64,000 nt of DNA from NCBI GenBank assembly GCA_037447435.1, contig JBBIGR010000002.1, forward strand, positions 96,001 through 160,000. Direction: 5' to 3'. The translations under genes were made by a program, and so were the position numbers. How positions within the stretch are numbered: position 1 is the first letter of the stretch; every line of letters starts with the position of its first letter. The DNA comes from Fibrobacteria bacterium. Its GTDB lineage: Bacteria; Fibrobacterota; Chitinivibrionia; Chitinivibrionales; FEN-1185. A model generated the notes under the pieces. It was not told the DNA's origin, did not search any database, and saw nothing but the letters and a program-made list of their open reading frames with translations. Shown here one piece after another: positions 1-64,000 of the stretch.

Positions 1-1080
1 AAAGCAGAATCCTTTCTGGAATCGTATCAGCCAAAAGACCGCGCTACGGTCAAGGGTTTCTCGACCCAAATAGCCGACGATTTCGGAAAGATCACGGATT
101 TCGACGACAATGTCGCGAAAATGCAGGCGGAAATCGGCGAACTTATCAAAAAGAAAGAGTCAATTTCGGCCATAGAAACCGATGCCCGTATCAGGCAGGA
201 AATCGATTATATCCATGACCTTGTCAAGCTTGCGGCAAAGCGTTTGCACACCGAAAACTGCCCGATCATTCGGCCCGACGAAAGCTTTTTTACCGCAAGC
301 ATCCTGCACGATTGCCTGAACCGTATCATGGAATTCGACCCGCAGGTTTTTCACAACGACCGCGTGGCTATTTTCGGAAAACCATCTGTTTTGCTCATTC
401 CCGGAAACGGCAATACCTTGTACGACTGGAAAAACAACCTCATCATCGTCCCGATACTTCCCTTTGGCGGAAATTTCATGGCCTCCATCGCGACCGGGCT
501 CATCGAATACCGTATCGATACCGACGAAGACAAACGCCTTACCTCGTCGTACAATCAACTTCCTCAGTACGTAAACGTACGGTCCATATTCCAGCTCCGC
601 GCGAACTTGACAAAAGATTATATAACGTGGATGGTATCGGAATTCAAAGGGTATAAGAACCTTGCCAAAGAGGTGAGAAAATGGTTCGAACACGAAATAG
701 CCCCCTCGAAAAACGATATTTACATTCCTCCGCAATACCATTCCTTTGTCATGGCTGCCGACGAATTCTCGAAAAACCTTGACTCTTGCGAGACCCGGCT
801 GTCGTCGGGGCTTGCGACCGCCGCCGAAAACGACCTTTGGGTCGGAAGCATTTTGCATTACATGCGTGGAAATTTCGACCGCAGTATCGAATTGCTTAAA
901 ACGCTTATCGTTAAAAACCCGAAACATGAAAAGGCTTTTTATAATTTGGGATATATATGTATGAAACTCATGTACAAACAGGATGCCCTGCATGCCTTTA
1001 CGGAGTATACGAAGTTGAACCCCCAAAGCTGGTATAGCGGCGTTGTCATGGATTTTACCCGAAAGCTTTCTGTAGGCTAA
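1..1080 (+). CDS. C-terminal part of a large hypothetical protein with terminal TPR repeats (5'-truncated by window edge)
   Basis: Frame is open from base 1 into the 121..1080 ORF; TPR-like C-terminus (AFYNLGYICMK...ALHAFTEYTKLNP). Confidence 0.7.
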   Translation, partial: KAESFLESYQPKDRATVKGFSTQIADDFGKITDFDDNVAKMQAEIGELIKKKESISAIETDARIRQEIDYIHDLVKLAAKRLHTENCPIIRPDESFFTASILHDCLNRIMEFDPQVFHNDRVAIFGKPSVLLIPGNGNTLYDWKNNLIIVPILPFGGNFMASIATGLIEYRIDTDEDKRLTSSYNQLPQYVNVRSIFQLRANLTKDYITWMVSEFKGYKNLAKEVRKWFEHEIAPSKNDIYIPPQYHSFVMAADEFSKNLDSCETRLSSGLATAAENDLWVGSILHYMRGNFDRSIELLKTLIVKNPKHEKAFYNLGYICMKLMYKQDALHAFTEYTKLNPQSWYSGVVMDFTRKLSVG

Positions 1081-1140
1081 TTACGGCTCAATATTGACTC
1101 TGAGGCAAAACATAAGGTAACTTTCATCTCGCACTATTCT

Positions 1141-1177
1141 CAACAACCATCCGTTAGGCCTCAACGGATGGTTGTTG
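1141..1177. terminator. 15-bp-stem hairpin, probable intrinsic terminator
   Basis: CAACAACCATCCGTT-aggcctc-AACGGATGGTTGTTG after the stop at 1080. Confidence 0.6.
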
Positions 1178-1234
1178 TTGTGATCTTACGCAAAATGCGT
1201 TGCTAATTTTTATTTAGATACTAAGGAATCTCTT

Positions 1235-2632
1235 TTGCTTCCAATCGTTTCCATTGTCGGACGCCCCAATGTGGGCAAGTCTTGTTTTTTCAACAGAATC
1301 CTGGGAAAACGGGTAGCCGTTGTCGATGACTATTCCGGAGTGACCCGGGACAGAAATTACCAGACCGCGCAATGGAATAAATGTGCGTTTTCCCTCGTCG
1401 ATACCGGCGGACTGATTGTCGGCACAAAAGATTCAATGGCAATGGACATCGAAAAACAGGTTGCCATCGCCTGCGATGAATCCGATGTGATTCTTTTCCT
1501 TGTAGACGCTAAAAACGGCATAACCGACATAGATCTTTCCATAGCTCAAAGACTCCGGAAGCTGCAACGGGGAAAAGTCATGCTGGTTATTAACAAATCA
1601 GAATCCAGGCAGGCGCAATACGATATCGGCAATTTCATGAAACTGGGACTCGGCGAAGGACATGCGGTTTCGGCCCTTCACGGCTCCGGCGTGGCGGATT
1701 TGCTCGACGAAGTATGCGTATATTTGAAACGGACGGTCGGCAAACGCGCCAAGCCCGACAATATTCCCGTCGACACCAGCATGCGCATCGCGATTGTCGG
1801 CCGGCCCAATGCCGGTAAATCCTCCTTAGTAAACAAGCTTTCGGGCGTGGACCGTATGATCGTTCGTCCCGAAGCAGGCACCACGCGCGATTCCATCGAT
1901 TCGCTTATCGAGTATAAAGGCACGCCGATATCGCTTATCGACACGGCCGGGCTCCGTAAAAAATCAAACGTCAAAATGGACCTCGAGTATTACTGCAACT
2001 TGCGCGCCATCGCCAGCATACAGCGATGCGACATTGCGGTGCTGCTCATCGATGCCGAACAAGGCCTCGGGGAACAAGACCTTAAAATCGTCAAACAAAT
2101 CGTCGATATGAGAAAAGGCATGATCGTCTGCTTTAACAAATGGGACTTGCTTAAAAAAGACCATTCGACCTTCGACGAAATCGTGTCGTATACGAAAAAG
2201 CAGTACCTGGAATTCCACCACGTCCCGGTGTTGTCGATTTCGGCAAAAACCGGACAGCGAATTACGTCGGTGCTCGATGCGGCGCTCGCGGTACACGCGA
2301 AAATGAAGACCCGCGTCGACGAAAAAGAACTGTGGGCCCAAATGCGGGAATGGATCGTGGTGCATCCGCATCCCGTGACCGCGAACAAACGCGTCGTCAT
2401 TAACGGATGTAAACAGGGCAATGCTCCCTATCCGTTGTTTCTGGTAAACGCGACGAACCCGCGTGTCGCCACTCCCGCGTACAAACGTTACTTTGCAAAT
2501 AAAATCTATGATTTATATGATTTTGACGGATGTCCCCTGGTTGTCGAGTTCATTCCGGCAAAACGGCAGGTCAATACCGGAAGCGGCCAGGGCGATCCTT
2601 CAGTGTTCTTAAAAGGAGAAGACGAGTCGTGA
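1235..2632 (+). CDS. der: Ribosome biogenesis GTPase Der (EngA)
   Basis: Two GTPase domains (GRPNVGKS..DTGG; GRPNAGKS..DTAG..NKWD) plus KH-like tail; TTG start after AAGGA. Confidence 0.96.
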   Translation: MLPIVSIVGRPNVGKSCFFNRILGKRVAVVDDYSGVTRDRNYQTAQWNKCAFSLVDTGGLIVGTKDSMAMDIEKQVAIACDESDVILFLVDAKNGITDIDLSIAQRLRKLQRGKVMLVINKSESRQAQYDIGNFMKLGLGEGHAVSALHGSGVADLLDEVCVYLKRTVGKRAKPDNIPVDTSMRIAIVGRPNAGKSSLVNKLSGVDRMIVRPEAGTTRDSIDSLIEYKGTPISLIDTAGLRKKSNVKMDLEYYCNLRAIASIQRCDIAVLLIDAEQGLGEQDLKIVKQIVDMRKGMIVCFNKWDLLKKDHSTFDEIVSYTKKQYLEFHHVPVLSISAKTGQRITSVLDAALAVHAKMKTRVDEKELWAQMREWIVVHPHPVTANKRVVINGCKQGNAPYPLFLVNATNPRVATPAYKRYFANKIYDLYDFDGCPLVVEFIPAKRQVNTGSGQGDPSVFLKGEDES

Positions 2633-3657
2633 ATATTACCATCCTTGGCGGAGGCAGTTGGGGCATCGCCCTGGCCGTATTGCTTTGTGGAAAAAATCAT
2701 TCCGTACGCATGTGGGAATTTTCCCCAAAAGACGCTGCTATGCTCCGCGAAAAACGCGAGCATGTATTGAAATTACCGGGCATCAAAATACCCCAGGACG
2801 TCATCATCACCAGCGATATCAAGGAAGCTATTGATTCTTCGGAATTCGTATTGTGCGTAGTACCGTCGCAAACTATGAGGAAAACCTGTAAAACCCTTGT
2901 CGCTTCGGTGGAAGCATCCACTTTGAACGCGGTCAAAGGATGGATCATCGCGTCCAAAGGAATCGAATGTACGACGCTTAAACTGATGACCGAAGTCCTT
3001 GTCGAGGAAATTCCCGGCCTGACCGGCGATAAACTCGTTGTCCTTTCCGGCCCTTCGCACGCCGAGGAAGTGTCCCGCAATATTCCCACAACCGTGGTCG
3101 CGGCTTCCGAAAGCCAGGAATTGGCTTCTCGAATTCAAAAGGAATGCTCGACCGACACGTTCAGGATTTATACCAACAACGATCCCCGCGGCGTGGAACT
3201 TGCCGCAAGCGTCAAGAACGTCATCGCCTTGGCGGCCGGGATTTGCGACGGACTTGGCCTGGGCGACAATACTAAGGGCGCCTTGCTCACCAGAGGCATG
3301 GCAGAAATCGTCCGGCTCGGCCATAAAATGGGCGCCGCGGAACAAACGTTTTTCGGGCTTGCCGGCGTGGGCGACTTGATCACCACCTGCATAAGTAAAC
3401 ATTCCCGCAATCGCAACATGGGAGAACTCATCGCTTCCGGCCTGACGCTCGAGCAGGCGCTCGGTAAAATGGTCATGGTCGCCGAAGGCGTCGAAACCGC
3501 AAAATCCGCGTACGCGCTCGCGCAACGGTATCAAATCGAAATGCCCATCACGACCGAGGTTTACAAAACATTGTTCGAGGGCAAACCGGTCAAGGAAGCG
3601 GTTCGCGATCTCATGATGCGCGAAAGCAAACCCGAACGCTGGGGACATGTTTCCTGA
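2629..3657 (+). CDS. gpsA: NAD(P)H-dependent glycerol-3-phosphate dehydrogenase
   Basis: GGGSWG, SGPSHA, KNVIA, GVGDLITTC, SRN motifs; GTG start overlaps der stop. Confidence 0.96.
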   Translation: MNITILGGGSWGIALAVLLCGKNHSVRMWEFSPKDAAMLREKREHVLKLPGIKIPQDVIITSDIKEAIDSSEFVLCVVPSQTMRKTCKTLVASVEASTLNAVKGWIIASKGIECTTLKLMTEVLVEEIPGLTGDKLVVLSGPSHAEEVSRNIPTTVVAASESQELASRIQKECSTDTFRIYTNNDPRGVELAASVKNVIALAAGICDGLGLGDNTKGALLTRGMAEIVRLGHKMGAAEQTFFGLAGVGDLITTCISKHSRNRNMGELIASGLTLEQALGKMVMVAEGVETAKSAYALAQRYQIEMPITTEVYKTLFEGKPVKEAVRDLMMRESKPERWGHVS

Positions 3658-3768
3658 TTTTTACTCAATACCCTTTTGGGTGATATTGCTGCAGATTATA
3701 TTATAATAATGCTGCACATAAGCTAATTGTCATAACCAACCTAATGAAAAGCCTTTACGGTACATCGA

Positions 3769-4179
3769 ATGGCCGAGAATAAAAAGACATATTATTCAAT
3801 CAGCGAGGTTTGCACCAAAACCGGTTTGGAACCTCATGTCTTGCGGTATTGGGAAAGCGAATTTTCGCAGCTTCGCCCTAAAAAGAACCGTGCCGGCAAC
3901 AGGGCATACCGGGAAAAAGACATAGACATTATCCGCTATATCAAGTATTTGCTTTATCAGGAACAATTCACCATTCCTGGTGCAAAGAAAAAGCTTTTGG
4001 AGGCCCGCGATTACGAAATCCCGCACCAGATGCTGCTTCCTTTACAAATATTAACTCCGCCGCCTCCGGTCGTTGCGACACCCCAAACCGCGGCCGTTGT
4101 TCCCCCGTCTCAAAACGGCATCCTGCTTGAAATAAAAAGCGAATTACAGGCTTTGCTTGCCCATCTTTCGCGAAAATAA
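3769..4179 (+). CDS. MerR-family HTH transcriptional regulator
   Basis: YYSISEV...HVLRYWESEF..P.KNRAGNR.Y MerR HTH. Confidence 0.9.
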   Translation: MAENKKTYYSISEVCTKTGLEPHVLRYWESEFSQLRPKKNRAGNRAYREKDIDIIRYIKYLLYQEQFTIPGAKKKLLEARDYEIPHQMLLPLQILTPPPPVVATPQTAAVVPPSQNGILLEIKSELQALLAHLSRK

Positions 4180-4200
4180 TCTTTTCGGTCGCGTGAAAAA

Positions 4201-4231
4201 AAAACGCGTTCAATGATTATGAACGCGTTTT
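4201..4231. terminator. Hairpin between convergent genes
   Basis: AAAACGCGTTCA-atgatta-TGAACGCGTTTT. Confidence 0.6.
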
Positions 4232-4255
4232 CCCGTTTCTTTAAAATAAGCCTCG

Positions 4256-6319
4256 CTAGTTTTTTGCCTGCTTGCGTATTTTATACGAGCTTTCGACCAT
4301 ATTTTTCAACTGTTTGAAATCCTCGCTTGTCATGAATTTCTTCAGCATTTTTTCCGTTTTCTTGAATTCACCGTAAGCCGCCTCTATTTTATTGTCGCGA
4401 ATATAGCTGTTTATTATGTCAATCGATTCCTGCTCCGGCAACCTCGGTTTTGCCCGGGCGGGCTGTGCCTGCGGCTCGGCCGGCGCGGACGCCTGCGACT
4501 GTTCGGCGATTGCACTTTGAACGACCGATTGTTCAAGCACGTTGAAAACCTGGGCATCGACGAACTGGGCAATGAATTTTCTGTTTTGTTTGAATTTTTC
4601 CAAAGCCTCGTGCGACTGGTTCTTGTCCATAAGATCGTACAATTCCATAAGCTGTTCCTGCGCTTTTTTACGGTTGTCGTTCAGGCTTTGCAAATACGCC
4701 TGTGCATTCTTGGAAAGCACCGGAGGTTTTTCAGCTTGCCCTGCTTCCGGATGCGGTGTAGAGGCAATGACCACTTGCGGTCGGGGCGGTTCGGGCTGTT
4801 TTTCAGCTGCTACCGGTGCACTTTCCTTCCGCTTCTGCTGCTGTCGTTGTTCTTCCAAAGCAGCTCTCCGTTGTTCCTCGAGGGCGGCTTTTCCCTGTTT
4901 TTCCTGTTCAGCAAACGCAACGATACTGTCTTTGCGCATTTGCTCCCTTTGCGCAATAATCTGTTTCTGGCGGTCGTTGTTTTTAGATAAAACCCCGGGC
5001 TTTTGTTGTTCCGCAACCGCGGGTGCGCTTTCCCTCTGGGCCGGCTTTTCGGCAATCGCTTTATTTTGCTTTTCCTGCGCCGCAATCGCAGCCAGGCTGT
5101 CTTTACGCATTTGTTCCATTTGAACAAGAATCTGCTTTTGACGGTCATTATTTTGGCGCGCCAGCTGTTCCTGCTTTTGACGGTCTTTTTGCTGCATCTG
5201 TTCGGCAAGTTTCTGCGCCGTCGCAATGCTGTCCTGCCTTGCCTTTTCTTTTTGCGCTAGTTCCAGATCCCTGCGCTCCTCTTCTTTTCTTGCCTGTTTT
5301 TCCTGTTCCTTTTGCGCCTGCGTCAGTTTTTGCAGACGCTGTTTGTCCTGCTGCGCCAATTCCTCCTGCTTACGGAATGCGGCAACACTGTCTTTGCGCG
5401 CTTTTTCAGCAACGGCCATTTGCTGTTTCTGGCGTTCTTCTTCTATTTTAGCAAGACGCTGCTTTTCCTTTTCCTCGGCTTCCGCTTGCTTGCGCTGCTT
5501 TTCCTGTTCCGCCAGACGGATTTTTTCGTCCTCCTGCCGTTGTTTTTCCGCTTTTTCCTCGGCGACTTTCCGTTCCTTTTCCTCTTTTTCCAGGCGCGCT
5601 CTTTCAACTTTCTGCTTTTCTTCCATTTCCTTGCGGTTTTTCGCGTTTTCCACTGCCGAAATACTATCGGCATGCGCCTTGATGATTCGTTGCGCCGTGC
5701 GCATTATATACGGATCGATATTTTGGTCGAGCGGTTCATTGTTTTGCAGTGCTTTGACCGCGCGTTCTATTTGTTTGCGTTCCAGTGACTGTTGTACCTG
5801 GGGGGCTTCGTCGAGAATTTGCTTTTCAACGGCGTTGGCCCGTTTCTCCGACACGCCCATCATTTTCAACTCGTTTTGCAAATAGGCGAGCGCGGGTTCC
5901 ACTCCTTGATTGTGCAGAACGTCAATATTGACTTTTGCCAACGAATCCTCCTTCGCAGAGATCCGTTGCGAATAGCCGTCTATTTTCTGTTGGAACGTCG
6001 CGGCCTCATCCTTACCGATACCGGATTTCATCTGTTTCAATTTATGGTTCAACAACTCAATCTGGCTTCTTGCATTCGATAATTTGTTTTGAGACAGGAA
6101 TTCCTCGGTTTGCGTCATGTCTTTTTGCAGATTTGCCTTTTGTTTATTGATATCGACGTCGAACAATTTTTCCTCTGCCGCAGCAAGTCCCAGGTAATTG
6201 ATAAAGCCGCTCGTTGGTCCGACGATTTGCTCAACCAAAGATGCACCTGCGGTCACGATGAACACTGCCGCATATAACGCCGATTGCCGTAAAATCATTG
6301 TGCGTCGAAGATTTTTCAT
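4256..6319 (-). CDS. Exported hypothetical protein with long E/K/Q coiled coil (~687 aa)
   Basis: ATG at 6319 follows AGGAGG; N-terminal hydrophobic signal; charged helical repeats. Confidence 0.75.
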   Translation of the reverse strand: MKNLRRTMILRQSALYAAVFIVTAGASLVEQIVGPTSGFINYLGLAAAEEKLFDVDINKQKANLQKDMTQTEEFLSQNKLSNARSQIELLNHKLKQMKSGIGKDEAATFQQKIDGYSQRISAKEDSLAKVNIDVLHNQGVEPALAYLQNELKMMGVSEKRANAVEKQILDEAPQVQQSLERKQIERAVKALQNNEPLDQNIDPYIMRTAQRIIKAHADSISAVENAKNRKEMEEKQKVERARLEKEEKERKVAEEKAEKQRQEDEKIRLAEQEKQRKQAEAEEKEKQRLAKIEEERQKQQMAVAEKARKDSVAAFRKQEELAQQDKQRLQKLTQAQKEQEKQARKEEERRDLELAQKEKARQDSIATAQKLAEQMQQKDRQKQEQLARQNNDRQKQILVQMEQMRKDSLAAIAAQEKQNKAIAEKPAQRESAPAVAEQQKPGVLSKNNDRQKQIIAQREQMRKDSIVAFAEQEKQGKAALEEQRRAALEEQRQQQKRKESAPVAAEKQPEPPRPQVVIASTPHPEAGQAEKPPVLSKNAQAYLQSLNDNRKKAQEQLMELYDLMDKNQSHEALEKFKQNRKFIAQFVDAQVFNVLEQSVVQSAIAEQSQASAPAEPQAQPARAKPRLPEQESIDIINSYIRDNKIEAAYGEFKKTEKMLKKFMTSEDFKQLKNMVESSYKIRKQAKN

Positions 6320-6488
6320 CCGATAATTCCTCCTGAAAACAATCATAAGAAAAAGCGTCGGCTTATAATTTCTAAAAAACGTTGTATGGCAAACCGACGG
6401 TTTCGTCAGATTAAAATTCGCATTATTTTGGCAATAGGAAATATAACGTTTAACCGGTAAAATTTCCAAAAAGAATGAGGCCTTTTTC

Positions 6489-7466
6489 TCAAGCCCTTGT
6501 TTTGCGGGTTTTTCGTTGGAACAGCATAGGGCCAAGCGTTTGCAAAACCGTCGAAACCGACAAATAAGAATCTATGGCATAATACTGGTACCAACCGCAA
6601 TTACGCGTGCAGGTTGCCATCGCGCGACGGTATGCGGCGGCGCTTTCGCTTTTAAGCCAGCTGCAAAGATCTATAGTCGCAAGATCAGGCCCCTTGGTTC
6701 CCTGAATGTGGCACGGATAATACAAATTGCCGTCGGGGGCAATGATGACCGACGCGCTCGAACATTTTGCGCCTTTAAAGGCCTTAAAATAGCCCGCAGG
6801 CGTATGTATTGTCAGGGGATACATTTTCCGCAGCCGGGCCAATTCCTTTTCAAGTTCAGCGATATTCGGAAAAAAATCTTCTGTTTTGTCCATATGGGTT
6901 GCGGGGATAATCACGATATTTGCGCCGCAGGCGTGGCACGCACGTACTTTTTCCTCAAGTGCGTCAAGCGTTTGTTTTGTAACGACAACCTGCACCGACA
7001 CCTGGCTTTTTAACCGCGAAACAAGCTGCGGCAATGCATCATACAATTCACAATTGTCATGACCTTCGTCTATGGAAATATGAAAAAAATCAATGCATTT
7101 CCCGTATTGTTCCAACGGATACGATAAAATATTTTTAACGCTGGTGGTAAACAGAAGGTAAAATTTCCCCTTCGACCGCGCATACTGCAATAATTCGCCT
7201 ATATCATTCCGCAGCAGCGGTTCGCCGCCTTCAAAACTTACCATAAGCACCGGCGATCGTGAAAGATTGTCCAGAATGTCCTTAATGGCCGCTGTGGACA
7301 AATCCGGCACCGGGTCTTTTTTTACATTACAAAACGGGCATCCGAAATGACAGCGCGACGTGACTTTGAATGAGGCATAAAACGGAAAAACGGCTTTTCG
7401 GGCAACAATATTATAAATCAACCCTTTCAGGGTAGACCAATAGGTATTCAAAGATAACAGTCTCAT
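6489..7466 (-). CDS. Radical SAM protein with C-terminal Cys-containing (SPASM/Twitch-like) region
   Basis: CHFGCPFC, GGEP; C-terminal C..PC..CxxxC; start reassigned to ATG 7466. Confidence 0.85.
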   Translation of the reverse strand: MRLLSLNTYWSTLKGLIYNIVARKAVFPFYASFKVTSRCHFGCPFCNVKKDPVPDLSTAAIKDILDNLSRSPVLMVSFEGGEPLLRNDIGELLQYARSKGKFYLLFTTSVKNILSYPLEQYGKCIDFFHISIDEGHDNCELYDALPQLVSRLKSQVSVQVVVTKQTLDALEEKVRACHACGANIVIIPATHMDKTEDFFPNIAELEKELARLRKMYPLTIHTPAGYFKAFKGAKCSSASVIIAPDGNLYYPCHIQGTKGPDLATIDLCSWLKSESAAAYRRAMATCTRNCGWYQYYAIDSYLSVSTVLQTLGPMLFQRKTRKTRA

Positions 7467-7518
7467 AGATTCGCCTTCAGGTACCGCAGGGCATCGTTTT
7501 TCGCAAACTAAAACCCGG

Positions 7519-8067
7519 CTATTCCAATTCCAATTTAACGCGCACGCAACCTTGCTTGCCCAACCCGATCGCCTTTGCCGCAACCAGGGACAAATCGATA
7601 ATATGGTTGCTGCCGAACGGTCCCCGATCATTGATCCGTACCACAACCTCTTTGGCATTGTCCAAATTGGTGACCCGCACTTTGGTGCCGAACGGCAACG
7701 TCCTGTGCGCAGCGGTAAATTTATTGATATCGAACCGCTCGCCGCTTGCCGTTTTTCTCCCGTGAAACTTCAACCCGTAATACACTGCCGTTCCTTCCTG
7801 GTAAAACGACGATTTTGCAGCGCCGGGAACGTTTTTTTGCGCAGGTTGATCGTTGTTTTGTTCGATATCCGTATCATCGTCGTCCGAACGGGCCGTATCT
7901 TTTACTTCGGGCAAGGCCTGCTGCCTGGGCGGCATTCCTTCCCCGGTTTTCTCGGCCGGCCCTGCCTCTTTTGTATTCTTATGGGTAAATTTAGGCGCGG
8001 GCGTGCATACGCAAAATAGCAAGCCCGCTGCCGTGCAGAAGCAAAACAATTCGGTTCGAAATCGCAT
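7519..8067 (-). CDS. rlpA: Septal ring lytic transglycosylase RlpA family lipoprotein (DPBB domain, no SPOR)
   Basis: TASGE.FD...[16 protein letters not shown]...VRINDRGPF...IDLS; start ATG 8067. Confidence 0.9.
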
Positions 8068-8972
8068 TAGGGGACAAACCTGTGAAAATCGTTGATCGAG
8101 CCGAGTTTTTCCCGTTCGGCAAACTCGCAGATTTCTTTTAAGACCTTGGACACGGTTTGCGGATCGACAAAATTTGCCGTGCCTATTTGTACCGCGGAGG
8201 CACCGGCAAGCAGATATTCCAATGCATCGCGACCGCAACTGATGCCGCCCATACCGATGACCGGAATCGACACTGCACGATGCACCGCATAGGTGGCGGC
8301 AACTCCCACCGGCCGAATCGCCGGTCCGGAAAGACCGCCGGTTTTCATTTGCAACACGGTGCGTTTTGCCTCGACGTCTATTGCCATACCCACCAGGGTA
8401 TTGATGCATGAGACCGCATCGGCACCGCCCGATTCGGCCGCTTTCGCAACCACACGAATATCGGTGACATTGGGAGTCAGTTTGATGATAAGCGGTTTTC
8501 TCGTCCGGTTTCGGATGGTACGGGTAAGCTGCTCGACCAACACGGGATCGGTGCCGAAAGCAAGGCCGCCATGCTTGACATTAGGACAAGAGATGTTTAT
8601 TTCGTAGCCGAAAATCCCTTCGCATGTTTCAAGCCTGTCCACCACGCTTGCGTATTCGTCGATGCTGGAACCGGCGACATTGACGACAATGGAACAGGGC
8701 ATTTTCGCGCATGCAGGCATTTTTTCCTGTATGAACCGTTCGACGCCGACATTTGCCAGGCCGATTGAATTGAGGATACCGCTCGGCGTTTCGATGATGC
8801 GGGGAATATCGTTACCGCTTCTGGGCAGCATAGTGACCGCCTTGGTGTACAATGCGCCGATGTTCTTCAAATCAATAAGTTGCTCGTATTCGCTGCCGTA
8901 ACCGAAGGTTCCCGAAGCAACACCGACGGGGTTGGAAAGCGTTTTATTGCCGATTGCGACACTCAGATCCAT
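8067..8972 (-). CDS. pyrD: Dihydroorotate dehydrogenase B, catalytic subunit
   Basis: [30 protein letters not shown] motifs; start ATG 8972. Confidence 0.95.
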
Positions 8973-9739
8973 ACTACCCTTTCGGCGGGAAACACCGGCC
9001 CTTCGATGCAGGCACGGGCATATCCCTCTTTCGATTCGTTCATGACCTTTACCGCACATCCCATGCATGCGCCGACGCCGCAGGCCATAACTTGTTCGAG
9101 CGACACAAAACACGGAAAACCGCAATCCGATGCCCATCGGGCGCATCCCCGCATGAGCGGAACCGGGCCGCAGGTAAATACCGTGGTGTTTTTTTCAAGG
9201 TTGTTATTTATTGACGATAAATAATCGAGCGGCGTTCCCTTGAATCCGGCACTTCCGTCGTCGGTCGTGAACACCGGATCGCATGCGGAAAGGGACAAAA
9301 GCGACGGTATTTGCGAACGAGTCTTATATCCCAATAGCAATGTGCTCTTTTTCCCTTTTAATGCGGCCCAGCGCGCTAAGAAAAGCATTGGCCCAAAGCC
9401 GGTGCCTCCTGCAACGCAAATAAGCGTTTCGCAGTCTTTGTCGCAAAACGAAGATCCCAACGGCCCGATAATGTCAAGCGAATCACCTTCGTTCTTTGCA
9501 ACAAGCAGCCCGGTCGCAGGCCCCCGCTGCTTGTAAATTATCGAAGCGGCTTTTGATTGAGGGTCGTAATCGGAAAAAGCGAACGGCCGTCGCAACAGCG
9601 GTGCCGAATACGGTGATACCCGAATCGTGCAAAACTGTCCGGGTAATGGATTTTGTCCATTGTCCCATGTAAAAGACAATTCATAAAATGAATCGGAAAT
9701 CCGATGATTCGAAAGTATTGTCGAAAGGCTTTGTTTCAT
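8963..9739 (-). CDS. pyrK: Dihydroorotate dehydrogenase electron transfer subunit
   Basis: LRRPF, GPLG, AGGTG, CGP, MACGVGACMGC [2Fe-2S] motif; adjacent to pyrD. Confidence 0.93.
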   Translation of the reverse strand: MKQSLSTILSNHRISDSFYELSFTWDNGQNPLPGQFCTIRVSPYSAPLLRRPFAFSDYDPQSKAASIIYKQRGPATGLLVAKNEGDSLDIIGPLGSSFCDKDCETLICVAGGTGFGPMLFLARWAALKGKKSTLLLGYKTRSQIPSLLSLSACDPVFTTDDGSAGFKGTPLDYLSSINNNLEKNTTVFTCGPVPLMRGCARWASDCGFPCFVSLEQVMACGVGACMGCAVKVMNESKEGYARACIEGPVFPAERVVWI

Positions 9740-9892
9740 AGTTTAATAATAACTTTTTTGCACAAACGAATTCCTATTAAAATACCTTTTGTTTGAGCGC
9801 GGGTCATTTCCTTTTTATTCTCAATGTGCATGATAAGCTAATTTATTATATTAAAACGTTAATCGAATCCCTTTTTCAATAAGGAGCGCATC

Positions 9893-11497
9893 CTGAATAC
9901 CAAACATTTTTTCCTTTTTGGGCTTTTTATTTTGCTCGCCTCGGCCCTAGCCATACCCCCGGTTTTCGCATTGGATTTATCAGATTATAAAAACCTTTCC
10001 AAATTAGCATCACAAAACGGAAATACGGATGAGCAACCATCCTTGGAGTCGCAACCCGATAATTCCATAGACCCTCAAACCTATTATATCGGCGGCGGCG
10101 ATGTTTTTTTAATATCCGTCATCCAATCGCCCTCAATTCATTTTACCGGAACGGTCAACGAGAATTGCGACATATTCATCAGCGATTTGGGACTTATAAA
10201 AATCGGAAAACAAACGCTTGCCCAGGCGAAAATCACCCTGAGCGATTTCGTCACCTCAAAACTCAACAACCGGTATTCGGTTTACGTTTCCCTTGTTAAG
10301 GTAAAAACGTCGGTGGTCACGGTCAGCGGCGGGGTGGCAAATCCCGGAACGTTCACGTTAAAGGGAAATGTCAGGATACTCGACGCAATACGAATGGCAA
10401 ACAACAATGCGATACCGGCATTAAACGAACTTGATTTTCGGTCCGTGCGCTGTTCCAATCGCGACACGGTAAACAATTACGATCTTTTTTCGTTCTTAAA
10501 ACAGGGCAATCTGACCCAAAACCCTTATGTATATCCCGGGGACAACATCTTTTTATCATTTGCAAAGCAACGGGTTTTTATTGTCGGCGCCATTAAGTCC
10601 GCAACGTTCGGCGATGTCCCTATTCAAAACAACGAAACGCTTTCCGGTTTTCTTTCCCTGTTCACCTTCGAAGAATCGGCGGATTCGGATCATATCGTTG
10701 TGGAAAGAACGGATTCCAATGGGAAAAGCGAATCGCGTATCATGTCGGTCCGCGAAGCGCAAACCTTTACCTTGCGCGACAAGGACCTGATCATTGTTTC
10801 TCAAAAGAAAAATTATCCGAAAGTCCTCACCGTATCCGTTGGCGGCGAAATTGCCCGCCCCGGGCTTTACCCGTTGCTTAAAAACGTTTCAAAGGCCTCC
10901 GACATTATCGAATTGGCCGGCGGCCCCACTCCCGAAGGTCAAATTGAACGGGCATATGTGATACGACGGAAAAAAATGCTTTCCGACGAATTCAAAAAAA
11001 ATGTTGCATCGGTAAAGCCTTCGATAACGGGCGGGACGAGCGACAATTCGGTACGCCCCGAAATAAACACTTCCCTGTTTCATATGAACACCGCAAACGA
11101 CTTTGCCGTGCTGCGGGCAAGCGACCATTCCGAAGGCATTCTCCTTGAACAAGACGACGAGATCTTTATCCCCAAGCAAGAACATTACGTCTATGTCTCG
11201 GGAAGCGTCCGCATACCCGGAGCGTATGCTTTTGTCGCGGGGAAAAACAAAGAATATTATATCAATCAGGCCGGCGGGTTTTCCTCGAAGGCGGATCACA
11301 CGAACACCTCCATCGTCGCGTATTTCGGCGAAGTCCAGCAAATCAAGGACAAACAGACCGTCGAACCCGGCGATATCGTGGTCGTTCCCGACGCCGTGCA
11401 ATACAAATTCCTGACCAGCGTCGTGCTTCCCATTATCGCCACTGCCGCATCGGTGGTTGCGACATTGCTTGTTTTGTCTACCAATATAAAATGGTAA
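9893..11497 (+). CDS. SLBB-domain polysaccharide export protein (Wza/KpsD-like); probable CTG start
   Basis: Poly_export Y.IG.GD motif, repeated V.G.V..PG.Y SLBB units, C-terminal hydrophobic helix; AAGGAG 6 nt before CTG 9893. Confidence 0.8.
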   Translation: MNTKHFFLFGLFILLASALAIPPVFALDLSDYKNLSKLASQNGNTDEQPSLESQPDNSIDPQTYYIGGGDVFLISVIQSPSIHFTGTVNENCDIFISDLGLIKIGKQTLAQAKITLSDFVTSKLNNRYSVYVSLVKVKTSVVTVSGGVANPGTFTLKGNVRILDAIRMANNNAIPALNELDFRSVRCSNRDTVNNYDLFSFLKQGNLTQNPYVYPGDNIFLSFAKQRVFIVGAIKSATFGDVPIQNNETLSGFLSLFTFEESADSDHIVVERTDSNGKSESRIMSVREAQTFTLRDKDLIIVSQKKNYPKVLTVSVGGEIARPGLYPLLKNVSKASDIIELAGGPTPEGQIERAYVIRRKKMLSDEFKKNVASVKPSITGGTSDNSVRPEINTSLFHMNTANDFAVLRASDHSEGILLEQDDEIFIPKQEHYVYVSGSVRIPGAYAFVAGKNKEYYINQAGGFSSKADHTNTSIVAYFGEVQQIKDKQTVEPGDIVVVPDAVQYKFLTSVVLPIIATAASVVATLLVLSTNIKW

Positions 11498-11499
11498 AA

Positions 11500-11568
11500 T
11501 GCAGTTCACCGACATTTTGTGCATTTCACGGAATTCCGTTTGCTGCACGTTGTCGGGCATTGTAAATT
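11500..11568 (+). promoter_or_regulatory. 20-bp-period direct repeat (putative LytTR box) plus -10-like TAAATT upstream of the exbB operon
   Basis: TGCAGTTCACCGA-cattttg-TGCATTTCACGGA; matches 26657..26689 at 27/33 nt. Confidence 0.6.
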
Positions 11569-11637
11569 TTAGTCGCATACGGAAAAGAATAGCCGGTTAT
11601 TATTTGTGAAACTGTTCCAATTTTTAAGGAGTCTTCT

Positions 11638-12270
11638 ATGATACAAACCATTGCAACGTTTTTTAATTCCGGCGGCGCTTTCATGTGGGTCATTCTTGCC
11701 GTCGGCGCAATGGCAACCGCGGTTGTCCTCGAACGTTTGATTTTCTACTTTATCACCTGCAATGTTTCGGGGCCTAAATTATTGCAAAAAATCGCCGCGG
11801 CATTGCAGAACGGGAAAACGGACGAAGCCAAGGACCTTTTAAAAAAAGGCAAGGCGCCCATGCATGTTCTTGTCCGCACCGCGCTCGAACGTTATGGCGC
11901 AAACATGAGCGTCGCCGACATCGAGGAAGGCATCAGCGAAGCGGCGATCATCGAAATGCCGAAAATGATCCAACGGCTCAACTATCTTTCCCTTTTCGCC
12001 AACATCGGAACCTTGCTCGGTTTGCTCGGTACGATTTCCGGTCTGCAAGGTTCGTTTTCATCATTGGCCTCGGTGGAGGCCTCCAAAAAGGCGACCATGC
12101 TTGCCGCAGGTATCGCCGAAGCCATGAATTGCACCGCGTTCGGCCTTATCGTAGCCGTGCCCTGCATGTTATTGTATACATTCTTATATAACAAGCAGGC
12201 ACAATTGACAAAAAGCATAGACGACACGGTCATCAAACTCCTCAACCTGATGAAACGGCTTAAAGCATGA
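11638..12270 (+). CDS. exbB: MotA/TolQ/ExbB proton channel protein
   Basis: TLLGLLGTISG, GIAEAM.CTAFGL.VA.P. Confidence 0.88.
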   Translation: MIQTIATFFNSGGAFMWVILAVGAMATAVVLERLIFYFITCNVSGPKLLQKIAAALQNGKTDEAKDLLKKGKAPMHVLVRTALERYGANMSVADIEEGISEAAIIEMPKMIQRLNYLSLFANIGTLLGLLGTISGLQGSFSSLASVEASKKATMLAAGIAEAMNCTAFGLIVAVPCMLLYTFLYNKQAQLTKSIDDTVIKLLNLMKRLKA

Positions 12271-12767
12271 AAACGCTTTCGCTTTCGTCTAAAACCTTTG
12301 TCCCGTCCGATGCAATGGATGCGGAAATCGACATCGACGTCAAGCCGATGATGAACGTTCTTGTCATTCTCATTCCGTTCCTCGTATCGGTTTCCGAATA
12401 CACGAGGCTTGCCATTATCGACATGTCGTTGCCGCCCAATATCACCAGCGTGGGGGGGCAAGGATCATCCGAAAAACCGAAGGTAAAGTTGACTGTCGTG
12501 TTGGCGCCGCAATATTGCACCATCGTACTCGGTGAAAACATTCTCGATTCGATTGCCCGCAAATCCGACGATTATTCCTACGATACGCTGTCGACCCTTT
12601 TGGCCAAACGGCGCGCCGCGCTTGAGATAAAAGACGAAGTCATTGTTGCGCCGCGCGACGGCATTCATTTCAAATACGTCGTTCATGTCATGGACGTATG
12701 CAAAAAAGTCGGGTTCGAAAAGATCAATTTGGCCAGCGCCACCGAAAACCCAAACGCCGGACAATAA
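12267..12767 (+). CDS. exbD: ExbD/TolR family protein
   Basis: ID.KPMMNVLVILIPFL TM segment; V.VMD..K..GF tail. Confidence 0.85.
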   Translation: MKTLSLSSKTFVPSDAMDAEIDIDVKPMMNVLVILIPFLVSVSEYTRLAIIDMSLPPNITSVGGQGSSEKPKVKLTVVLAPQYCTIVLGENILDSIARKSDDYSYDTLSTLLAKRRAALEIKDEVIVAPRDGIHFKYVVHVMDVCKKVGFEKINLASATENPNAGQ

Positions 12768-12769
12768 GC

Positions 12770-13243
12770 GTGCCCTTATTCAAGAAAAAATCATTAGCGC
12801 CGGTCGATCATTTCGGCGACACGTTTAAACCGCAAATGACGTCGCTTATCGATATTCTCACTTTGTTATTGGTTTTCCTGATTCAAAGCTTTTCCGCCGA
12901 AGGTAATCTGGTTACCCCGTCCGCCGACCTTCAGCTTCCGCTGTCGTCGTCGAAAAAGCCTCCCAAGCCGAGCCTTATGCTCGAATTGACAAATACCGGA
13001 ATCATCGCCGACGGGCATCAGCTTGCCGATAATAAAACCTTTGCCGCGGCAGGCGACTTGACCGTGAAAAACGTTTACAATTGGCTCATCGCACAGAAAA
13101 CCCGATTGGCTTCCACAGACGCCGACAAAAAAATCATACTCCAATGCGACAAGGATTTGGAGTTTAATATCGTCAAACGGATCATGTACACCTGCAGCAA
13201 GGCGGGCTTTACCGATTTTTCCGTCCTTGTCATCGAGGAATAG
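12770..13243 (+). CDS. exbD: Second ExbD/TolR family protein
   Basis: MTSLIDILTLLLVFL; CDK...F..VKRIM.TC..AG; GTG start at 12770 inferred. Confidence 0.83.
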   Translation: MPLFKKKSLAPVDHFGDTFKPQMTSLIDILTLLLVFLIQSFSAEGNLVTPSADLQLPLSSSKKPPKPSLMLELTNTGIIADGHQLADNKTFAAAGDLTVKNVYNWLIAQKTRLASTDADKKIILQCDKDLEFNIVKRIMYTCSKAGFTDFSVLVIEE

Positions 13244-13247
13244 CATC

Positions 13248-14045
13248 ATGCAACCCCAAAACGCCTCCCTGCAACAAATCCTCGTCCCGCCTCCGCAAAG
13301 CGGCCAAAACAATGTATTCACCGTTATTTTTATCATAACCGTTCTGGCATTTTTGGGATGCGGGCTTTACCTTAAAACCATAAAGCCCGTTCCAAGCGCG
13401 GCGTTCGAGGAAAAAAAAGCGGTTATGACCCAAACGCAATTCCTGATCGCCGAGAAGAAAAAAACACCGCCTCCCAAACCGAAAGCGCCCGAGGTAAAAA
13501 AGGACGCGCCAAAGGAAGTCATAGACCTTACCAAGGCTCCTTTGCTTAATCAGAAAACCGATTTCACGGCACCCGAACAACCCAAACAAACAACGGCGCC
13601 GGCCCGGCCGGTGTACGGCCTCAGACGCGTCTTTTCGACCGGATTCGGGGCCGGCGGCACGGCGGGCGATGCGGTGATCGGCAAAGTAGGAAATACTTTA
13701 AACAAGGATGTCGACACGGTCCACGCAACAAAGCAGGATCTGAAAGGAACCGTTGTTTCGATTTCAACGGTATCGACCGCTCCCCGGTTAAAACACGACG
13801 TTAAACCGCAATTTACCAAAGAAATGATAGCCGCCAAGCTCGAAGGCGTCATCAAGGCGGAATTGCTTATCGATATCGACGGTAAAGTCAAGGAAGTAAA
13901 GATACTCAATGATTTGGGATTCGGCACGAAAGAGAAAGCATTGGAAGCGTTTTTGCAATGGGAATTCGACCCTGCCATGCGCGACGGCAAGCCGGTTGCC
14001 ACCTGGATTTCATATTCCATTCGTTTCGTTCTTTTGCAGGAGTGA
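13248..14045 (+). CDS. tonB: Energy transducer TonB
   Basis: N-terminal TM, P/K-rich linker, TonB_C (EG.I...LLIDIDG.V..W.F.PA..DG.PV). Confidence 0.87.
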   Translation: MQPQNASLQQILVPPPQSGQNNVFTVIFIITVLAFLGCGLYLKTIKPVPSAAFEEKKAVMTQTQFLIAEKKKTPPPKPKAPEVKKDAPKEVIDLTKAPLLNQKTDFTAPEQPKQTTAPARPVYGLRRVFSTGFGAGGTAGDAVIGKVGNTLNKDVDTVHATKQDLKGTVVSISTVSTAPRLKHDVKPQFTKEMIAAKLEGVIKAELLIDIDGKVKEVKILNDLGFGTKEKALEAFLQWEFDPAMRDGKPVATWISYSIRFVLLQE

Positions 14046-14047
14046 TC

Positions 14048-16843
14048 ATGCTATTTAAATCCGTTTGTAACGTACCTCGAAAAGTATTGCCTTTAATTTG
14101 CGTTTTAGCAACAATTTTAATGGGGCAGATATCCGAAACAGTACCGGCAAAAGGAAAGGCCGACGCCGGGGCAGCGGCATCGCAACAATCGGTCCAACAG
14201 CAGCCGGACAGCCTTCCGGCCATCGATTCCATGCCGCGGCTTTTGGAGTTTATCAAAGCCGATTATCCCGCAGATTGCGTAAAAAAAGGCATTGAGGGCG
14301 AAGTCGTGCTCGACCTGGTGGTCGACACCCTCGGCATCGTCGACTCATGCGCTGTTGTCAAGGGACTTTTTCCGGCCCTCGATTCAAGCGCATTGCATAC
14401 GGTAAAAAAATTCCGTTTCAGGCCTGCGCTTGCGCAGGGTTTTCCTATTCCCGTGATCATGCAGTACGCCTATCGGTTCAACCTCGATGAAATCGTCCAA
14501 AAAATCCAGCAATACGTCAATTTCAAAGGAAGACTCCTGGAACGCGGAACCCGTATACCCGTCCGGGATGCGACCGTTGTCGTCGCGTTTCCCGATTCAT
14601 CGGCCGATCATTCCCTTTCAATTCCTTTTTCCGCGTATTTAAAAAAAATCGGAAGCTTTCCTAATCAGCATTGTGAAGACAAGACCATCATCACCACTAC
14701 CGATTCCTTGGGCAGGTTCGAATTCACCTCGCTTCCGTCGGGCCCGATCACCGTCAAAGCAATATATCCGGGTTACGAACAATTGAAAGAAGAGGAACGT
14801 CTAAAAGCCGGCGAGCAAACCGAAGTTACCTATTATATCCAGCGGTTTTCGTACGGAGAAAACGAAATCGTCGTATACGGGAAAGCGGAACAAAAAGAAG
14901 TCGCGAAGCGGACTCTCACGCTTAACGAAGTAAAAAAGGTTCCGGGGTTTGGCGGCGATGCGGTCAAGGTTGTGCAGGCGTTACCCGGCGTTGCCCGCGC
15001 ATCGTTCATGAGCGGCGCCATTGTCGTACGCGGCGCAAGCAACGCCGATTCCCGGTTTTACCTTGACGGCGTGCAAATCCCGGTGTTGTTTCACTTCGGC
15101 GGCCTCAAATCGACCTATAATTCCGATGCGCTCGAAAGCGTCGATTTTTATCCCGGAGGGTTCGGTACCCGATACGGTGACGTGACTGCGGGCGTCATAG
15201 AAATCAAGGGGCGCCAGGCAAAAAGCGACCGCATCCATGCAACGATTGACGCCAATTTGTACGACGCGTCTTTTATGGTCGAAGGCCCGGTTACTAAAAA
15301 TATTTCCACGTTGCTCACGGCACGCCGCAGTTTTATCGGCGATATTTTGAGCTGGGTGATACGAAAGATCGATTTACCGGTGTCCGTGGAACCTTATTAT
15401 TACGATTATATCTGGCGTACCGATTATACTCCTTCAAAAAATCAGAAGTTTTATCTTACGCTTTTCGGATCTCAAGACGAATTGCAGCTCATAACCCGTC
15501 CGATACGCGGCGGTTTGCCCAATGTCGGCGACGGTTCCGACCAGGTAAACCAGAAAACGTTTTTCAATATGGGGATTGCGGGTTGGGACTGGACCGTATC
15601 GCCGTCGGTGAAAAATTCGTTCACGTACTCCTTGACTTATGGCGACAAATACCTGTCGGTTTTCAACTTTGTCAAAAGCGATCAACGGGCATGGATACAT
15701 AACCTGAGAAACCAAACTGCACTTACGCTTTCACCGGATCTTACCATGAACGTCGGTTTGGATGCGCAGGTGTATCCTGCAAACTTTTACCTCGATATGA
15801 TAACCGCTGCGGACACGGTTTCCAAGGATACCGTCAACAACTGGGTATTCGGCGACATCGGGCCGTATCTTAATTTCGACTGGAAACCGTTGCCCGCGCT
15901 TGAAATAATTCCGGGCATTCGATACGACTATTACCCCGAACTTGATTATAGAGGCGGCATTGTTCCGGCATTTTGGGACTACGCACATATCGACAATCAT
16001 CAAGGTACCTCGGGCGAACCGTCGTTGCGGTTGACGGTAAAATATAAACTCAACGAAAAGCATTTGGTGAAATTCGCACTAGGCAATTACAATCAGACGC
16101 CGCAACCGCTCGGCCAAACCATCATGGAAAAATGGGGCGACCCGCATTTGCCTGCGACAAAGGCGGCGCAATATGTTGCCGGATACGAATGGACCATGTC
16201 GGACCTCATCCATACCGATATTGAGGCGTATTATAACGACCAGTGGAACATACCCCGGTCCGTCACCAGCCAAGACATCGCTTCGGGTTCGCAAAAAGGG
16301 TTTTATGCAGACCAAAACGGCCGGATGTACGGCCTCGAACTCATGCTCAAACACGATCAAGGAAAGCACTTTTTCGGCTGGATAGCCTATTCACTTTCCA
16401 GAAGCGAACGCCAGGACCCGTTTACAAAACAGTGGAGCCTGTATTCAAAAGACGAAACGCATAACGTGCAGTTCGTCGGCAGTTATCGCTTGCCTAAATA
16501 CTGGGAAATCGGCTGCCGCGTCAGATACGTCACCGGCGATCCCACCACCCCCATCGCGGGAATCGGATACAATGAAGGAACGCAAACCCCGCGGTTTTTT
16601 GAAATTTTCGGTCCAAAGAACTCGGCGCGGCTGGACCCGTTTTTCCAGCTTGATTTACGTATAGAAAAGAAATTCATGATGAAAAACTGGATCCTGACGT
16701 CATACCTTGACATCCAGGACTTGAGCTATTTTGTTTATAAAAGCCCGGAATTTTACACCTATAATTTCAGATACGATCAAAACACCAAAACGCCGGTCGG
16801 TGCGATAATTTACCCGTCTGTCGGGCTTTCTGCGGAATTTTAA
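14048..16843 (+). CDS. TonB-dependent receptor with N-terminal TonB_C and carboxypeptidase-regulatory-like domains
   Basis: Signal peptide; YP....KKGIEGEV.L..VVD..G..F.F.PA domain; plug (LPGV..RG..DG); beta-barrel ending LSAEF. Confidence 0.87.
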   Translation: MLFKSVCNVPRKVLPLICVLATILMGQISETVPAKGKADAGAAASQQSVQQQPDSLPAIDSMPRLLEFIKADYPADCVKKGIEGEVVLDLVVDTLGIVDSCAVVKGLFPALDSSALHTVKKFRFRPALAQGFPIPVIMQYAYRFNLDEIVQKIQQYVNFKGRLLERGTRIPVRDATVVVAFPDSSADHSLSIPFSAYLKKIGSFPNQHCEDKTIITTTDSLGRFEFTSLPSGPITVKAIYPGYEQLKEEERLKAGEQTEVTYYIQRFSYGENEIVVYGKAEQKEVAKRTLTLNEVKKVPGFGGDAVKVVQALPGVARASFMSGAIVVRGASNADSRFYLDGVQIPVLFHFGGLKSTYNSDALESVDFYPGGFGTRYGDVTAGVIEIKGRQAKSDRIHATIDANLYDASFMVEGPVTKNISTLLTARRSFIGDILSWVIRKIDLPVSVEPYYYDYIWRTDYTPSKNQKFYLTLFGSQDELQLITRPIRGGLPNVGDGSDQVNQKTFFNMGIAGWDWTVSPSVKNSFTYSLTYGDKYLSVFNFVKSDQRAWIHNLRNQTALTLSPDLTMNVGLDAQVYPANFYLDMITAADTVSKDTVNNWVFGDIGPYLNFDWKPLPALEIIPGIRYDYYPELDYRGGIVPAFWDYAHIDNHQGTSGEPSLRLTVKYKLNEKHLVKFALGNYNQTPQPLGQTIMEKWGDPHLPATKAAQYVAGYEWTMSDLIHTDIEAYYNDQWNIPRSVTSQDIASGSQKGFYADQNGRMYGLELMLKHDQGKHFFGWIAYSLSRSERQDPFTKQWSLYSKDETHNVQFVGSYRLPKYWEIGCRVRYVTGDPTTPIAGIGYNEGTQTPRFFEIFGPKNSARLDPFFQLDLRIEKKFMMKNWILTSYLDIQDLSYFVYKSPEFYTYNFRYDQNTKTPVGAIIYPSVGLSAEF

Positions 16844-16859
16844 AAGGAGATTTTTTCAT

Positions 16860-18110
16860 ATGAACAGGCGCTCTGTAAAATCGACTCTTTTTGCCGTGCT
16901 GGCATCGGGAATGCTTTTGTTTTCGTGTACCCAGTTCCCCACGCAATTCGGCTATATCGGCCCCGAATACGTGCAAACGGTAGGATTCGTATTCTCTCCC
17001 ATGGCGGAAGGCGCACCCGGAGACACGTTGCATCTCACCGCGCATTTTGCAGGGCAGGCCGTACATTCCTTTGCCTGTAGCCTGTCGACGCAATACAATC
17101 TCAGCATTTACGGAAACGACACGGCAGTGAATTTCATACCGCTTGTCGATCCAAACGCGACATTCGGGCCGGATTCAATTTCATTGTCTTTTGTAATTCC
17201 TCAGAATTTTTTCGCTTCTTCGGGTCCGCTTATTCTTGCGGTACTAAAAGACATTCCCGATTCCGTTAAAGCAAAATTCAACTTGGATTCCGAATCGCTT
17301 AAAAGCGTGCCCGTATCGCAGCTTCCTATTTTCGCCGGACTGTTTTTAACCACAACCGATTTTTCAAAATCCGATACCGCAACAGCCAAAATGATGGCCC
17401 ATCTGATTGAGACCTTGTCCGGCCAAATGGTTTTGCACTGTGCGGTGAACGGCGGGTATACGATAATCCGTAACATTACCGTGCGTTACAATTCCCATGT
17501 ACGCGGCGATCCGTATGTCTATATCAACCACAACCCGGATCCCCAGTGGTTCGCAATGTATAAGGTGAAAAAAACCGGAAAAGTTTCTTACGATCTTCCT
17601 CATACGGAAAACGACACGTTGGTCTGCATTTACAAAAGCAACAACCTCGATTCCTCTAAAATAGCAGGACCAAGACTATTTACCGACACGGTGCTTATCG
17701 ACACGGGATATTCATATTACATGATGGGCGACACGGGAATATTTATTTTCGACAGCATTACGCCGGGCGGGGCCCATGTTACCGCAACCGATACGACACT
17801 CGACAAATCTTTTTCTTTCGACAACAGAATCACCTATGAACGTTACGGTTACACCTGGTTTTACGAGCCCGACTCCACAACACTCCCCGGTGTTAAGCCG
17901 GAAAATTCGGTAATTATCGGCAATTCCGGCGGCAATGTTTCACAGTTTTTGCCGCCGCTCGATACGGTTGTACAAAAAGTCAATCTCTGGGTCCGCGCAT
18001 CGGACGTTTCCGACGGCGAGCTCAATCGCCCTGTTGGGGTATCAAGCAAAAAGCTTTCTTTGGTATTGAAGTACACGGCCGCTTATGCGGCAAATGTCCA
18101 GAAGAAATGA
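16860..18110 (+). CDS. Hypothetical lipoprotein of the TBDR operon
   Basis: Lipobox LLFSC; SD AAGGAG; 16 bp after the TBDR. Confidence 0.75.
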   Translation: MNRRSVKSTLFAVLASGMLLFSCTQFPTQFGYIGPEYVQTVGFVFSPMAEGAPGDTLHLTAHFAGQAVHSFACSLSTQYNLSIYGNDTAVNFIPLVDPNATFGPDSISLSFVIPQNFFASSGPLILAVLKDIPDSVKAKFNLDSESLKSVPVSQLPIFAGLFLTTTDFSKSDTATAKMMAHLIETLSGQMVLHCAVNGGYTIIRNITVRYNSHVRGDPYVYINHNPDPQWFAMYKVKKTGKVSYDLPHTENDTLVCIYKSNNLDSSKIAGPRLFTDTVLIDTGYSYYMMGDTGIFIFDSITPGGAHVTATDTTLDKSFSFDNRITYERYGYTWFYEPDSTTLPGVKPENSVIIGNSGGNVSQFLPPLDTVVQKVNLWVRASDVSDGELNRPVGVSSKKLSLVLKYTAAYAANVQKK

Positions 18111-18134
18111 CGAAGCAGGATCTGTTTGTATCTC

Positions 18135-18157
18135 CCCTCTCCATTTTATGGAGAGGG
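18135..18157. terminator. Hairpin between convergent genes
   Basis: CCCTCTCCAT-ttt-ATGGAGAGGG. Confidence 0.5.
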
Positions 18158-18170
18158 TGCAAGGCCACTT

Positions 18171-18473
18171 TTAATCGGGATTTTTTAAAGCTCTTTCAAT
18201 GTCTTTCCATATGTCGTTCAATTCGTATTCCACGACATCCGCAACCGCGACCCAGTCTTGATTTTTAAACATTAAGAATATCGTCTCAAGCGAATAATTG
18301 AATTTTTGCAGCAGTCCCTTGGGAATGCGTGCCAGCATATTCCGCATGTCGGTATTTTGAAGCAGGGAAAGGAAACCGTTCAGGGTTTTCGCAGCATCGC
18401 CATAATCCCCGCGCCTGCAATGCGGGCCCAAGACCGCAAGATATGTTTCTATTTCATGCAAACTGTTTTCCAT
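18171..18473 (-). CDS. Small helical hypothetical protein, possibly flagellar-glycosylation associated
   Basis: 100-aa ORF with DWVAVADVVEYEL motif, reminiscent of proteins in flagellin glycosylation loci. Confidence 0.6.
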   Translation of the reverse strand: MENSLHEIETYLAVLGPHCRRGDYGDAAKTLNGFLSLLQNTDMRNMLARIPKGLLQKFNYSLETIFLMFKNQDWVAVADVVEYELNDIWKDIERALKNPD

Positions 18474-18490
18474 TTAATTAAATTACTATC

Positions 18491-20125
18491 ATGCGGCCAA
18501 TGCTACAACTATTTACGGCAACTAACGGCAGTACGTCGGCCCGTGTCTCATTTGAAAACGAGGTGGTGCGCCATCTTCATTCCACCGTCGATCCCGATGC
18601 GGAAGCTGATTTATTTCAAAACATCGAGTTCTTCGGAGACATCATCGTTTTTACCGGTATCGGGCTGGGCTGGCACCTCAGGAACGCCTTGCCGAGGCTC
18701 CCGGAAAAAGCGCTTTGCATTGTTGTCGATTTTTTTCCCGAATGCATTTCATATTGTAAAGACACTTACTTTACGTTTAAACCGAATCCCGTCATTTACG
18801 TCTCTTCTCAATCCGGTTTGGGGCTTAAAACGGCCCTTGAGACGTTTTGCGAAACCACTCCAAATCCGCGATTGCAATACATCAAGCATCCGGCTTCTTT
18901 CTTTTGTTGTAAAGAATTTTACACGGACATCATGGATACGATTTCATCGTCGTGCATCCGGAAAAGCCCGGCTATCCCTCGTCCGGGTAAAAAAGCGGGC
19001 TTGTTTTTCGGCAATTTCTTTCTTGAAAAGGAATTGTCGAATGCGTTTGCCGCCGAATCGGTTGTCACGGCGCATTTTGAATATAACGACTATAAAAGCA
19101 ATTTCGATTTTGAAACCGCCTATTCAAAATTTATCCAAACCGAAAATCCGGACTTTATCATTTCCGTCAACATGAAAGGGTTCGATGCAAACGGTGAGGC
19201 GCTTGCCGCCGCGGCACGAAACGGTATTCCGGTTGTCGTATGGTTTGTCGACGATCCTCGGCCGATTTTGCTGTCGCACAAATCGGCAATCGATAAAATC
19301 GCCGTTGCATTATGCTGGGAAAAAAGGTTCGTGCCTTTTTTGAACCGACTCGGTTTTGCCAAAGTCGAGTACGTTCCGTTGGCCTGTGATCCGTCCCTTT
19401 TTTCAAATTCCCGGTCTTTAGGCCCGCAAACGTCTCTGGGGTTTGTCGGAACGGCGATGGTCGATGAATTTGCCGGAAAGATCAAAGAAAAATTCCTTTG
19501 GTCCCAATCATATTCGCCTCTCGTCGAGCTTCTCAGCGATCAAATCATCGCAACCAAAGACGTGCTTTTTTCCGATCCCCTTGAAAAAGCCGCCGCGTCG
19601 CTCGGAATCCGATTGAAATTTTCCGACGAAAAAAATATGACCTGGCTCATTTCCTATATTACGCATTTCGCAAGTATGAAAAAACGGAAAAGCCTTTTAC
19701 AGCCGCTCATGGCTTTAGGACTGGAAACATTCGGCGATCCCGACGGTTGGAAGGCTCTTTTGGGAAATTCGGTAAAAACACATAACAACATCGATTATCG
19801 GCACAATATCTCTTCCGTATACAATTCAATCGCGGTGAATATAAATATTACAAGCTGCCAAATGCCTTCTGCGGTCAATCAGCGCGTATTCGACATTCCC
19901 ATGGCCCACGGTTTTGTATTGTCCGATAAACAAAGCGATCTTCTGGAATTATTCGATATGAATGAAATCGCTTTTTTCGAAAACCAAACGGAACTTGTCG
20001 ATATGGCCGCGTTTTATCTTTCGCATGAAGTCCAAAGAAACGCCATAACCAACTCGGCTCGAAAAAGGATTCTTTCAGACCACACCTATGTAAATCGGGT
20101 AAAAAAAATCCTCAGCTTATTATAA
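18491..20125 (+). CDS. Glycosyltransferase (CgeB/DUF3880-like GT-B) with Maf-like N-terminal region
   Basis: LHS..DP..EA / GIGLGWH N-terminus; WFVDDP, VPLA.DP, INIT...AVNQRVFD, HTY.NR. Confidence 0.8.
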   Translation: MRPMLQLFTATNGSTSARVSFENEVVRHLHSTVDPDAEADLFQNIEFFGDIIVFTGIGLGWHLRNALPRLPEKALCIVVDFFPECISYCKDTYFTFKPNPVIYVSSQSGLGLKTALETFCETTPNPRLQYIKHPASFFCCKEFYTDIMDTISSSCIRKSPAIPRPGKKAGLFFGNFFLEKELSNAFAAESVVTAHFEYNDYKSNFDFETAYSKFIQTENPDFIISVNMKGFDANGEALAAAARNGIPVVVWFVDDPRPILLSHKSAIDKIAVALCWEKRFVPFLNRLGFAKVEYVPLACDPSLFSNSRSLGPQTSLGFVGTAMVDEFAGKIKEKFLWSQSYSPLVELLSDQIIATKDVLFSDPLEKAAASLGIRLKFSDEKNMTWLISYITHFASMKKRKSLLQPLMALGLETFGDPDGWKALLGNSVKTHNNIDYRHNISSVYNSIAVNINITSCQMPSAVNQRVFDIPMAHGFVLSDKQSDLLELFDMNEIAFFENQTELVDMAAFYLSHEVQRNAITNSARKRILSDHTYVNRVKKILSLL

Positions 20126-20173
20126 ATCAATCTCAGCCTTTGTTCGCATGCCGTTGTCGATACGGTAAAATTC

Positions 20174-20213
20174 AAAAACAAAAAGGAGACCTTTCGGCCT
20201 CCTTTTTGTTTTT
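20174..20213. terminator. Bidirectional intrinsic terminator
   Basis: AAAAACAAAAAGGAG...CTCCTTTTTGTTTTT between convergent glycosyltransferase and flagellin. Confidence 0.8.
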
Positions 20214-20236
20214 TCGAACGTTTCGCTTCTTTCTTA

Positions 20237-21109
20237 TTACTTGAGCAAAGAGAGAACACTTTGCGGAACAGAATTGGCCTGACTTAACATTGCAGTACCG
20301 GATTGCGTCAGGATCTGGTTCCTGGTGAATTTCGCAGTTTCCGATGCAAAGTCTACGTCGCGGATAAGCGATTCTGCAGACTGTTGATTCGTGTTGGATA
20401 TGTTCAGGTTGTTGATGGCATGTTCGAGTCTATTGATATAGGCTCCCATGTCCGAACGCATTCTGTTGACGCTGTCGATAGCACCGTCGAGGCTGCTGAT
20501 AGCAGTTACCGACGCTGTCTGGCTGGTAAGATGTTGCAGTGTTGCGGATCCTACGGCACCGCCGACACCAAGGCTTTGGGCATTGAGTGTTGCAATGCTG
20601 ATCGTAATGCTGTCAATACCGCTGCGGGAATTCGCATCAATCCACAATGTCGATTGCGTTGCTCCGACATTCACCGCGCCAAAACGGCCTGCCGTTGTGG
20701 ACAATAATTGCTGTTTGTTGTAATTCGTCACATTGGCGATACGGTCTATTTCACTGTTGAGAGCCTGAAATTCCGATTCGCTATATGCACGTTCCACCGA
20801 GGTAAAGGTATCGTTGGAAGTCTGAACCGCAAGTTCACGCATACGCTGGAGTATGGAAGACACTTCGTTCGCCGCACCTTCGGCGATTGTCAGTGCGGCA
20901 ATTCCGTCCTGAGCATTTCTATTTGCCTGAGACGTACCATTGATTTGGGTGCGAAGGTTTTCCGACACGCCTAGTCCTGCGGCATCATCACTTGCTCTGT
21001 TGATGCGCAAGCCTGTTGACAACTTTTCCAATGACTTCGACATTTCTTTACCAACAGTGTAAAGAGATGTTTGCGTGACCATTGCGGCTATGTTATGATT
21101 AATACGCAT
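20237..21109 (-). CDS. fliC: Flagellin (short, 290 aa), downstream copy
   Basis: MRINHN, LSTGLRINRASDDAAG, QRMRELAVQ, GAYINRLEH, IRDVDFA. Confidence 0.97.
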   Translation of the reverse strand: MRINHNIAAMVTQTSLYTVGKEMSKSLEKLSTGLRINRASDDAAGLGVSENLRTQINGTSQANRNAQDGIAALTIAEGAANEVSSILQRMRELAVQTSNDTFTSVERAYSESEFQALNSEIDRIANVTNYNKQQLLSTTAGRFGAVNVGATQSTLWIDANSRSGIDSITISIATLNAQSLGVGGAVGSATLQHLTSQTASVTAISSLDGAIDSVNRMRSDMGAYINRLEHAINNLNISNTNQQSAESLIRDVDFASETAKFTRNQILTQSGTAMLSQANSVPQSVLSLLK

Positions 21110-21178
21110 AAGAGAACCTCCTTGTTAGAATGATGGCCATGCGCTAGACATCATTCGGTGACTTTGGCATCCTTGCCA
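21110..21178 (-). promoter_or_regulatory. Conserved structured flagellin 5' leader with CsrA-like GGA hairpin
   Basis: TGGC-AAGGAT-GCCA hairpin and AAGGAGG SD; near-identical to 22255..22322. Confidence 0.65.
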
Positions 21179-21250
21179 TTGAAGCATTTAAGAATCTTTA
21201 ACCGTATCTACTTTTTTCTTTCAAACACAAATCCTCGGTCTCATTAAATA

Positions 21251-21278
21251 CTATCGGCTTTGTGCAAAAACGTCTTTA
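21251..21278 (-). promoter_or_regulatory. Sigma28 (FliA/SigD) promoter
   Basis: TAAA-N16-GCCGATAG on minus strand. Confidence 0.8.
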
Positions 21279-21324
21279 ATATTTTTCTCCACATTTTTAA
21301 ATAGTTTACGCGGCTATTAAATAG

Positions 21325-21355
21325 CGTAGGGGAAAACCGTCTGTTTCCCCCTACG
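21325..21355 (-). terminator. Hairpin between the two flagellin genes
   Basis: CGTAGGGGAAA...TTTCCCCCTACG. Confidence 0.6.
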
Positions 21356-21381
21356 AAATGAAGCAAATGAATTTGACTAAA

Positions 21382-22254
21382 TTATCTCAATAGCGAAAGC
21401 ACGCTTTGCGGAACCGAATTCGCCTGACTTAACATCGCGGTACCGGATTGTGTAAGGATCTGGTTCCTGGTAAACTTCGCAGTTTCAGATGCAAAGTCCA
21501 CGTCACGAATAAGAGACTCGGCAGACTGCTGGTTCGTATTCGATATATTCAGGTTATTTATCGCATGTTCCAGCCTATTGATATACGCACCCATGTCCGA
21601 ACGCATTCTGTTGACACTGTCGATGGCACCGTCAAGGCTGCTGATGGCCGTCACCGATGAGGTCTGACTGGTAAGATGCTGCAATGTTGCAGAGCCTGCT
21701 AATCCGCCGACTCCAAGCGTTGCCGCGTTCAATGTTGCTATGCTGACCGTAATGCTATCTATACCGCTTCGAGAATTGGCGTCAATCCACAATGTCGATT
21801 GCGTTGCGCCAACATTGACTGCACCAAATCTGCCGGCAGCAGTAGAGAGCAATTGCTGTTTATTGTAATTAGTAACATTTGAAATACGGTCTATTTCACT
21901 GTTGAGCGCCTGAAATTCCGATTCACTGTAAGCACGCTCGACCGAGGTAAAAGTATCGTTTGAGGATTGAACGGCAAGTTCGCGCATACGTTGCAAAATC
22001 GAGGACACTTCATTTGCGGCACCTTCGGCGATTGTCAGTGCAGCAATTCCGTCTTGCGCATTTCTATTTGCCTGGGAAGTACCATTGATCTGTGTGCGAA
22101 GGTTTTCCGAAACACCGAGGCCGGCAGCATCATCACTGGCTCTATTGATGCGCAGACCTGTGGACAATTTTTCCAAAGACTTCGACATCTCTTTACCAAC
22201 AGTATAAAGAGAAGTTTGTGTGACCATCGCGGCTATGTTGTGATTAATACGCAT
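21382..22254 (-). CDS. fliC: Flagellin (short, 290 aa), upstream copy
   Basis: Same motifs; 10 aa differences from the other copy. Confidence 0.97.
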   Translation of the reverse strand: MRINHNIAAMVTQTSLYTVGKEMSKSLEKLSTGLRINRASDDAAGLGVSENLRTQINGTSQANRNAQDGIAALTIAEGAANEVSSILQRMRELAVQSSNDTFTSVERAYSESEFQALNSEIDRISNVTNYNKQQLLSTAAGRFGAVNVGATQSTLWIDANSRSGIDSITVSIATLNAATLGVGGLAGSATLQHLTSQTSSVTAISSLDGAIDSVNRMRSDMGAYINRLEHAINNLNISNTNQQSAESLIRDVDFASETAKFTRNQILTQSGTAMLSQANSVPQSVLSLLR

Positions 22255-22322
22255 AAGAGAACCTCCTTGTTAGAACGATATCCATGCGCTAGACATCATT
22301 CAGTGACCTGGCATCCTTGCCA
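22255..22322 (-). promoter_or_regulatory. Conserved structured flagellin 5' leader with CsrA-like GGA sites
   Basis: TGGCAAGGATGCCA hairpin, ATGGA, AAGGAGG. Confidence 0.65.
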
Positions 22323-22465
22323 ATAAGATTGAGATACATATTCGTCTGCAGATACTTTATCTTTTACAGCCTTCCGCCTCCTTCCTTTCCCATATTTTTT
22401 TGTCTCTTTCATGAAACTTATTTTAAAAATTGACGGAATTCAGGCTATTAGTTATCTCCTTTAAT

Positions 22466-22492
22466 TTATCGGTCCGAATATTGAGCACTTTA
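22466..22492 (-). promoter_or_regulatory. Sigma28 promoter
   Basis: TAAA-N15-ACCGATAA on minus strand. Confidence 0.72.
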
Positions 22493-22511
22493 GAAAAAAA
22501 TAATAATTAAA

Positions 22512-23558
22512 TCAAATAAATTCGGAGGCGGTTAATTGACCGCAAGCGCCTTTAATATCCTTGCCCCGGCTTTTTCGAACAGTGGCGGTTATTCCAAGAT
22601 CATAAAGCCCCTGAGTGAATTTATTGACCTTGTCCTCGGCTGGAGAAGAATAAATTCCCGAAGTACCGGGATTCACTGGAATTACATTAACCTTGCAAAC
22701 GATTTTCGTTAATAATGAGGCGAGCATTTTCATATGCTCGTAACCGTCATTTTCGTTTTCCACCAAAACATATTCAAACGTTACCGGTCTACCGGTTTTT
22801 TCAAAATATTCACCGGCTATCTCGACGAGCGTTTCAATCGGATATTTGTCGTTTATCGGCATTATCCTACTGCGATCCTCGTTATTGCAGGCATTAAGCG
22901 ATATTGCCAGGCCAATAGATAAATCTTCATTCAGCAGTTTACGGATCGACGGAACTACTCCTGCAGTCGATACGGTAATTCGTCTGCTTCCGATGGTAAA
23001 CCCGTTTTCCGATTGGATTATTTCAAGGCTCGACCGAAAGGCATCATAATTCGATAACGCCTCTCCCATGCCCATGAAAACGATATTCGTAACAAGTTTA
23101 TCGTTTTTTCCGGCCAAATAATCGTTTATTCCAATCAATTGTCCAATGATTTCACCTTGCGTCAGATTGCGAATAAACCCTAAGGCTCCTGTTTCACAAA
23201 ACACACAACCCAAATTACAGCCGATTTGACTCGATAAACAAGCGGTTCGCCTGTCTCCATCAATAAGCAAAACACTTTCAACGACCCATTTTCCGTCATT
23301 CGACAAAAAGCCGAATTTCACCGCATCGTTATCCTTTGATTCCAACACAACCCGGACCGGGAGTTTGTCAGTGGTGAATTGTTCCGCCATTTTCTGCCGG
23401 GAGGTTTTTGAAACATTCAGCATCCCGTCAAACGACGAAACGCGTTTCTGATATAGCCACTTCACAATTTGCGTCACTCGGAAGGCAGGTTCACCCAAGC
23501 AGGTTATGGCTTTGGACAGCTCCGGAAGAGAAAAGTCTTTTAGATTGGGTAACGTCAT
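22512..23558 (-). CDS. rlmN: 23S rRNA (A2503-C2)/tRNA methyltransferase RlmN
   Basis: CLSSQIGCNLGCVFC, MGMGE, TVSTAG, FEY, ACGQL. Confidence 0.95.
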   Translation of the reverse strand: MTLPNLKDFSLPELSKAITCLGEPAFRVTQIVKWLYQKRVSSFDGMLNVSKTSRQKMAEQFTTDKLPVRVVLESKDNDAVKFGFLSNDGKWVVESVLLIDGDRRTACLSSQIGCNLGCVFCETGALGFIRNLTQGEIIGQLIGINDYLAGKNDKLVTNIVFMGMGEALSNYDAFRSSLEIIQSENGFTIGSRRITVSTAGVVPSIRKLLNEDLSIGLAISLNACNNEDRSRIMPINDKYPIETLVEIAGEYFEKTGRPVTFEYVLVENENDGYEHMKMLASLLTKIVCKVNVIPVNPGTSGIYSSPAEDKVNKFTQGLYDLGITATVRKSRGKDIKGACGQLTASEFI

Positions 23559-23569
23559 GGAATTAATTT

Positions 23570-24016
23570 TTACTTCGCTATTGTTTTTTGGTTAATCGGT
23601 TGCAGCGGTTTTCCGGACTCATCGTACAACTTTTGCTCGCCGCTCTCCTTATTGTCGACAAACTCGATTTTTGCCATGAGCATACCGCTGGGATAATAAT
23701 ATTTCGCCAGGCCCTGGCGTTTATCGTCGCGATATCTGATTTCCGCCTTCATGACGCCGTTTTCAAAATATTGCCGAGTCGTACCGTTCAATTTGCCGTC
23801 CTCATATTCGTAAACAGCTTCGAGTTTTCCGCCGGGATAATAGCTTTTAATGATTTTTTTTCTGTCGAAATTGCTCGATTGTAATTCAACGCCGCCCGAC
23901 GGATAATACCCCCTGAACACTTGACCGCTTATCGTACCTATTCCCGGAGGAAGCGGCAAAAGCCCGGTGATGAATACCGATGCGAGGACCAAAACAATCC
24001 TTGATTTTCTCATCAT
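23570..24016 (-). CDS. Exported MORN-variant repeat protein
   Basis: YY.sG / Y.dgk..G repeats; N-terminal hydrophobic segment; start ATG 24016 inferred. Confidence 0.8.
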   Translation of the reverse strand: MMRKSRIVLVLASVFITGLLPLPPGIGTISGQVFRGYYPSGGVELQSSNFDRKKIIKSYYPGGKLEAVYEYEDGKLNGTTRQYFENGVMKAEIRYRDDKRQGLAKYYYPSGMLMAKIEFVDNKESGEQKLYDESGKPLQPINQKTIAK

Positions 24017-24089
24017 ATATTTTATGGAAAAGGATTTTTGCAACTCTACCAGTCTTATAAAATACAGAATGGATACGGCCATTTCACGT

Positions 24090-25910
24090 ATGTACCTTAA
24101 AAGTGCGATATTCTATTGGATTTGCATGACGGTACTGTGCGGCGCACGATTGGGCCCTCCGGCATCGTGTCAGCCCGCCGAACCCCAGGCCGCCTATCTG
24201 TTTCCTTCGGAAACTCCAATAACCCAACTCGATCAGTGGAAACAGCGCATGGCCGATTCGATTGCCTTTAAAGAATACGCCTACGACGATTCCGCCTGGG
24301 CGACCGGTCCGAGCGGCATATTATGGGCTAATGAAAATGGCCGGGGAAAAGGGATTCGCTGGTTCAGAAAAATAATTTTCATTCCGGAGCAATTGGACTC
24401 TTTACAGGCGCTGGCTGTTTATCAGCGAAGTATCGTATGCGCCAACGATCTCTTTTGGGACGGAAGACTGATTTCACGGAACGGGAAGATCGGCAATTCG
24501 AAGGACGGCGAAATCCCCGGAGCTTCCTCCCGGATAACGATCATTCCAAATAGCCTCAGCAATCCGGGGAAACATGTCATGGCCCTCTGCGTATCCAATT
24601 ACCATACCTATTCCGGGCTCGTCGAGGCACCTTTACAAATTGGCTATTTATCCGAACTATTGAATTCCATTCATCGTAACGAAACGATCCTTTTGCTTTG
24701 CGCGGGTATTTTCCTTATCACCGCTTTGTTTCACTTTGCCGTTATTTTCGGAAGGGCCACGGGCCCCGCTTATGCATTGTTCGGCCTTTTATGTTTTTCA
24801 AGTGCAGCCTATCTTCTCATTGACACCATGATACATTATTTTCCTTTCGGCCTCGACCATTATTACTCGATCGCGTTGATAAACGACATTCCCTGGTTTT
24901 GCATGATGACGTTTTTGCCGGTTTTCTTTTTATATGAATTTTCGGTGCCGTTTCGCAACATTTGCGCGGCCGGCATCGCAGCGGTCGCGTTGTGCTGCAT
25001 TGTTCCGCCCCGGCTTATCATGTTCGATCTGCTGCCCGCATCCTGGCTGCCGGGGTTTGTCGTTTTAAACCAATACCTCATGTATGCGGTAACCCTAGTT
25101 GCCGCAGTTATAGCCTTTATCAATTTCTTATTTAAAAAACCCCACAGCCTGCTTTCGTTCATCGGCTGCATCGTGCTATTCATAGGCATTTACTTTTCAT
25201 CAATTTTCCATATACAATACGCCTGGGCCATCGGCTTTTGCGTGCTTATCGTCATGCTGACCATTTCGTTGTCGCGCCGCTTGGCAAATCAAAACAAGCA
25301 ACGACAGGAAAGCCGGTTACGCAGCGCCCGGCTCGAACTCGAATTGTTAAAAAAGCATATTCAGCCGCATTTTTTGCTGAATTCATTGAACTCCATCATT
25401 GCCTGGCTTGAGGAAAACCCGCAAACCGCTGCGAAACTGGTGCATGCGCTTGCCGAAGAATTACGGACGATCCTGGATTTCTCAAAAGAGAAACTCGTAT
25501 CGGTCAATGAGGAAATCAGGGTATGCAAACTTCATCTTGAGGTTATGGGGTTGCGCCGGGATGCGGCATATACGCTTGATGCAGATGCCGCTCCACCCGG
25601 GGAAAAACTCCCGCCGCTTCTTTTCCACACGCTTTTGGAAAATGCATTGACACACGGAAATCCCGTCGCTAACAACCTCGAATTTTCCATACGAAGGTCC
25701 GAAACGTCCGCGAATATCGAATATCGAATGTTTAACGAATGCCTACCCCCTGACGGTATCGCCGACACGCCGAAAGAAGGCACCGGCATCCGGTATGTCA
25801 AGTCTCGGCTCCAGGAGGCTTTTCCAAAAGCGTGGCAAATGACCTACGGCCCCGTGCAAAACGGGTGGGAAGTAAAAATCATTATCGCAAAATCCGGGAG
25901 AAGCGTATGA
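24090..25910 (+). CDS. LytS-family sensor histidine kinase with periplasmic beta-sandwich and multi-TM region
   Basis: ELLK.HIQPHFL.NSLN.I, ENA..HG, GTGI; YDDS.W..WFRK N-domain; start approximate. Confidence 0.9.
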   Translation: MYLKSAIFYWICMTVLCGARLGPPASCQPAEPQAAYLFPSETPITQLDQWKQRMADSIAFKEYAYDDSAWATGPSGILWANENGRGKGIRWFRKIIFIPEQLDSLQALAVYQRSIVCANDLFWDGRLISRNGKIGNSKDGEIPGASSRITIIPNSLSNPGKHVMALCVSNYHTYSGLVEAPLQIGYLSELLNSIHRNETILLLCAGIFLITALFHFAVIFGRATGPAYALFGLLCFSSAAYLLIDTMIHYFPFGLDHYYSIALINDIPWFCMMTFLPVFFLYEFSVPFRNICAAGIAAVALCCIVPPRLIMFDLLPASWLPGFVVLNQYLMYAVTLVAAVIAFINFLFKKPHSLLSFIGCIVLFIGIYFSSIFHIQYAWAIGFCVLIVMLTISLSRRLANQNKQRQESRLRSARLELELLKKHIQPHFLLNSLNSIIAWLEENPQTAAKLVHALAEELRTILDFSKEKLVSVNEEIRVCKLHLEVMGLRRDAAYTLDADAAPPGEKLPPLLFHTLLENALTHGNPVANNLEFSIRRSETSANIEYRMFNECLPPDGIADTPKEGTGIRYVKSRLQEAFPKAWQMTYGPVQNGWEVKIIIAKSGRSV

Positions 25911-26617
25911 ACGTCCTTATTGTCGAAGACGAAGCAGTGGCAGCCCGAAGGCTTGCGCGAATGACCCGGGAGCTCCTCGGTACCGTCCTCACATCATTAA
26001 CAACGGCAAAAACGGTCGAAGAAGCCGAAGCCCATATTTTGCGCAATAACACGAACCTCGTTTTATTGGACCTTACTATAAACGGCAAAAGCGGATTCGA
26101 TTTGTTTACACGGTTTACCGCAGGCTCGTTTCATACGATTGTCGTCTCGGGAAGCATCGATAAGGCGATAACCGCATTTGAATACGGCGTACTCGATTTT
26201 GTCGCAAAGCCCTTCGACAAAATCCGTTTGCAAAAAGCCTTCGACCGGTTGCAGTCGCCCCATGGAAACGGTGAAAACGCTTTGAAATATTTGTCGATAA
26301 AAAACCAAAGTGAAGTCAAACTGATTCCGCTTGATTCCGTGCATTATTTCAAAGGCGCCGACGATTATGTCGAAATCCATCTTCTTGACAATACGTATGA
26401 ACTATACAGCAAATCCATGGATTCTCTTTTGCAATTATTGCCTCCATCCTTCAACCGCATCCACAAATCGTTCATAGTGGATCTTTCAAGGGCGAAGACC
26501 ATTCATATTCATGGCGGAGGAAAATACGAACTCGAACTGCTCAGCGGATGCAAACTGCCCCTAAGCCGCACCCAATATCCCGTGATTCAAAACAAGTTAC
26601 AACCTGCCACTCTTTAA
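25907..26617 (+). CDS. LytTR-family response regulator
   Basis: VEDE, LLD, KP receiver; F.RIHKSFIV LytTR domain; ATGA overlap with the kinase. Confidence 0.93.
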   Translation: MNVLIVEDEAVAARRLARMTRELLGTVLTSLTTAKTVEEAEAHILRNNTNLVLLDLTINGKSGFDLFTRFTAGSFHTIVVSGSIDKAITAFEYGVLDFVAKPFDKIRLQKAFDRLQSPHGNGENALKYLSIKNQSEVKLIPLDSVHYFKGADDYVEIHLLDNTYELYSKSMDSLLQLLPPSFNRIHKSFIVDLSRAKTIHIHGGGKYELELLSGCKLPLSRTQYPVIQNKLQPATL

Positions 26618-26656
26618 TCTTCACTATTCACTCTTCACTCTTTAATCTTCAATCAG
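26608..26656 (+). repeat. Degenerate heptamer tandem repeat (YAMTCTT x7)
   Basis: cactctt taatctt cactatt cactctt cactctt taatctt caatcag. Confidence 0.65.
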
Positions 26657-26725
26657 TGCATTTCACCGACCCTTTGTGCAGTTTACTGATTGCCGATTGC
26701 TCATTCGATTTTGTTGTGGTAGATT
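26657..26725 (+). promoter_or_regulatory. 20-bp-period direct repeat (putative LytTR box) plus -10-like TAGATT
   Basis: TGCATTTCACCGA-ccctttg-TGCAGTTTACTGA immediately downstream of the LytTR gene. Confidence 0.65.
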
Positions 26726-26786
26726 TAACACATACAGTTTTAGTTGCGGTATTGATTTTGATACCTTTAACGAATCGAGGTCGGGC

Positions 26787-28040
26787 ATGAAAAAAAAAGC
26801 CATGCAATTGAGCGTTTCAATGGTTATCATTGGTATGTGCTTAACCAATATTTTCGCTGCAGACACGCAAAAACAGGAAATATCCGCTGCGGTCTCGGTC
26901 GATTCGACAAGCAAGAGCAAAGTAAAAGCCGATTCAGCCGCGGAACAGTCTTTGCCGTCTCTTTCCAAACCCAAAGTTCACTCGGAAGACATCAATACGA
27001 TAGAGAAAATGCAGGCCGAAGCGAATAAGCTCAGATCGGAAGCCAAGATTCTGCGCGCCATGGCCGATACGTTAAACAAGGCTTCCGACGATGCCGAAAA
27101 TAAAGTTGATGAGGCAAAGGAAAAAACGGAAAAACTCGACGAAGATCTGATCGATAAAAAGACTAAGCATATTGCCTACAAAGTAAAGCTGCAGGTCGAG
27201 CAAATGAAAAAACGCATCCTGGCCGATGTCGAACGGATTAAAAAACTCTACGGGCCGCAAGCCGCAAACGATTCTTTGGATAAAGTGTACAAAATGCAGG
27301 CCGACAGTATCGACACCATACTGGCCCACTCCGAAAAAGACACGTTATCGCAACTTGACAAACAAAATGCTTTACTCGCTCAAATTCATCAAAATTCCGA
27401 GGCATTGCTCGAAAAATCAAAGGAGATGTCGGTCAAAGCCCGTGAAATGGAAGACGCTGCAAAAGACCGGGAAGAAATGGCCGATGAGCTTGCCGATAAA
27501 GCACGGAAACTTGCCGAAGACCAGAATCCTTTGCCGCTTTCGAAACGATTCCCCTTTCATTTCGGTTTTCAACTCAGGATAACGCAAGTGAAGCCCTTCC
27601 TTTCCGACAATGTCGACTTGCTTCTTTTGCACGGCCTCAATGTCGGTTATTCGGTTTCGCCGCGTATAAAAATCGGGTTGGAAGACATTTCTTTATACAT
27701 GCAGCAAACCATGCTTGGCAACCGTTACGCCATCACCGGCGGTCCGGCAATGAGCTATTCTATTTTTCCCTTTAAACGGCTTCAGCTGGGCGCAATTGCC
27801 GGAGCTTCGTTACAAGGGAGAGTCGGCTGTGAAAAGGCTGCACGAATGAGCGTCGCACCCTATGCGGCAATTTTCAATGAGGTTTGGGTGAGAAACCATT
27901 TCTCCATTAGCCCGATTTTGCGGATTAACTATGCCGCATACGGCCCCTATTACACTACTGCATTGAGTCAACATTCCGGTGTTCTGCCGCAAGGCGCCGT
28001 ATGGATGGATTTCGGTATCGGATACAATTTCAACTTTTGA
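26787..28040 (+). CDS. Exported protein: coiled coil plus C-terminal outer-membrane beta-barrel-like domain
   Basis: Signal peptide MKKKAMQ..IFA; heptad-rich middle; alternating beta strands ending IGYNFNF. Confidence 0.7.
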   Translation: MKKKAMQLSVSMVIIGMCLTNIFAADTQKQEISAAVSVDSTSKSKVKADSAAEQSLPSLSKPKVHSEDINTIEKMQAEANKLRSEAKILRAMADTLNKASDDAENKVDEAKEKTEKLDEDLIDKKTKHIAYKVKLQVEQMKKRILADVERIKKLYGPQAANDSLDKVYKMQADSIDTILAHSEKDTLSQLDKQNALLAQIHQNSEALLEKSKEMSVKAREMEDAAKDREEMADELADKARKLAEDQNPLPLSKRFPFHFGFQLRITQVKPFLSDNVDLLLLHGLNVGYSVSPRIKIGLEDISLYMQQTMLGNRYAITGGPAMSYSIFPFKRLQLGAIAGASLQGRVGCEKAARMSVAPYAAIFNEVWVRNHFSISPILRINYAAYGPYYTTALSQHSGVLPQGAVWMDFGIGYNFNF

Positions 28041-28057
28041 CCCGAAAGGATTCTATA

Positions 28058-28819
28058 ATGAAAAAACATATAAAAAACACAGTACTCGGTATTTTCGCCG
28101 CGGTCTGCGTTATTGCACTTAACGGATGCGTTTTCAACGTCGATCGAATCACCAAACAGAAGAGCGGTCAGGCGTCGAGCGACGGCCTTACCGAGGCAGC
28201 CATAGACATGAGCGGCTACTCCGGCGATATTACCGTCGGCGGGACCGAAGACTCTCTTGTTAAAGCAACCGTTTCCGTAAGCGAAATGGTCAAAACAGGC
28301 TCAGACAAATCCGCTTCCGACGAATTGGCAGTCACCGTAACCAAAACGGACAGCGTCGGTAGAATCGGTTTTGTTTTTTCCAGCGATAAAGACCTCTGGG
28401 AACAATTGCGTCTGGAAAACGTCACGTTGACTTGTAATAGCCAGCTTGCAATTTCCGCCAAAACCGTCAGCGGGGATATCAATGTAAACGATATCGCCGG
28501 AATTATTAATTTGGAAACGACAAGCGGCAATGTCTCTGCCGACGTGGTACGCGGGTGCAAAATTAAGGTGGTAAGCGGCGATGTCAATGTCTCCCTAAAA
28601 CCCGATTCGTCTTTCCGTCTTGCAAACATAGAAACCACCAGCGGCGATATTACGGTTCATGTCAAAAAAGGGCTTAAAGCCAATCTTGACCTCAAAACGA
28701 CAAGCGGCAGCATTCATACGCCAAACGATAATAATTCCTTATTAAACGGCGGTGATTCGTTGACGGCAATTACCTGCAAAGCAACGAGCGGAGATATCAG
28801 AATCGAAGAGGATCGATGA
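28058..28819 (+). CDS. DUF4097-like beta-strand repeat lipoprotein
   Basis: Lipobox LNGC; repeated T.SGDI units. Confidence 0.85.
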   Translation: MKKHIKNTVLGIFAAVCVIALNGCVFNVDRITKQKSGQASSDGLTEAAIDMSGYSGDITVGGTEDSLVKATVSVSEMVKTGSDKSASDELAVTVTKTDSVGRIGFVFSSDKDLWEQLRLENVTLTCNSQLAISAKTVSGDINVNDIAGIINLETTSGNVSADVVRGCKIKVVSGDVNVSLKPDSSFRLANIETTSGDITVHVKKGLKANLDLKTTSGSIHTPNDNNSLLNGGDSLTAITCKATSGDIRIEEDR

Positions 28820-28844
28820 AAACTGCCTAACAGGGAATATGAAA

Positions 28845-28886
28845 AAGAAAAGGTCTTGTTGCATTCTTGCAACAAGACCTTTTCTT
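28845..28886. terminator. Bidirectional terminator
   Basis: AAGAAAAGGTCTTGTTGCA-ttct-TGCAACAAGACCTTTTCTT. Confidence 0.85.
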
Positions 28887-28897
28887 ATATAAAACAA

Positions 28898-28981
28898 TGC
28901 GGCCGGTCAGACTCGAACTGACACAGGTTTACACCCACATGCCCCTCAAACATGCGTGTCTACCAATTCCACCACGACCGC
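28898..28981 (-). tRNA. tRNA-Leu(GAG), CCA not encoded
   Basis: GCGGTCG acceptor stem, TGGTGGAATTGGTAGAC D-arm, CATGT-TTGAGGG-GCATG anticodon arm, long variable arm, GTTCGAGTC; follows secG. Confidence 0.95.
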
Positions 28982-29006
28982 AAATTGTCAAACAACAAAC
29001 CGTATC

Positions 29007-29444
29007 TTACTTAGCAGGTGCCGCCGGAGCCGGAGCAACAGGCAACGGAGCCTGAGTTCCTTGACCTTGCGGTAAGCCTGCCGGAGCAGCGCCGTTCTGC
29101 GCACCCATCGGCAACTGTTGGCTGCCGGAAAGGGCCGATGCCGGCGAAAATTGACCTTGTTTTTCTGCACGTTCTTTTAATGCCGATTTGCCCTGTTTTC
29201 CCGACGGATGCGATAAAAACACGGATAAAATCAAACACAAACCAAGAAACACGGATGCAAAAATAGTTGTTGCCCGCGTTAATATGTTTGCAGTATCTTG
29301 CGAACCGAGCAAATTACTTGCAGAGGCAAAACCGCCGCCGATTGCTCCGGATATACCGCCGCCCTTATCGGATTGAATAAGGATAAGCAGGCACAGGAAA
29401 ATGCAAACAATGACAAAAATGAACAGCAGAATTCCAAAAATCAT
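29007..29444 (-). CDS. secG: Preprotein translocase subunit SecG
   Basis: ILIQ.DKGGG...G...L.RAT; located between tpiA and tRNA-Leu. Confidence 0.93.
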   Translation of the reverse strand: MIFGILLFIFVIVCIFLCLLILIQSDKGGGISGAIGGGFASASNLLGSQDTANILTRATTIFASVFLGLCLILSVFLSHPSGKQGKSALKERAEKQGQFSPASALSGSQQLPMGAQNGAAPAGLPQGQGTQAPLPVAPAPAAPAK

Positions 29445-29498
29445 ACATTCACCAACCTTGAAAGGTTATAATATCACTACGTTATACGCTATAAAATA

Positions 29499-30254
29499 TT
29501 ACTTCGGCTTAACAATGCCAAAGAAATCATCAGCTTTTAATGCTGCACCGCCAATGAGACCGCCATCGACATCACTTAAGGCTAAAAGCGATTTTGCATT
29601 GTCCGGCTTCATGCTTCCGCCGTATTGGATGCGCATTGCAGCGGCAGTATCGGTGTCGTACATGCCGACGACCTGTTTACGGATGAAACCATGCATTTCG
29701 TTTGCCTGCTCCGGAGTGGCAGTCTCACCCGTGCCGATTGCCCAGACAGGTTCATACGCGATGGTGCATTTGAGAGCGTCTTCTTTGGAAATACCGACGA
29801 ATGCGCCTTTGGTTTGGGATTCGATAACCGAGAAAAGTTTTCCGGTTTTACGTTCATCAAGAGTTTCACCGACGCAAACGATGGGAAGAAGGCCCGCCGC
29901 AAGCGTCGCTTTGATCTTTTTATTAACGGTTTCATTTGTTTCATGGAAATACTGGCGCTGTTCGGAGTGTCCGATAATAACGTATTGAACGCCGACGCTT
30001 TTAAGCATTGCACAGCTGACTTTGCCGGTATATGCGCCTTTTGCTTCCCAATGCACATCCTGAGCGCCAAGCTTAACATTGGAACCTTTAAGAACATCAG
30101 CAACTGCTTTGAGGCTGATATAGGGAGGGCATACTGCAACGTCCACATCGGAAACAGTTCCCATTTTCTCGACAACAGCTTTTGCAAGCGCAACTGCTTC
30201 GTCCACTGTCGTATTCATTTTCCAGTTACCGGCGATAAACTTTTTACGTGCCAT
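29499..30254 (-). CDS. tpiA: Triosephosphate isomerase
   Basis: AGNWKMN, GHSE, AYEPVWAIGTG, YGGS. Confidence 0.98.
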   Translation of the reverse strand: MARKKFIAGNWKMNTTVDEAVALAKAVVEKMGTVSDVDVAVCPPYISLKAVADVLKGSNVKLGAQDVHWEAKGAYTGKVSCAMLKSVGVQYVIIGHSEQRQYFHETNETVNKKIKATLAAGLLPIVCVGETLDERKTGKLFSVIESQTKGAFVGISKEDALKCTIAYEPVWAIGTGETATPEQANEMHGFIRKQVVGMYDTDTAAAMRIQYGGSMKPDNAKSLLALSDVDGGLIGGAALKADDFFGIVKPK

Positions 30255-30333
30255 TATTGTATCTCCTTAAAATCGTATCGAGTTATAAGCTTTCCCGGGT
30301 TCTTGGGCAAAGCCTGTACAAAATATGTTATGT

Positions 30334-31602
30334 TCACTTATTGTTCAAAGCTTTTACGCCGGGAAGTTCTTTTCCTTCCACAAGCTCAAGCGACGCGCCG
30401 CCGCCGGTCGATATATGCGACATCTTCGATGCGACGCCGGCTTTGTTGACAGCCGAGACCGAATCTCCGCCGCCGATAACCGTCGTTGCGCCGACAAGAG
30501 TTGCTAGCGTATTGGCGATGACTTTTGTCCCTTCGCTGAATTTGGCAAATTCAAACACGCCCATGGGGCCGTTCCAGAACACCGTCTTGGAACCGGCAAG
30601 CGCGGCCTTGAACTTTTCAATCGACTTAGGACCAATGTCCATTCCCATCCAACCGTCGTCGATGCCCTCCGAAGCTGTTGCTTTCGAGGCTGCTTCCGCG
30701 GCAAATTCCTGCGTAACGATATGGTCGACGGGCAAAAGGATTTCAACTTTTTTCTCTGCGGCTTTGGCCATGACCGTTTTTGCGGTTTCGAGCATATCGT
30801 CCTCGATGAGCGATTTACCGACATTAAAGCCTTTTGCTTTTAAAAACGTGTATGCCATGCCGCCGCCGATGATGATTTTATCTACTTTGCCAAGTAAACT
30901 TTCGAGTACGGCGATTTTTGAGGAAACCTTGGCGCCGCCAATGACGGCAACAAAAGGTTTCACCGGGCTTTTAACGATTTTCTCCTGTAAAAACTCGAGT
31001 TCTTTTTCCATAAGGAAACCTGCTACCGCAGGCAGATAATGCGCAACGGTTTCCGTGGAAGCGTGAGCGCGATGGGCGGTCCCGAATGCGTCGTTGACAT
31101 ATACGTCCCCGTATGAGGCAAGGGCCTTTGCCAAGACATTTCGTTCCGTTTCGTCTTTGGAAGTTTCTTCTTTATGGAAACGCGTGTTTTCAAGAATGCA
31201 AATGCCGCCTTTGGGCAGACCTTTTACCATGGCTTCCGTTTCAGCTCCCATGCACGACGGAGCGAGTTTCACTTCTTTTCCAAGAAGTTTTGCAAGATGC
31301 GCGGCAATGGGCGCCATTTTATGTTTTCCGTCCGAAAATTTCTTTTCGTCAAACGGTTTTCCGTCTTTTTCAGCTTTTTCCTTGGCTTTTTTAATGTCTT
31401 TTTTCGGGTCCCCGACATGGGACATAAGGACGAGACTCCGGCACCCCTTTTCAAGAACATATTTAATGGAAGGAAGCGCTGCCTGAATACGGGTATCGTC
31501 TTGAATGACCCCATCTTTTAAAGGAACATTGAAGTCGACACGCATGAGAACGCGCTTACCGGTAACGTCTATGTCGCGAATTGTTTTCTTTGATATTGCC
31601 AT
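30334..31602 (-). CDS. pgk: Phosphoglycerate kinase
   Basis: RVDFNVP, NDAFGTAHRAHAS, GGAKV, WNGPMG, STGGGASLE. Confidence 0.98.
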   Translation of the reverse strand: MAISKKTIRDIDVTGKRVLMRVDFNVPLKDGVIQDDTRIQAALPSIKYVLEKGCRSLVLMSHVGDPKKDIKKAKEKAEKDGKPFDEKKFSDGKHKMAPIAAHLAKLLGKEVKLAPSCMGAETEAMVKGLPKGGICILENTRFHKEETSKDETERNVLAKALASYGDVYVNDAFGTAHRAHASTETVAHYLPAVAGFLMEKELEFLQEKIVKSPVKPFVAVIGGAKVSSKIAVLESLLGKVDKIIIGGGMAYTFLKAKGFNVGKSLIEDDMLETAKTVMAKAAEKKVEILLPVDHIVTQEFAAEAASKATASEGIDDGWMGMDIGPKSIEKFKAALAGSKTVFWNGPMGVFEFAKFSEGTKVIANTLATLVGATTVIGGGDSVSAVNKAGVASKMSHISTGGGASLELVEGKELPGVKALNNK

Positions 31603-31685
31603 TGTGTCCTCCGACCATGATTTTTCTGAATCGTTTACAGAATCATCGTGATTAAAGAAATGTGTTTTTTATTTTATCAAGATAA

Positions 31686-31714
31686 GGCCGGGGACGGAAA
31701 TTCCGTCTCCGGCC
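31686..31714 (-). terminator. Hairpin after gap (partial terminator or mRNA stabiliser)
   Basis: GGCCGGGGACGGAA-a-TTCCGTCTCCGGCC. Confidence 0.65.
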
Positions 31715-31744
31715 TTCATTACTGTAAGTATAGTTACAAAAGAA

Positions 31745-32782
<1,038 letters not shown>

Positions 32783-33014
32783 CTATTCATTAGTAAACAT
32801 TTGTACGTTTATTTGAAGTATCTTCATTTTTGCACGGATACTCTATAAAAATAAACTTATCCTCCGCGAAGCTTGGGATTAGTATCTTTATATAGATCCA
32901 AATAAGACTTGAAAATATACGTCTGCTGCAAAAAGCAGTCAAGAGTTTCACCGAAATCATAAAACAACAATGTGAAAAAATTACCAGTTCAAATTATCCA
33001 GCGAGGTCCCATCC

Positions 33015-33836
33015 ATGATAAAAGCCCAATACCCTTTTTCTCCAAATAAATCCGGCAGTGGTCCGTTATTTTTTATTGCCGGCCCCTGTGTGATAGAATC
33101 GGAACGTTTATGTCTGGATATTGCCGAAACACTGGCAAAGGTCTCAATAAAAGAAAATGTCACGATTATTTTCAAGGCTTCCTACGACAAGGCCAATCGT
33201 ACTTCGGCCTCATCCTTTCGGGGTCTTGGCATGAAAAAGGGGCTTTCCATTCTGGGAAAAGTAAAAAAGCAATTCGGATTGCCCATAGTCACCGACATCC
33301 ACACCCCGGACCAAGCAGCCCAGGTCGCCGCAATCGCCGACGTTCTGCAAATACCCGCATTTTTATGCCGACAAACCGATCTACTGACGGCTGCAAAAAA
33401 AACCGGCAAAATCGTGAATGTGAAAAAAGGACAATTCGTCGCACCCGGCGACATGAAATACTCTCTTGACAAGGCCGGCAAAAAATCGTGGATTACCGAA
33501 CGCGGAACTTTTTTCGGCTACAACAGATTGGTTGTTGATTTTGCCGGGATCCCGATTTTAAAAAGCTTCGGAGTCCCGGTTATTTTCGACGCTACCCATA
33601 GCGTCCAAATGCCCAGTGCGGGAAACGGCGTGTCCGGCGGTAATCGCGACCTGGCGATACCGCTTGCGCAAGCAGCGGTCTGCGCAGGGGTAAACGGACT
33701 TTTTTTCGAAATACATCCGACACCCGACAAAGCCCTTTGCGACGGCCCCAACAGCATTTCGGTGAAAGATTTTGTAAAGAATGTTCCGAGAATGCTGGAA
33801 TTGCATGATAAGGTAACGGGGTGGCGAGCCGATTGA
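33015..33836 (+). CDS. kdsA: KDO 8-phosphate synthase
   Basis: AGPCVIES, KASYDKANRTS, QIPAFLCRQTDL, DATHSVQ, CDG. Confidence 0.96.
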   Translation: MIKAQYPFSPNKSGSGPLFFIAGPCVIESERLCLDIAETLAKVSIKENVTIIFKASYDKANRTSASSFRGLGMKKGLSILGKVKKQFGLPIVTDIHTPDQAAQVAAIADVLQIPAFLCRQTDLLTAAKKTGKIVNVKKGQFVAPGDMKYSLDKAGKKSWITERGTFFGYNRLVVDFAGIPILKSFGVPVIFDATHSVQMPSAGNGVSGGNRDLAIPLAQAAVCAGVNGLFFEIHPTPDKALCDGPNSISVKDFVKNVPRMLELHDKVTGWRAD

Positions 33837-33888
33837 GGCCCTTTCGAAGGCCGAAATTAAAAATACCCGTCCGGCAATATCCAAAAGA

Positions 33889-34120
33889 TGTTCGGCATTA
33901 ATTAAAAATAGTGCAGAAGACCCAAAAAGATGTTCAGGAAAGCATAAAAATAGTGCAGAAGAGTAAAAAAGTAATGCAGCTACCGTTTTTCTTAAAATTT
34001 TTGTGTGTTCTGTACATAAAATAGCACTTCTTGGTGTGTTTCTTACTTTGCGTTAGGTCAAATTGCCTTTTCTGCACTATTTTTTTGGATTTCTGCACTA
34101 TTTTTACCCTCATCCGAACA
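33889..34120. repeat. 232-bp non-coding element with imperfect TG...CA terminal inverted repeats and 21-bp-phased subrepeats (MITE-like)
   Basis: AAAAATAGTGCAGAA at 33904 and 33946; its reverse complement at 34070 and 34091; TGTTCGG...CCGAACA ends. Confidence 0.6.
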
Positions 34121-34122
34121 TT

Positions 34123-34183
34123 CTATCTACCGTGCTCCCGGTCTATCTTATCCAGATCGGCAAGGCGTTTCTTTGCAAACGCG
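34123..34183 (-). repeat. Orphan copy 1 of the Ser/Thr kinase 3' end (AFAKKRLADLDKIDREHGR*)
   Basis: Direct repeat of the kinase 3' end starting at 35926, with mostly synonymous changes. Confidence 0.92.
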
Positions 34184-34218
34184 ATTGCCGGCATAAATAT
34201 TTTTCTAAGTTGGGTGGC

Positions 34219-34407
34219 TTATAAAACAAATTGCTTATCCTTTAATCTCGGAAAGGGAGTATTGACTTTTTCGACACCAATTTCCTCTAAAAAATTCAAA
34301 TATTCCTCTAAATCCGGTTTGGCAATCTTTTTTTTATCAATTTTCGCAATTTGGTCAATAAACGCCTTCTCCAACTTGTCCCATTTTAAATCAAGATCAT
34401 TTTCCAT
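34219..34407 (-). CDS. 62-aa hypothetical protein, partner of the upstream nucleotidyltransferase
   Basis: ATG 34407 overlaps the upstream gene end; EEYLNFLEE..FVL tail. Confidence 0.65.
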   Translation of the reverse strand: MENDLDLKWDKLEKAFIDQIAKIDKKKIAKPDLEEYLNFLEEIGVEKVNTPFPRLKDKQFVL

Positions 34408-34936
34408 TTCCGGATTCCTCTGAGATTTCGTTGTAATACGATTCCATTCCGAATTTTTTGAAATATTCCGCAACCTTCTGTTTATCGTATTTCGCATGAT
34501 TAAGAATTTCTTTTATATCTGCAAAATCCTTAAATTTTCTTTCCGGATTATTTTTAACAGCAAACAACTTCATTGCAATTAAATGTTCGGGGCTGACTAC
34601 GGGCAATTCAAGACCTTGAAAAACCTGCCTTTTTTCAATTGATCCCAATATCGAATCAGCTGTCGCGCCGTCCACATACATAATATCAACCCTGACTGAA
34701 CCAAGAGGATGCAGAAAGTTAGAAAAAGATTCTGAACTGAAAACAGTCTCAAAACCAAGTGATGTAAGGTAGGAAGTTATTTTATCGCGATTTTCAACTC
34801 TGGTAACAAAATCTACATCCCTGGTGGCTCTTATATATCCATAGGAAAAAAGTGCGAATGCCCCGATAATGCCATATTCAATTTTTTCACGAAGGAAAAA
34901 CCCCGTAAGTATTTCGATAATGGATTTCAAGCTCAT
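34397..34936 (-). CDS. DNA polymerase beta-like nucleotidyltransferase (DUF6036/AbiEii-like)
   Basis: IGAFAL..YG..RATRDVDF, V.SPEHLIAMK, R..KD..DI; start 34936 or 34948. Confidence 0.85.
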   Translation of the reverse strand: MSLKSIIEILTGFFLREKIEYGIIGAFALFSYGYIRATRDVDFVTRVENRDKITSYLTSLGFETVFSSESFSNFLHPLGSVRVDIMYVDGATADSILGSIEKRQVFQGLELPVVSPEHLIAMKLFAVKNNPERKFKDFADIKEILNHAKYDKQKVAEYFKKFGMESYYNEISEESGNGK

Positions 34937-34993
34937 ATTTATTTCCATTTTCAAAAACAAATTACTTGTCTTGCTTTCGCCTGCAAGACCCCA

Positions 34994-35059
34994 TCACCGT
35001 CCGTGCTCCCGGTCTATCTTATCCAGGTCGGCCAGGCGTTTTTTTGCAAACGCGCATTC
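34994..35059 (-). repeat. Orphan copy 2 of the Ser/Thr kinase 3' end (ECAFAKKRLADLDKIDREHGR*)
   Basis: Direct repeat of 35926..35991; preceded by an in-frame TAA. Confidence 0.92.
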
Positions 35060-35092
35060 TTAGGAACCGTGCGATGATTCGACAGTTTCTAA

Positions 35093-35572
35093 TTACAATT
35101 CTTTAACTTTGGCCTGATCGAGGAACCTTAGAACATTTTTCTTGAATCGTCCAACAACATCATCCGCCAAGCATAAAGTCCCAATCACTGTTTCCTTGTC
35201 AAAAGTAACGGCATAACCATGGGCAACAATATGCCTGAATTTTCGAAGCATTGTTAAGAGTGGAAAAAGATTAGCATCTGCAAGTATTGGTAAGCTGGGA
35301 TCGTGACCATCACTATCATTAAACATGCCTATCAGTTCAGCATGCCAAAACGATCCTGAGGGCAAAGACGCATCACAATATTTAGTAACCCGTTTCAGAA
35401 TATTTTCGACACCATTATAGCACTGAGCAAGATAGGTTGCGCCCGCAGTAATATCCGAACGCGAGACAATAGCATTTTTTTCGTTCTCAAGAATGAGCCG
35501 GATCTCTTCCAGCGTTTCATCCATTCTGGCAAATTCAATTGCAATATCTTCGGATAGATCATCTAATGTCAT
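35093..35572 (-). CDS. HEPN-domain RNase toxin (HepT-like)
   Basis: YNGVENI, WH.EL, FRHIVAH (Rx4H) motif. Confidence 0.88.
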   Translation of the reverse strand: MTLDDLSEDIAIEFARMDETLEEIRLILENEKNAIVSRSDITAGATYLAQCYNGVENILKRVTKYCDASLPSGSFWHAELIGMFNDSDGHDPSLPILADANLFPLLTMLRKFRHIVAHGYAVTFDKETVIGTLCLADDVVGRFKKNVLRFLDQAKVKEL

Positions 35573-35834
35573 ATATCATCCTGCCTCGACGTTCGTTGAC
35601 TTCCACAAATCTTGTTCGAGGCAAGCCCGGCACAACGTCTACAGATGCATGCGCTTCATGTTCCATCATTCCCGCCATTTCAAAGAAAGAAGGGCCCACC
35701 ACTCCTTCACAAAGCAAGTCTATGTCCCGTGCATTCTCCGGGTCGGTTACTGCACTGCCAAAAAGCACGAGTTTTCTTGCCCCATAGCGACGGGCAATTT
35801 CCACACATTTGTTTATTTGTTCACTTGTAACCAT
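35559..35834 (-). CDS. Minimal nucleotidyltransferase antitoxin (MntA-like)
   Basis: LFGS...DIDL...VDVV; 91 aa; overlaps the HEPN gene start. Confidence 0.88.
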   Translation of the reverse strand: MVTSEQINKCVEIARRYGARKLVLFGSAVTDPENARDIDLLCEGVVGPSFFEMAGMMEHEAHASVDVVPGLPRTRFVEVNERRGRMIYDIR

Positions 35835-35925
35835 GAATACTCCTTATCCGTTGCTTTGCAACTGGATAGGTTTAGCTGTGATCATATATGTGCGTGCACT
35901 TCGATATTTTTTATATAGTTATTAA

Positions 35926-37578
35926 TCACCTTCCATGCTCGCGATCCAGTTTATCCAGATCGGCAAGGCGTTTCTTTGCAAACGCGCATTCTTCCGACGA
36001 ATGCGTCGAACAATCGGCAAATTCAAGGTAATAATTCCACGCCTTGACCGCGTCCATGAGCAGGGCCTGGCCATAATTGTCCATGGCGGCTTTTTTATCG
36101 AGCGTCGAGGCATGATAGAACAAAATTTCTTTTTTAAAATCCGCGTTCAATTGCATGACCGAGCCGGTCTGCGACGACAAAGACGCTTCGAGCCGGTCTT
36201 TCGCCTCGTCGAACATACCGAGACGGAAATATGCCTGGCCTAAATACGCGTCTATTGCCGGATCCGAATAGCTGCGACGAAGATGCTCCAATATCTTCCG
36301 CGCTTTGTCGTATTGGCGGTCGCGCTTGAGCAGCAGTGTGGCCAATCGGATTTGCGCCTCGAGGTATTCGTTTGCCAAACCGCCCTTTTCCATCGACGGC
36401 ACCATCTGGTACATCTGCATCGCTTCCGACCATCTGCCGTCGTGTTCGAGCGTTTTTCCCCGCTCGAGGACCGGGATATTGACGCCTTGCGAAAGCCTCG
36501 GGACCCCCGCATCGAGAAACATGGTCCGCCACAATGCCGTTGCCGACATTAAAAGCGCCGCAAGGGAAACGATAAAAGCGATAAGCCCGAAATTCCGCTT
36601 AAAGGAAAACGGTACCTTCAGTTTTTTGCCGATCCCCCAGGCAGAATACGATTGAATGCATATCTGCAAGTCTTCAAGGATTTCTTTTTCCGATTTGGGA
36701 CGGTGATCCGGACTTTTCGACAGGAGCTTGTCGATGATCTCTTCGGTGAGCGCCGATATGGCCGGTCTGATTTTCTTTATTTTGGTGTATTTGCATTCGT
36801 TGATTTTCTGTATGAGGCCGGTCAGGTTTTCGCCCACGAAAGGCTTTTGATTTGTAAACAATTCATACATAACGATGCCGAGCGAAAAGAAATCGCTCCG
36901 CACATCCAGATTTCCGCCGGCCAATTGTTCCGGCGACATATAATGGAATGTGCCCACGATCATGCCCTGCATGGTATTAGAGGTGATATTCAGGGGCTTT
37001 GCCGCGCCGAAATCCATCAATTTGACGAGTTTACCGGATGTGATCATGATGTTTTCGGGCTTGATGTCGCGATGCAGTATTCCGTGTATGACCTCGCCGC
37101 TCGGGCCCGAGATTTCCACGTTATGCGCATACTGCAACGCCTTGGTCACCTGCGACGCGATGGAAAGAATGTCCCGTTCCGAAATTTTCGGATTGGAAAT
37201 CATATATTCGCGCAACGTCTGACCGCTGATGTATTCCATTTCCATGTAGAAATAACCGTTGACTTCGCCGGTATCGAACACCCGTAAAATATTGGGATGA
37301 TCAAGGCGGGCCGTGAGCTGGGCTTCCTGCCGGAAACGGATGAAGAAATCCTCTTCGTCCATGAGCGACGGTTTCAGAATCTTAATGACCCGATCGAGAT
37401 CAAACGGAATATTATGCGCTTTGTAAATGAACGCCGTGCCGCCTTCGTTGATCTTTTCTATGATCTGACAATTACCAATTGTTTTGCCGATGAAGGGATC
37501 CTGTTGATGGGCAATCGGCGACGTATCGACAATGAGTTCGTCGCCGGCATACCCGGATATCCTCGTATGCGACATCAC
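35926..37578 (-). CDS. Hanks-type Ser/Thr protein kinase with TM helix and TPR-like extracytoplasmic domain
   Basis: HRDIKPEN, DFG, GT..YMSPEQ, D.FSLG; TM FGLIAFIVSLAALLM. Confidence 0.95.
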   Translation of the reverse strand: MMSHTRISGYAGDELIVDTSPIAHQQDPFIGKTIGNCQIIEKINEGGTAFIYKAHNIPFDLDRVIKILKPSLMDEEDFFIRFRQEAQLTARLDHPNILRVFDTGEVNGYFYMEMEYISGQTLREYMISNPKISERDILSIASQVTKALQYAHNVEISGPSGEVIHGILHRDIKPENIMITSGKLVKLMDFGAAKPLNITSNTMQGMIVGTFHYMSPEQLAGGNLDVRSDFFSLGIVMYELFTNQKPFVGENLTGLIQKINECKYTKIKKIRPAISALTEEIIDKLLSKSPDHRPKSEKEILEDLQICIQSYSAWGIGKKLKVPFSFKRNFGLIAFIVSLAALLMSATALWRTMFLDAGVPRLSQGVNIPVLERGKTLEHDGRWSEAMQMYQMVPSMEKGGLANEYLEAQIRLATLLLKRDRQYDKARKILEHLRRSYSDPAIDAYLGQAYFRLGMFDEAKDRLEASLSSQTGSVMQLNADFKKEILFYHASTLDKKAAMDNYGQALLMDAVKAWNYYLEFADCSTHSSEECAFAKKRLADLDKLDREHGR

Positions 37579-39338
37579 TTTGCTCCGTCGATAAGGCTAA
37601 GAATTTCCTTTTTTATCGATTCCATATGCTCTCCCACTTCTTTTTTCGCCTGCAGAAGCGACAATCCCGCTGCCCCGCGGCACGATGCATAGAACTTTAT
37701 CTTTGGCTCGGTACCCGAAGGCCGGGCCGTAATAATGGTACCGTCGTTGCAAATGAATTGCAGCACGTTCGATGAAGGCAGGTCGATATTCTTTTTGATT
37801 TCCTTGGTTTGCATTGTAAGGGTCGTGCTCGATTTGTAATCCTTCACATACAAAACGGCGCTTCCCCCGAAAGTTTCGGGCGGCGTTGTCCGTAATTGCG
37901 ACATAAGATTATTCATCACGCCGACGCCCGATTGCCCCTTGAAATACTTCGACACTTGCGATTCAAGGAAATAGCCGTAGCGCCCGTAAATTTCGTTCAA
38001 TTTATCAACGAGCGACATGCCTTTCGCTAAATTATACAAGGCCATTTCGGCGGTCAGGACCGCCGCGGAAATCGCGTCCTTGTCCCGAGCTTGCGTATTG
38101 ACAAGGAACCCGTAGCTTTCTTCGGTCCCGAACACGTACTCGGGGATATTGTTTTTTGCTTCGAAATCGCGGATTTTTTCCGCAATGAATTTGAAACCGG
38201 TCAAGACATCGTAACATTCCAGGCCGTAGGCCTTCGCAATAGCGAACCCCAATTCCGTCGTCACGATCGATTTTACATAGGCGCTGCGAAGCGGCAAAGT
38301 CCCGAGTTCTTTCCGCGTGGTAATTATATACTCTAAAAGCAAAACACCGAGCTGGTTTCCGGTCAAAAGCGTAAAGTCGTCCCCGTCCGGCACCGCGATA
38401 CCGAGCCGGTCGGCGTCCGGGTCGGTTGCAAGTACCAAATGCGCTTTTTCGACTTTAGCAAGATCCAACGCGAGTTTCATCGCCTTTACTTCTTCGGGAT
38501 TGGGAAACTCCACGGTGGGGAAATTGCCGTCGGGCTGTTTCTGTTGCTCCACAAATATCACGGGCATGCCGAGCTCGCTCAGAGAGCGCTCGATGGGCAT
38601 GGCGCCGGTCCCATGAAGCGGCGTATATACGACCTTAAGGGATGGCCCTTTTTCTTTGACAAGCGCAGGCCTCAGCACGCAATCTTTAACCATCGACACG
38701 AACGCGTTGTCCATATCCCGGCCGATCATAGTCAAGAGGCCCTTATAAAGCGCATCCTCTTTTGTCATGCTCGCGATCTGCGCGGCCGACACGGCATTTA
38801 CCTCGGAAACAATCCCTTTATCGTGCGGCGCGACGATTTGTCCGCCGTCACTCCAATACACTTTGTATCCATTATACTCTGCCGGATTATGCGATGCGGT
38901 AATGACTATGCCTGCCGTTGCACCCAACCGCCGTACGGTAAAGGACAATTGGGGGGTCGATCGCAGTGAGGAATATACGAACGTTTTTATTCCATTGGCA
39001 CAGAGAACTTTCGCCGCTTCCAATGCGAAAACGTCCGAAAATCTGCGGGAATCATAGGCTATGGCAACCGATGCCTTATCAATTGCCACGGCTTTTTTAA
39101 TGTAATTGGCCAAACCTTGCGTTGTTTTCCGGATGATAAACGAATTGAGGCGATTGTATCCGCCGCCTATCACACCGCGAATACCTCCGGTTCCGAATTC
39201 AAGCGCCGTGTAAAAACGGTCGGAAAGTTCCGTATAATCCTTCTTCGCAATCAAATCCTTTACTTGCCGGCTAAAAAAGGCATCTTTTTCAAATTGAATA
39301 TATTCTTCCGCTTTTTGCAACAGTTCTTTGGTTTCCAA
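37575..39338 (-). CDS. pgm: Phospho-sugar mutase (phosphoglucomutase/phosphomannomutase)
   Basis: FGTGG.RG, TASHNP, DPDADR, EES, RPSGTEPKIK. Confidence 0.93.
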   Translation of the reverse strand: METKELLQKAEEYIQFEKDAFFSRQVKDLIAKKDYTELSDRFYTALEFGTGGIRGVIGGGYNRLNSFIIRKTTQGLANYIKKAVAIDKASVAIAYDSRRFSDVFALEAAKVLCANGIKTFVYSSLRSTPQLSFTVRRLGATAGIVITASHNPAEYNGYKVYWSDGGQIVAPHDKGIVSEVNAVSAAQIASMTKEDALYKGLLTMIGRDMDNAFVSMVKDCVLRPALVKEKGPSLKVVYTPLHGTGAMPIERSLSELGMPVIFVEQQKQPDGNFPTVEFPNPEEVKAMKLALDLAKVEKAHLVLATDPDADRLGIAVPDGDDFTLLTGNQLGVLLLEYIITTRKELGTLPLRSAYVKSIVTTELGFAIAKAYGLECYDVLTGFKFIAEKIRDFEAKNNIPEYVFGTEESYGFLVNTQARDKDAISAAVLTAEMALYNLAKGMSLVDKLNEIYGRYGYFLESQVSKYFKGQSGVGVMNNLMSQLRTTPPETFGGSAVLYVKDYKSSTTLTMQTKEIKKNIDLPSSNVLQFICNDGTIITARPSGTEPKIKFYASCRGAAGLSLLQAKKEVGEHMESIKKEILSLIDGAK

Positions 39339-39402
39339 GGCATAATCCTTTCACCTGAATCAGGGTTGTTTATTTGCAGTTTATTAATATAATATTTATA
39401 GA

Positions 39403-39900
39403 TCAGGCCAAGACTTTTTCAAGCAGTAATCTTTGCTTTTGGGGTAGATTCAAATAATTGGCAATTTTATACCGGCAATTTTGAATATCGGTAACGAGAA
39501 CAAGGCCGTTTGAAATCAAAACCGTTTTTTCGAATCTGTTTTCTACAATAAAACGCCTGCTCCCCGCGTTTGTTCTCACGGTCCAAACGCAGGTGTCTCC
39601 CCGGGTCTTCAAGGAAACGATTTCCAAAATGGTCTGAATTGGATTTTGTTTTTCAATAGTTTCATTCACCAGGGCCTGTTCAACGTCACTCAAGGTTTCA
39701 AGATTGTTCACTATGCCGATTTCTTCTTCGGCATAGGTATTGTTTACAAACCTTATAGAAATAAAACGTTCAGGCATTGAATGAGGAAAAAGCTGAATGA
39801 AAAACACATTTTTAAATATTTCGCCGGATTTACATACAACATCAATTTCATTGTTTCCCGACTTTTGAATTGTAAAATCGGCCGAATTAAGACTATTCAT
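39403..39900 (-). CDS. DUF1854-like protein
   Basis: LFP.S.P..FIS..E.GI..P....I..I..W.V.T..G..F..D....RY.I pattern; coupled to the ABC transporter. Confidence 0.7.
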   Translation of the reverse strand: MNSLNSADFTIQKSGNNEIDVVCKSGEIFKNVFFIQLFPHSMPERFISIRFVNNTYAEEEIGIVNNLETLSDVEQALVNETIEKQNPIQTILEIVSLKTRGDTCVWTVRTNAGSRRFIVENRFEKTVLISNGLVLVTDIQNCRYKIANYLNLPQKQRLLLEKVLA

Positions 39901-41726
39901 GATAAAAGGCCGCTTCCCGATAATTCTTCATTAAAAAAGGATTTACTTCTTGTCATTGAAACCATTTTGTAAAAGGCTCCTTTTTTATCGAAAAGATCCA
40001 AAGGGGTTCCGGATTCAATACAGTGGCCGTTTTCTATGACGAATATCCGGTCATACCCTTGCAAGGTGGAAATGCGATGCGCTATTGCGATCGTTGTCCT
40101 GTTTTTCGTTAAATTATCAAGTGCGGTTTTTATTTTGATTTCGGTTTCCGAATCTACCGATGACAAAGCCTCATCTAAAATTAATATGGCCGGATCCAAT
40201 AAAAGAGCGCGGGCAATGGCTATCCTTTGTTTTTCTCCTCCGGATAGATTCACACCGCGTTCACCAACAAGCGAATCATAGGCATCGGGCTTTTTGCAAA
40301 TGAAATCATGGGCAAACGCCGCAATCGAAGCATCAATAACTTCCGCGTGTGTCGCTTCCGGTTTTGCATAAGCAATATTTTCGTAAATCGTCCCGTTAAA
40401 AAGAAATGTCTCTTGCAAAACGACCCCAATGTTTTTATGAATATCCTGTTTCCGTAGCAACCGGACATCGAGCCCATCAATGACGATTTCACCTTTGTCT
40501 ACGTCATAAAATCTGCAAAGCAAATTAATAATGGTGCTTTTGCCTGCGCCGCTTCTTCCGACAAGCCCTATTTTTTCTTTAGGAGCTATTGAAAAAGACA
40601 AATTTTTAATAACCGGTTTTTTGGAATCGTATCCGAATTCGACATTCCGAAATTCGATGGACCCTTCCCACACTTTTATTTCAACGGCATTAGGATTGTC
40701 CCGGATTTCTTGCGATTCGTCAAGAACATTAAAAATCCGTTGCGCTGCCGACAAGGATGTGGAGATGTTTCTGAGCATGCCCACCAATGTCAACAAGGGT
40801 GAAAAAAACATTGCGCAGTAGCCGCCATACGCAACCACACTGCCCAAAGTCATCTTGTTTTCCAAAATCATTTTACCGCCGAACGCCCAAACAAACACCG
40901 TACCGCTCATGATGAAAAACTGCATTAGAGGATGATAAACACCCCACAATTTCATGACCTTTATTCCGGTGTTTCGATACGTCGAACTATGTTTTTGGAA
41001 TGTCGCTATTTCTTTGTTTTCCCTGCCAAAAGCCTTTACAACCCTTATTCCTGACAATGAATCGCTGGCAAATTCCGAAAGCCGGGAACGCTGCGCAAAA
41101 TACGTGTTAAAATAAGAATGAACGTTTTTAAGCATGTGCCGGCCGAAGATCGTCAGAGCGATGACCGGCAATACCACATACACGGTTATGTTTACCGATA
41201 ATATGCAAAGGAATACGCACACCCCTACGAGCATAAGCAGGCTTTGAATTGCAAGCGGTAAAAACTCCACGATAAGAAACTGGACATCGTCGGTATCTTG
41301 ATTCACCCGTGAGACAAGTCCGCCGGTCGTATGCTTGTCGAAGTACGACAATGAAAGATCTTGCAGTTTTGAAAAAACCATAACACGAATATCATGGACT
41401 GTTCTATGGCCGGTTTTTCCGCTGAGCCATTGAAAAAAACCGCTTGAAAAAATTTGCAGGCCATAGGAAAGAAACAGTACCAGGATTGCAGGCAATAGCC
41501 ACGACGCATGGGAATATTTCAAAGTGACGGCATCCGGCTTAAAAACGATATCGATAAAAACCTTGCTTAAATACGGCACAAGCAAGCTGAAGCATGTTGA
41601 AATCAACATAAAAAACAGGACGCTTGCGAGATCTTTTACATACGGTCCGGCAAAATTCATTACCCGTAAAAAGGTATTCCCTTTTTGCATTATTGCTGCA
41701 TGCAAACCGTTTTTTATCGGATTCAC
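39897..41726 (-). CDS. ABC exporter, fused permease/ATPase (MsbA/MdlB-like)
   Basis: TM domain; GRSGAGKS, LSGGEKQR, ILDEA, IAHR. Confidence 0.93.
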   Translation of the reverse strand: MNPIKNGLHAAIMQKGNTFLRVMNFAGPYVKDLASVLFFMLISTCFSLLVPYLSKVFIDIVFKPDAVTLKYSHASWLLPAILVLFLSYGLQIFSSGFFQWLSGKTGHRTVHDIRVMVFSKLQDLSLSYFDKHTTGGLVSRVNQDTDDVQFLIVEFLPLAIQSLLMLVGVCVFLCILSVNITVYVVLPVIALTIFGRHMLKNVHSYFNTYFAQRSRLSEFASDSLSGIRVVKAFGRENKEIATFQKHSSTYRNTGIKVMKLWGVYHPLMQFFIMSGTVFVWAFGGKMILENKMTLGSVVAYGGYCAMFFSPLLTLVGMLRNISTSLSAAQRIFNVLDESQEIRDNPNAVEIKVWEGSIEFRNVEFGYDSKKPVIKNLSFSIAPKEKIGLVGRSGAGKSTIINLLCRFYDVDKGEIVIDGLDVRLLRKQDIHKNIGVVLQETFLFNGTIYENIAYAKPEATHAEVIDASIAAFAHDFICKKPDAYDSLVGERGVNLSGGEKQRIAIARALLLDPAILILDEALSSVDSETEIKIKTALDNLTKNRTTIAIAHRISTLQGYDRIFVIENGHCIESGTPLDLFDKKGAFYKMVSMTRSKSFFNEELSGSGLLS

Positions 41727-41856
41727 GGTCGCCCCGTTATGCCTGTATTCATTTTCCCCATACCGTCATTTAAGGTTTTTTGACCCTCGGTCAACAATGC
41801 CACACAATATATTTTAAAGCATCGTACAACGCTTAATACTTGAAAGTACCGGAAAA

Positions 41857-42450
41857 ATGCTCTCATTTTTGCTTCATGCCGACGACCGGATTTTTTGTCT
41901 GATCAATTCGCATCATACGCCGTTTTTCGATTGGCTATTTTCGACCATCACCTGGCTTGGCAACGGATGGGTAATCGCACCCCTATTGCTTTTCATCGCC
42001 TTTATTAAAATACCTAAAAGGAACCTGGCGGTTTTCATTACCGTCGCGACAATCGGTATTGTCGGCAGCAGTTTGACAAACTCCTACATCAAAGACCAAA
42101 CGCAAAGACCAAGACCGTTATTGCATTTTGCGACAAAAAGTCCCGATTCTTCTTTGAGCTGTCGAACCGGATATACGGTGCATATCGTTGGCCCTAAACT
42201 TTTCCAACGATCCTTTCCTTCGGGGCATTCCAACACCGCTTTTTGTGCCGCGGCGCTTGTCGCATTCATGTTCGGCAATTGGTTTTGGCTGGCATTTTTT
42301 CCTGCAATTTTGGTCGCCTATTCCCGCGTTTATATGGGCGTTCATTTTCCTTTGGATACCTTAGGCGGCGCAATCGTCGGTATCGTTTTCATGGTCCTCA
42401 CTTTGTTTATTTACAATCTCCTTGTCCGGAGAACCCATGATTCAAAATAA
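41857..42450 (+). CDS. PAP2-family phosphatase
   Basis: K....RPRP, SFPSGH, SRVYMGVHFP.D. Confidence 0.92.
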   Translation: MLSFLLHADDRIFCLINSHHTPFFDWLFSTITWLGNGWVIAPLLLFIAFIKIPKRNLAVFITVATIGIVGSSLTNSYIKDQTQRPRPLLHFATKSPDSSLSCRTGYTVHIVGPKLFQRSFPSGHSNTAFCAAALVAFMFGNWFWLAFFPAILVAYSRVYMGVHFPLDTLGGAIVGIVFMVLTLFIYNLLVRRTHDSK

Positions 42451-43177
42451 AAAAGTTGTCGTTGTTTTGCCGGCCTACAATGCCGAAAAAACACTCCAGG
42501 CAACCTATGACGAAATCCCCTTCGATATTGTCGACGACGTTATTCTTGTCGATGACGCAAGTAACGATAACACCTGCCTGATTGCCGAAAAAATCGGGAT
42601 AACCAATGTCATTTGTCATGAAAAAAACAAGGGTTATGGCGGCAACCAAAAGACTTGTTATACCAAAGCGCTCGAAATAGGAGCGGATATCGTCGTTATG
42701 CTTCATCCGGATTATCAATATACGCCGAAGCTTATTACCGCCATGACGAGCATCATCGCAAACGACCTTTATCCGGTTGTACTAGGCTCGCGAATACTTG
42801 GTAAAGGAGCATTAAAGGGCGGAATGCCTGTGTACAAATATATCGCCAATCGTTTCCTGACCTTGGTCCAAAATGTCCTTATGGATCAAAAACTATCCGA
42901 ATACCATACCGGTTATCGTGCGTATTCGCGGAACGTGTTGGAACGGATTAATTTCATGGCAAATTCGGACGATTTTGTTTTCGACAATCAAATTATCGCG
43001 CAAATTTGTTTTTACGGATACCAAATCGGTGAAGTAACATGCCCTACCAAATATTTCAAGGAAGCATCATCCATCAATTTTACGAGGTCTTCTTTGTACG
43101 GTTTGGGTGTATTAGGAGTGGCAATCGGCTACAGGCTTCATAAGCTCGGACTGATAAAAATGAAGATTTTTGCCTAA
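42437..43177 (+). CDS. GT2 glycosyltransferase (polyprenol-phosphate type)
   Basis: VLPAYN, VDDAS.D, N.GYGG, MLHPDYQY. Confidence 0.92.
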   Translation: MIQNKKVVVVLPAYNAEKTLQATYDEIPFDIVDDVILVDDASNDNTCLIAEKIGITNVICHEKNKGYGGNQKTCYTKALEIGADIVVMLHPDYQYTPKLITAMTSIIANDLYPVVLGSRILGKGALKGGMPVYKYIANRFLTLVQNVLMDQKLSEYHTGYRAYSRNVLERINFMANSDDFVFDNQIIAQICFYGYQIGEVTCPTKYFKEASSINFTRSSLYGLGVLGVAIGYRLHKLGLIKMKIFA

Positions 43178-43225
43178 AGATCTTCGTTGTACGGGCATGC
43201 GAAACGTCTCTACGGTCTACTTTTT

Positions 43226-44956
43226 TTAATCTCCCCATTGCAATTTTTCGAGCCTCGACCGTATAGCGCTTGCTTTTCTATCGAAGCGCTCCGCAAGAGC
43301 TTTGACGGACCGGCCGCGGCTATACAGGCTTAAAAGCTCCCGGTCTTCCTCTTTTGTCCATGCCTTATAGGCGTTTTGGGGTTGTTGCCGTCGGGACTGC
43401 GGGGCATTCCGTTTTGAAAGTCCTGTGATTACCTCCCGGATTTTCTTTTTTGCAAAAAGCGATTTGTCGGCATGGGGAAACATTGATTCCGGAAAATCTA
43501 AAAAATTTCTAGACCGCGTGACCGCCACGTAGGCGAGGTTGATTTCCTCGGATAATCGATCCCGGTCGAGGGGCTCTTTTTTTTCTTTTTCCTTTTCAAC
43601 CAGTTTGCGTATCCGCTCTTTTGTTATAAAGTCTTCCGTCAAGGTTACAGCATCGTATTCCATGCCTTTACACCGATGGAGGGTGGAAAAAATCATATCG
43701 GCCGAATCGCGGTTTTCATCCGAAACATGCATTGCCGACAGCTTTTTCAACAAGTAGGGAATATCTTTTCCGTATTCGCCCACAATATCGATGAGCATCA
43801 ACAATTCCATGTCCTCCGATTTTTCGGCATATTCTTCGAGTTCGTCGAACGACCCCATCGAACCGATAACCGGATCGCGGATCAAGTTTTTTTTATCAAG
43901 AAATAAATTCAGCACATCGTATATCGATGCCCCTTCGGAAGCATACGTGTACGAGTTGATATTCCCTTCAAAATAGATTTTCTTCACTTTTTTATCGTGC
44001 TGCATTGTCAATATAGCGTTTTTTAAAAGCGCCAAATTCGTTCGGGCAATGGTTGCCCTTGTTTTTATCTTTTGATTGTTGCCCACGCCTTTAATGCATA
44101 CATGGTCCATTTCATCAAGCATTTTCTTCCAGCTTAAACATTCCATCGCCAGCGTTGCGACATGATTGTTGAACCGAAAGCTCGTCGTCAGGGAATGGGA
44201 AGGGAACGCCACCGACGACAATGCATTGACCGCATGCCGCCACCCGTAAATCTGCTGGTATATGTCGCCGACGATCACCTGAGTGCACTGCTGCGACAGA
44301 AACACGTCGAGCATGACCGGGGACGCGTCCTGACCTTCATCGAACAACACGATGTCGTACGGGAGCCGCGGTTTCGAAACCTGGTATTTTTTCAGATAGA
44401 AATCATGCGTGACGTTGATTTCTTTTCTGTCCATTTTCGCCAAAAACCGGCGTGTGCCGTTTTCTATAGCGGCATAATGACGCTTTGCAAAAGCCCTCGC
44501 GGTTTCATCGGACACGCTCGCGCAATAATCCAGGGATTGTACCTTGTCTTTATCGCTGTTGCAGAAAAGAGCACAAAACTTTTTGATGTGATTTGCGCAT
44601 ACGAATGCGGAATGAGGGTCCCTTCCCGTTTTCTCAAGCCCGAGAATCGACACGATTTCATGAAGCTTGTAACCGCTTGTCACCTGATACGAAAAAGGAA
44701 TTACGATACGCCTGTATGCAATGGAATGGGCGGTTTGGACGTCGACATTCGACAGCCCCTGCTCTTCGAAACGTTTTTGCGCCTGTACCCGGACCGAACG
44801 GTTAAAGGCGATATATAAAATCCGTTTTCGGGGGTTTTGGCGCTTGGCGTATTCGACAAGGACCGTGGTTTTCCCGCTCCCGGCAACGGCGTTGATTTTG
44901 ATGTTGTCGGTGCTTCCCAGTATTTTTTCTTGTTCTTCTGTAAAGGATATGCCCAA
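43226..44956 (-). CDS. UvrD-like SF1 helicase with C-terminal Myb/HTH-like domain
   Basis: AVAGSGKT, DEGQD, GD.YQQIY, SFRF, ST.H..KG.E, YVAVTR; WT.EED tail. Confidence 0.9.
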   Translation of the reverse strand: MGISFTEEQEKILGSTDNIKINAVAGSGKTTVLVEYAKRQNPRKRILYIAFNRSVRVQAQKRFEEQGLSNVDVQTAHSIAYRRIVIPFSYQVTSGYKLHEIVSILGLEKTGRDPHSAFVCANHIKKFCALFCNSDKDKVQSLDYCASVSDETARAFAKRHYAAIENGTRRFLAKMDRKEINVTHDFYLKKYQVSKPRLPYDIVLFDEGQDASPVMLDVFLSQQCTQVIVGDIYQQIYGWRHAVNALSSVAFPSHSLTTSFRFNNHVATLAMECLSWKKMLDEMDHVCIKGVGNNQKIKTRATIARTNLALLKNAILTMQHDKKVKKIYFEGNINSYTYASEGASIYDVLNLFLDKKNLIRDPVIGSMGSFDELEEYAEKSEDMELLMLIDIVGEYGKDIPYLLKKLSAMHVSDENRDSADMIFSTLHRCKGMEYDAVTLTEDFITKERIRKLVEKEKEKKEPLDRDRLSEEINLAYVAVTRSRNFLDFPESMFPHADKSLFAKKKIREVITGLSKRNAPQSRRQQPQNAYKAWTKEEDRELLSLYSRGRSVKALAERFDRKASAIRSRLEKLQWGD

Positions 44957-45010
44957 AACCGCGTTCCTAAAATGGTTTTACGTAACAAGTTTACAATGCG
45001 CCCATAGAGT

Positions 45011-47791
45011 TCAATCCTGGTCTTTGGAAATTTCCCCGGCATTCTCGTTTTGAGGCTCATCTTTCGCCTCTTCCGGTTTCTTTTTGAATATCGACATGAA
45101 CTTTTCGAACGGGTTGGCCGATTTTACAGTCCCGTTTGCAATGGCGGTCCCGCTGCAATCCGCAATATCTTTAGGTGTGACTCGTTTTAAATACGATTCA
45201 TAGCGGGCGTAAAACCCGTTAGGATTTACTACTCCCGCACGAAGCATCAATCCTTTTGTCAAGAACTTATGCAATGTCTTGCCGTCGCGGGGGCCGGTGT
45301 ATTTTTCATTCCCTTCGCCGATACAGGATACGGTGACGTCCCGGATATCGGGTTCTGCGCCGACCGGGGAACCTCCGAGCTTCGATAAATCGAGTCTGAT
45401 AACGGCGTTCCACAATCCATAGTTCGTTTTTTTGCCGCTTTTCAGCGTTGCATTGAACGGCTTTAATACGTCGTCCGTTGTCCCTGATTTTGCGAAATAA
45501 GAAGCAGGGCCGTCAAGACGCAATGCGTTGGCGTCGAACGAATTTCCCTGTTCCAAACCGCTGCTGTCGGGTAACGATGGAATGTCGTAGGCTTCCAACG
45601 CGTCGGTGCCGACGAGGCGCTTATGCAATCCGAGATACGTGGGCCGTAAATTCTGAATATCGCTGAAAGGATGGCATCGTTTGATAGTATCATTTAGGGA
45701 AACGGTATCGCCGTTTAAAACAATATTGTCAATGACCAGGGATTGATGCTCTGCAGGCTTTTCGATAAGATCGTTGTCGTATAACGCATTGAACAAATGC
45801 ATCTGTTCGTATAAAGTCAACTCAAGCGTTCCCAGCGCGACCGAATACAGGCTGTCGGAAATGGGAACTCGCTTTGTGCCGTTTTCAACGGAATCGACGT
45901 TCACCCCGACGATACGTGCCAATTCCTTATATACCCTCACCCCGGTCACGGAACTGAGCCCGAGCTCGTCTTTGATCCTGTCGAAGGCGCCGATGCGATA
46001 AAACAGCTGAACAATAGGGAACGCTTCCTTAGTAACGCTGCCGTCGAGATTGAAAAGCTTTTGATTCAATCGGTATACGGTCTCAACCGCCAGGATGTTA
46101 TTCGAGGCATTCAACTGGTCGAAAATGTATTGGCACCCTTCAAAAACATCGCCGTGATTATGCACTTCATACGATTTTCCCCGAACCGCGCTATGGGAAA
46201 ATAAAACGCCTGCCAATTTAGATTTTTCGAATCGCAGGGTACGCTGCCAGGGTAAGTCGGCCGTTACGGGCAGGCTGTCATTCCACTTTGCAAATGGCGG
46301 AAAAATGCCGCAATCGAACATCAAGGCATTAAAAATCGGCTTTGCCGTCGAAGAGCCGTTCGGTGTACTGTTTTTAAGCAAGCCGGCCATTCGCGAGCCT
46401 ATTCTGTCTTTGGAATAATATGCCAGGAGTTTGCCGGTTTTGGAATCCATGATTGCATAGGCAAAATATTGCCCGCTTACGAGAATCGGTTTTCCATGGA
46501 TCATTGCAATCGAGTCGGGCCCATAGCCGCGCCCATTGACCAGCCGTTCCAATTCGCGCTGCAACGGGATATCTATTGTCAGCCTGATAAACAGGTTGCC
46601 TTTTTTACGGATAAGGGAATTCGGATCAACGATATTCATGTCTTGGCATTGCTGCGGCGTTGCCCCTGATTTTTGCAAGGTGGAAAGCCAGTATTCGTTT
46701 GCGCAGTCGACAAGCGGTCCGAAATCGGTCTGAATTTGGCGGAGTTTTCGAAACGAAAGCCCTTGAATTTCCTCGAGGACTTTTTTCTGCTTCTTTGCGT
46801 CCCAATTCATCGCCTTTGCAATTCGCGGCATATCGATGGCGCACTGATGGGCTATTTTGACCCGAACGTTTCTGCCCCATTTTACCGACCGGGCAAGATA
46901 CACGCATTGCGCATCCGAAAGGTCCCGAAGGTCTTTGTCGAAAAGCGCCCTGGCTATATCTTTACAACCAATAAGCCCGTTATCGCTAGTGATGCAATGA
47001 TTGACATACACTTCGAGAATGTCTTCGGGCTTGTACATTTTCCGCATTGCGCTTGCCAAGCGCATTTCCCTCAGTTTCCGGTCCATTGTCTTGCTCGTGC
47101 GCCGGTGCCCGGCGGCATCGATATCGGAAATGAACAATTTCGCCACTTGCTGCGTTATGGTTGAAGTCCCTCTCGGGGCATGAAAGGAAAGGGTGACGAT
47201 GCTTTTGAATATTCCGCTGAACACCGACCGGACAACGCTCCCGTATTCGACCCCAGTCCTATTTGTCCAGAAAGTATTGTCTTCGGCCGCAACGAGGGCC
47301 TTAATGAGTGTCGGTGGGAATTCCGCTATTTTCGCCCGCTGATGGTTTGTACGGATGCGGGCTATGTCGCGGTCTTTTCGATCGACTATGCGTATTTCAT
47401 TCGAATAATTTTGTACCGCATTGAGCCGCGCAATAATGGAGAGCGACGGATAATCATTGACCGAAATTCCATCAACAACAAGCGCGGTATCGTGGGTCGC
47501 CGACGAATCGGTTCCCAGCAATTTGTTTGCAGCATGCTGCATGGCATCTTCATTGATGATGTCTTGCCAGGCTGCTCCAAATTGTTTTGATAACAATCCT
47601 TTTTTCTCAAGCGCAACGAGCTTGTCGCCCCAATCGTCAAAGTATTTATTGAAAAAATGCTGGCCCAGTAAATATGCCGGATATGCCGAAACGGCAAGCA
47701 GAGAGACCAAAATGCCGGTTATTATCAAAAGGGATTTTAGAACCGATTTTTTTGCAGACGTACGATTTATCTTTTTTTTCATTGTATGCAA
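45011..47791 (-). CDS. Divergent class A penicillin-binding protein (GT51 plus transpeptidase)
   Basis: ED..F, G.STITQQVAK, RKLRE; STAK (SxxK), SNN, KSG. Confidence 0.85.
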   Translation of the reverse strand: MHTMKKKINRTSAKKSVLKSLLIITGILVSLLAVSAYPAYLLGQHFFNKYFDDWGDKLVALEKKGLLSKQFGAAWQDIINEDAMQHAANKLLGTDSSATHDTALVVDGISVNDYPSLSIIARLNAVQNYSNEIRIVDRKDRDIARIRTNHQRAKIAEFPPTLIKALVAAEDNTFWTNRTGVEYGSVVRSVFSGIFKSIVTLSFHAPRGTSTITQQVAKLFISDIDAAGHRRTSKTMDRKLREMRLASAMRKMYKPEDILEVYVNHCITSDNGLIGCKDIARALFDKDLRDLSDAQCVYLARSVKWGRNVRVKIAHQCAIDMPRIAKAMNWDAKKQKKVLEEIQGLSFRKLRQIQTDFGPLVDCANEYWLSTLQKSGATPQQCQDMNIVDPNSLIRKKGNLFIRLTIDIPLQRELERLVNGRGYGPDSIAMIHGKPILVSGQYFAYAIMDSKTGKLLAYYSKDRIGSRMAGLLKNSTPNGSSTAKPIFNALMFDCGIFPPFAKWNDSLPVTADLPWQRTLRFEKSKLAGVLFSHSAVRGKSYEVHNHGDVFEGCQYIFDQLNASNNILAVETVYRLNQKLFNLDGSVTKEAFPIVQLFYRIGAFDRIKDELGLSSVTGVRVYKELARIVGVNVDSVENGTKRVPISDSLYSVALGTLELTLYEQMHLFNALYDNDLIEKPAEHQSLVIDNIVLNGDTVSLNDTIKRCHPFSDIQNLRPTYLGLHKRLVGTDALEAYDIPSLPDSSGLEQGNSFDANALRLDGPASYFAKSGTTDDVLKPFNATLKSGKKTNYGLWNAVIRLDLSKLGGSPVGAEPDIRDVTVSCIGEGNEKYTGPRDGKTLHKFLTKGLMLRAGVVNPNGFYARYESYLKRVTPKDIADCSGTAIANGTVKSANPFEKFMSIFKKKPEEAKDEPQNENAGEISKDQD

Positions 47792-47996
47792 ATGCCTATG
47801 AAGATGTATGGAGAATACTAGTGACTTCTTATTATAGAGTAGTGGTTAATTCTCTTTAGGGGTAAAATACTTTTTATCCCGGTTTGAATGGGAAACAGGC
47901 CATCACGGTTGCGCTTTTCGTATTTTCCTGTTGTTGGAGCAAACGAGCTTTGGTGTCCGGGGAAATTTAGCCCATAAATAAAAAGGATTACGCGTA

Positions 47997-49622
47997 ATGA
48001 ACAAACAATGCGCATTAGTACTATTGAGCACTGCTTTTTTGGTTATTTCGTTTTGTTCCAAACAAACAATTAAGCAAACCGTTGTCGTACAAAAAGGCCA
48101 CGAAGTCGTTACCGTTGAGAAAAAAGACACAACAGGGTACATTATCTCTTTCGGCGACTCTTCGGAGAGGATGCGCTTTATCAATTCCTTTGAAAAAATG
48201 ATCAAACAAATGCCAAGCGAGCGCATTGCCGGTAATTCCGATAAATTCGTCCATATAAAAATTGCCGCACCGATAAAAACGCCTTTGGAAATAAAACCGG
48301 TCGTTGGCGAAACATTAACGACCGTACCTAAAGTATCTGCCCCATTCTCGAGTCAAAAAACGGAACCGAAATTCGGCGGAGCAGCGACCGTTTATTCTCA
48401 GCGCGAATTTTTGGACCAGACAATGGCCGTTTTATGCAACGCCTATCCCTTTTCCAAATCGACATGCAATGAAACCGTTCCCAAAGATGTTGCGGGACTT
48501 TTGGACGCGAAACTCGTGTCCGACAAGCAACTGGATCTTTCCATTAAAGGCAATCTAATTTCCGCAACCGGGCAAAATTATTCCGCTTTCGATCTTGTCA
48601 ACATCTGGAGCGCATTTATAAAAAAACATCCCGCCGAAGGCCTCGCATTGTTTAAAAATGTTAAAGGCATAGACGGATATATTGCCGGTAAAGAAACAAT
48701 CGTTTCCGGCTTTACCGTTTCAAGCGAAAAAACCGTTTCATTGCATTTTGATAAAGCGGATCCAAACACGATGGCACGGGTATGCACACGGCGCCTCTTT
48801 CCCGCGTCCTTTAAAATGGGTCCTTACTTTTTGAAAAACGACAATGGTCAGACATTGCTTCTGGCGGCCAATCCCAAATCCGATGCTCCCAAACCGCTTC
48901 TTTCATCGTGCGCCATAAAGCTGGGCAAAGACCCGACGCCCCTGATAGCGTTTTCCCTGAACCGCTATGACGCGGTAACGCTTTTTTCCGCCAAAGATCT
49001 TGAATTTGCACGGCGAAAAGCAAACGACAAATCGGATTTAATTGTTTTTTCGGAAAGCCGGTATTTTGTATCGTGCATGCTTTTGGCCAAGGAAATGCGG
49101 GCCGCATGTAAAAAACTTATTGCAGCGAAAGAAATACTTTCGGAATTTGTCAGGGCCGACGGAACCGTGCTTTCCTGTTTGGAATGCGAGACTGCGGAGG
49201 ACGGATCGGTGCCGACCGGCAGCCCGCAATTGCAAGCCCTGCCGCCCGGTACTTCGACGGTTGCTATCCTCTATCGCGTCGACGATCCTGTTTCCAAGAT
49301 AATTGCGGAAAAAATTCTCGCCGATTTCAGCCGTGCCGGTTTGCAATGTTCCTTGAAGGGTGCGACATGCGAAGAGTATGAAGCATCTCTGGTTAGAAAA
49401 GATTACGGCATTGCGATAGGCTGGGTCGAAAAAAACATCGTTTCCGATGCCAGTGAAAAATTGCGGCTCGCCTCAATGTGGTTTAACGATAATACCGATG
49501 AAAAAGCACGGCTCGACGATATAAGGGAAATTCCCTTATTTTCGATCAAAACCTATTTGCTTTGCAAAAAGAAAATTTCGTTTTACGGCGATGCTTTCGA
49601 GGGGATGTTCATTTCAGAGTAA
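47997..49622 (+). CDS. ABC substrate-binding family 5-like lipoprotein (divergent, stand-alone)
   Basis: Signal with Cys (ISFC); NVKG...Y..G...VSG, GPY.L motifs typical of OppA-like proteins. Confidence 0.65.
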   Translation: MNKQCALVLLSTAFLVISFCSKQTIKQTVVVQKGHEVVTVEKKDTTGYIISFGDSSERMRFINSFEKMIKQMPSERIAGNSDKFVHIKIAAPIKTPLEIKPVVGETLTTVPKVSAPFSSQKTEPKFGGAATVYSQREFLDQTMAVLCNAYPFSKSTCNETVPKDVAGLLDAKLVSDKQLDLSIKGNLISATGQNYSAFDLVNIWSAFIKKHPAEGLALFKNVKGIDGYIAGKETIVSGFTVSSEKTVSLHFDKADPNTMARVCTRRLFPASFKMGPYFLKNDNGQTLLLAANPKSDAPKPLLSSCAIKLGKDPTPLIAFSLNRYDAVTLFSAKDLEFARRKANDKSDLIVFSESRYFVSCMLLAKEMRAACKKLIAAKEILSEFVRADGTVLSCLECETAEDGSVPTGSPQLQALPPGTSTVAILYRVDDPVSKIIAEKILADFSRAGLQCSLKGATCEEYEASLVRKDYGIAIGWVEKNIVSDASEKLRLASMWFNDNTDEKARLDDIREIPLFSIKTYLLCKKKISFYGDAFEGMFISE

Positions 49623-49643
49623 CTGTTTATTTTTTATTGAGGG

Positions 49644-51668
49644 TTAGTGTCTTTCCATGTCGTCCCACGACTTGCCCGATTCGGCAAGGGATCCCGGTCT
49701 CATAAAGGCCAACGCCTCCTGGCCTTTGACAGAAGACAAAACAACCGTCTTGCAATGCAGTGACCCGGTTTGCGACTGCACGATGTCGGAAACTACGGCT
49801 TCGAACGAAAACCGGTCTGCAATTTCGGGACAATCGAATTCTCCCAAGCAACGTCCGCCGATATCGCATGCCGACGCAGCATCGAGGCACAACGAAAGAA
49901 CCGAATCGCGTAAATTTATCCGCACCAGCATTCCGGCGATCTTGTTTTGTTCGTTATTAAATTGGACGATCACCGGAATCGCCAACATCATTTCGTCGGT
50001 ATTTGCAAGAATTCCCCGTATCGAAAAGACGGAAATTGCCTGCGATTTGCCTTTGACATTGGTTTGCGGAAGCCGTATTGCGGCACACAAATGAGATGCA
50101 GGATCATACGTTTGCGCAGCCGCGAACACCTGCCAACGCGACGCAAGGCCTTCTATCCTTTGGGCCAAATTGACATTGTCGCCGATTACGGTATATTCCA
50201 TTCTGTCTATACCGCCGACGTTGCCCCCGGCAAATTCCCCGGTGTTGCAACCGATACCGACATACACCGGCAATTGTTCGGCAGACGCGAGCTCGCAATC
50301 GAACATCCACACCGCGGCCTGCATTTCTATGCTCGAGCGGATTGCATTTGCCTGGGCATCGTCGTCTTTGACCATTACGTTCCAAAATGCCATGATCATG
50401 TCGCCGCCGAACTTGTGAAGCGTGCCGTTGTGACGGGTGATAATCGCCGTTGTTATTCGGAAATACTTATTAAGCAAGTCAACCACGCCGGTGGCTTCCA
50501 GCGTTTCGGAAATCGCGGTAAACCCGACGATATCGCAGAATAAAACGGTCCCGTTTTTACGCTCGCCGCCGAGTTTCAATGGAATCGTACCGTCTAAAAC
50601 GCCTTCCACGACGTCGGGCGAAAGATACCGGGATAACTGCGTCCTGGTTTGCGTCTCTTTTTCAACAGCCGCATACAGTTCGGCATTTTTGATTGCTATT
50701 GCCGCTTGTCCGGCTATACCGGTGAGCATCGCAAGGTCATCGGAACTGAAGGCGTGCCTGCTCGACATGGTGTCGACATTGATGACGCCCAGGATTTCAC
50801 CTTTGCAAATAAACGGGGCACACATGAGCGAACGGATCGACAAACTGACTATGGATTGCTGGGAGATAAACCGGTCGTCTTTTTGCGCGTCGGACGATAG
50901 TATCGATTGTTTATTTTCCATGACTGCGTTGACAATTGTCCTGCTCACGGGAAATTCTTCGGTCGACTGTTTGCCTTTGTCGCGGCTGCTGCCCATCGCC
51001 GGAACCAGTTTTCCGTTTATGGAATCGCGGAGCATGATAAACGCCCGGTCGGCATGGGGAAACATGTCGAAAATGCTGCTCATGATGTTTTCGAGCAGGC
51101 TTTCCGGTTTTGTCAATGCCCCCAGATCCTGCGAGACCTTAACCATTGCCTGTAGCCGCCGCAGAGCATCGTGCAGGCTCGAAGTGTTCTGTTTGCCGTT
51201 TGCATGCATCGCAAGAATATCGGATGCCGAAGCATCCATGGTCGCGCTGACTTTGGGAGCTTGTGTCTCGGAGGTAAAAATCATGGTCATGCCGCCGCTA
51301 TGCGGTAATTTTGCGTTGTCCGCGACAAGGACAGTGGCGGCACTCACTTTTTTCTTCGTCGCGAGCGGGTCCATGCCTTCGCTGCGGAAAAGCATCCGTG
51401 CCGAACCGATGACGATTTCATCACCCTCGTATAACGGCTGCGGCACATGACGATGCAGGGCACGCTTATTGACAAAAGTACCGTTCGACGAACCGCAATC
51501 GACTATGGTGAAAAAATTTTCTTTTTGCCTCACAACGGCATGTTGTCGCGAGACGCTTGAATCGGGCAAATAAACGGCATTATCCGCATTTCTGCCGATA
51601 ACGATTTCCGCAGTTAGTCGGACCGTTTTACCCCTATTGTTGCCTTCGACTATTTCGAGATATGCCAT
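49644..51668 (-). CDS. FHA-GAF-class III adenylate cyclase
   Basis: FHA (IGR, SRQHA, S.NGT); GAF (SIRSLMCAP); cyclase (F.DIVGFT, KFGGD, T.IGD.VNLA.R). Confidence 0.92.
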   Translation of the reverse strand: MAYLEIVEGNNRGKTVRLTAEIVIGRNADNAVYLPDSSVSRQHAVVRQKENFFTIVDCGSSNGTFVNKRALHRHVPQPLYEGDEIVIGSARMLFRSEGMDPLATKKKVSAATVLVADNAKLPHSGGMTMIFTSETQAPKVSATMDASASDILAMHANGKQNTSSLHDALRRLQAMVKVSQDLGALTKPESLLENIMSSIFDMFPHADRAFIMLRDSINGKLVPAMGSSRDKGKQSTEEFPVSRTIVNAVMENKQSILSSDAQKDDRFISQQSIVSLSIRSLMCAPFICKGEILGVINVDTMSSRHAFSSDDLAMLTGIAGQAAIAIKNAELYAAVEKETQTRTQLSRYLSPDVVEGVLDGTIPLKLGGERKNGTVLFCDIVGFTAISETLEATGVVDLLNKYFRITTAIITRHNGTLHKFGGDMIMAFWNVMVKDDDAQANAIRSSIEMQAAVWMFDCELASAEQLPVYVGIGCNTGEFAGGNVGGIDRMEYTVIGDNVNLAQRIEGLASRWQVFAAAQTYDPASHLCAAIRLPQTNVKGKSQAISVFSIRGILANTDEMMLAIPVIVQFNNEQNKIAGMLVRINLRDSVLSLCLDAASACDIGGRCLGEFDCPEIADRFSFEAVVSDIVQSQTGSLHCKTVVLSSVKGQEALAFMRPGSLAESGKSWDDMERH

Positions 51669-51779
51669 AAGATTTTTCTCAATTCATAAGATGCAAGCAA
51701 ATACTAAGTATACCATTTTGTCGGGGTAAAAAACAGGGTGCAATGTAAACATCTTGATCTTTTTTGAATTTTCCGATAT

Positions 51780-51799
51780 ATTTAACCATATGGTTAAAT
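51780..51799. promoter_or_regulatory. Perfect 20-bp palindrome, probable TetR operator
   Basis: ATTTAACCATATGGTTAAAT 16 bp upstream of the tetR gene. Confidence 0.75.
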
Positions 51800-51815
51800 T
51801 ACCAGGTTAAACATT

Positions 51816-52493
51816 ATGGTTAAAAAAATCAAGAAACCGACGCATTATCCATCCGTGGATCGGACCACGGAGCAGAAAATCCTTGAAGCCGCGCGAACGG
51901 AATTCGGCGAGCACGGCCTCGATGGTGCGAGAATGCAGTCGATCGCCGACAGGGCCCAGGTCAATAAAGCCCTTCTTCATTATTATTTCAGGTCAAAAGA
52001 AAAACTATTCGAAGTGATACTTCATTCGATTGCCTTGGAAATTTGGCAAACCATTCGGCTCGAACTTTCGAATCAGCCTAAAAACCCGGATTTGAAAACG
52101 GCAATAAGGTCTTTGGTTTCTTCCTACATTTTGACATTTGCCAAAACCCCGGAAATACCTGCGATTCTTTTACGCCTGCTTTTGACCGGCGACAAGTTTT
52201 TTCCCGCTATCGTGGAAAAAATCATCGATGCCATCGGGGACGGACCCAAACTATTGCTTTTGACTTTCGAGAAGGAAATGAAAGCGGGTAAAATTGCCAG
52301 AACCGATCCAATACAACTCATTATGAGCGTCATGGGAATGATAATGGTTACGTTTTTCGGCAAACCTATTTTCCAGATACTGCAACAAAAAACAGGTATG
52401 CCGATTGCTGTAAATACTGATACATTCCTTCAAGAAAGAATCGATTTTATAACCAATTTGGTTTTTGATGGAATAAAGGAGCATAAATCATGA
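51816..52493 (+). CDS. TetR/AcrR-family regulator
   Basis: ILEAA..EF...G..IA.RA.VNKALLHYYFRSKE.L. Confidence 0.93.
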   Translation: MVKKIKKPTHYPSVDRTTEQKILEAARTEFGEHGLDGARMQSIADRAQVNKALLHYYFRSKEKLFEVILHSIALEIWQTIRLELSNQPKNPDLKTAIRSLVSSYILTFAKTPEIPAILLRLLLTGDKFFPAIVEKIIDAIGDGPKLLLLTFEKEMKAGKIARTDPIQLIMSVMGMIMVTFFGKPIFQILQQKTGMPIAVNTDTFLQERIDFITNLVFDGIKEHKS

Positions 52494-53818
52494 GGAATTT
52501 CATGATGCGGGTTTATTGTTGCATAAGCATGCTTTGTATGGCCTGGACGGCCTTGGGCCTCAGCCTCAAACAGGCTCAGGAAATTATGTTGTTCAAAAAC
52601 ACCGATATCGTAATTGCGAATCAGGAATTCTGTAAAAAAGGCTATGAGGAAACAGAAGCCAAAGCAGTCTGGTATCCTTCATTGGATGTTGTGGGCTCAT
52701 ATAATCATGTAACGGAAAACAGCTCAACGACAATTTCAGGGCTGCCGCTACCGGGCCTTGCTCCCGGTTCCAGCGAGACTCTTCCAATCCCCAACAGCAT
52801 GAACAAAACCGAACTCGGAGTAGACCTGACATACCCTCTTACCGCTGCTTTTGTCAACGTATACAATGTCCGGTATCGTCGGCTCGCCCTGACCGTAAAG
52901 GAGGCCCAAAATCAGGGCCTTAAAAATCTACTCAGCTTCAAACTCGGTGCGATATATCTCCAATGGAACATGTCATATCAGCAAACGGACGTCTATAAAA
53001 CGTTGATTAAACAATTAGAGGAAATGTTGAATCAAACCGCAAAGCTGAAAGCGGGCGGACTGGCTTCCTCGGCAAAAGTATTGGATGTCAAAGCCCGGCT
53101 TGCCCAGGCGCAGTCGGATTTGGTCACCAACCAAAATCAATGCGATTCCCTGAAACTCGAGCTGCTCAATTTCATTCAATCCCCTGATTCGGGTTTTTTA
53201 CCCGTCGATTATTCGTTTGCAATCGATTCTCAATCACTTTTAGCAACAGACTCGGTCGGACTCAATACGTCCCGGCCGGAATTGGTTTCACTTGATATCG
53301 GCATGGAGCAATTGGCGGTGTTCCAAAGCATCATTTCGGGCCAAAAATATCCGAATCTTATTGCGCTCGCCGGTTTGCGATATGCAAATCCCGGCCTTGC
53401 CATGGGCAAAGACCAGTACATGGGATACGGTCTTTTCGGTTTGCAATTAAAATGGAATTTATTCGACGGATGGAAAGTCTCCTCTCAACATAAGCAAACT
53501 TCCGAACAAATCGACATTCTAAAGACCCAAAGACAACAACTTATCGATATGTGGTCGAATGCTATTAAAAACGCAAAGCTGTCTATCAAACGGGCAGAAC
53601 AACAGGCTGATGCGGCAAACGCATCACTTTCAGCTTCTGACGCGTATGCAACGGACGCGCAAAACAACTTTGCAGCCGGCATGGCAACCCAAACCGATGT
53701 TCTCAATGCACTCACGGCAAAATCAAAATCGGCACTACTCGTTAAGCAATCCATATTTATGAAGAACATGGCTGTTTTACAATTACTTTTTGCCTCTGGA
53801 AAAGAATTGAAATTTTAA
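52490..53818 (+). CDS. TolC-family outer membrane efflux protein
   Basis: Two OEP repeats (YPSLD, L.WNLFDG, G.A...DVL). Confidence 0.88.
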   Translation: MRNFMMRVYCCISMLCMAWTALGLSLKQAQEIMLFKNTDIVIANQEFCKKGYEETEAKAVWYPSLDVVGSYNHVTENSSTTISGLPLPGLAPGSSETLPIPNSMNKTELGVDLTYPLTAAFVNVYNVRYRRLALTVKEAQNQGLKNLLSFKLGAIYLQWNMSYQQTDVYKTLIKQLEEMLNQTAKLKAGGLASSAKVLDVKARLAQAQSDLVTNQNQCDSLKLELLNFIQSPDSGFLPVDYSFAIDSQSLLATDSVGLNTSRPELVSLDIGMEQLAVFQSIISGQKYPNLIALAGLRYANPGLAMGKDQYMGYGLFGLQLKWNLFDGWKVSSQHKQTSEQIDILKTQRQQLIDMWSNAIKNAKLSIKRAEQQADAANASLSASDAYATDAQNNFAAGMATQTDVLNALTAKSKSALLVKQSIFMKNMAVLQLLFASGKELKF

Positions 53819-53897
53819 CGGCCATAAAAAATTATTCAGTTGCGATTAACCAGGCTGTTTTGAGGTCTCAAAATAAAAATCGGAAGGAAAAGATTTT

Positions 53898-54818
53898 ATG
53901 AACGCAAACACACGGCAAACCTTGCTTTTCGGACTATTGACGTCATTTTGCTTTATGCTGAATATCAATTGCGATGCAACTAAGAATAAAGAATATATCG
54001 GTTCCGCTGTTGTCGAAGCGCAGACATTTCAAATCGCCACAACCGCACAAGGTACGATTGTCGCATTGTTCAAAGCGGAAGGCCAGCATGTGGGTCCGGG
54101 AGAATTGGTGGCGATTATAGACACCGTCCCCTTAGTTCTGAAGCTCAACGAATTATCCGCGGCGCTTGCCGAGCTCGGCAGCGCCATTTCCTCGAAAAAA
54201 GTCGAGATTTCGTCTCAGGAATCCGATGTCAAGGGTGTCGACAGGGAATACAAACGCATCTCCAACCTTGTCGAACAAGGGTCGGTGCCGTCGCAGCAAA
54301 AAGATAATCTGGAAACGCAGTTCGAATCATCCAAGTTGCGGGTACAGGCAAACCGTTCCACACTGTCCGGGTTGCAAGCCAAAATCAACACCATAAATGC
54401 GCAGCGGGCCACCTTGCTCGATCAATTGTCGCGTTGCTATGTCCATTCGCCTTCTTCGGGGACAATATTGACAAAATACAAGAACCTCGGCGAGGTGGTT
54501 CCCGTCGGAAACCCGATTTTCGAACTTGGAAAATACGACACCATGCAAATCGATTTTTATGTCACGCAACCAATGCTGCCGTCGTTTACGCTGGGCCAGA
54601 AAATACGCGTTCGATTGGACAATGAAATGGCTGGGCAAAAGGAAACGCAAACCTTCTTGCCGGCAACGGTTACCTGGATCAGCGAAGATGCCGAATTCTC
54701 CCCCAAAAACATTCAAACTCGCGAAAGCAGAAACGAGCTTGTTTTCAAGATACGCGCCCAGGCGCCGAATCAAAACAGCATGTTAAAACGCGGTCTTCCC
54801 GTCGAAATATGGAGATGA
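53898..54818 (+). CDS. HlyD/YbhG-like membrane fusion protein
   Basis: EGQ.V..G, SP.SG, EFSPKNIQT..R. Confidence 0.9.
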   Translation: MNANTRQTLLFGLLTSFCFMLNINCDATKNKEYIGSAVVEAQTFQIATTAQGTIVALFKAEGQHVGPGELVAIIDTVPLVLKLNELSAALAELGSAISSKKVEISSQESDVKGVDREYKRISNLVEQGSVPSQQKDNLETQFESSKLRVQANRSTLSGLQAKINTINAQRATLLDQLSRCYVHSPSSGTILTKYKNLGEVVPVGNPIFELGKYDTMQIDFYVTQPMLPSFTLGQKIRVRLDNEMAGQKETQTFLPATVTWISEDAEFSPKNIQTRESRNELVFKIRAQAPNQNSMLKRGLPVEIWR

Positions 54819-54828
54819 AATTAACCGT

Positions 54829-55755
54829 ATGAATCCCATCGTTGCTATTTCGGATCTTTACAAAAACTACGCCGGCGAAAAGGCTTTGGACGGCGTTTCT
54901 CTTTCCGTAATGCCGGGATGTCTGTTCGGCCTTATCGGCGCGGACGGTGCGGGGAAATCGACGCTCCTGCGCATTTGCACCACGCTTGTCGCTCCCGACA
55001 AGGGTACAGCGTCGGTATTGGGATTCGATGTAGTGAAAGAATTCGCAAAAATCAGGGAAAACATCGGATACATGCCGCAGAAATTCTCTTTATATCAAGA
55101 TCTCAGCGTCCGGGAAAACATGCAGTTTTTCGCCGACCTGTTTGGCGTAAAACCCAAAGAGCGGGATGAGCGTATGAAACGCCTGCTCGATTTTTCGCAC
55201 CTCGAAAAATTCCAGGACCGGCGGGCTCGCAATCTATCGGGCGGCATGAAACAAAAACTTGCCCTTTCCTGTACCCTCATCCATACGCCGAAAGTGCTGT
55301 TTCTGGATGAGCCGACAACCGGCGTGGATCCAGTTTCCAGAAAAGAATTCTGGGAAATTTTAAAGGAATTGCGAAACCAGGGAATCGGCATCGTCGTATC
55401 GACCCCGTATATGGATGAAGCCCATTTATGCGACGAATTGCTTTTTCTCCATCACGGCAAAGCGGTCCGACAAGGTAAACCGCAGGCACTGCTCGATGCA
55501 TACCCGTATCCGCTTTTTAAGATTTCCTGTACGACGGGAACATTGACTATAGCGCAAAACATACAAACGCCCGACGGCATACTGCTCATGTACCCCGAAG
55601 GAGGCAGCATCCATGTCGCGGTAAAACAGGATGTTGATGCGGCCCGGGTTTTGGCTATCATGAAATCGATCCTTCCGGAAGCGGAATCGGCCGAAAAATG
55701 CAAGCCCAAAATCGAAGACTTGTTTATTTATTTGCTTTCCGGGGAAAAGTCATGA
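54829..55755 (+). CDS. ABC-2 exporter ATP-binding protein
   Basis: GADGAGKS, LSGGMKQK, LDEPT.GVDP. Confidence 0.93.
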   Translation: MNPIVAISDLYKNYAGEKALDGVSLSVMPGCLFGLIGADGAGKSTLLRICTTLVAPDKGTASVLGFDVVKEFAKIRENIGYMPQKFSLYQDLSVRENMQFFADLFGVKPKERDERMKRLLDFSHLEKFQDRRARNLSGGMKQKLALSCTLIHTPKVLFLDEPTTGVDPVSRKEFWEILKELRNQGIGIVVSTPYMDEAHLCDELLFLHHGKAVRQGKPQALLDAYPYPLFKISCTTGTLTIAQNIQTPDGILLMYPEGGSIHVAVKQDVDAARVLAIMKSILPEAESAEKCKPKIEDLFIYLLSGEKS

Positions 55756-56486
55756 CGACCTATACGATTCAAACCAATAAACTCACGAAAATATTCGGCA
55801 ATTATACCGCTGTCGACCAAATCGACGTTGCGGTAAAAAAGGGTGAAATTTTCGGCTTTTTAGGTGCGAACGGCGCAGGAAAGACAACGGCGATTCGGAT
55901 GCTCTGCGGACTTTTAACGCCTTCAAGCGGTCAAGGTCATGTTGCCGGATTCGACATCATGAAGGAATCTGCCAAAATCAGGTCTCGAATCGGGTATATG
56001 TCCCAAAAATTCAGTTTATACGCGGACATGACCGTTATAAACAACTTGAAATTGTTCGGTCAATTATACGGTCTTGCAAAATCCGATCTGCATTCGCGAA
56101 TCGACGAAATGTCGGACTTTCTTGGTCTTAAAGAGCTTTACCCCCGCGTTACCGGGGCGCTTCCCTGGGGATGGCAGCAGCGCCTGAGTCTTGCCTGCGC
56201 AAACCTTCACAAACCGGAAATACTGTTCCTCGACGAGCCAACCGGTTCCGTTGATCCGGTGAGCCGAAGAAATTTCTGGGACCTCATACAATCGTTGTCG
56301 GCTGGCGGCACGACCATCTTCGTGACGACGCATCATATGGATGAAGCGGAATATTGTCACAGGATATCCATAATGATTTCCGGCAAAATCGCGGCGATCG
56401 ATTCGCCCCAACAATTGAAAAAACAGAACAATTGCGAAACGCTGCTCGATGCGTTTTTGAAAATCGTCGAAGGCGGTGCACAATGA
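55752..56486 (+). CDS. ABC-2 exporter ATP-binding protein
   Basis: GANGAGKT, LP.GW.QR, LDEPT; start ATG 55752. Confidence 0.92.
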   Translation: MTTYTIQTNKLTKIFGNYTAVDQIDVAVKKGEIFGFLGANGAGKTTAIRMLCGLLTPSSGQGHVAGFDIMKESAKIRSRIGYMSQKFSLYADMTVINNLKLFGQLYGLAKSDLHSRIDEMSDFLGLKELYPRVTGALPWGWQQRLSLACANLHKPEILFLDEPTGSVDPVSRRNFWDLIQSLSAGGTTIFVTTHHMDEAEYCHRISIMISGKIAAIDSPQQLKKQNNCETLLDAFLKIVEGGAQ

Positions 56487-57589
56487 ACCCGCGAATACGC
56501 GCTCTAATCCGTAAAGAAGTCTGGCATATTCTCCGCGATTGGCAAACGCTTATTATCGTCTTGGCAATGCCGGTTTTCATGATGTTTTTGTACGGCTATG
56601 CCTTGGATGTCAACATATCCGACGTCGAGGTGATGGTCGAAGACCCGAATCCCTCTCCGGAAAGTGCGGCACTCATTCGCGCAATAGACCAAAGCAGTCT
56701 CTTCAAAGTGATCGGCGTGGTTCAAAGCGTCGCGGTTCCGGGTGATATTTTCAAAAAACGCCATATAAAAGCGTTATTTCGCTTTTCACCGACATTTGCC
56801 GCAGATTTACATAAGCCTTTACACCCTGCTTCGGTGCAGGTCCTCATAGACGGATCAGACCAAAACCTGGGCACCATATTGCGCAATGTGGTGGAACCGT
56901 TTTTGCAAAAATCGGCGCTCGAGATTTTGCAGGTACCTCTTCCCTCCGGCATAACGGTACAGCAGACCATTCTGTACAATCCCCAGCAAAAAAGCGCCCG
57001 GTATTTCGTGCCCGGCCTCATGGTCATTATTCTCATGATGATTTCGGCAATGCTCACCTCGCTTACCATTACAAAAGAGAAAGAACTCGGTACATTGGAA
57101 CAAATGCTCGTGTCGCCGATAAAAGCCCATGAAATAATGATAGGGAAAATAGCGCCCTATATTCTCCTTGCGGCTATCGACGGGTTGCTCATCCTCGTCG
57201 TCGGTTATTTTGTTTTCGGCGTCACGATAAGCGGAAGCCTGCTCTTATTGAGCGCGGCAAGCTTGATCTACATTTTTACCGCGCTTGCCGTCGGATTGCT
57301 CATCAGTACCGTCAGCAGTAAACAAGAACACGCAATGTTGATCGTGTTGCCCGTGACGGTCATGCCGACGGTTTTGTTGTCCGGGTTTATTTTTCCCTTG
57401 AAAAGCATTCCTGTAGTTTTACAATGGATAGCGCATATTATTCCTGCGACATATTTTTTGGAAATCATACGCGGTATCATCCTCAAAGGCATCGGCTTTT
57501 CGGAATTATGGAAACCGATCGCGGTGTTGACCGGCATGGGCTTATTTCTGCTCATTGTTTCCATTAGAAAGTTCAGGGTAAAATTGTGA
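56483..57589 (+). CDS. ABC-2 permease (YbhS-like)
   Basis: YNP...PGL..KEKELGTLEQ..SP; start ATG 56483. Confidence 0.92.
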   Translation: MNPRIRALIRKEVWHILRDWQTLIIVLAMPVFMMFLYGYALDVNISDVEVMVEDPNPSPESAALIRAIDQSSLFKVIGVVQSVAVPGDIFKKRHIKALFRFSPTFAADLHKPLHPASVQVLIDGSDQNLGTILRNVVEPFLQKSALEILQVPLPSGITVQQTILYNPQQKSARYFVPGLMVIILMMISAMLTSLTITKEKELGTLEQMLVSPIKAHEIMIGKIAPYILLAAIDGLLILVVGYFVFGVTISGSLLLLSAASLIYIFTALAVGLLISTVSSKQEHAMLIVLPVTVMPTVLLSGFIFPLKSIPVVLQWIAHIIPATYFLEIIRGIILKGIGFSELWKPIAVLTGMGLFLLIVSIRKFRVKL

Positions 57590-58713
57590 GATTTTTACGC
57601 CTAATGATTTGGAAAGAATTTACCCAGATCCGCTCGGATCCCATGATAATGCGTCTCATCATCATGCCCGTTGTGATACAAATGTTCATCCTGGGCTATG
57701 CCATAACGACGGAAGTGAAAAATACGGGTATTACCGTTTTGGACAGAAGTAATACCCCTCAAAGCGTTTCGCTCGTCCAAAACATTATTCATAATCAACT
57801 TTTTGAATTCTCCGGTTACGCAACGTCGGAAAGCGACGCCAAGTCGCGCCTGGATCGGGGAAATGCCAGGCTTGCGCTTATCATACCGCAAAGTTTTGCG
57901 CGGGATCTCACTTTGCAAAACGGTGCGTCGGTCGAATTACTTGTCGACGGACAAGACGCGAATTCCTCGACTGTTTCGAGCGGATACATAAATTCCATTA
58001 TTTCAGGGTGGAGCATTTCATTTCTTCGGGATAAACTGGCAGCCAGAGGATTAAAAATCCAAAACATTCTTCCCATAGAAGTCCGGCCTACCATTTTATA
58101 CAATCCGCTTTTAAAATCCACGTGGTATATGGTTCCGGCACTCGCGGTCGTGCTGGTCACTATGATAACGGCCCTGCTCACCGGGTTTTCTATAGTAAAA
58201 GAAAAGGAGGCCGGCACATTGGAACAATTGATGGTTACGCCCGTGAGTCCGGTTCATGTGGTGTTGGGAAAAATTGTTCCGTACATCGCGATCGGCTTAT
58301 TCGAACTCTGCGCGGTACTCGCTGCTGCCACATTATGGTTCGGCGTACCGTTCAAAGGAAATTTCTTCATTCTTCTTTTATTCGGGCTCATTTATATGAC
58401 TTCGTCTTTGGGAATAGGGATTTTAGTTTCAACAATTGCCAGAAACGCCCAGCAAGTATTGTTCATGCTTTGGTTTATTTTGATTTTCTTCTTATTTTTG
58501 TCCGGCTTCTTTCTCGCGTTGGAAAACATGCCCGTATGGGTCCAAAAACTTACGCTTATCAACCCATTGCGGTATTTCATGTTCATATTGCGCGAAATGT
58601 TTTTAAAAGGAAGCGGATTTGGAGAACTCTGGGAACAGGGACTCGCCATGCTTTGCATCGGCGGTTTTGTTTTTGGCGTCGCATTGCTTTCGTTTCACCG
58701 GAAAGTCGCATAA
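57586..58713 (+). CDS. ABC-2 permease (YbhR-like)
   Basis: YNP.L..VP..KEKEAGTLEQLMVTP; NPLRY. Confidence 0.92.
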   Translation: MRFLRLMIWKEFTQIRSDPMIMRLIIMPVVIQMFILGYAITTEVKNTGITVLDRSNTPQSVSLVQNIIHNQLFEFSGYATSESDAKSRLDRGNARLALIIPQSFARDLTLQNGASVELLVDGQDANSSTVSSGYINSIISGWSISFLRDKLAARGLKIQNILPIEVRPTILYNPLLKSTWYMVPALAVVLVTMITALLTGFSIVKEKEAGTLEQLMVTPVSPVHVVLGKIVPYIAIGLFELCAVLAAATLWFGVPFKGNFFILLLFGLIYMTSSLGIGILVSTIARNAQQVLFMLWFILIFFLFLSGFFLALENMPVWVQKLTLINPLRYFMFILREMFLKGSGFGELWEQGLAMLCIGGFVFGVALLSFHRKVA

Positions 58714-58778
58714 AGTTGCTTTGTCCGCGTCGAGCGATTCTATGAAATGTATGCCCTATTTTAAGTTATTTTAAATAG

Positions 58779-60122
58779 ATGAAAATCACCTTCATTTACC
58801 CGAAATTCGAAAAATTTTTAGAGACGTATCCGCAACTTGCCGAAATGCCAGCCATTGCCGCGACCTGGGCGTTTCGCATGCCGCCTGCCATGGGTATTCC
58901 GATTTTGATCAATTTGCTGCCTGCCGATGTTTCCTGGAAAGTCGTTGACCAAAACATTGAGCCCGTCGACTTCGACGACGATGCCGATATAATCGCATTA
59001 AGCTATTTCACCCCGCAGGCAGGCTTTGCCCATGAAATCGGGGACGAGTTTTTACGGCGGAATAAAACGGTCATAGCCGGCGGTATGCATCCGTCTATGG
59101 CTCCTCACGATGCCGCGCTTCATTGCACGAGCCTTTGCATTGGAGAAGCAGACACTATTTGGCAAACCATTATCGATGATTATTCTCATAATCGCCTAAA
59201 AAAAGTATATAAAGCGACCGGCGTTCCATTGCCGGAACAAATCGTTTCCGCAAAAAAAGGGATTTTCGACATTGAGGATAAATACGATTGGCATGCATCG
59301 CTCGTTTCCATCACGCGCGGATGTCCGTTCGGTTGCGAATGGTGCAACATTCCCTTGTATCAAGACACCAAGATACGGCTGAGGCCCATCGAAACCGTCG
59401 TTGCCGAAATACAACAACTTACGGATAAGGAATTTTACATTACCGACGATATGGTAATGCTGAACAGACCCCGCATCACGCGGTACATGATGGACCTTTG
59501 CGAGCGGATCAAGGATTTCAAAGTCCGAATGTTTCTGTCCTGTTCTCCGGCAATGCACACCGATCCGGCATTTCTTGATTCACTGGCCCGGGCTGGTGCG
59601 ACAAGCATGTACACTGTTTTCGCAAGCGACCCGTTCAGCCAAAGGTTTTACAAGAAAGACCTCTTGGTTTGGAATCGCACCCTCGATCTGGTAAGACAGC
59701 TTGAAGATCGGGGAATACGGTTTTTCGGATCGTTCGGCGTGGGATTCGATACCATGGGAGAGGATCAGTTCGATGTCATTTTAGAATTTTGCAAACATGC
59801 GAACGTAAAAACCGCGGAGTTTTTCATTGCCACGCCATTTCCCGGAACGCCTTTTTGGAATCGCGTTGAAGAGGAGCACAGGTTCATTCTTCCGAGAAAC
59901 TGGAAAAAGTATAATTGCGCCAATATTGTTTTTAAACCGAAATTGATTTCCGAAGATATGCTTTTAAACGGATTTTTACGGTTATGGAAGGAATTTTTCA
60001 AAAGTACCGATCTGGAAGAATCTTTATCCTCCTTTCGACAAAAGGCCGAAAACATTTTAAAATCCAGGGAATATTCCCAAAATGTTAAAGATGCGGTCAA
60101 AAAAGGTCTTTTAAAATTGTAA
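58779..60122 (+). CDS. B12-binding-domain radical SAM protein
   Basis: N-terminal B12-like domain (PP.G, GG.HPS, GEA), TRGCPFGCEWC, TPFPGT. Confidence 0.9.
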   Translation: MKITFIYPKFEKFLETYPQLAEMPAIAATWAFRMPPAMGIPILINLLPADVSWKVVDQNIEPVDFDDDADIIALSYFTPQAGFAHEIGDEFLRRNKTVIAGGMHPSMAPHDAALHCTSLCIGEADTIWQTIIDDYSHNRLKKVYKATGVPLPEQIVSAKKGIFDIEDKYDWHASLVSITRGCPFGCEWCNIPLYQDTKIRLRPIETVVAEIQQLTDKEFYITDDMVMLNRPRITRYMMDLCERIKDFKVRMFLSCSPAMHTDPAFLDSLARAGATSMYTVFASDPFSQRFYKKDLLVWNRTLDLVRQLEDRGIRFFGSFGVGFDTMGEDQFDVILEFCKHANVKTAEFFIATPFPGTPFWNRVEEEHRFILPRNWKKYNCANIVFKPKLISEDMLLNGFLRLWKEFFKSTDLEESLSSFRQKAENILKSREYSQNVKDAVKKGLLKL

Positions 60123-60191
60123 TTAATTACTATTTGTATCCCAACGTAAAGGGGCTGCGAACTCCTCTTTTCAAAAGTAAAGGATTAAACC

Positions 60192-60926
60192 TTGGGTAAG
60201 AACATAGTTGTCACGGGCGGATCTAAAGGAATAGGCAAATCGATAGTCGAAACGCTTGCTGCAGAGGGTAATTCGATCGTATTTACCTATAATAGCGGCA
60301 AAGAGGCTGCGGAACAAACGGTATCCGATCTTTCAAAGCAAGGTTTAAAAGTTTTTGCTTTCCAGGCCGACCTGTCGGATTTTGCTCAAGCCGAAAAGCT
60401 TATCGCTTTTGCAAAGGAAACGCTTGGAAGCATAGATTGTCTGGTCAACAATGCAGGAATTACCCGCGATAAGAGCCTTTTCATCATGCCGAAACAGGAT
60501 TGGGACGATGTCATCAACACAAATTTGAACGGCTATTTTAACGTCACACGAAACGTTATCGGCTATTTCATGAAGAATAAAAATGGCTGCATTGTAAACA
60601 TTACTTCTGTCAGTGGAATGTCGGGCGTTGGGGGACAAACCAATTACTGCGCTTCGAAAGCAGGGATTATCGGATTTACCAAAAGCCTTGCCAAGGAAGT
60701 TGCCAAACTTTCGATTCGCGTCAATTGCGTGGCACCGGGCTACATTGAGACGGACATGACAAAAAAAATGAGCGAAAAGCATCTTGAAGAAGTCAAAAAG
60801 GCAATTCCGATGCAACGCCTCGGAACATCGAATGAGGTGGCAGACCTTGTTTCGTTTCTTCTCTCGAACAAAGCTTCCTATATTACCGGACAGGTTTTTA
60901 CCGTTGACGGCGGATTAACCTCATGA
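60192..60926 (+). CDS. fabG: 3-oxoacyl-ACP reductase
   Basis: TGGSKGIG, NNAGITRD, YCASK, PG.IETDMT. Confidence 0.92.
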   Translation: MGKNIVVTGGSKGIGKSIVETLAAEGNSIVFTYNSGKEAAEQTVSDLSKQGLKVFAFQADLSDFAQAEKLIAFAKETLGSIDCLVNNAGITRDKSLFIMPKQDWDDVINTNLNGYFNVTRNVIGYFMKNKNGCIVNITSVSGMSGVGGQTNYCASKAGIIGFTKSLAKEVAKLSIRVNCVAPGYIETDMTKKMSEKHLEEVKKAIPMQRLGTSNEVADLVSFLLSNKASYITGQVFTVDGGLTS

Positions 60927-61143
60927 AAAAGGTGAATATCCGGTAAAAAATCAGTGAAAATTCCCAAAATTTTGCAATATGGGGTTTATGTAAATCTCAT
61001 ATTTTCGGCTTTATGCATTTACCTGTCGGATTTTATTGAACCAATTCTCTGATTAAAGTATTTTAAAAAGTTGAATGAAAATGCATTTTTAACGCGGTTT
61101 ATCGCAATTTCGTGTCTGCCCATTATCCTATTTAAATAAATAT

Positions 61144-62373
61144 ATGAAAAAAGAAAGAGTCGTCATTACAGGACTTGGCGCTGTAACGCCCATCGGCATC
61201 GGTATCGATGCTTTTTGGAATGCGGCTAAAAATGGTACTAACGGTTTAAAACCCATAACGGCTTTTGACGCTTCGATGTTCAGAACCGATATCGGCGGCG
61301 AAGTAAAAAATTTTCAGCCGCAAGAATATCTTTCTTCGGCCGAAATATCCTCAATGGGCAGATCAAGCCATTTTGCAATCGCTGCTTCGGAAATGGCAAT
61401 TAAACAATCCGGCATCGATATTTCCAAGGAAAATCCCTTCCGTTTCGGCGTAAGCCTTGGCACAACAATGGGTGAGCCTCAAATTCTTGAACAATGCATA
61501 GAAAAAATTTTCGCAGCAAATAAAAGAACGGAAACTATTGATTCAAATTTGCCGGGTCAATATCCTTGCGGAGTCATTGCAGCTCATGTCGCACGTCATT
61601 TCAAAGCATGCGGACCAACCATTATGATTCCCACCGCTTGCGCTGCGGGAAACTATGCCATCGGCTATGCTTTCGACCTGCTCGGGCTCGGTTGCGCTGA
61701 TATCGTTATTGCCGGAGGCAGCGACCCTATTTCAAAAATCGCCTATACCGGCTTTAGCCGGCTTCTCGCAACTGCAAAGGAATCATGCAAACCGTTCGAT
61801 AAAAACCGCGATGGAATGGCCGTAGGCGAAGGTGCGGGCATGCTTGTCATGGAAACATTGACTCATGCGCAAAAACGCGGCGCGACAATACTTGCCGAAG
61901 TGCTTGGATACGGTATTGCCTGTGACGCGCATAACATGACCATTCCCGATCCCTCGGGCTCAGGCGGTATTTTAGCACTCAGCAAAGCCTTTGCAAACGC
62001 AAATATCTCTCCCGACACCATCGATTACATCAGTGCCCATGGTACGGGTACGAAGGAAAACGATAAAACCGAGACATTCATAATAAAATCCGTTTTCCAA
62101 GAAAAAGCAAAATCGATTCCGATATCTTCAATTAAATCAATGATCGGACATACAATGGGAGCGGCGTCGGCAATCGAAGCGGTCGCCTGTTGTTTAATGA
62201 TTCAACACAACACGCTTTTGCCGACAATCAATTATTCCGAACCGGATCCTGAATGCGATTTGGATTATGTGCCGAATGTCAGCAGGAACGCGTCGGTAAA
62301 CCGTATCGTTTCCAATGCCTATGCGTTCGGCGGAAACACCTCCGCGCTCATTGTAGGAAGGTTTGGGGCCTGA
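61144..62373 (+). CDS. fabF: Beta-ketoacyl-ACP synthase (FabF-like, intact C-H-H triad)
   Basis: TACAAG, AHGTGT, KSMIGH, FGG. Confidence 0.9.
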   Translation: MKKERVVITGLGAVTPIGIGIDAFWNAAKNGTNGLKPITAFDASMFRTDIGGEVKNFQPQEYLSSAEISSMGRSSHFAIAASEMAIKQSGIDISKENPFRFGVSLGTTMGEPQILEQCIEKIFAANKRTETIDSNLPGQYPCGVIAAHVARHFKACGPTIMIPTACAAGNYAIGYAFDLLGLGCADIVIAGGSDPISKIAYTGFSRLLATAKESCKPFDKNRDGMAVGEGAGMLVMETLTHAQKRGATILAEVLGYGIACDAHNMTIPDPSGSGGILALSKAFANANISPDTIDYISAHGTGTKENDKTETFIIKSVFQEKAKSIPISSIKSMIGHTMGAASAIEAVACCLMIQHNTLLPTINYSEPDPECDLDYVPNVSRNASVNRIVSNAYAFGGNTSALIVGRFGA

Positions 62374-62375
62374 CT

Positions 62376-63569
62376 GTGAAAATCGTTATAACAAAAGCAA
62401 GTTCCTATAGCTGCCTCGGTTCGACAAAAGAAGAAATTGCGAAATCTCTGAGTGCCCCTTCGCAACTAAATTCGGTAACCGATTTCGGATTTCATTCGTT
62501 CTCTCAGCCGCAGCCCTGTTTCAGCATACCTCATTTTGACCCGGAACCGATTTTAGGGAAAAAAGGCTTGCGTACCAAAGACAGGGCAACGAAACTGCTT
62601 CTTGCTACGTGCGAACTCGGATTCAAGGAAGCATTTGAAACGACGCCCGAAGATTCACGAATGGGCATTTGCATCGGTACCGCTTTTGGAAGCGTGCAAA
62701 GCATCGGCGACTTCCTGTCCGACGCCATTGCCAACGGCCCGCACAACGTCAATCCCATGGCATTTGCAAACACCGTCATCAATGCGCCGACATCGAATGC
62801 AAATATCCGTTATACGTCGCGCATGTCCAGTACGACCGTTTCGACGACATTTAATGCGGGCATGGATGCTCTGGCATATGCCTTTACCTATATTAAAAGC
62901 GGGCACGCTTCGCGTCTTCTTGTCGGCGGGCTCGAGGAAATAAGCTACTATGCCCTTGCCGGACTTGCAAAAAGCAATGTACTTTCCGACCAGGGAAGGT
63001 GTCTGCCTTTCGGTTCAAATGCCGACGGTTTTTTACTGGGTGAAGGATGCGCGGTTTTTTGCGTCGAAACCGAGGAATCGGCACTCGCGCGCAATGCAAC
63101 CATTCTTGCGGAAATCGCGGGAATACACAGCTGCTTCGATCCCAAGCAAGGCGGCCACGGATACAACCCGGACGCTTCCGGAGCACGTCATACGGTTTCG
63201 GAGGCATGCCTGCAAGCGGAAATTTCTCCAAAAGACATAACCTTTGTAGCGGCAAGTGCGAACGGTAATCCCTATGGTGACGCCATGGAAGCAAAAGTCA
63301 TAGCCGATCTGTTACCCGAAGTCCCTGTTACAGCATATAAATCAAAAACAGGTGAATGCCTCGGCGCTTCCGGCGCTCTGAATATCGCCTGCGCACTGTC
63401 CGATATGGAAGCGCAACGAATCAGCGGTATCGCAAACCGATATGAACTCAATGCACCTATCAATTTGGTTTTTAATACCATTGAAGGCGTTTCGAGCCGA
63501 TACGTTCTTGTAAATTCATTCTCATGCGATGGATATTGCGCAAGTTTGGTACTTAAAAACAGGCTTTAA
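62376..63569 (+). CDS. Catalytically inactive ketosynthase homolog (chain-length-factor-like)
   Basis: KS fold (NP..F.NTV.N, GEG.A) but TTFNAG, ASANG and KTGE replace the C/H/H motifs; GTG start. Confidence 0.85.
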   Translation: MKIVITKASSYSCLGSTKEEIAKSLSAPSQLNSVTDFGFHSFSQPQPCFSIPHFDPEPILGKKGLRTKDRATKLLLATCELGFKEAFETTPEDSRMGICIGTAFGSVQSIGDFLSDAIANGPHNVNPMAFANTVINAPTSNANIRYTSRMSSTTVSTTFNAGMDALAYAFTYIKSGHASRLLVGGLEEISYYALAGLAKSNVLSDQGRCLPFGSNADGFLLGEGCAVFCVETEESALARNATILAEIAGIHSCFDPKQGGHGYNPDASGARHTVSEACLQAEISPKDITFVAASANGNPYGDAMEAKVIADLLPEVPVTAYKSKTGECLGASGALNIACALSDMEAQRISGIANRYELNAPINLVFNTIEGVSSRYVLVNSFSCDGYCASLVLKNRL

Positions 63570-63605
63570 AATTCATTTGTACATCATACGCCCAAAGGAG
63601 AAAGA

Positions 63606-63866
63606 ATGACAACACCGGACATCAAATCTGCGATTCGCACCCTGATTGTGGATATAGCGGAGGATATGGAAATCGATGAAGCAAAAATTACCGATGATGC
63701 GCATTTTATTAAAGACATGGGCCTTGATTCCATGGCGCTTTTGGAAGTACTTGCCACTATGGAAAAGAAATTCAGCGTTACGATTCCGGAAACCGAGTTT
63801 CCCAATATCGTGACCATCAACAAATGCGCAGAGACGGTCCAGAAATATCTCGACCAAAAAAAATAA
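63606..63866 (+). CDS. Acyl carrier protein
   Basis: Acidic 86 aa with GLDSM phosphopantetheine site; SD AAGGAG. Confidence 0.93.
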   Translation: MTTPDIKSAIRTLIVDIAEDMEIDEAKITDDAHFIKDMGLDSMALLEVLATMEKKFSVTIPETEFPNIVTINKCAETVQKYLDQKK

Positions 63867-63883
63867 TTTCATCATTGTCTATG

Positions 63884-63910
63884 CAGAGACGTACGTGCAG
63901 TGCGTCTCTG
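63884..63910. repeat. REP-like hairpin after the ACP gene
   Basis: CAGAGACG...CGTCTCTG; related degenerate half (ACGTCTCTAC) at 43189..43213. Confidence 0.45.
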
Positions 63911-63956
63911 TTTTTCCCGATTTTTCCCTACCGAATTTCACAGTGCCGACCGCCGT

Positions 63957-64000
63957 ATGATAAAACAAAAAATTCTGTTGGTTTACATTGGAAACGAACA
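63957..64000 (+). CDS. Start of next gene (3'-truncated), MIKQKILLVYIGNE
   Basis: ATG with frame open to the window end; KILLVY resembles B12-radical SAM N-termini, too short to call. Confidence 0.45.
   Translation, partial: MIKQKILLVYIGNE

Follow-up and report, generated by a model that had tools for sequence, protein, structure and literature searches.

Two sub-kilobase gene pairs of predicted toxin–antitoxin type lie in tandem behind a Ser/Thr protein kinase gene in the window (the whole 64,000-nt stretch of Fibrobacteria DNA that was analysed), and each is followed by an orphan, synonymously altered copy of the last 20 codons of the kinase. We lean towards an account in which each module entered as a small circle, composed of the module and part of the kinase end of a relative, by one homologous crossover and without a dedicated integrase; toxin addiction may then hold the module in place. 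The first-pass annotation had proposed that units accrete in tandem at a protein gene's 3′ end, each replacing the tail and displacing the old one, and the data presented here support this.

Results

Kinase tails alternate with cargo modules

The three tail copies share orientation and register, with start-to-start spacings of 932 and 871 nt, and all stop at the same codon, as initially described (Table 1). The MNT–HEPN pair separates the native tail from copy 2, and the nucleotidyltransferase with its 62-residue partner separates copy 2 from copy 3. BLASTN recovers the tail copies with E-values of 1e-13 to 1e-17 and, across the whole 5.05-Mb genome, no further hit better than E 0.06; the match to copy 3 begins at 34183, 8 nt later than that to copy 2. 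The kdsA-like gene forms the right border of the variable interval, and this border is kept in four genomes of the genus and in three metagenome contigs.

Table 1. Features of the kinase locus (window positions) and gene-end brackets in genomes of the family
Feature	Position or genome	Strand	Evidence or detail
Ser/Thr protein kinase, C-terminal TPR region, 550 aa; owner of the repeated tail	35926..37578	-	Pfam Pkinase E 1e-46 and TPR families
Native kinase tail, blocks A1 B1 C1	35926..35993	-	Tail comparison
Perfect 6-nt inverted repeat, 6-nt spacer, at start of repeated segment	35968..35985		Candidate recombinase core if site-specific elements inserted here
8-nt stretch common to all three copies; putative crossover interval for cassette 1	35951..35958	-	Runs test p = 0.003
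REP/MITE-like dispersed hairpin repeat, 80 nt, between kinase stop and MNT start	35846..35925	-	
MNT nucleotidyltransferase, 91 aa, predicted antitoxin, GS-x9-DxD	35559..35834	-	Pfam Polbeta/NTP_transf_2 weak, E 0.03; PADLOC PDC-S09 E 2e-7
HEPN (HepT-like) RNase, 159 aa, predicted toxin, intact Rx4HxY	35093..35572	-	HepT-like_2 E 6e-19
Tail copy 2, orphan, blocks A2 B2 C2, 68 nt, 85% identical to native tail, stop at end	34994..35061	-	
AbiEii/DUF1814-like nucleotidyltransferase, 179 aa	34397..34936	-	Pfam AbiEii E 4e-8, over cut-off
62-aa protein, overlaps nucleotidyltransferase stop	34219..34407	-	Sequence
Tail copy 3, orphan, blocks A1 B2 C3, 61 nt	34123..34183	-	
Non-coding element, 233 nt; repeats at 21- or 42-nt spacing form inverted arms	33889..34121		Fold z = -5.4
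kdsA-like DAHP/KDO8P synthase family gene, convergent	33015..33836	+	Pfam DAHP_synth_1 E 6e-63
rfbC bracket	G002		Two orphan tails 207-241 nt, 82-87%, and 45-nt piece
radA bracket	G007		87-nt tail and 60-77-nt piece
LacI-family regulator bracket	G006		61 nt, 100%
queH bracket	G006		40-44 nt, 80-82%
Histidine kinase bracket	G006		147 nt, 88%
PilT-like ATPase bracket	G006		153 nt, 93%
CDP-alcohol phosphatidyltransferase bracket	G001		29 nt, one mismatch
Mirror case: 5′ end of downstream gene duplicated	G004		93 nt, 98%

As first reported, the cargo is small, integrase-free and, by prediction, of toxin–antitoxin type, with one pair in each interval; it is AT-rich, with a GC content of 31–47% (GC3 0.33–0.41) versus 49–50% (GC3 0.51–0.63) in the kinase, pgm and kdsA genes. 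An MNT gene followed by an overlapping HEPN gene with Rx4HxY, the HEPN-toxin motif as defined in PMC7641770, resembles the Class I HepT/MntA (type VII) systems treated there. By comparison, the MNT protein has 9 rather than 10 residues between GS and DxD, and the HEPN protein, a predicted toxin, belongs to Pfam HepT-like_2. The AbiEii-like nucleotidyltransferase has 45 homologues with 51–82% identity, and a similar small partner follows it in several relatives; the 62-aa protein itself matched no family above cut-off and yielded no informative match in the ESM Atlas.

Beyond the first-pass annotation, and apart from the tail mosaicism described below, the interval contains an 80-nt dispersed repeat and a 233-nt inverted array. 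A profile of the REP/MITE-like repeat matches the genome 105 times at E ≤ 0.01, and the repeat is missing at the kinase–MNT junction of the closest relative. The 233-nt element starts 2 nt past the stop of copy 3, has a second copy on contig C93 (87%) and shows no Rfam match.

That the array is an assembly chimera of strain alleles, or a free 1.8-kb circle collapsed into the contig, is extremely unlikely. The genome is metagenome-derived, and because the native tail and copy 3 have a 36-nt block in common, the 1.8-kb unit forms a loop in the 31-mer graph, with pieces that break exactly there. Among the Logan contigs of run X1, which may be the source sample, there is nevertheless a 1,827-nt piece that covers copy 2 and both flanks with 0 differences and at a depth of 13, compared with 10–12 in the flanks. 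This agreement argues against a strain chimera, and five further family assemblies show the same bracket design. The Logan contigs list no differences from 34067 to 36600; they also reveal no circle, empty site or crossover, and the 36-nt block would mask an empty site or free circle at the Logan word length.

The tails are mosaics of working alleles

The native tail and copy 2 differ at 10 of 66 nt, comprising eight single synonymous changes and 2 nt in one codon (L>I), in agreement with the initial count, and there are zero amino-acid differences between copies 2 and 3 across 19 codons. Tail differences are thus almost all synonymous (pS 0.44–0.59, pN 0–0.03), with binomial p-values for the excess of 2e-4 (native/copy 2), 3e-3 (native/copy 3) and 2e-4 (copy 2/copy 3). 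The copies therefore derive from working alleles, and the proposal that selection on the peptide has shaped the orphan tails is upheld by this excess.

The tails are also mosaics, with breakpoints at two places. Their informative sites run XXX YYYYYY ZXZZZ (p = 0.003, permutation/runs test), and of 25 synonymous-capable sites, the final 13 contain all 10 native/copy-3 differences (p = 9e-5). Such a pattern is explained by two types of allele that crossed over at different points. The 8-nt stretch common to all three copies sits between the last site at which the native tail equals copy 3 and the first at which copy 2 equals copy 3. The last 25 nt of the native tail would have arrived with cassette 1, and copy 3 would be the oldest resident tail. 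Identity between the native tail and copy 2 is nowhere unbroken for more than 19 nt, which makes a poor RecA substrate.

A single fixed crossover site is favoured by the similar starts of the orphans and by the inverted repeat at the beginning of the repeated segment, but opposed by the mosaic breakpoints, which lie at two other positions. Such inverted repeats occur within 8 nt of 0.8% of 20,000 random coding positions, and copy 3 with its upstream flank folds into a hairpin (z = -3.3). These features suit another explanation, namely that the two units are CIME-like remnants of elements whose integrase was specific for the kinase tail: after tandem insertion at a fixed site close to the 6-nt inverted repeat, the elements would have lost all but their att sites and an addictive module, or would have been moved in trans, and later gene conversion would have produced the mosaic. 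We regard this as unlikely. In its favour, the kinase boundary carries the inverted repeat, which the flank of copy 3 extends to a hairpin, whereas the mosaic calls for extra conversion events, and the spacers between cargo and tail measure only 31–35 nt as read from the sequence. That integrase-less remnants accrete in tandem at the 3′ ends of genes is established (PMC7563491, PMC5704250), and e14 is known to supply icd with a replacement tail that differs by synonymous changes (PMC13626634).

Gene-end brackets recur across the family

Kinase orthologues are present in 44 of the 80 other genomes of the class. No tail copy was found at any of 45 related kinase loci, and a tail-profile search of 81 whole genomes returned strong extra copies only in the present genome, so that a kinase-specific hotspot, as postulated in the first-pass annotation, is not supported. 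In the closest relative, L054 (kinase 92% identical), the order is kinase–MNT–HEPN–kdsA without a tail copy, and an MNT homologue of 67% identity directly follows the kinase. The comparison of relatives that had been suggested as a check is hence partly unfavourable: cassettes of the same kind occur without tail repeats, and variable arrays were not observed at the kinase.

By contrast with the kinase orthologues, eight other unrelated genes of the family have MNT/HEPN modules bracketed by 29–241-nt copies of the neighbouring gene's end, one of the eight being a 5′ end, and such brackets occur in six of eight family genomes. Repeat identity across the nine loci ranges from perfect down to 78%, and no motif is shared among the nine repeated segments (best E 0.35). 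This recurrence without a shared motif, together with the mosaic copies, does not bear out the idea of one fixed recombination site. The rfbC copies (210 nt, G002) are likewise blocky, with a run of 11 sites of one pattern; both full rfbC orphans begin at the same codon, and the two radA pieces abut without overlap. Of 373 gene ends in MNT-centred loci, 7 have an orphan copy, compared with none of the 451 in loci centred on the kinase (Fisher p = 0.004; p = 0.008 when one probable paralogue fragment is left out), p-values that are overstated because kin are not independent and the background includes more distant families. Brackets are sporadic, as orthologues without a tail copy are seen at LacI (4/4 genomes), rfbC (3/3) and radA (6/6), and most modules have none: the nine loci compare with 71 distinct MNT-motif genes in family loci.

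These data bear on remnants of integrative elements in both directions. The near-identical orphan starts at the kinase and rfbC and the abutting radA pieces accord with them. However, the nine targets are unrelated, with accessory genes and one 5′ end among them, so that every one would need an integrase of its own; each element would have to leave only a module of mostly 0.8–1.2 kb, and the segments have no common motif and no inverted repeat at the six other boundaries tested in relatives.

A further possibility, which we consider even less probable, is that foreign linear DNA was trapped by homology-facilitated illegitimate recombination or a template switch without any circle. One end would pair in the kinase (or kdsA) and the other would join at microhomology inside the kinase tail, each orphan being the tail of recipient or donor. 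Patchy similarity just upstream of several orphan starts, as microhomology would give, was detected with a combined p = 0.004 over 9 junctions, of which only two fall below 0.05 individually, in a test biased by junction boundaries taken from BLAST ends. The 29-, 61- and 93-nt repeats of relatives, which are near-perfect, may have arisen as first-time duplications, ComEC is encoded in the genome, and the route has been proposed for Vibrio T6SS immunity-gene arrays (PMC5361080). On the other hand, insertion by this route normally goes with a deletion of similar size, and in E. coli the route was ten times rarer than that of the trimmed circle (PMC3240628). Nor would it lead one to expect two orphans with a common start, or A and B blocks exchanged between copy 2 and the native tail.

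Recombinases of the genome and the kinase tail

A Pfam scan of the 54 ORFs in the window confirmed the lack of a recognizable integrase or transposase. The genome as a whole holds seven tyrosine recombinases and one large serine recombinase, as well as a 2.5-kb integrase-less island bracketed by a 21–27-nt guaA-end repeat, all of which would be in keeping with decayed integrative elements. Two of the three phage-type integrases adjoin tRNA genes instead. An integrase-linked kinase tail was not found in 81 genomes of the class, in a metagenome scan (5 loci) or in a viral scan (3 unrelated hits), a result that means not found rather than absent since very close relatives are scarce; with just one relative as close as 92%, a lineage-specific integrase could be missed. 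Mobilisation by an HUH enzyme (IS200/IS605, REP/RAYT or IS91/ISCR type) would call for a Y1 or Y2 transposase, but the genome (G000, 99.6% complete) gave 0 matches for PF01797 and for PF04986; a Y2 HUH transposase is present in three of seven other family genomes.

The likeness to an integron that had been suggested survives as a loose analogy, in that small modules are added serially at one point, in our reading with the newest first. Contig C10 encodes an intI gene over the TIGR02249 cut-off and an intI-like gene. In the window, no integron integrase or attI adjoins the array, no attC-type pair (RYYYAAC...GTTRRRY) occurs within 170 nt on either strand, the cassette ends pair no better than shuffles (p 0.16–0.83), and the repeat is host coding sequence. 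An integron array was therefore rejected.

Discussion

On the basis of these results, we somewhat favour accretion by homologous crossover without an integrase. In a rare illegitimate event, a module would first land beside a gene without creating a repeat, the state seen in L054. DNA spanning the gene end and the module would then reach another cell, where it would be trimmed and closed into a circle; alternatively, the circle would loop out between existing repeats. A single homologous crossover inside the shared tail would restore an intact gene with the incoming ending and push the old ending downstream of the module. Further rounds of these steps would stack modules with the newest next to the gene, cassette 2 having come first and cassette 1 second by a crossover at 35951–35958, and loss by the reverse crossover would likely be slowed by repeat divergence and toxin addiction.

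The mosaic tails, the same bracket at eight unrelated genes with no shared motif, the enrichment at MNT loci together with the sporadic distribution, the donor-like L054 arrangement without a tail copy, the failure of our searches to find an integrase-linked tail and the presence of ComEC all count for integrase-free accretion. That most modules are unbracketed counts against it, as do the short and diverged kinase repeats, which lie below the E. coli range given below. Moreover, the start of the kinase orphans within 8 nt at an inverted repeat, the same-codon start of both full rfbC orphans and the abutting radA pieces fit fixed cut sites better.

As described in PMC3240628, incoming linear DNA with one homologous end is trimmed in E. 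coli, re-circularised and integrated by a RecA-dependent single crossover, with 109–950 bp duplicated in 56 of 60 clones. Foreign insertion with partial duplication of a homologous gene and no integrase is common to both cases, but the E. coli events took place in the laboratory with identical homology, whereas the repeats here span 57–68 nt, are 85–94% identical and record a process deduced from sequence. The same two-step circle model has been proposed for Rhs C-terminal displacement (PMC2935791), in which a new unit enters via gene-end homology and shunts the old end downstream. Both systems leave end fragments of variable length without a recombinase (here 61 and 68 nt; 29–241 nt across the family). 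What varies in Rhs is the toxin tip, which forms one protein with the core and has a cognate immunity gene, whereas here the peptide of the tail is conserved and the two cargo genes form a module of their own behind ordinary housekeeping or regulatory genes.

CIMEs and microCIMEs at Streptococcus rpmG, rpsI, fda and rplL, as presented in PMC7563491 and PMC5704250, are similar in stacking integrase-less units with small cargo at the 3′ end of a protein gene that stays intact, in being flanked by direct repeats of which the gene end forms part, and in lacking recombinase and conjugation genes of their own. They are defined there as decayed ICEs or IMEs at recurrent integrase targets, usually in tandem with a helper; here, the searches found neither a helper nor a cognate integrase, the kinase does not recur as a target, the repeats are longer and mosaic, and the design extends to nine unrelated genes. 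The e14 element in icd, with its icdC fragment, provides attached and displaced ends that likewise differ mainly synonymously and both stem from working alleles; according to PMC13626634 it is a 15-kb element with its own site-specific excision, compared with units below 1 kb and without a recombinase here.

How solitary toxin–antitoxin operons that lack mobility genes pass from one chromosome to another is an open question in the field, and here footprints of such movement are readable, with nine loci in one family and mappable mosaic breakpoints. The locus also offers a sub-kilobase substrate for comparing RecA with site-specific recombinases. If the array were a CIME stack, it would be an ordinary addition to that class, at a target that is unusual. 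Should the homology-driven route prove right, a unit without an integrase at the end of a gene need not be what remains of an integrative element, and programs that search for islands on the assumption of an integrase will misinterpret such units. It is possible, albeit doubtful, that toxin–antitoxin operons of this uncultured Fibrobacterota family spread generally as integrase-free minicircles that home by the end of the bordering gene, with addiction locking the stacks. In that case any gene end could become an accretion site, and selfish two-gene modules that encode no mobility protein would have a general route of spread.

Tandem gene-end copies behind the kinase

The final 61–68 nt of the Ser/Thr kinase gene are present in two more copies in the kinase–kdsA interval, at spacings of 932 and 871 nt, and the stop codon occupies the identical codon position in every tail copy (see table). 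The native tail and copy 2 differ at 10 of 66 nt, 8 of the changes being synonymous and 2 lying in one Leu-to-Ile codon, exactly as counted in the first-pass annotation, and its report of no integrase or transposase in the window likewise stands. Outside these three copies the tail has no further occurrence in G000, the 5.05-Mb, 99.6% complete genome whose contig C2 carries the window. Since homologues bear the source label Chitinivibrionales, the organism would belong to the Fibrobacterota. The array is real; that it is an artefact of assembly is very improbable.

Both units have a higher AT content than the neighbouring genes, and their gene pairs are predicted from sequence to be toxin–antitoxin modules. 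The HEPN protein of unit 1 retains an intact Rx4HxY motif (as defined in PMC7641770). An ESM Atlas search with the 62-aa protein returned no informative match, an Rfam search gave 0 matches, and scans for promoters and terminators scored no higher than shuffled sequence.

Two non-coding elements accompany the modules. The dispersed hairpin repeat, with 105 profile matches in G000, looks REP/MITE-like; its copies are often framed by an identical four-letter sequence on either side, and some lie in tandem. Despite this appearance, neither a Y1 nor a Y2 HUH transposase was matched in G000. Remnants of the repeat in the spacers were considered and rejected, as 119 and 58 of 600 null windows scored equally high. 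The second copy of the 233-nt element follows a 257-aa gene; this gene is absent at the window locus and has three further copies in G000 (56–70% identity).

Features of the kinase locus and of related loci
Feature	Location	Strand	Remarks
Ser/Thr kinase with TPRs	35926–37578	−	550 aa; convergent with kdsA-like gene
Dispersed repeat copy	35846–35925		80–95 nt, two hairpins; ~100 further sites in G000
Unit 1			80-nt dispersed hairpin repeat copy, MNT gene, overlapping HEPN gene
Tail copy 2	34994–35061		
Unit 2			AbiEii-like nucleotidyltransferase (NTase, 179 aa) and 62-aa partner
Tail copy 3	34123–34183		
233-nt non-coding element	33889–34121		Inverted repeat arms at 21/42-nt spacing; begins 2 nt past copy 3
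kdsA-like gene	33015–33836		Faces the kinase
233-nt element, second copy	G000 C93:2594–2840		
guaA 3′-end repeat	G000 C7:147890–150450		
Integron integrase	G000 C10:95–1390		Over TIGR02249 cut-off; near contig end
intI-like gene	G000 C10:112923–114149		Below TIGR02249 cut-off; among housekeeping genes
rfbC	G002		A pair of orphan tails plus one shorter piece, MNT/HEPN modules between; mosaic
radA (L176)	G007:C172:720–2770		Orphan tail pieces bracket
PilT-like ATPase gene (L231)	G006:C51:2800–9000		Bracketed
LacI-family regulator, queH, histidine kinase	G006		Bracketed
CDP-alcohol phosphatidyltransferase	G001		Bracketed
Mirror case	G004		5′ 93 nt of downstream gene repeated upstream of module
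Array of small gene pairs (L180)	G071:C63:26000–37000		

Allelic origin and mosaic structure of the tails

Compared with one another, the three tail copies show synonymous difference proportions (pS) of 0.44–0.59 and nonsynonymous proportions (pN) of 0–0.03. By a cruder count the G000 kinase diverges by ~0.62, near the tail pS, from that of its closest relative (locus L054; kinase 92% identical), and the Ile of the orphan tails is the usual residue in relatives. The copies thus derive from working alleles, and their apparent recoding is allelic. Allelic gene ends are likewise described for e14 in icd/icdC (PMC13626634).

The tail repeat splits into three blocks: in block A (36 nt) the native tail equals copy 3, in block B (18 nt) copy 2 equals copy 3, and in block C (7 nt) the native tail approximates copy 2. 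The order of informative sites along the tails is non-random (p = 0.003), and the differences between the native tail and copy 3 all fall in blocks B and C (10/10, p = 9e-5). In the simplest history of this mosaic, cassette 2 would have come first, with a perfect 54-nt repeat on its two sides, and cassette 1 second, its foreign allele entering through a crossover between blocks A and B (35951–35958). A fixed crossover at the repeat start with later conversion also fits, but needs more steps. A longer stretch of decayed kinase sequence ahead of copy 2 was marginal and not established (p 0.017 with two references, p 0.07 in another test; 10/150 shuffled sequences and 22/150 windows of the genome did as well).

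The kinase locus in relatives

The proposal of a kinase-specific hotspot was not borne out: BLASTN and TBLASTN detected a tail copy at none of 45 related kinase loci (at least 1 kb downstream in 38, at least 3 kb in 32), two weak TBLASTN matches (E 0.004 and 0.008) being treated as chance. A tail profile run against 81 whole genomes recovered both G000 orphans, a single strong match apiece in 44 other genomes and five weak matches (E 6e-4 to 0.03); it revealed no comparable orphan tail outside G000, its sensitivity being limited for short tails in distant genera. These comparisons indicate that the kinase is not a recurrent hotspot. A phage carrying the kinase tail was also rejected, the 3 viral matches representing an unrelated protein.

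At L054 the order is kinase, MNT (67%), HEPN (40%) and kdsA, with neither a tail copy nor a dispersed repeat. The first 147 nt of its MNT gene are 87% identical to the window (35699–35845), followed by abrupt divergence; the comparison suggests that the MNT 5′ half may have served as an anchor for exchange of the remainder of the module. The signal for a decayed tail after the L054 HEPN gene was not significant (p 0.96–0.995). A ParA-like ATPase gene directly follows the kinase in 5 genomes of the genus and in 4 of 5 contigs from metagenomes (L031–L034, L036, L050–L053); it is not in the G000 or L054 interval. At another kinase locus, L078 (G044:C513), a YefM/YoeB-like pair, identified by eye from the translations, separates the kinase from its neighbour, and no tail copy accompanies it; genus relatives have no such pair at that position.

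Homologues of the cassettes themselves were also surveyed. Those of both modules occupy unrelated places with no gene-tail repeat: such repeats were found at 0 of 10 loci with NTase-module homologues and beside neither of the close MNT homologues (79% and 60%; three distant hits left out). A scan of genome contigs with the NTase as query gave no match.

Brackets beside MNT genes at other genes of the family

Loci around MNT and HEPN genes were gathered from the class and family and searched for bracketing repeats. This yielded eight further bracketed loci, spread over five of the seven other family genomes (see table); among the loci examined in the remaining two, G003 and G005, there were none. 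The repeats measure 29–241 nt, are 78–100% identical and have no motif in common. Orthologues lack the bracket at the LacI-family regulator (4/4), rfbC (3/3, one with only a 174-nt flank) and radA (6/6), and those of the CDP-alcohol phosphatidyltransferase abut the convergent neighbour in 3 of 4 cases.

At radA the two orphan pieces, in swapped order and with a 330-aa ORF without Pfam family between them, abut exactly on the gene map; more than any other observation, this hints at a fixed cut site. At L231 a broken reading frame adjoins the orphan PilT-like tail; judged by eye, it may resemble the zinc region at the N-terminus of IS91-type transposases. L180 holds an array of several small toxin–antitoxin-like pairs separated by four related intergenic repeats of 130–280 nt, and one MNT-containing 350-nt stretch is duplicated there.

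In one fixed scan, orphan copies turned up for 7 of the 373 gene ends that 83 MNT-centred loci contain, as against 0 of 451 in 44 kinase-centred loci. In these counts one of the seven is probably a paralogue fragment, 4 of the 83 loci are wider refetches with repeats already seen beforehand, queH and the 5′-end case are missed, and kin are not independent. Across G000 the scan gave 4 hits in 4,948 ORF ends, 1 of them a true case. Other candidate tail duplications inspected in G000, several judged from the listing alone, were paralogues or internal domain repeats, except for a short guaA repeat. From the enrichment beside MNT genes we infer that addiction may keep the brackets in place.

Origin of the brackets

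We lean towards a homology-driven process behind the brackets. It is favoured over nine separate integrases because the nine targets are unrelated and include a 5′-end case, and because repeat lengths vary, copies are mosaic and the donor-like L054 lacks a bracket. In such a model, linear DNA with one homologous end would be trimmed, close into a circle and enter by a single crossover that duplicates the gene end. For E. coli, PMC3240628 describes such DNA, trimmed and circularized, integrating by RecA-dependent single crossover with duplication of 109–950 bp, ten times more commonly than by an illegitimate route, which deletes instead; PMC2935791 proposes the same circle model for Rhs tip displacement. 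Illegitimate trapping of linear DNA, a route proposed in PMC5361080, we consider improbable as the source of the brackets.

Four observations count against homology: the longest identical run in the kinase repeats is 19 nt, orphan tails share a start point at the kinase and again at rfbC, the radA pieces abut, and a 6-nt inverted repeat lies at the kinase boundary (0.8% background; none at 6 other boundaries). On account of these, we retain as a tentative, rather unlikely alternative that the units are integrase-less remnants at a gene end, that is, cis-mobilizable elements (CIMEs). PMC7563491 and PMC5704250 offer a precedent for tandem accretion, and G000 has candidate recombinases and a short island of this type at guaA; however, no G000 recombinase is linked to the kinase tail. 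The guaA 3′ end recurs 2.5 kb downstream (21 nt exact, 27 with flank), the island is AT-rich and without integrase, and a small gene and NTase pair follow the repeat.

In its way of working the kinase array resembles target-restoring tandem accretion and Rhs C-terminal displacement, whereas it departs in a defining feature from integrons, Rhs and, as far as searched, CIMEs. Paired cassette ends or attC sites at the locus were rejected, and a search for attC across the genome returned 6 hits, all unconvincing and none of them at the kinase. A full-text literature search of partial coverage gave no paper on toxin–antitoxin modules that lie, at unrelated genes, between copies of the end of a neighbouring gene. 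The present analysis adds that, within one family, the bracket follows the type of cargo and not the target gene.
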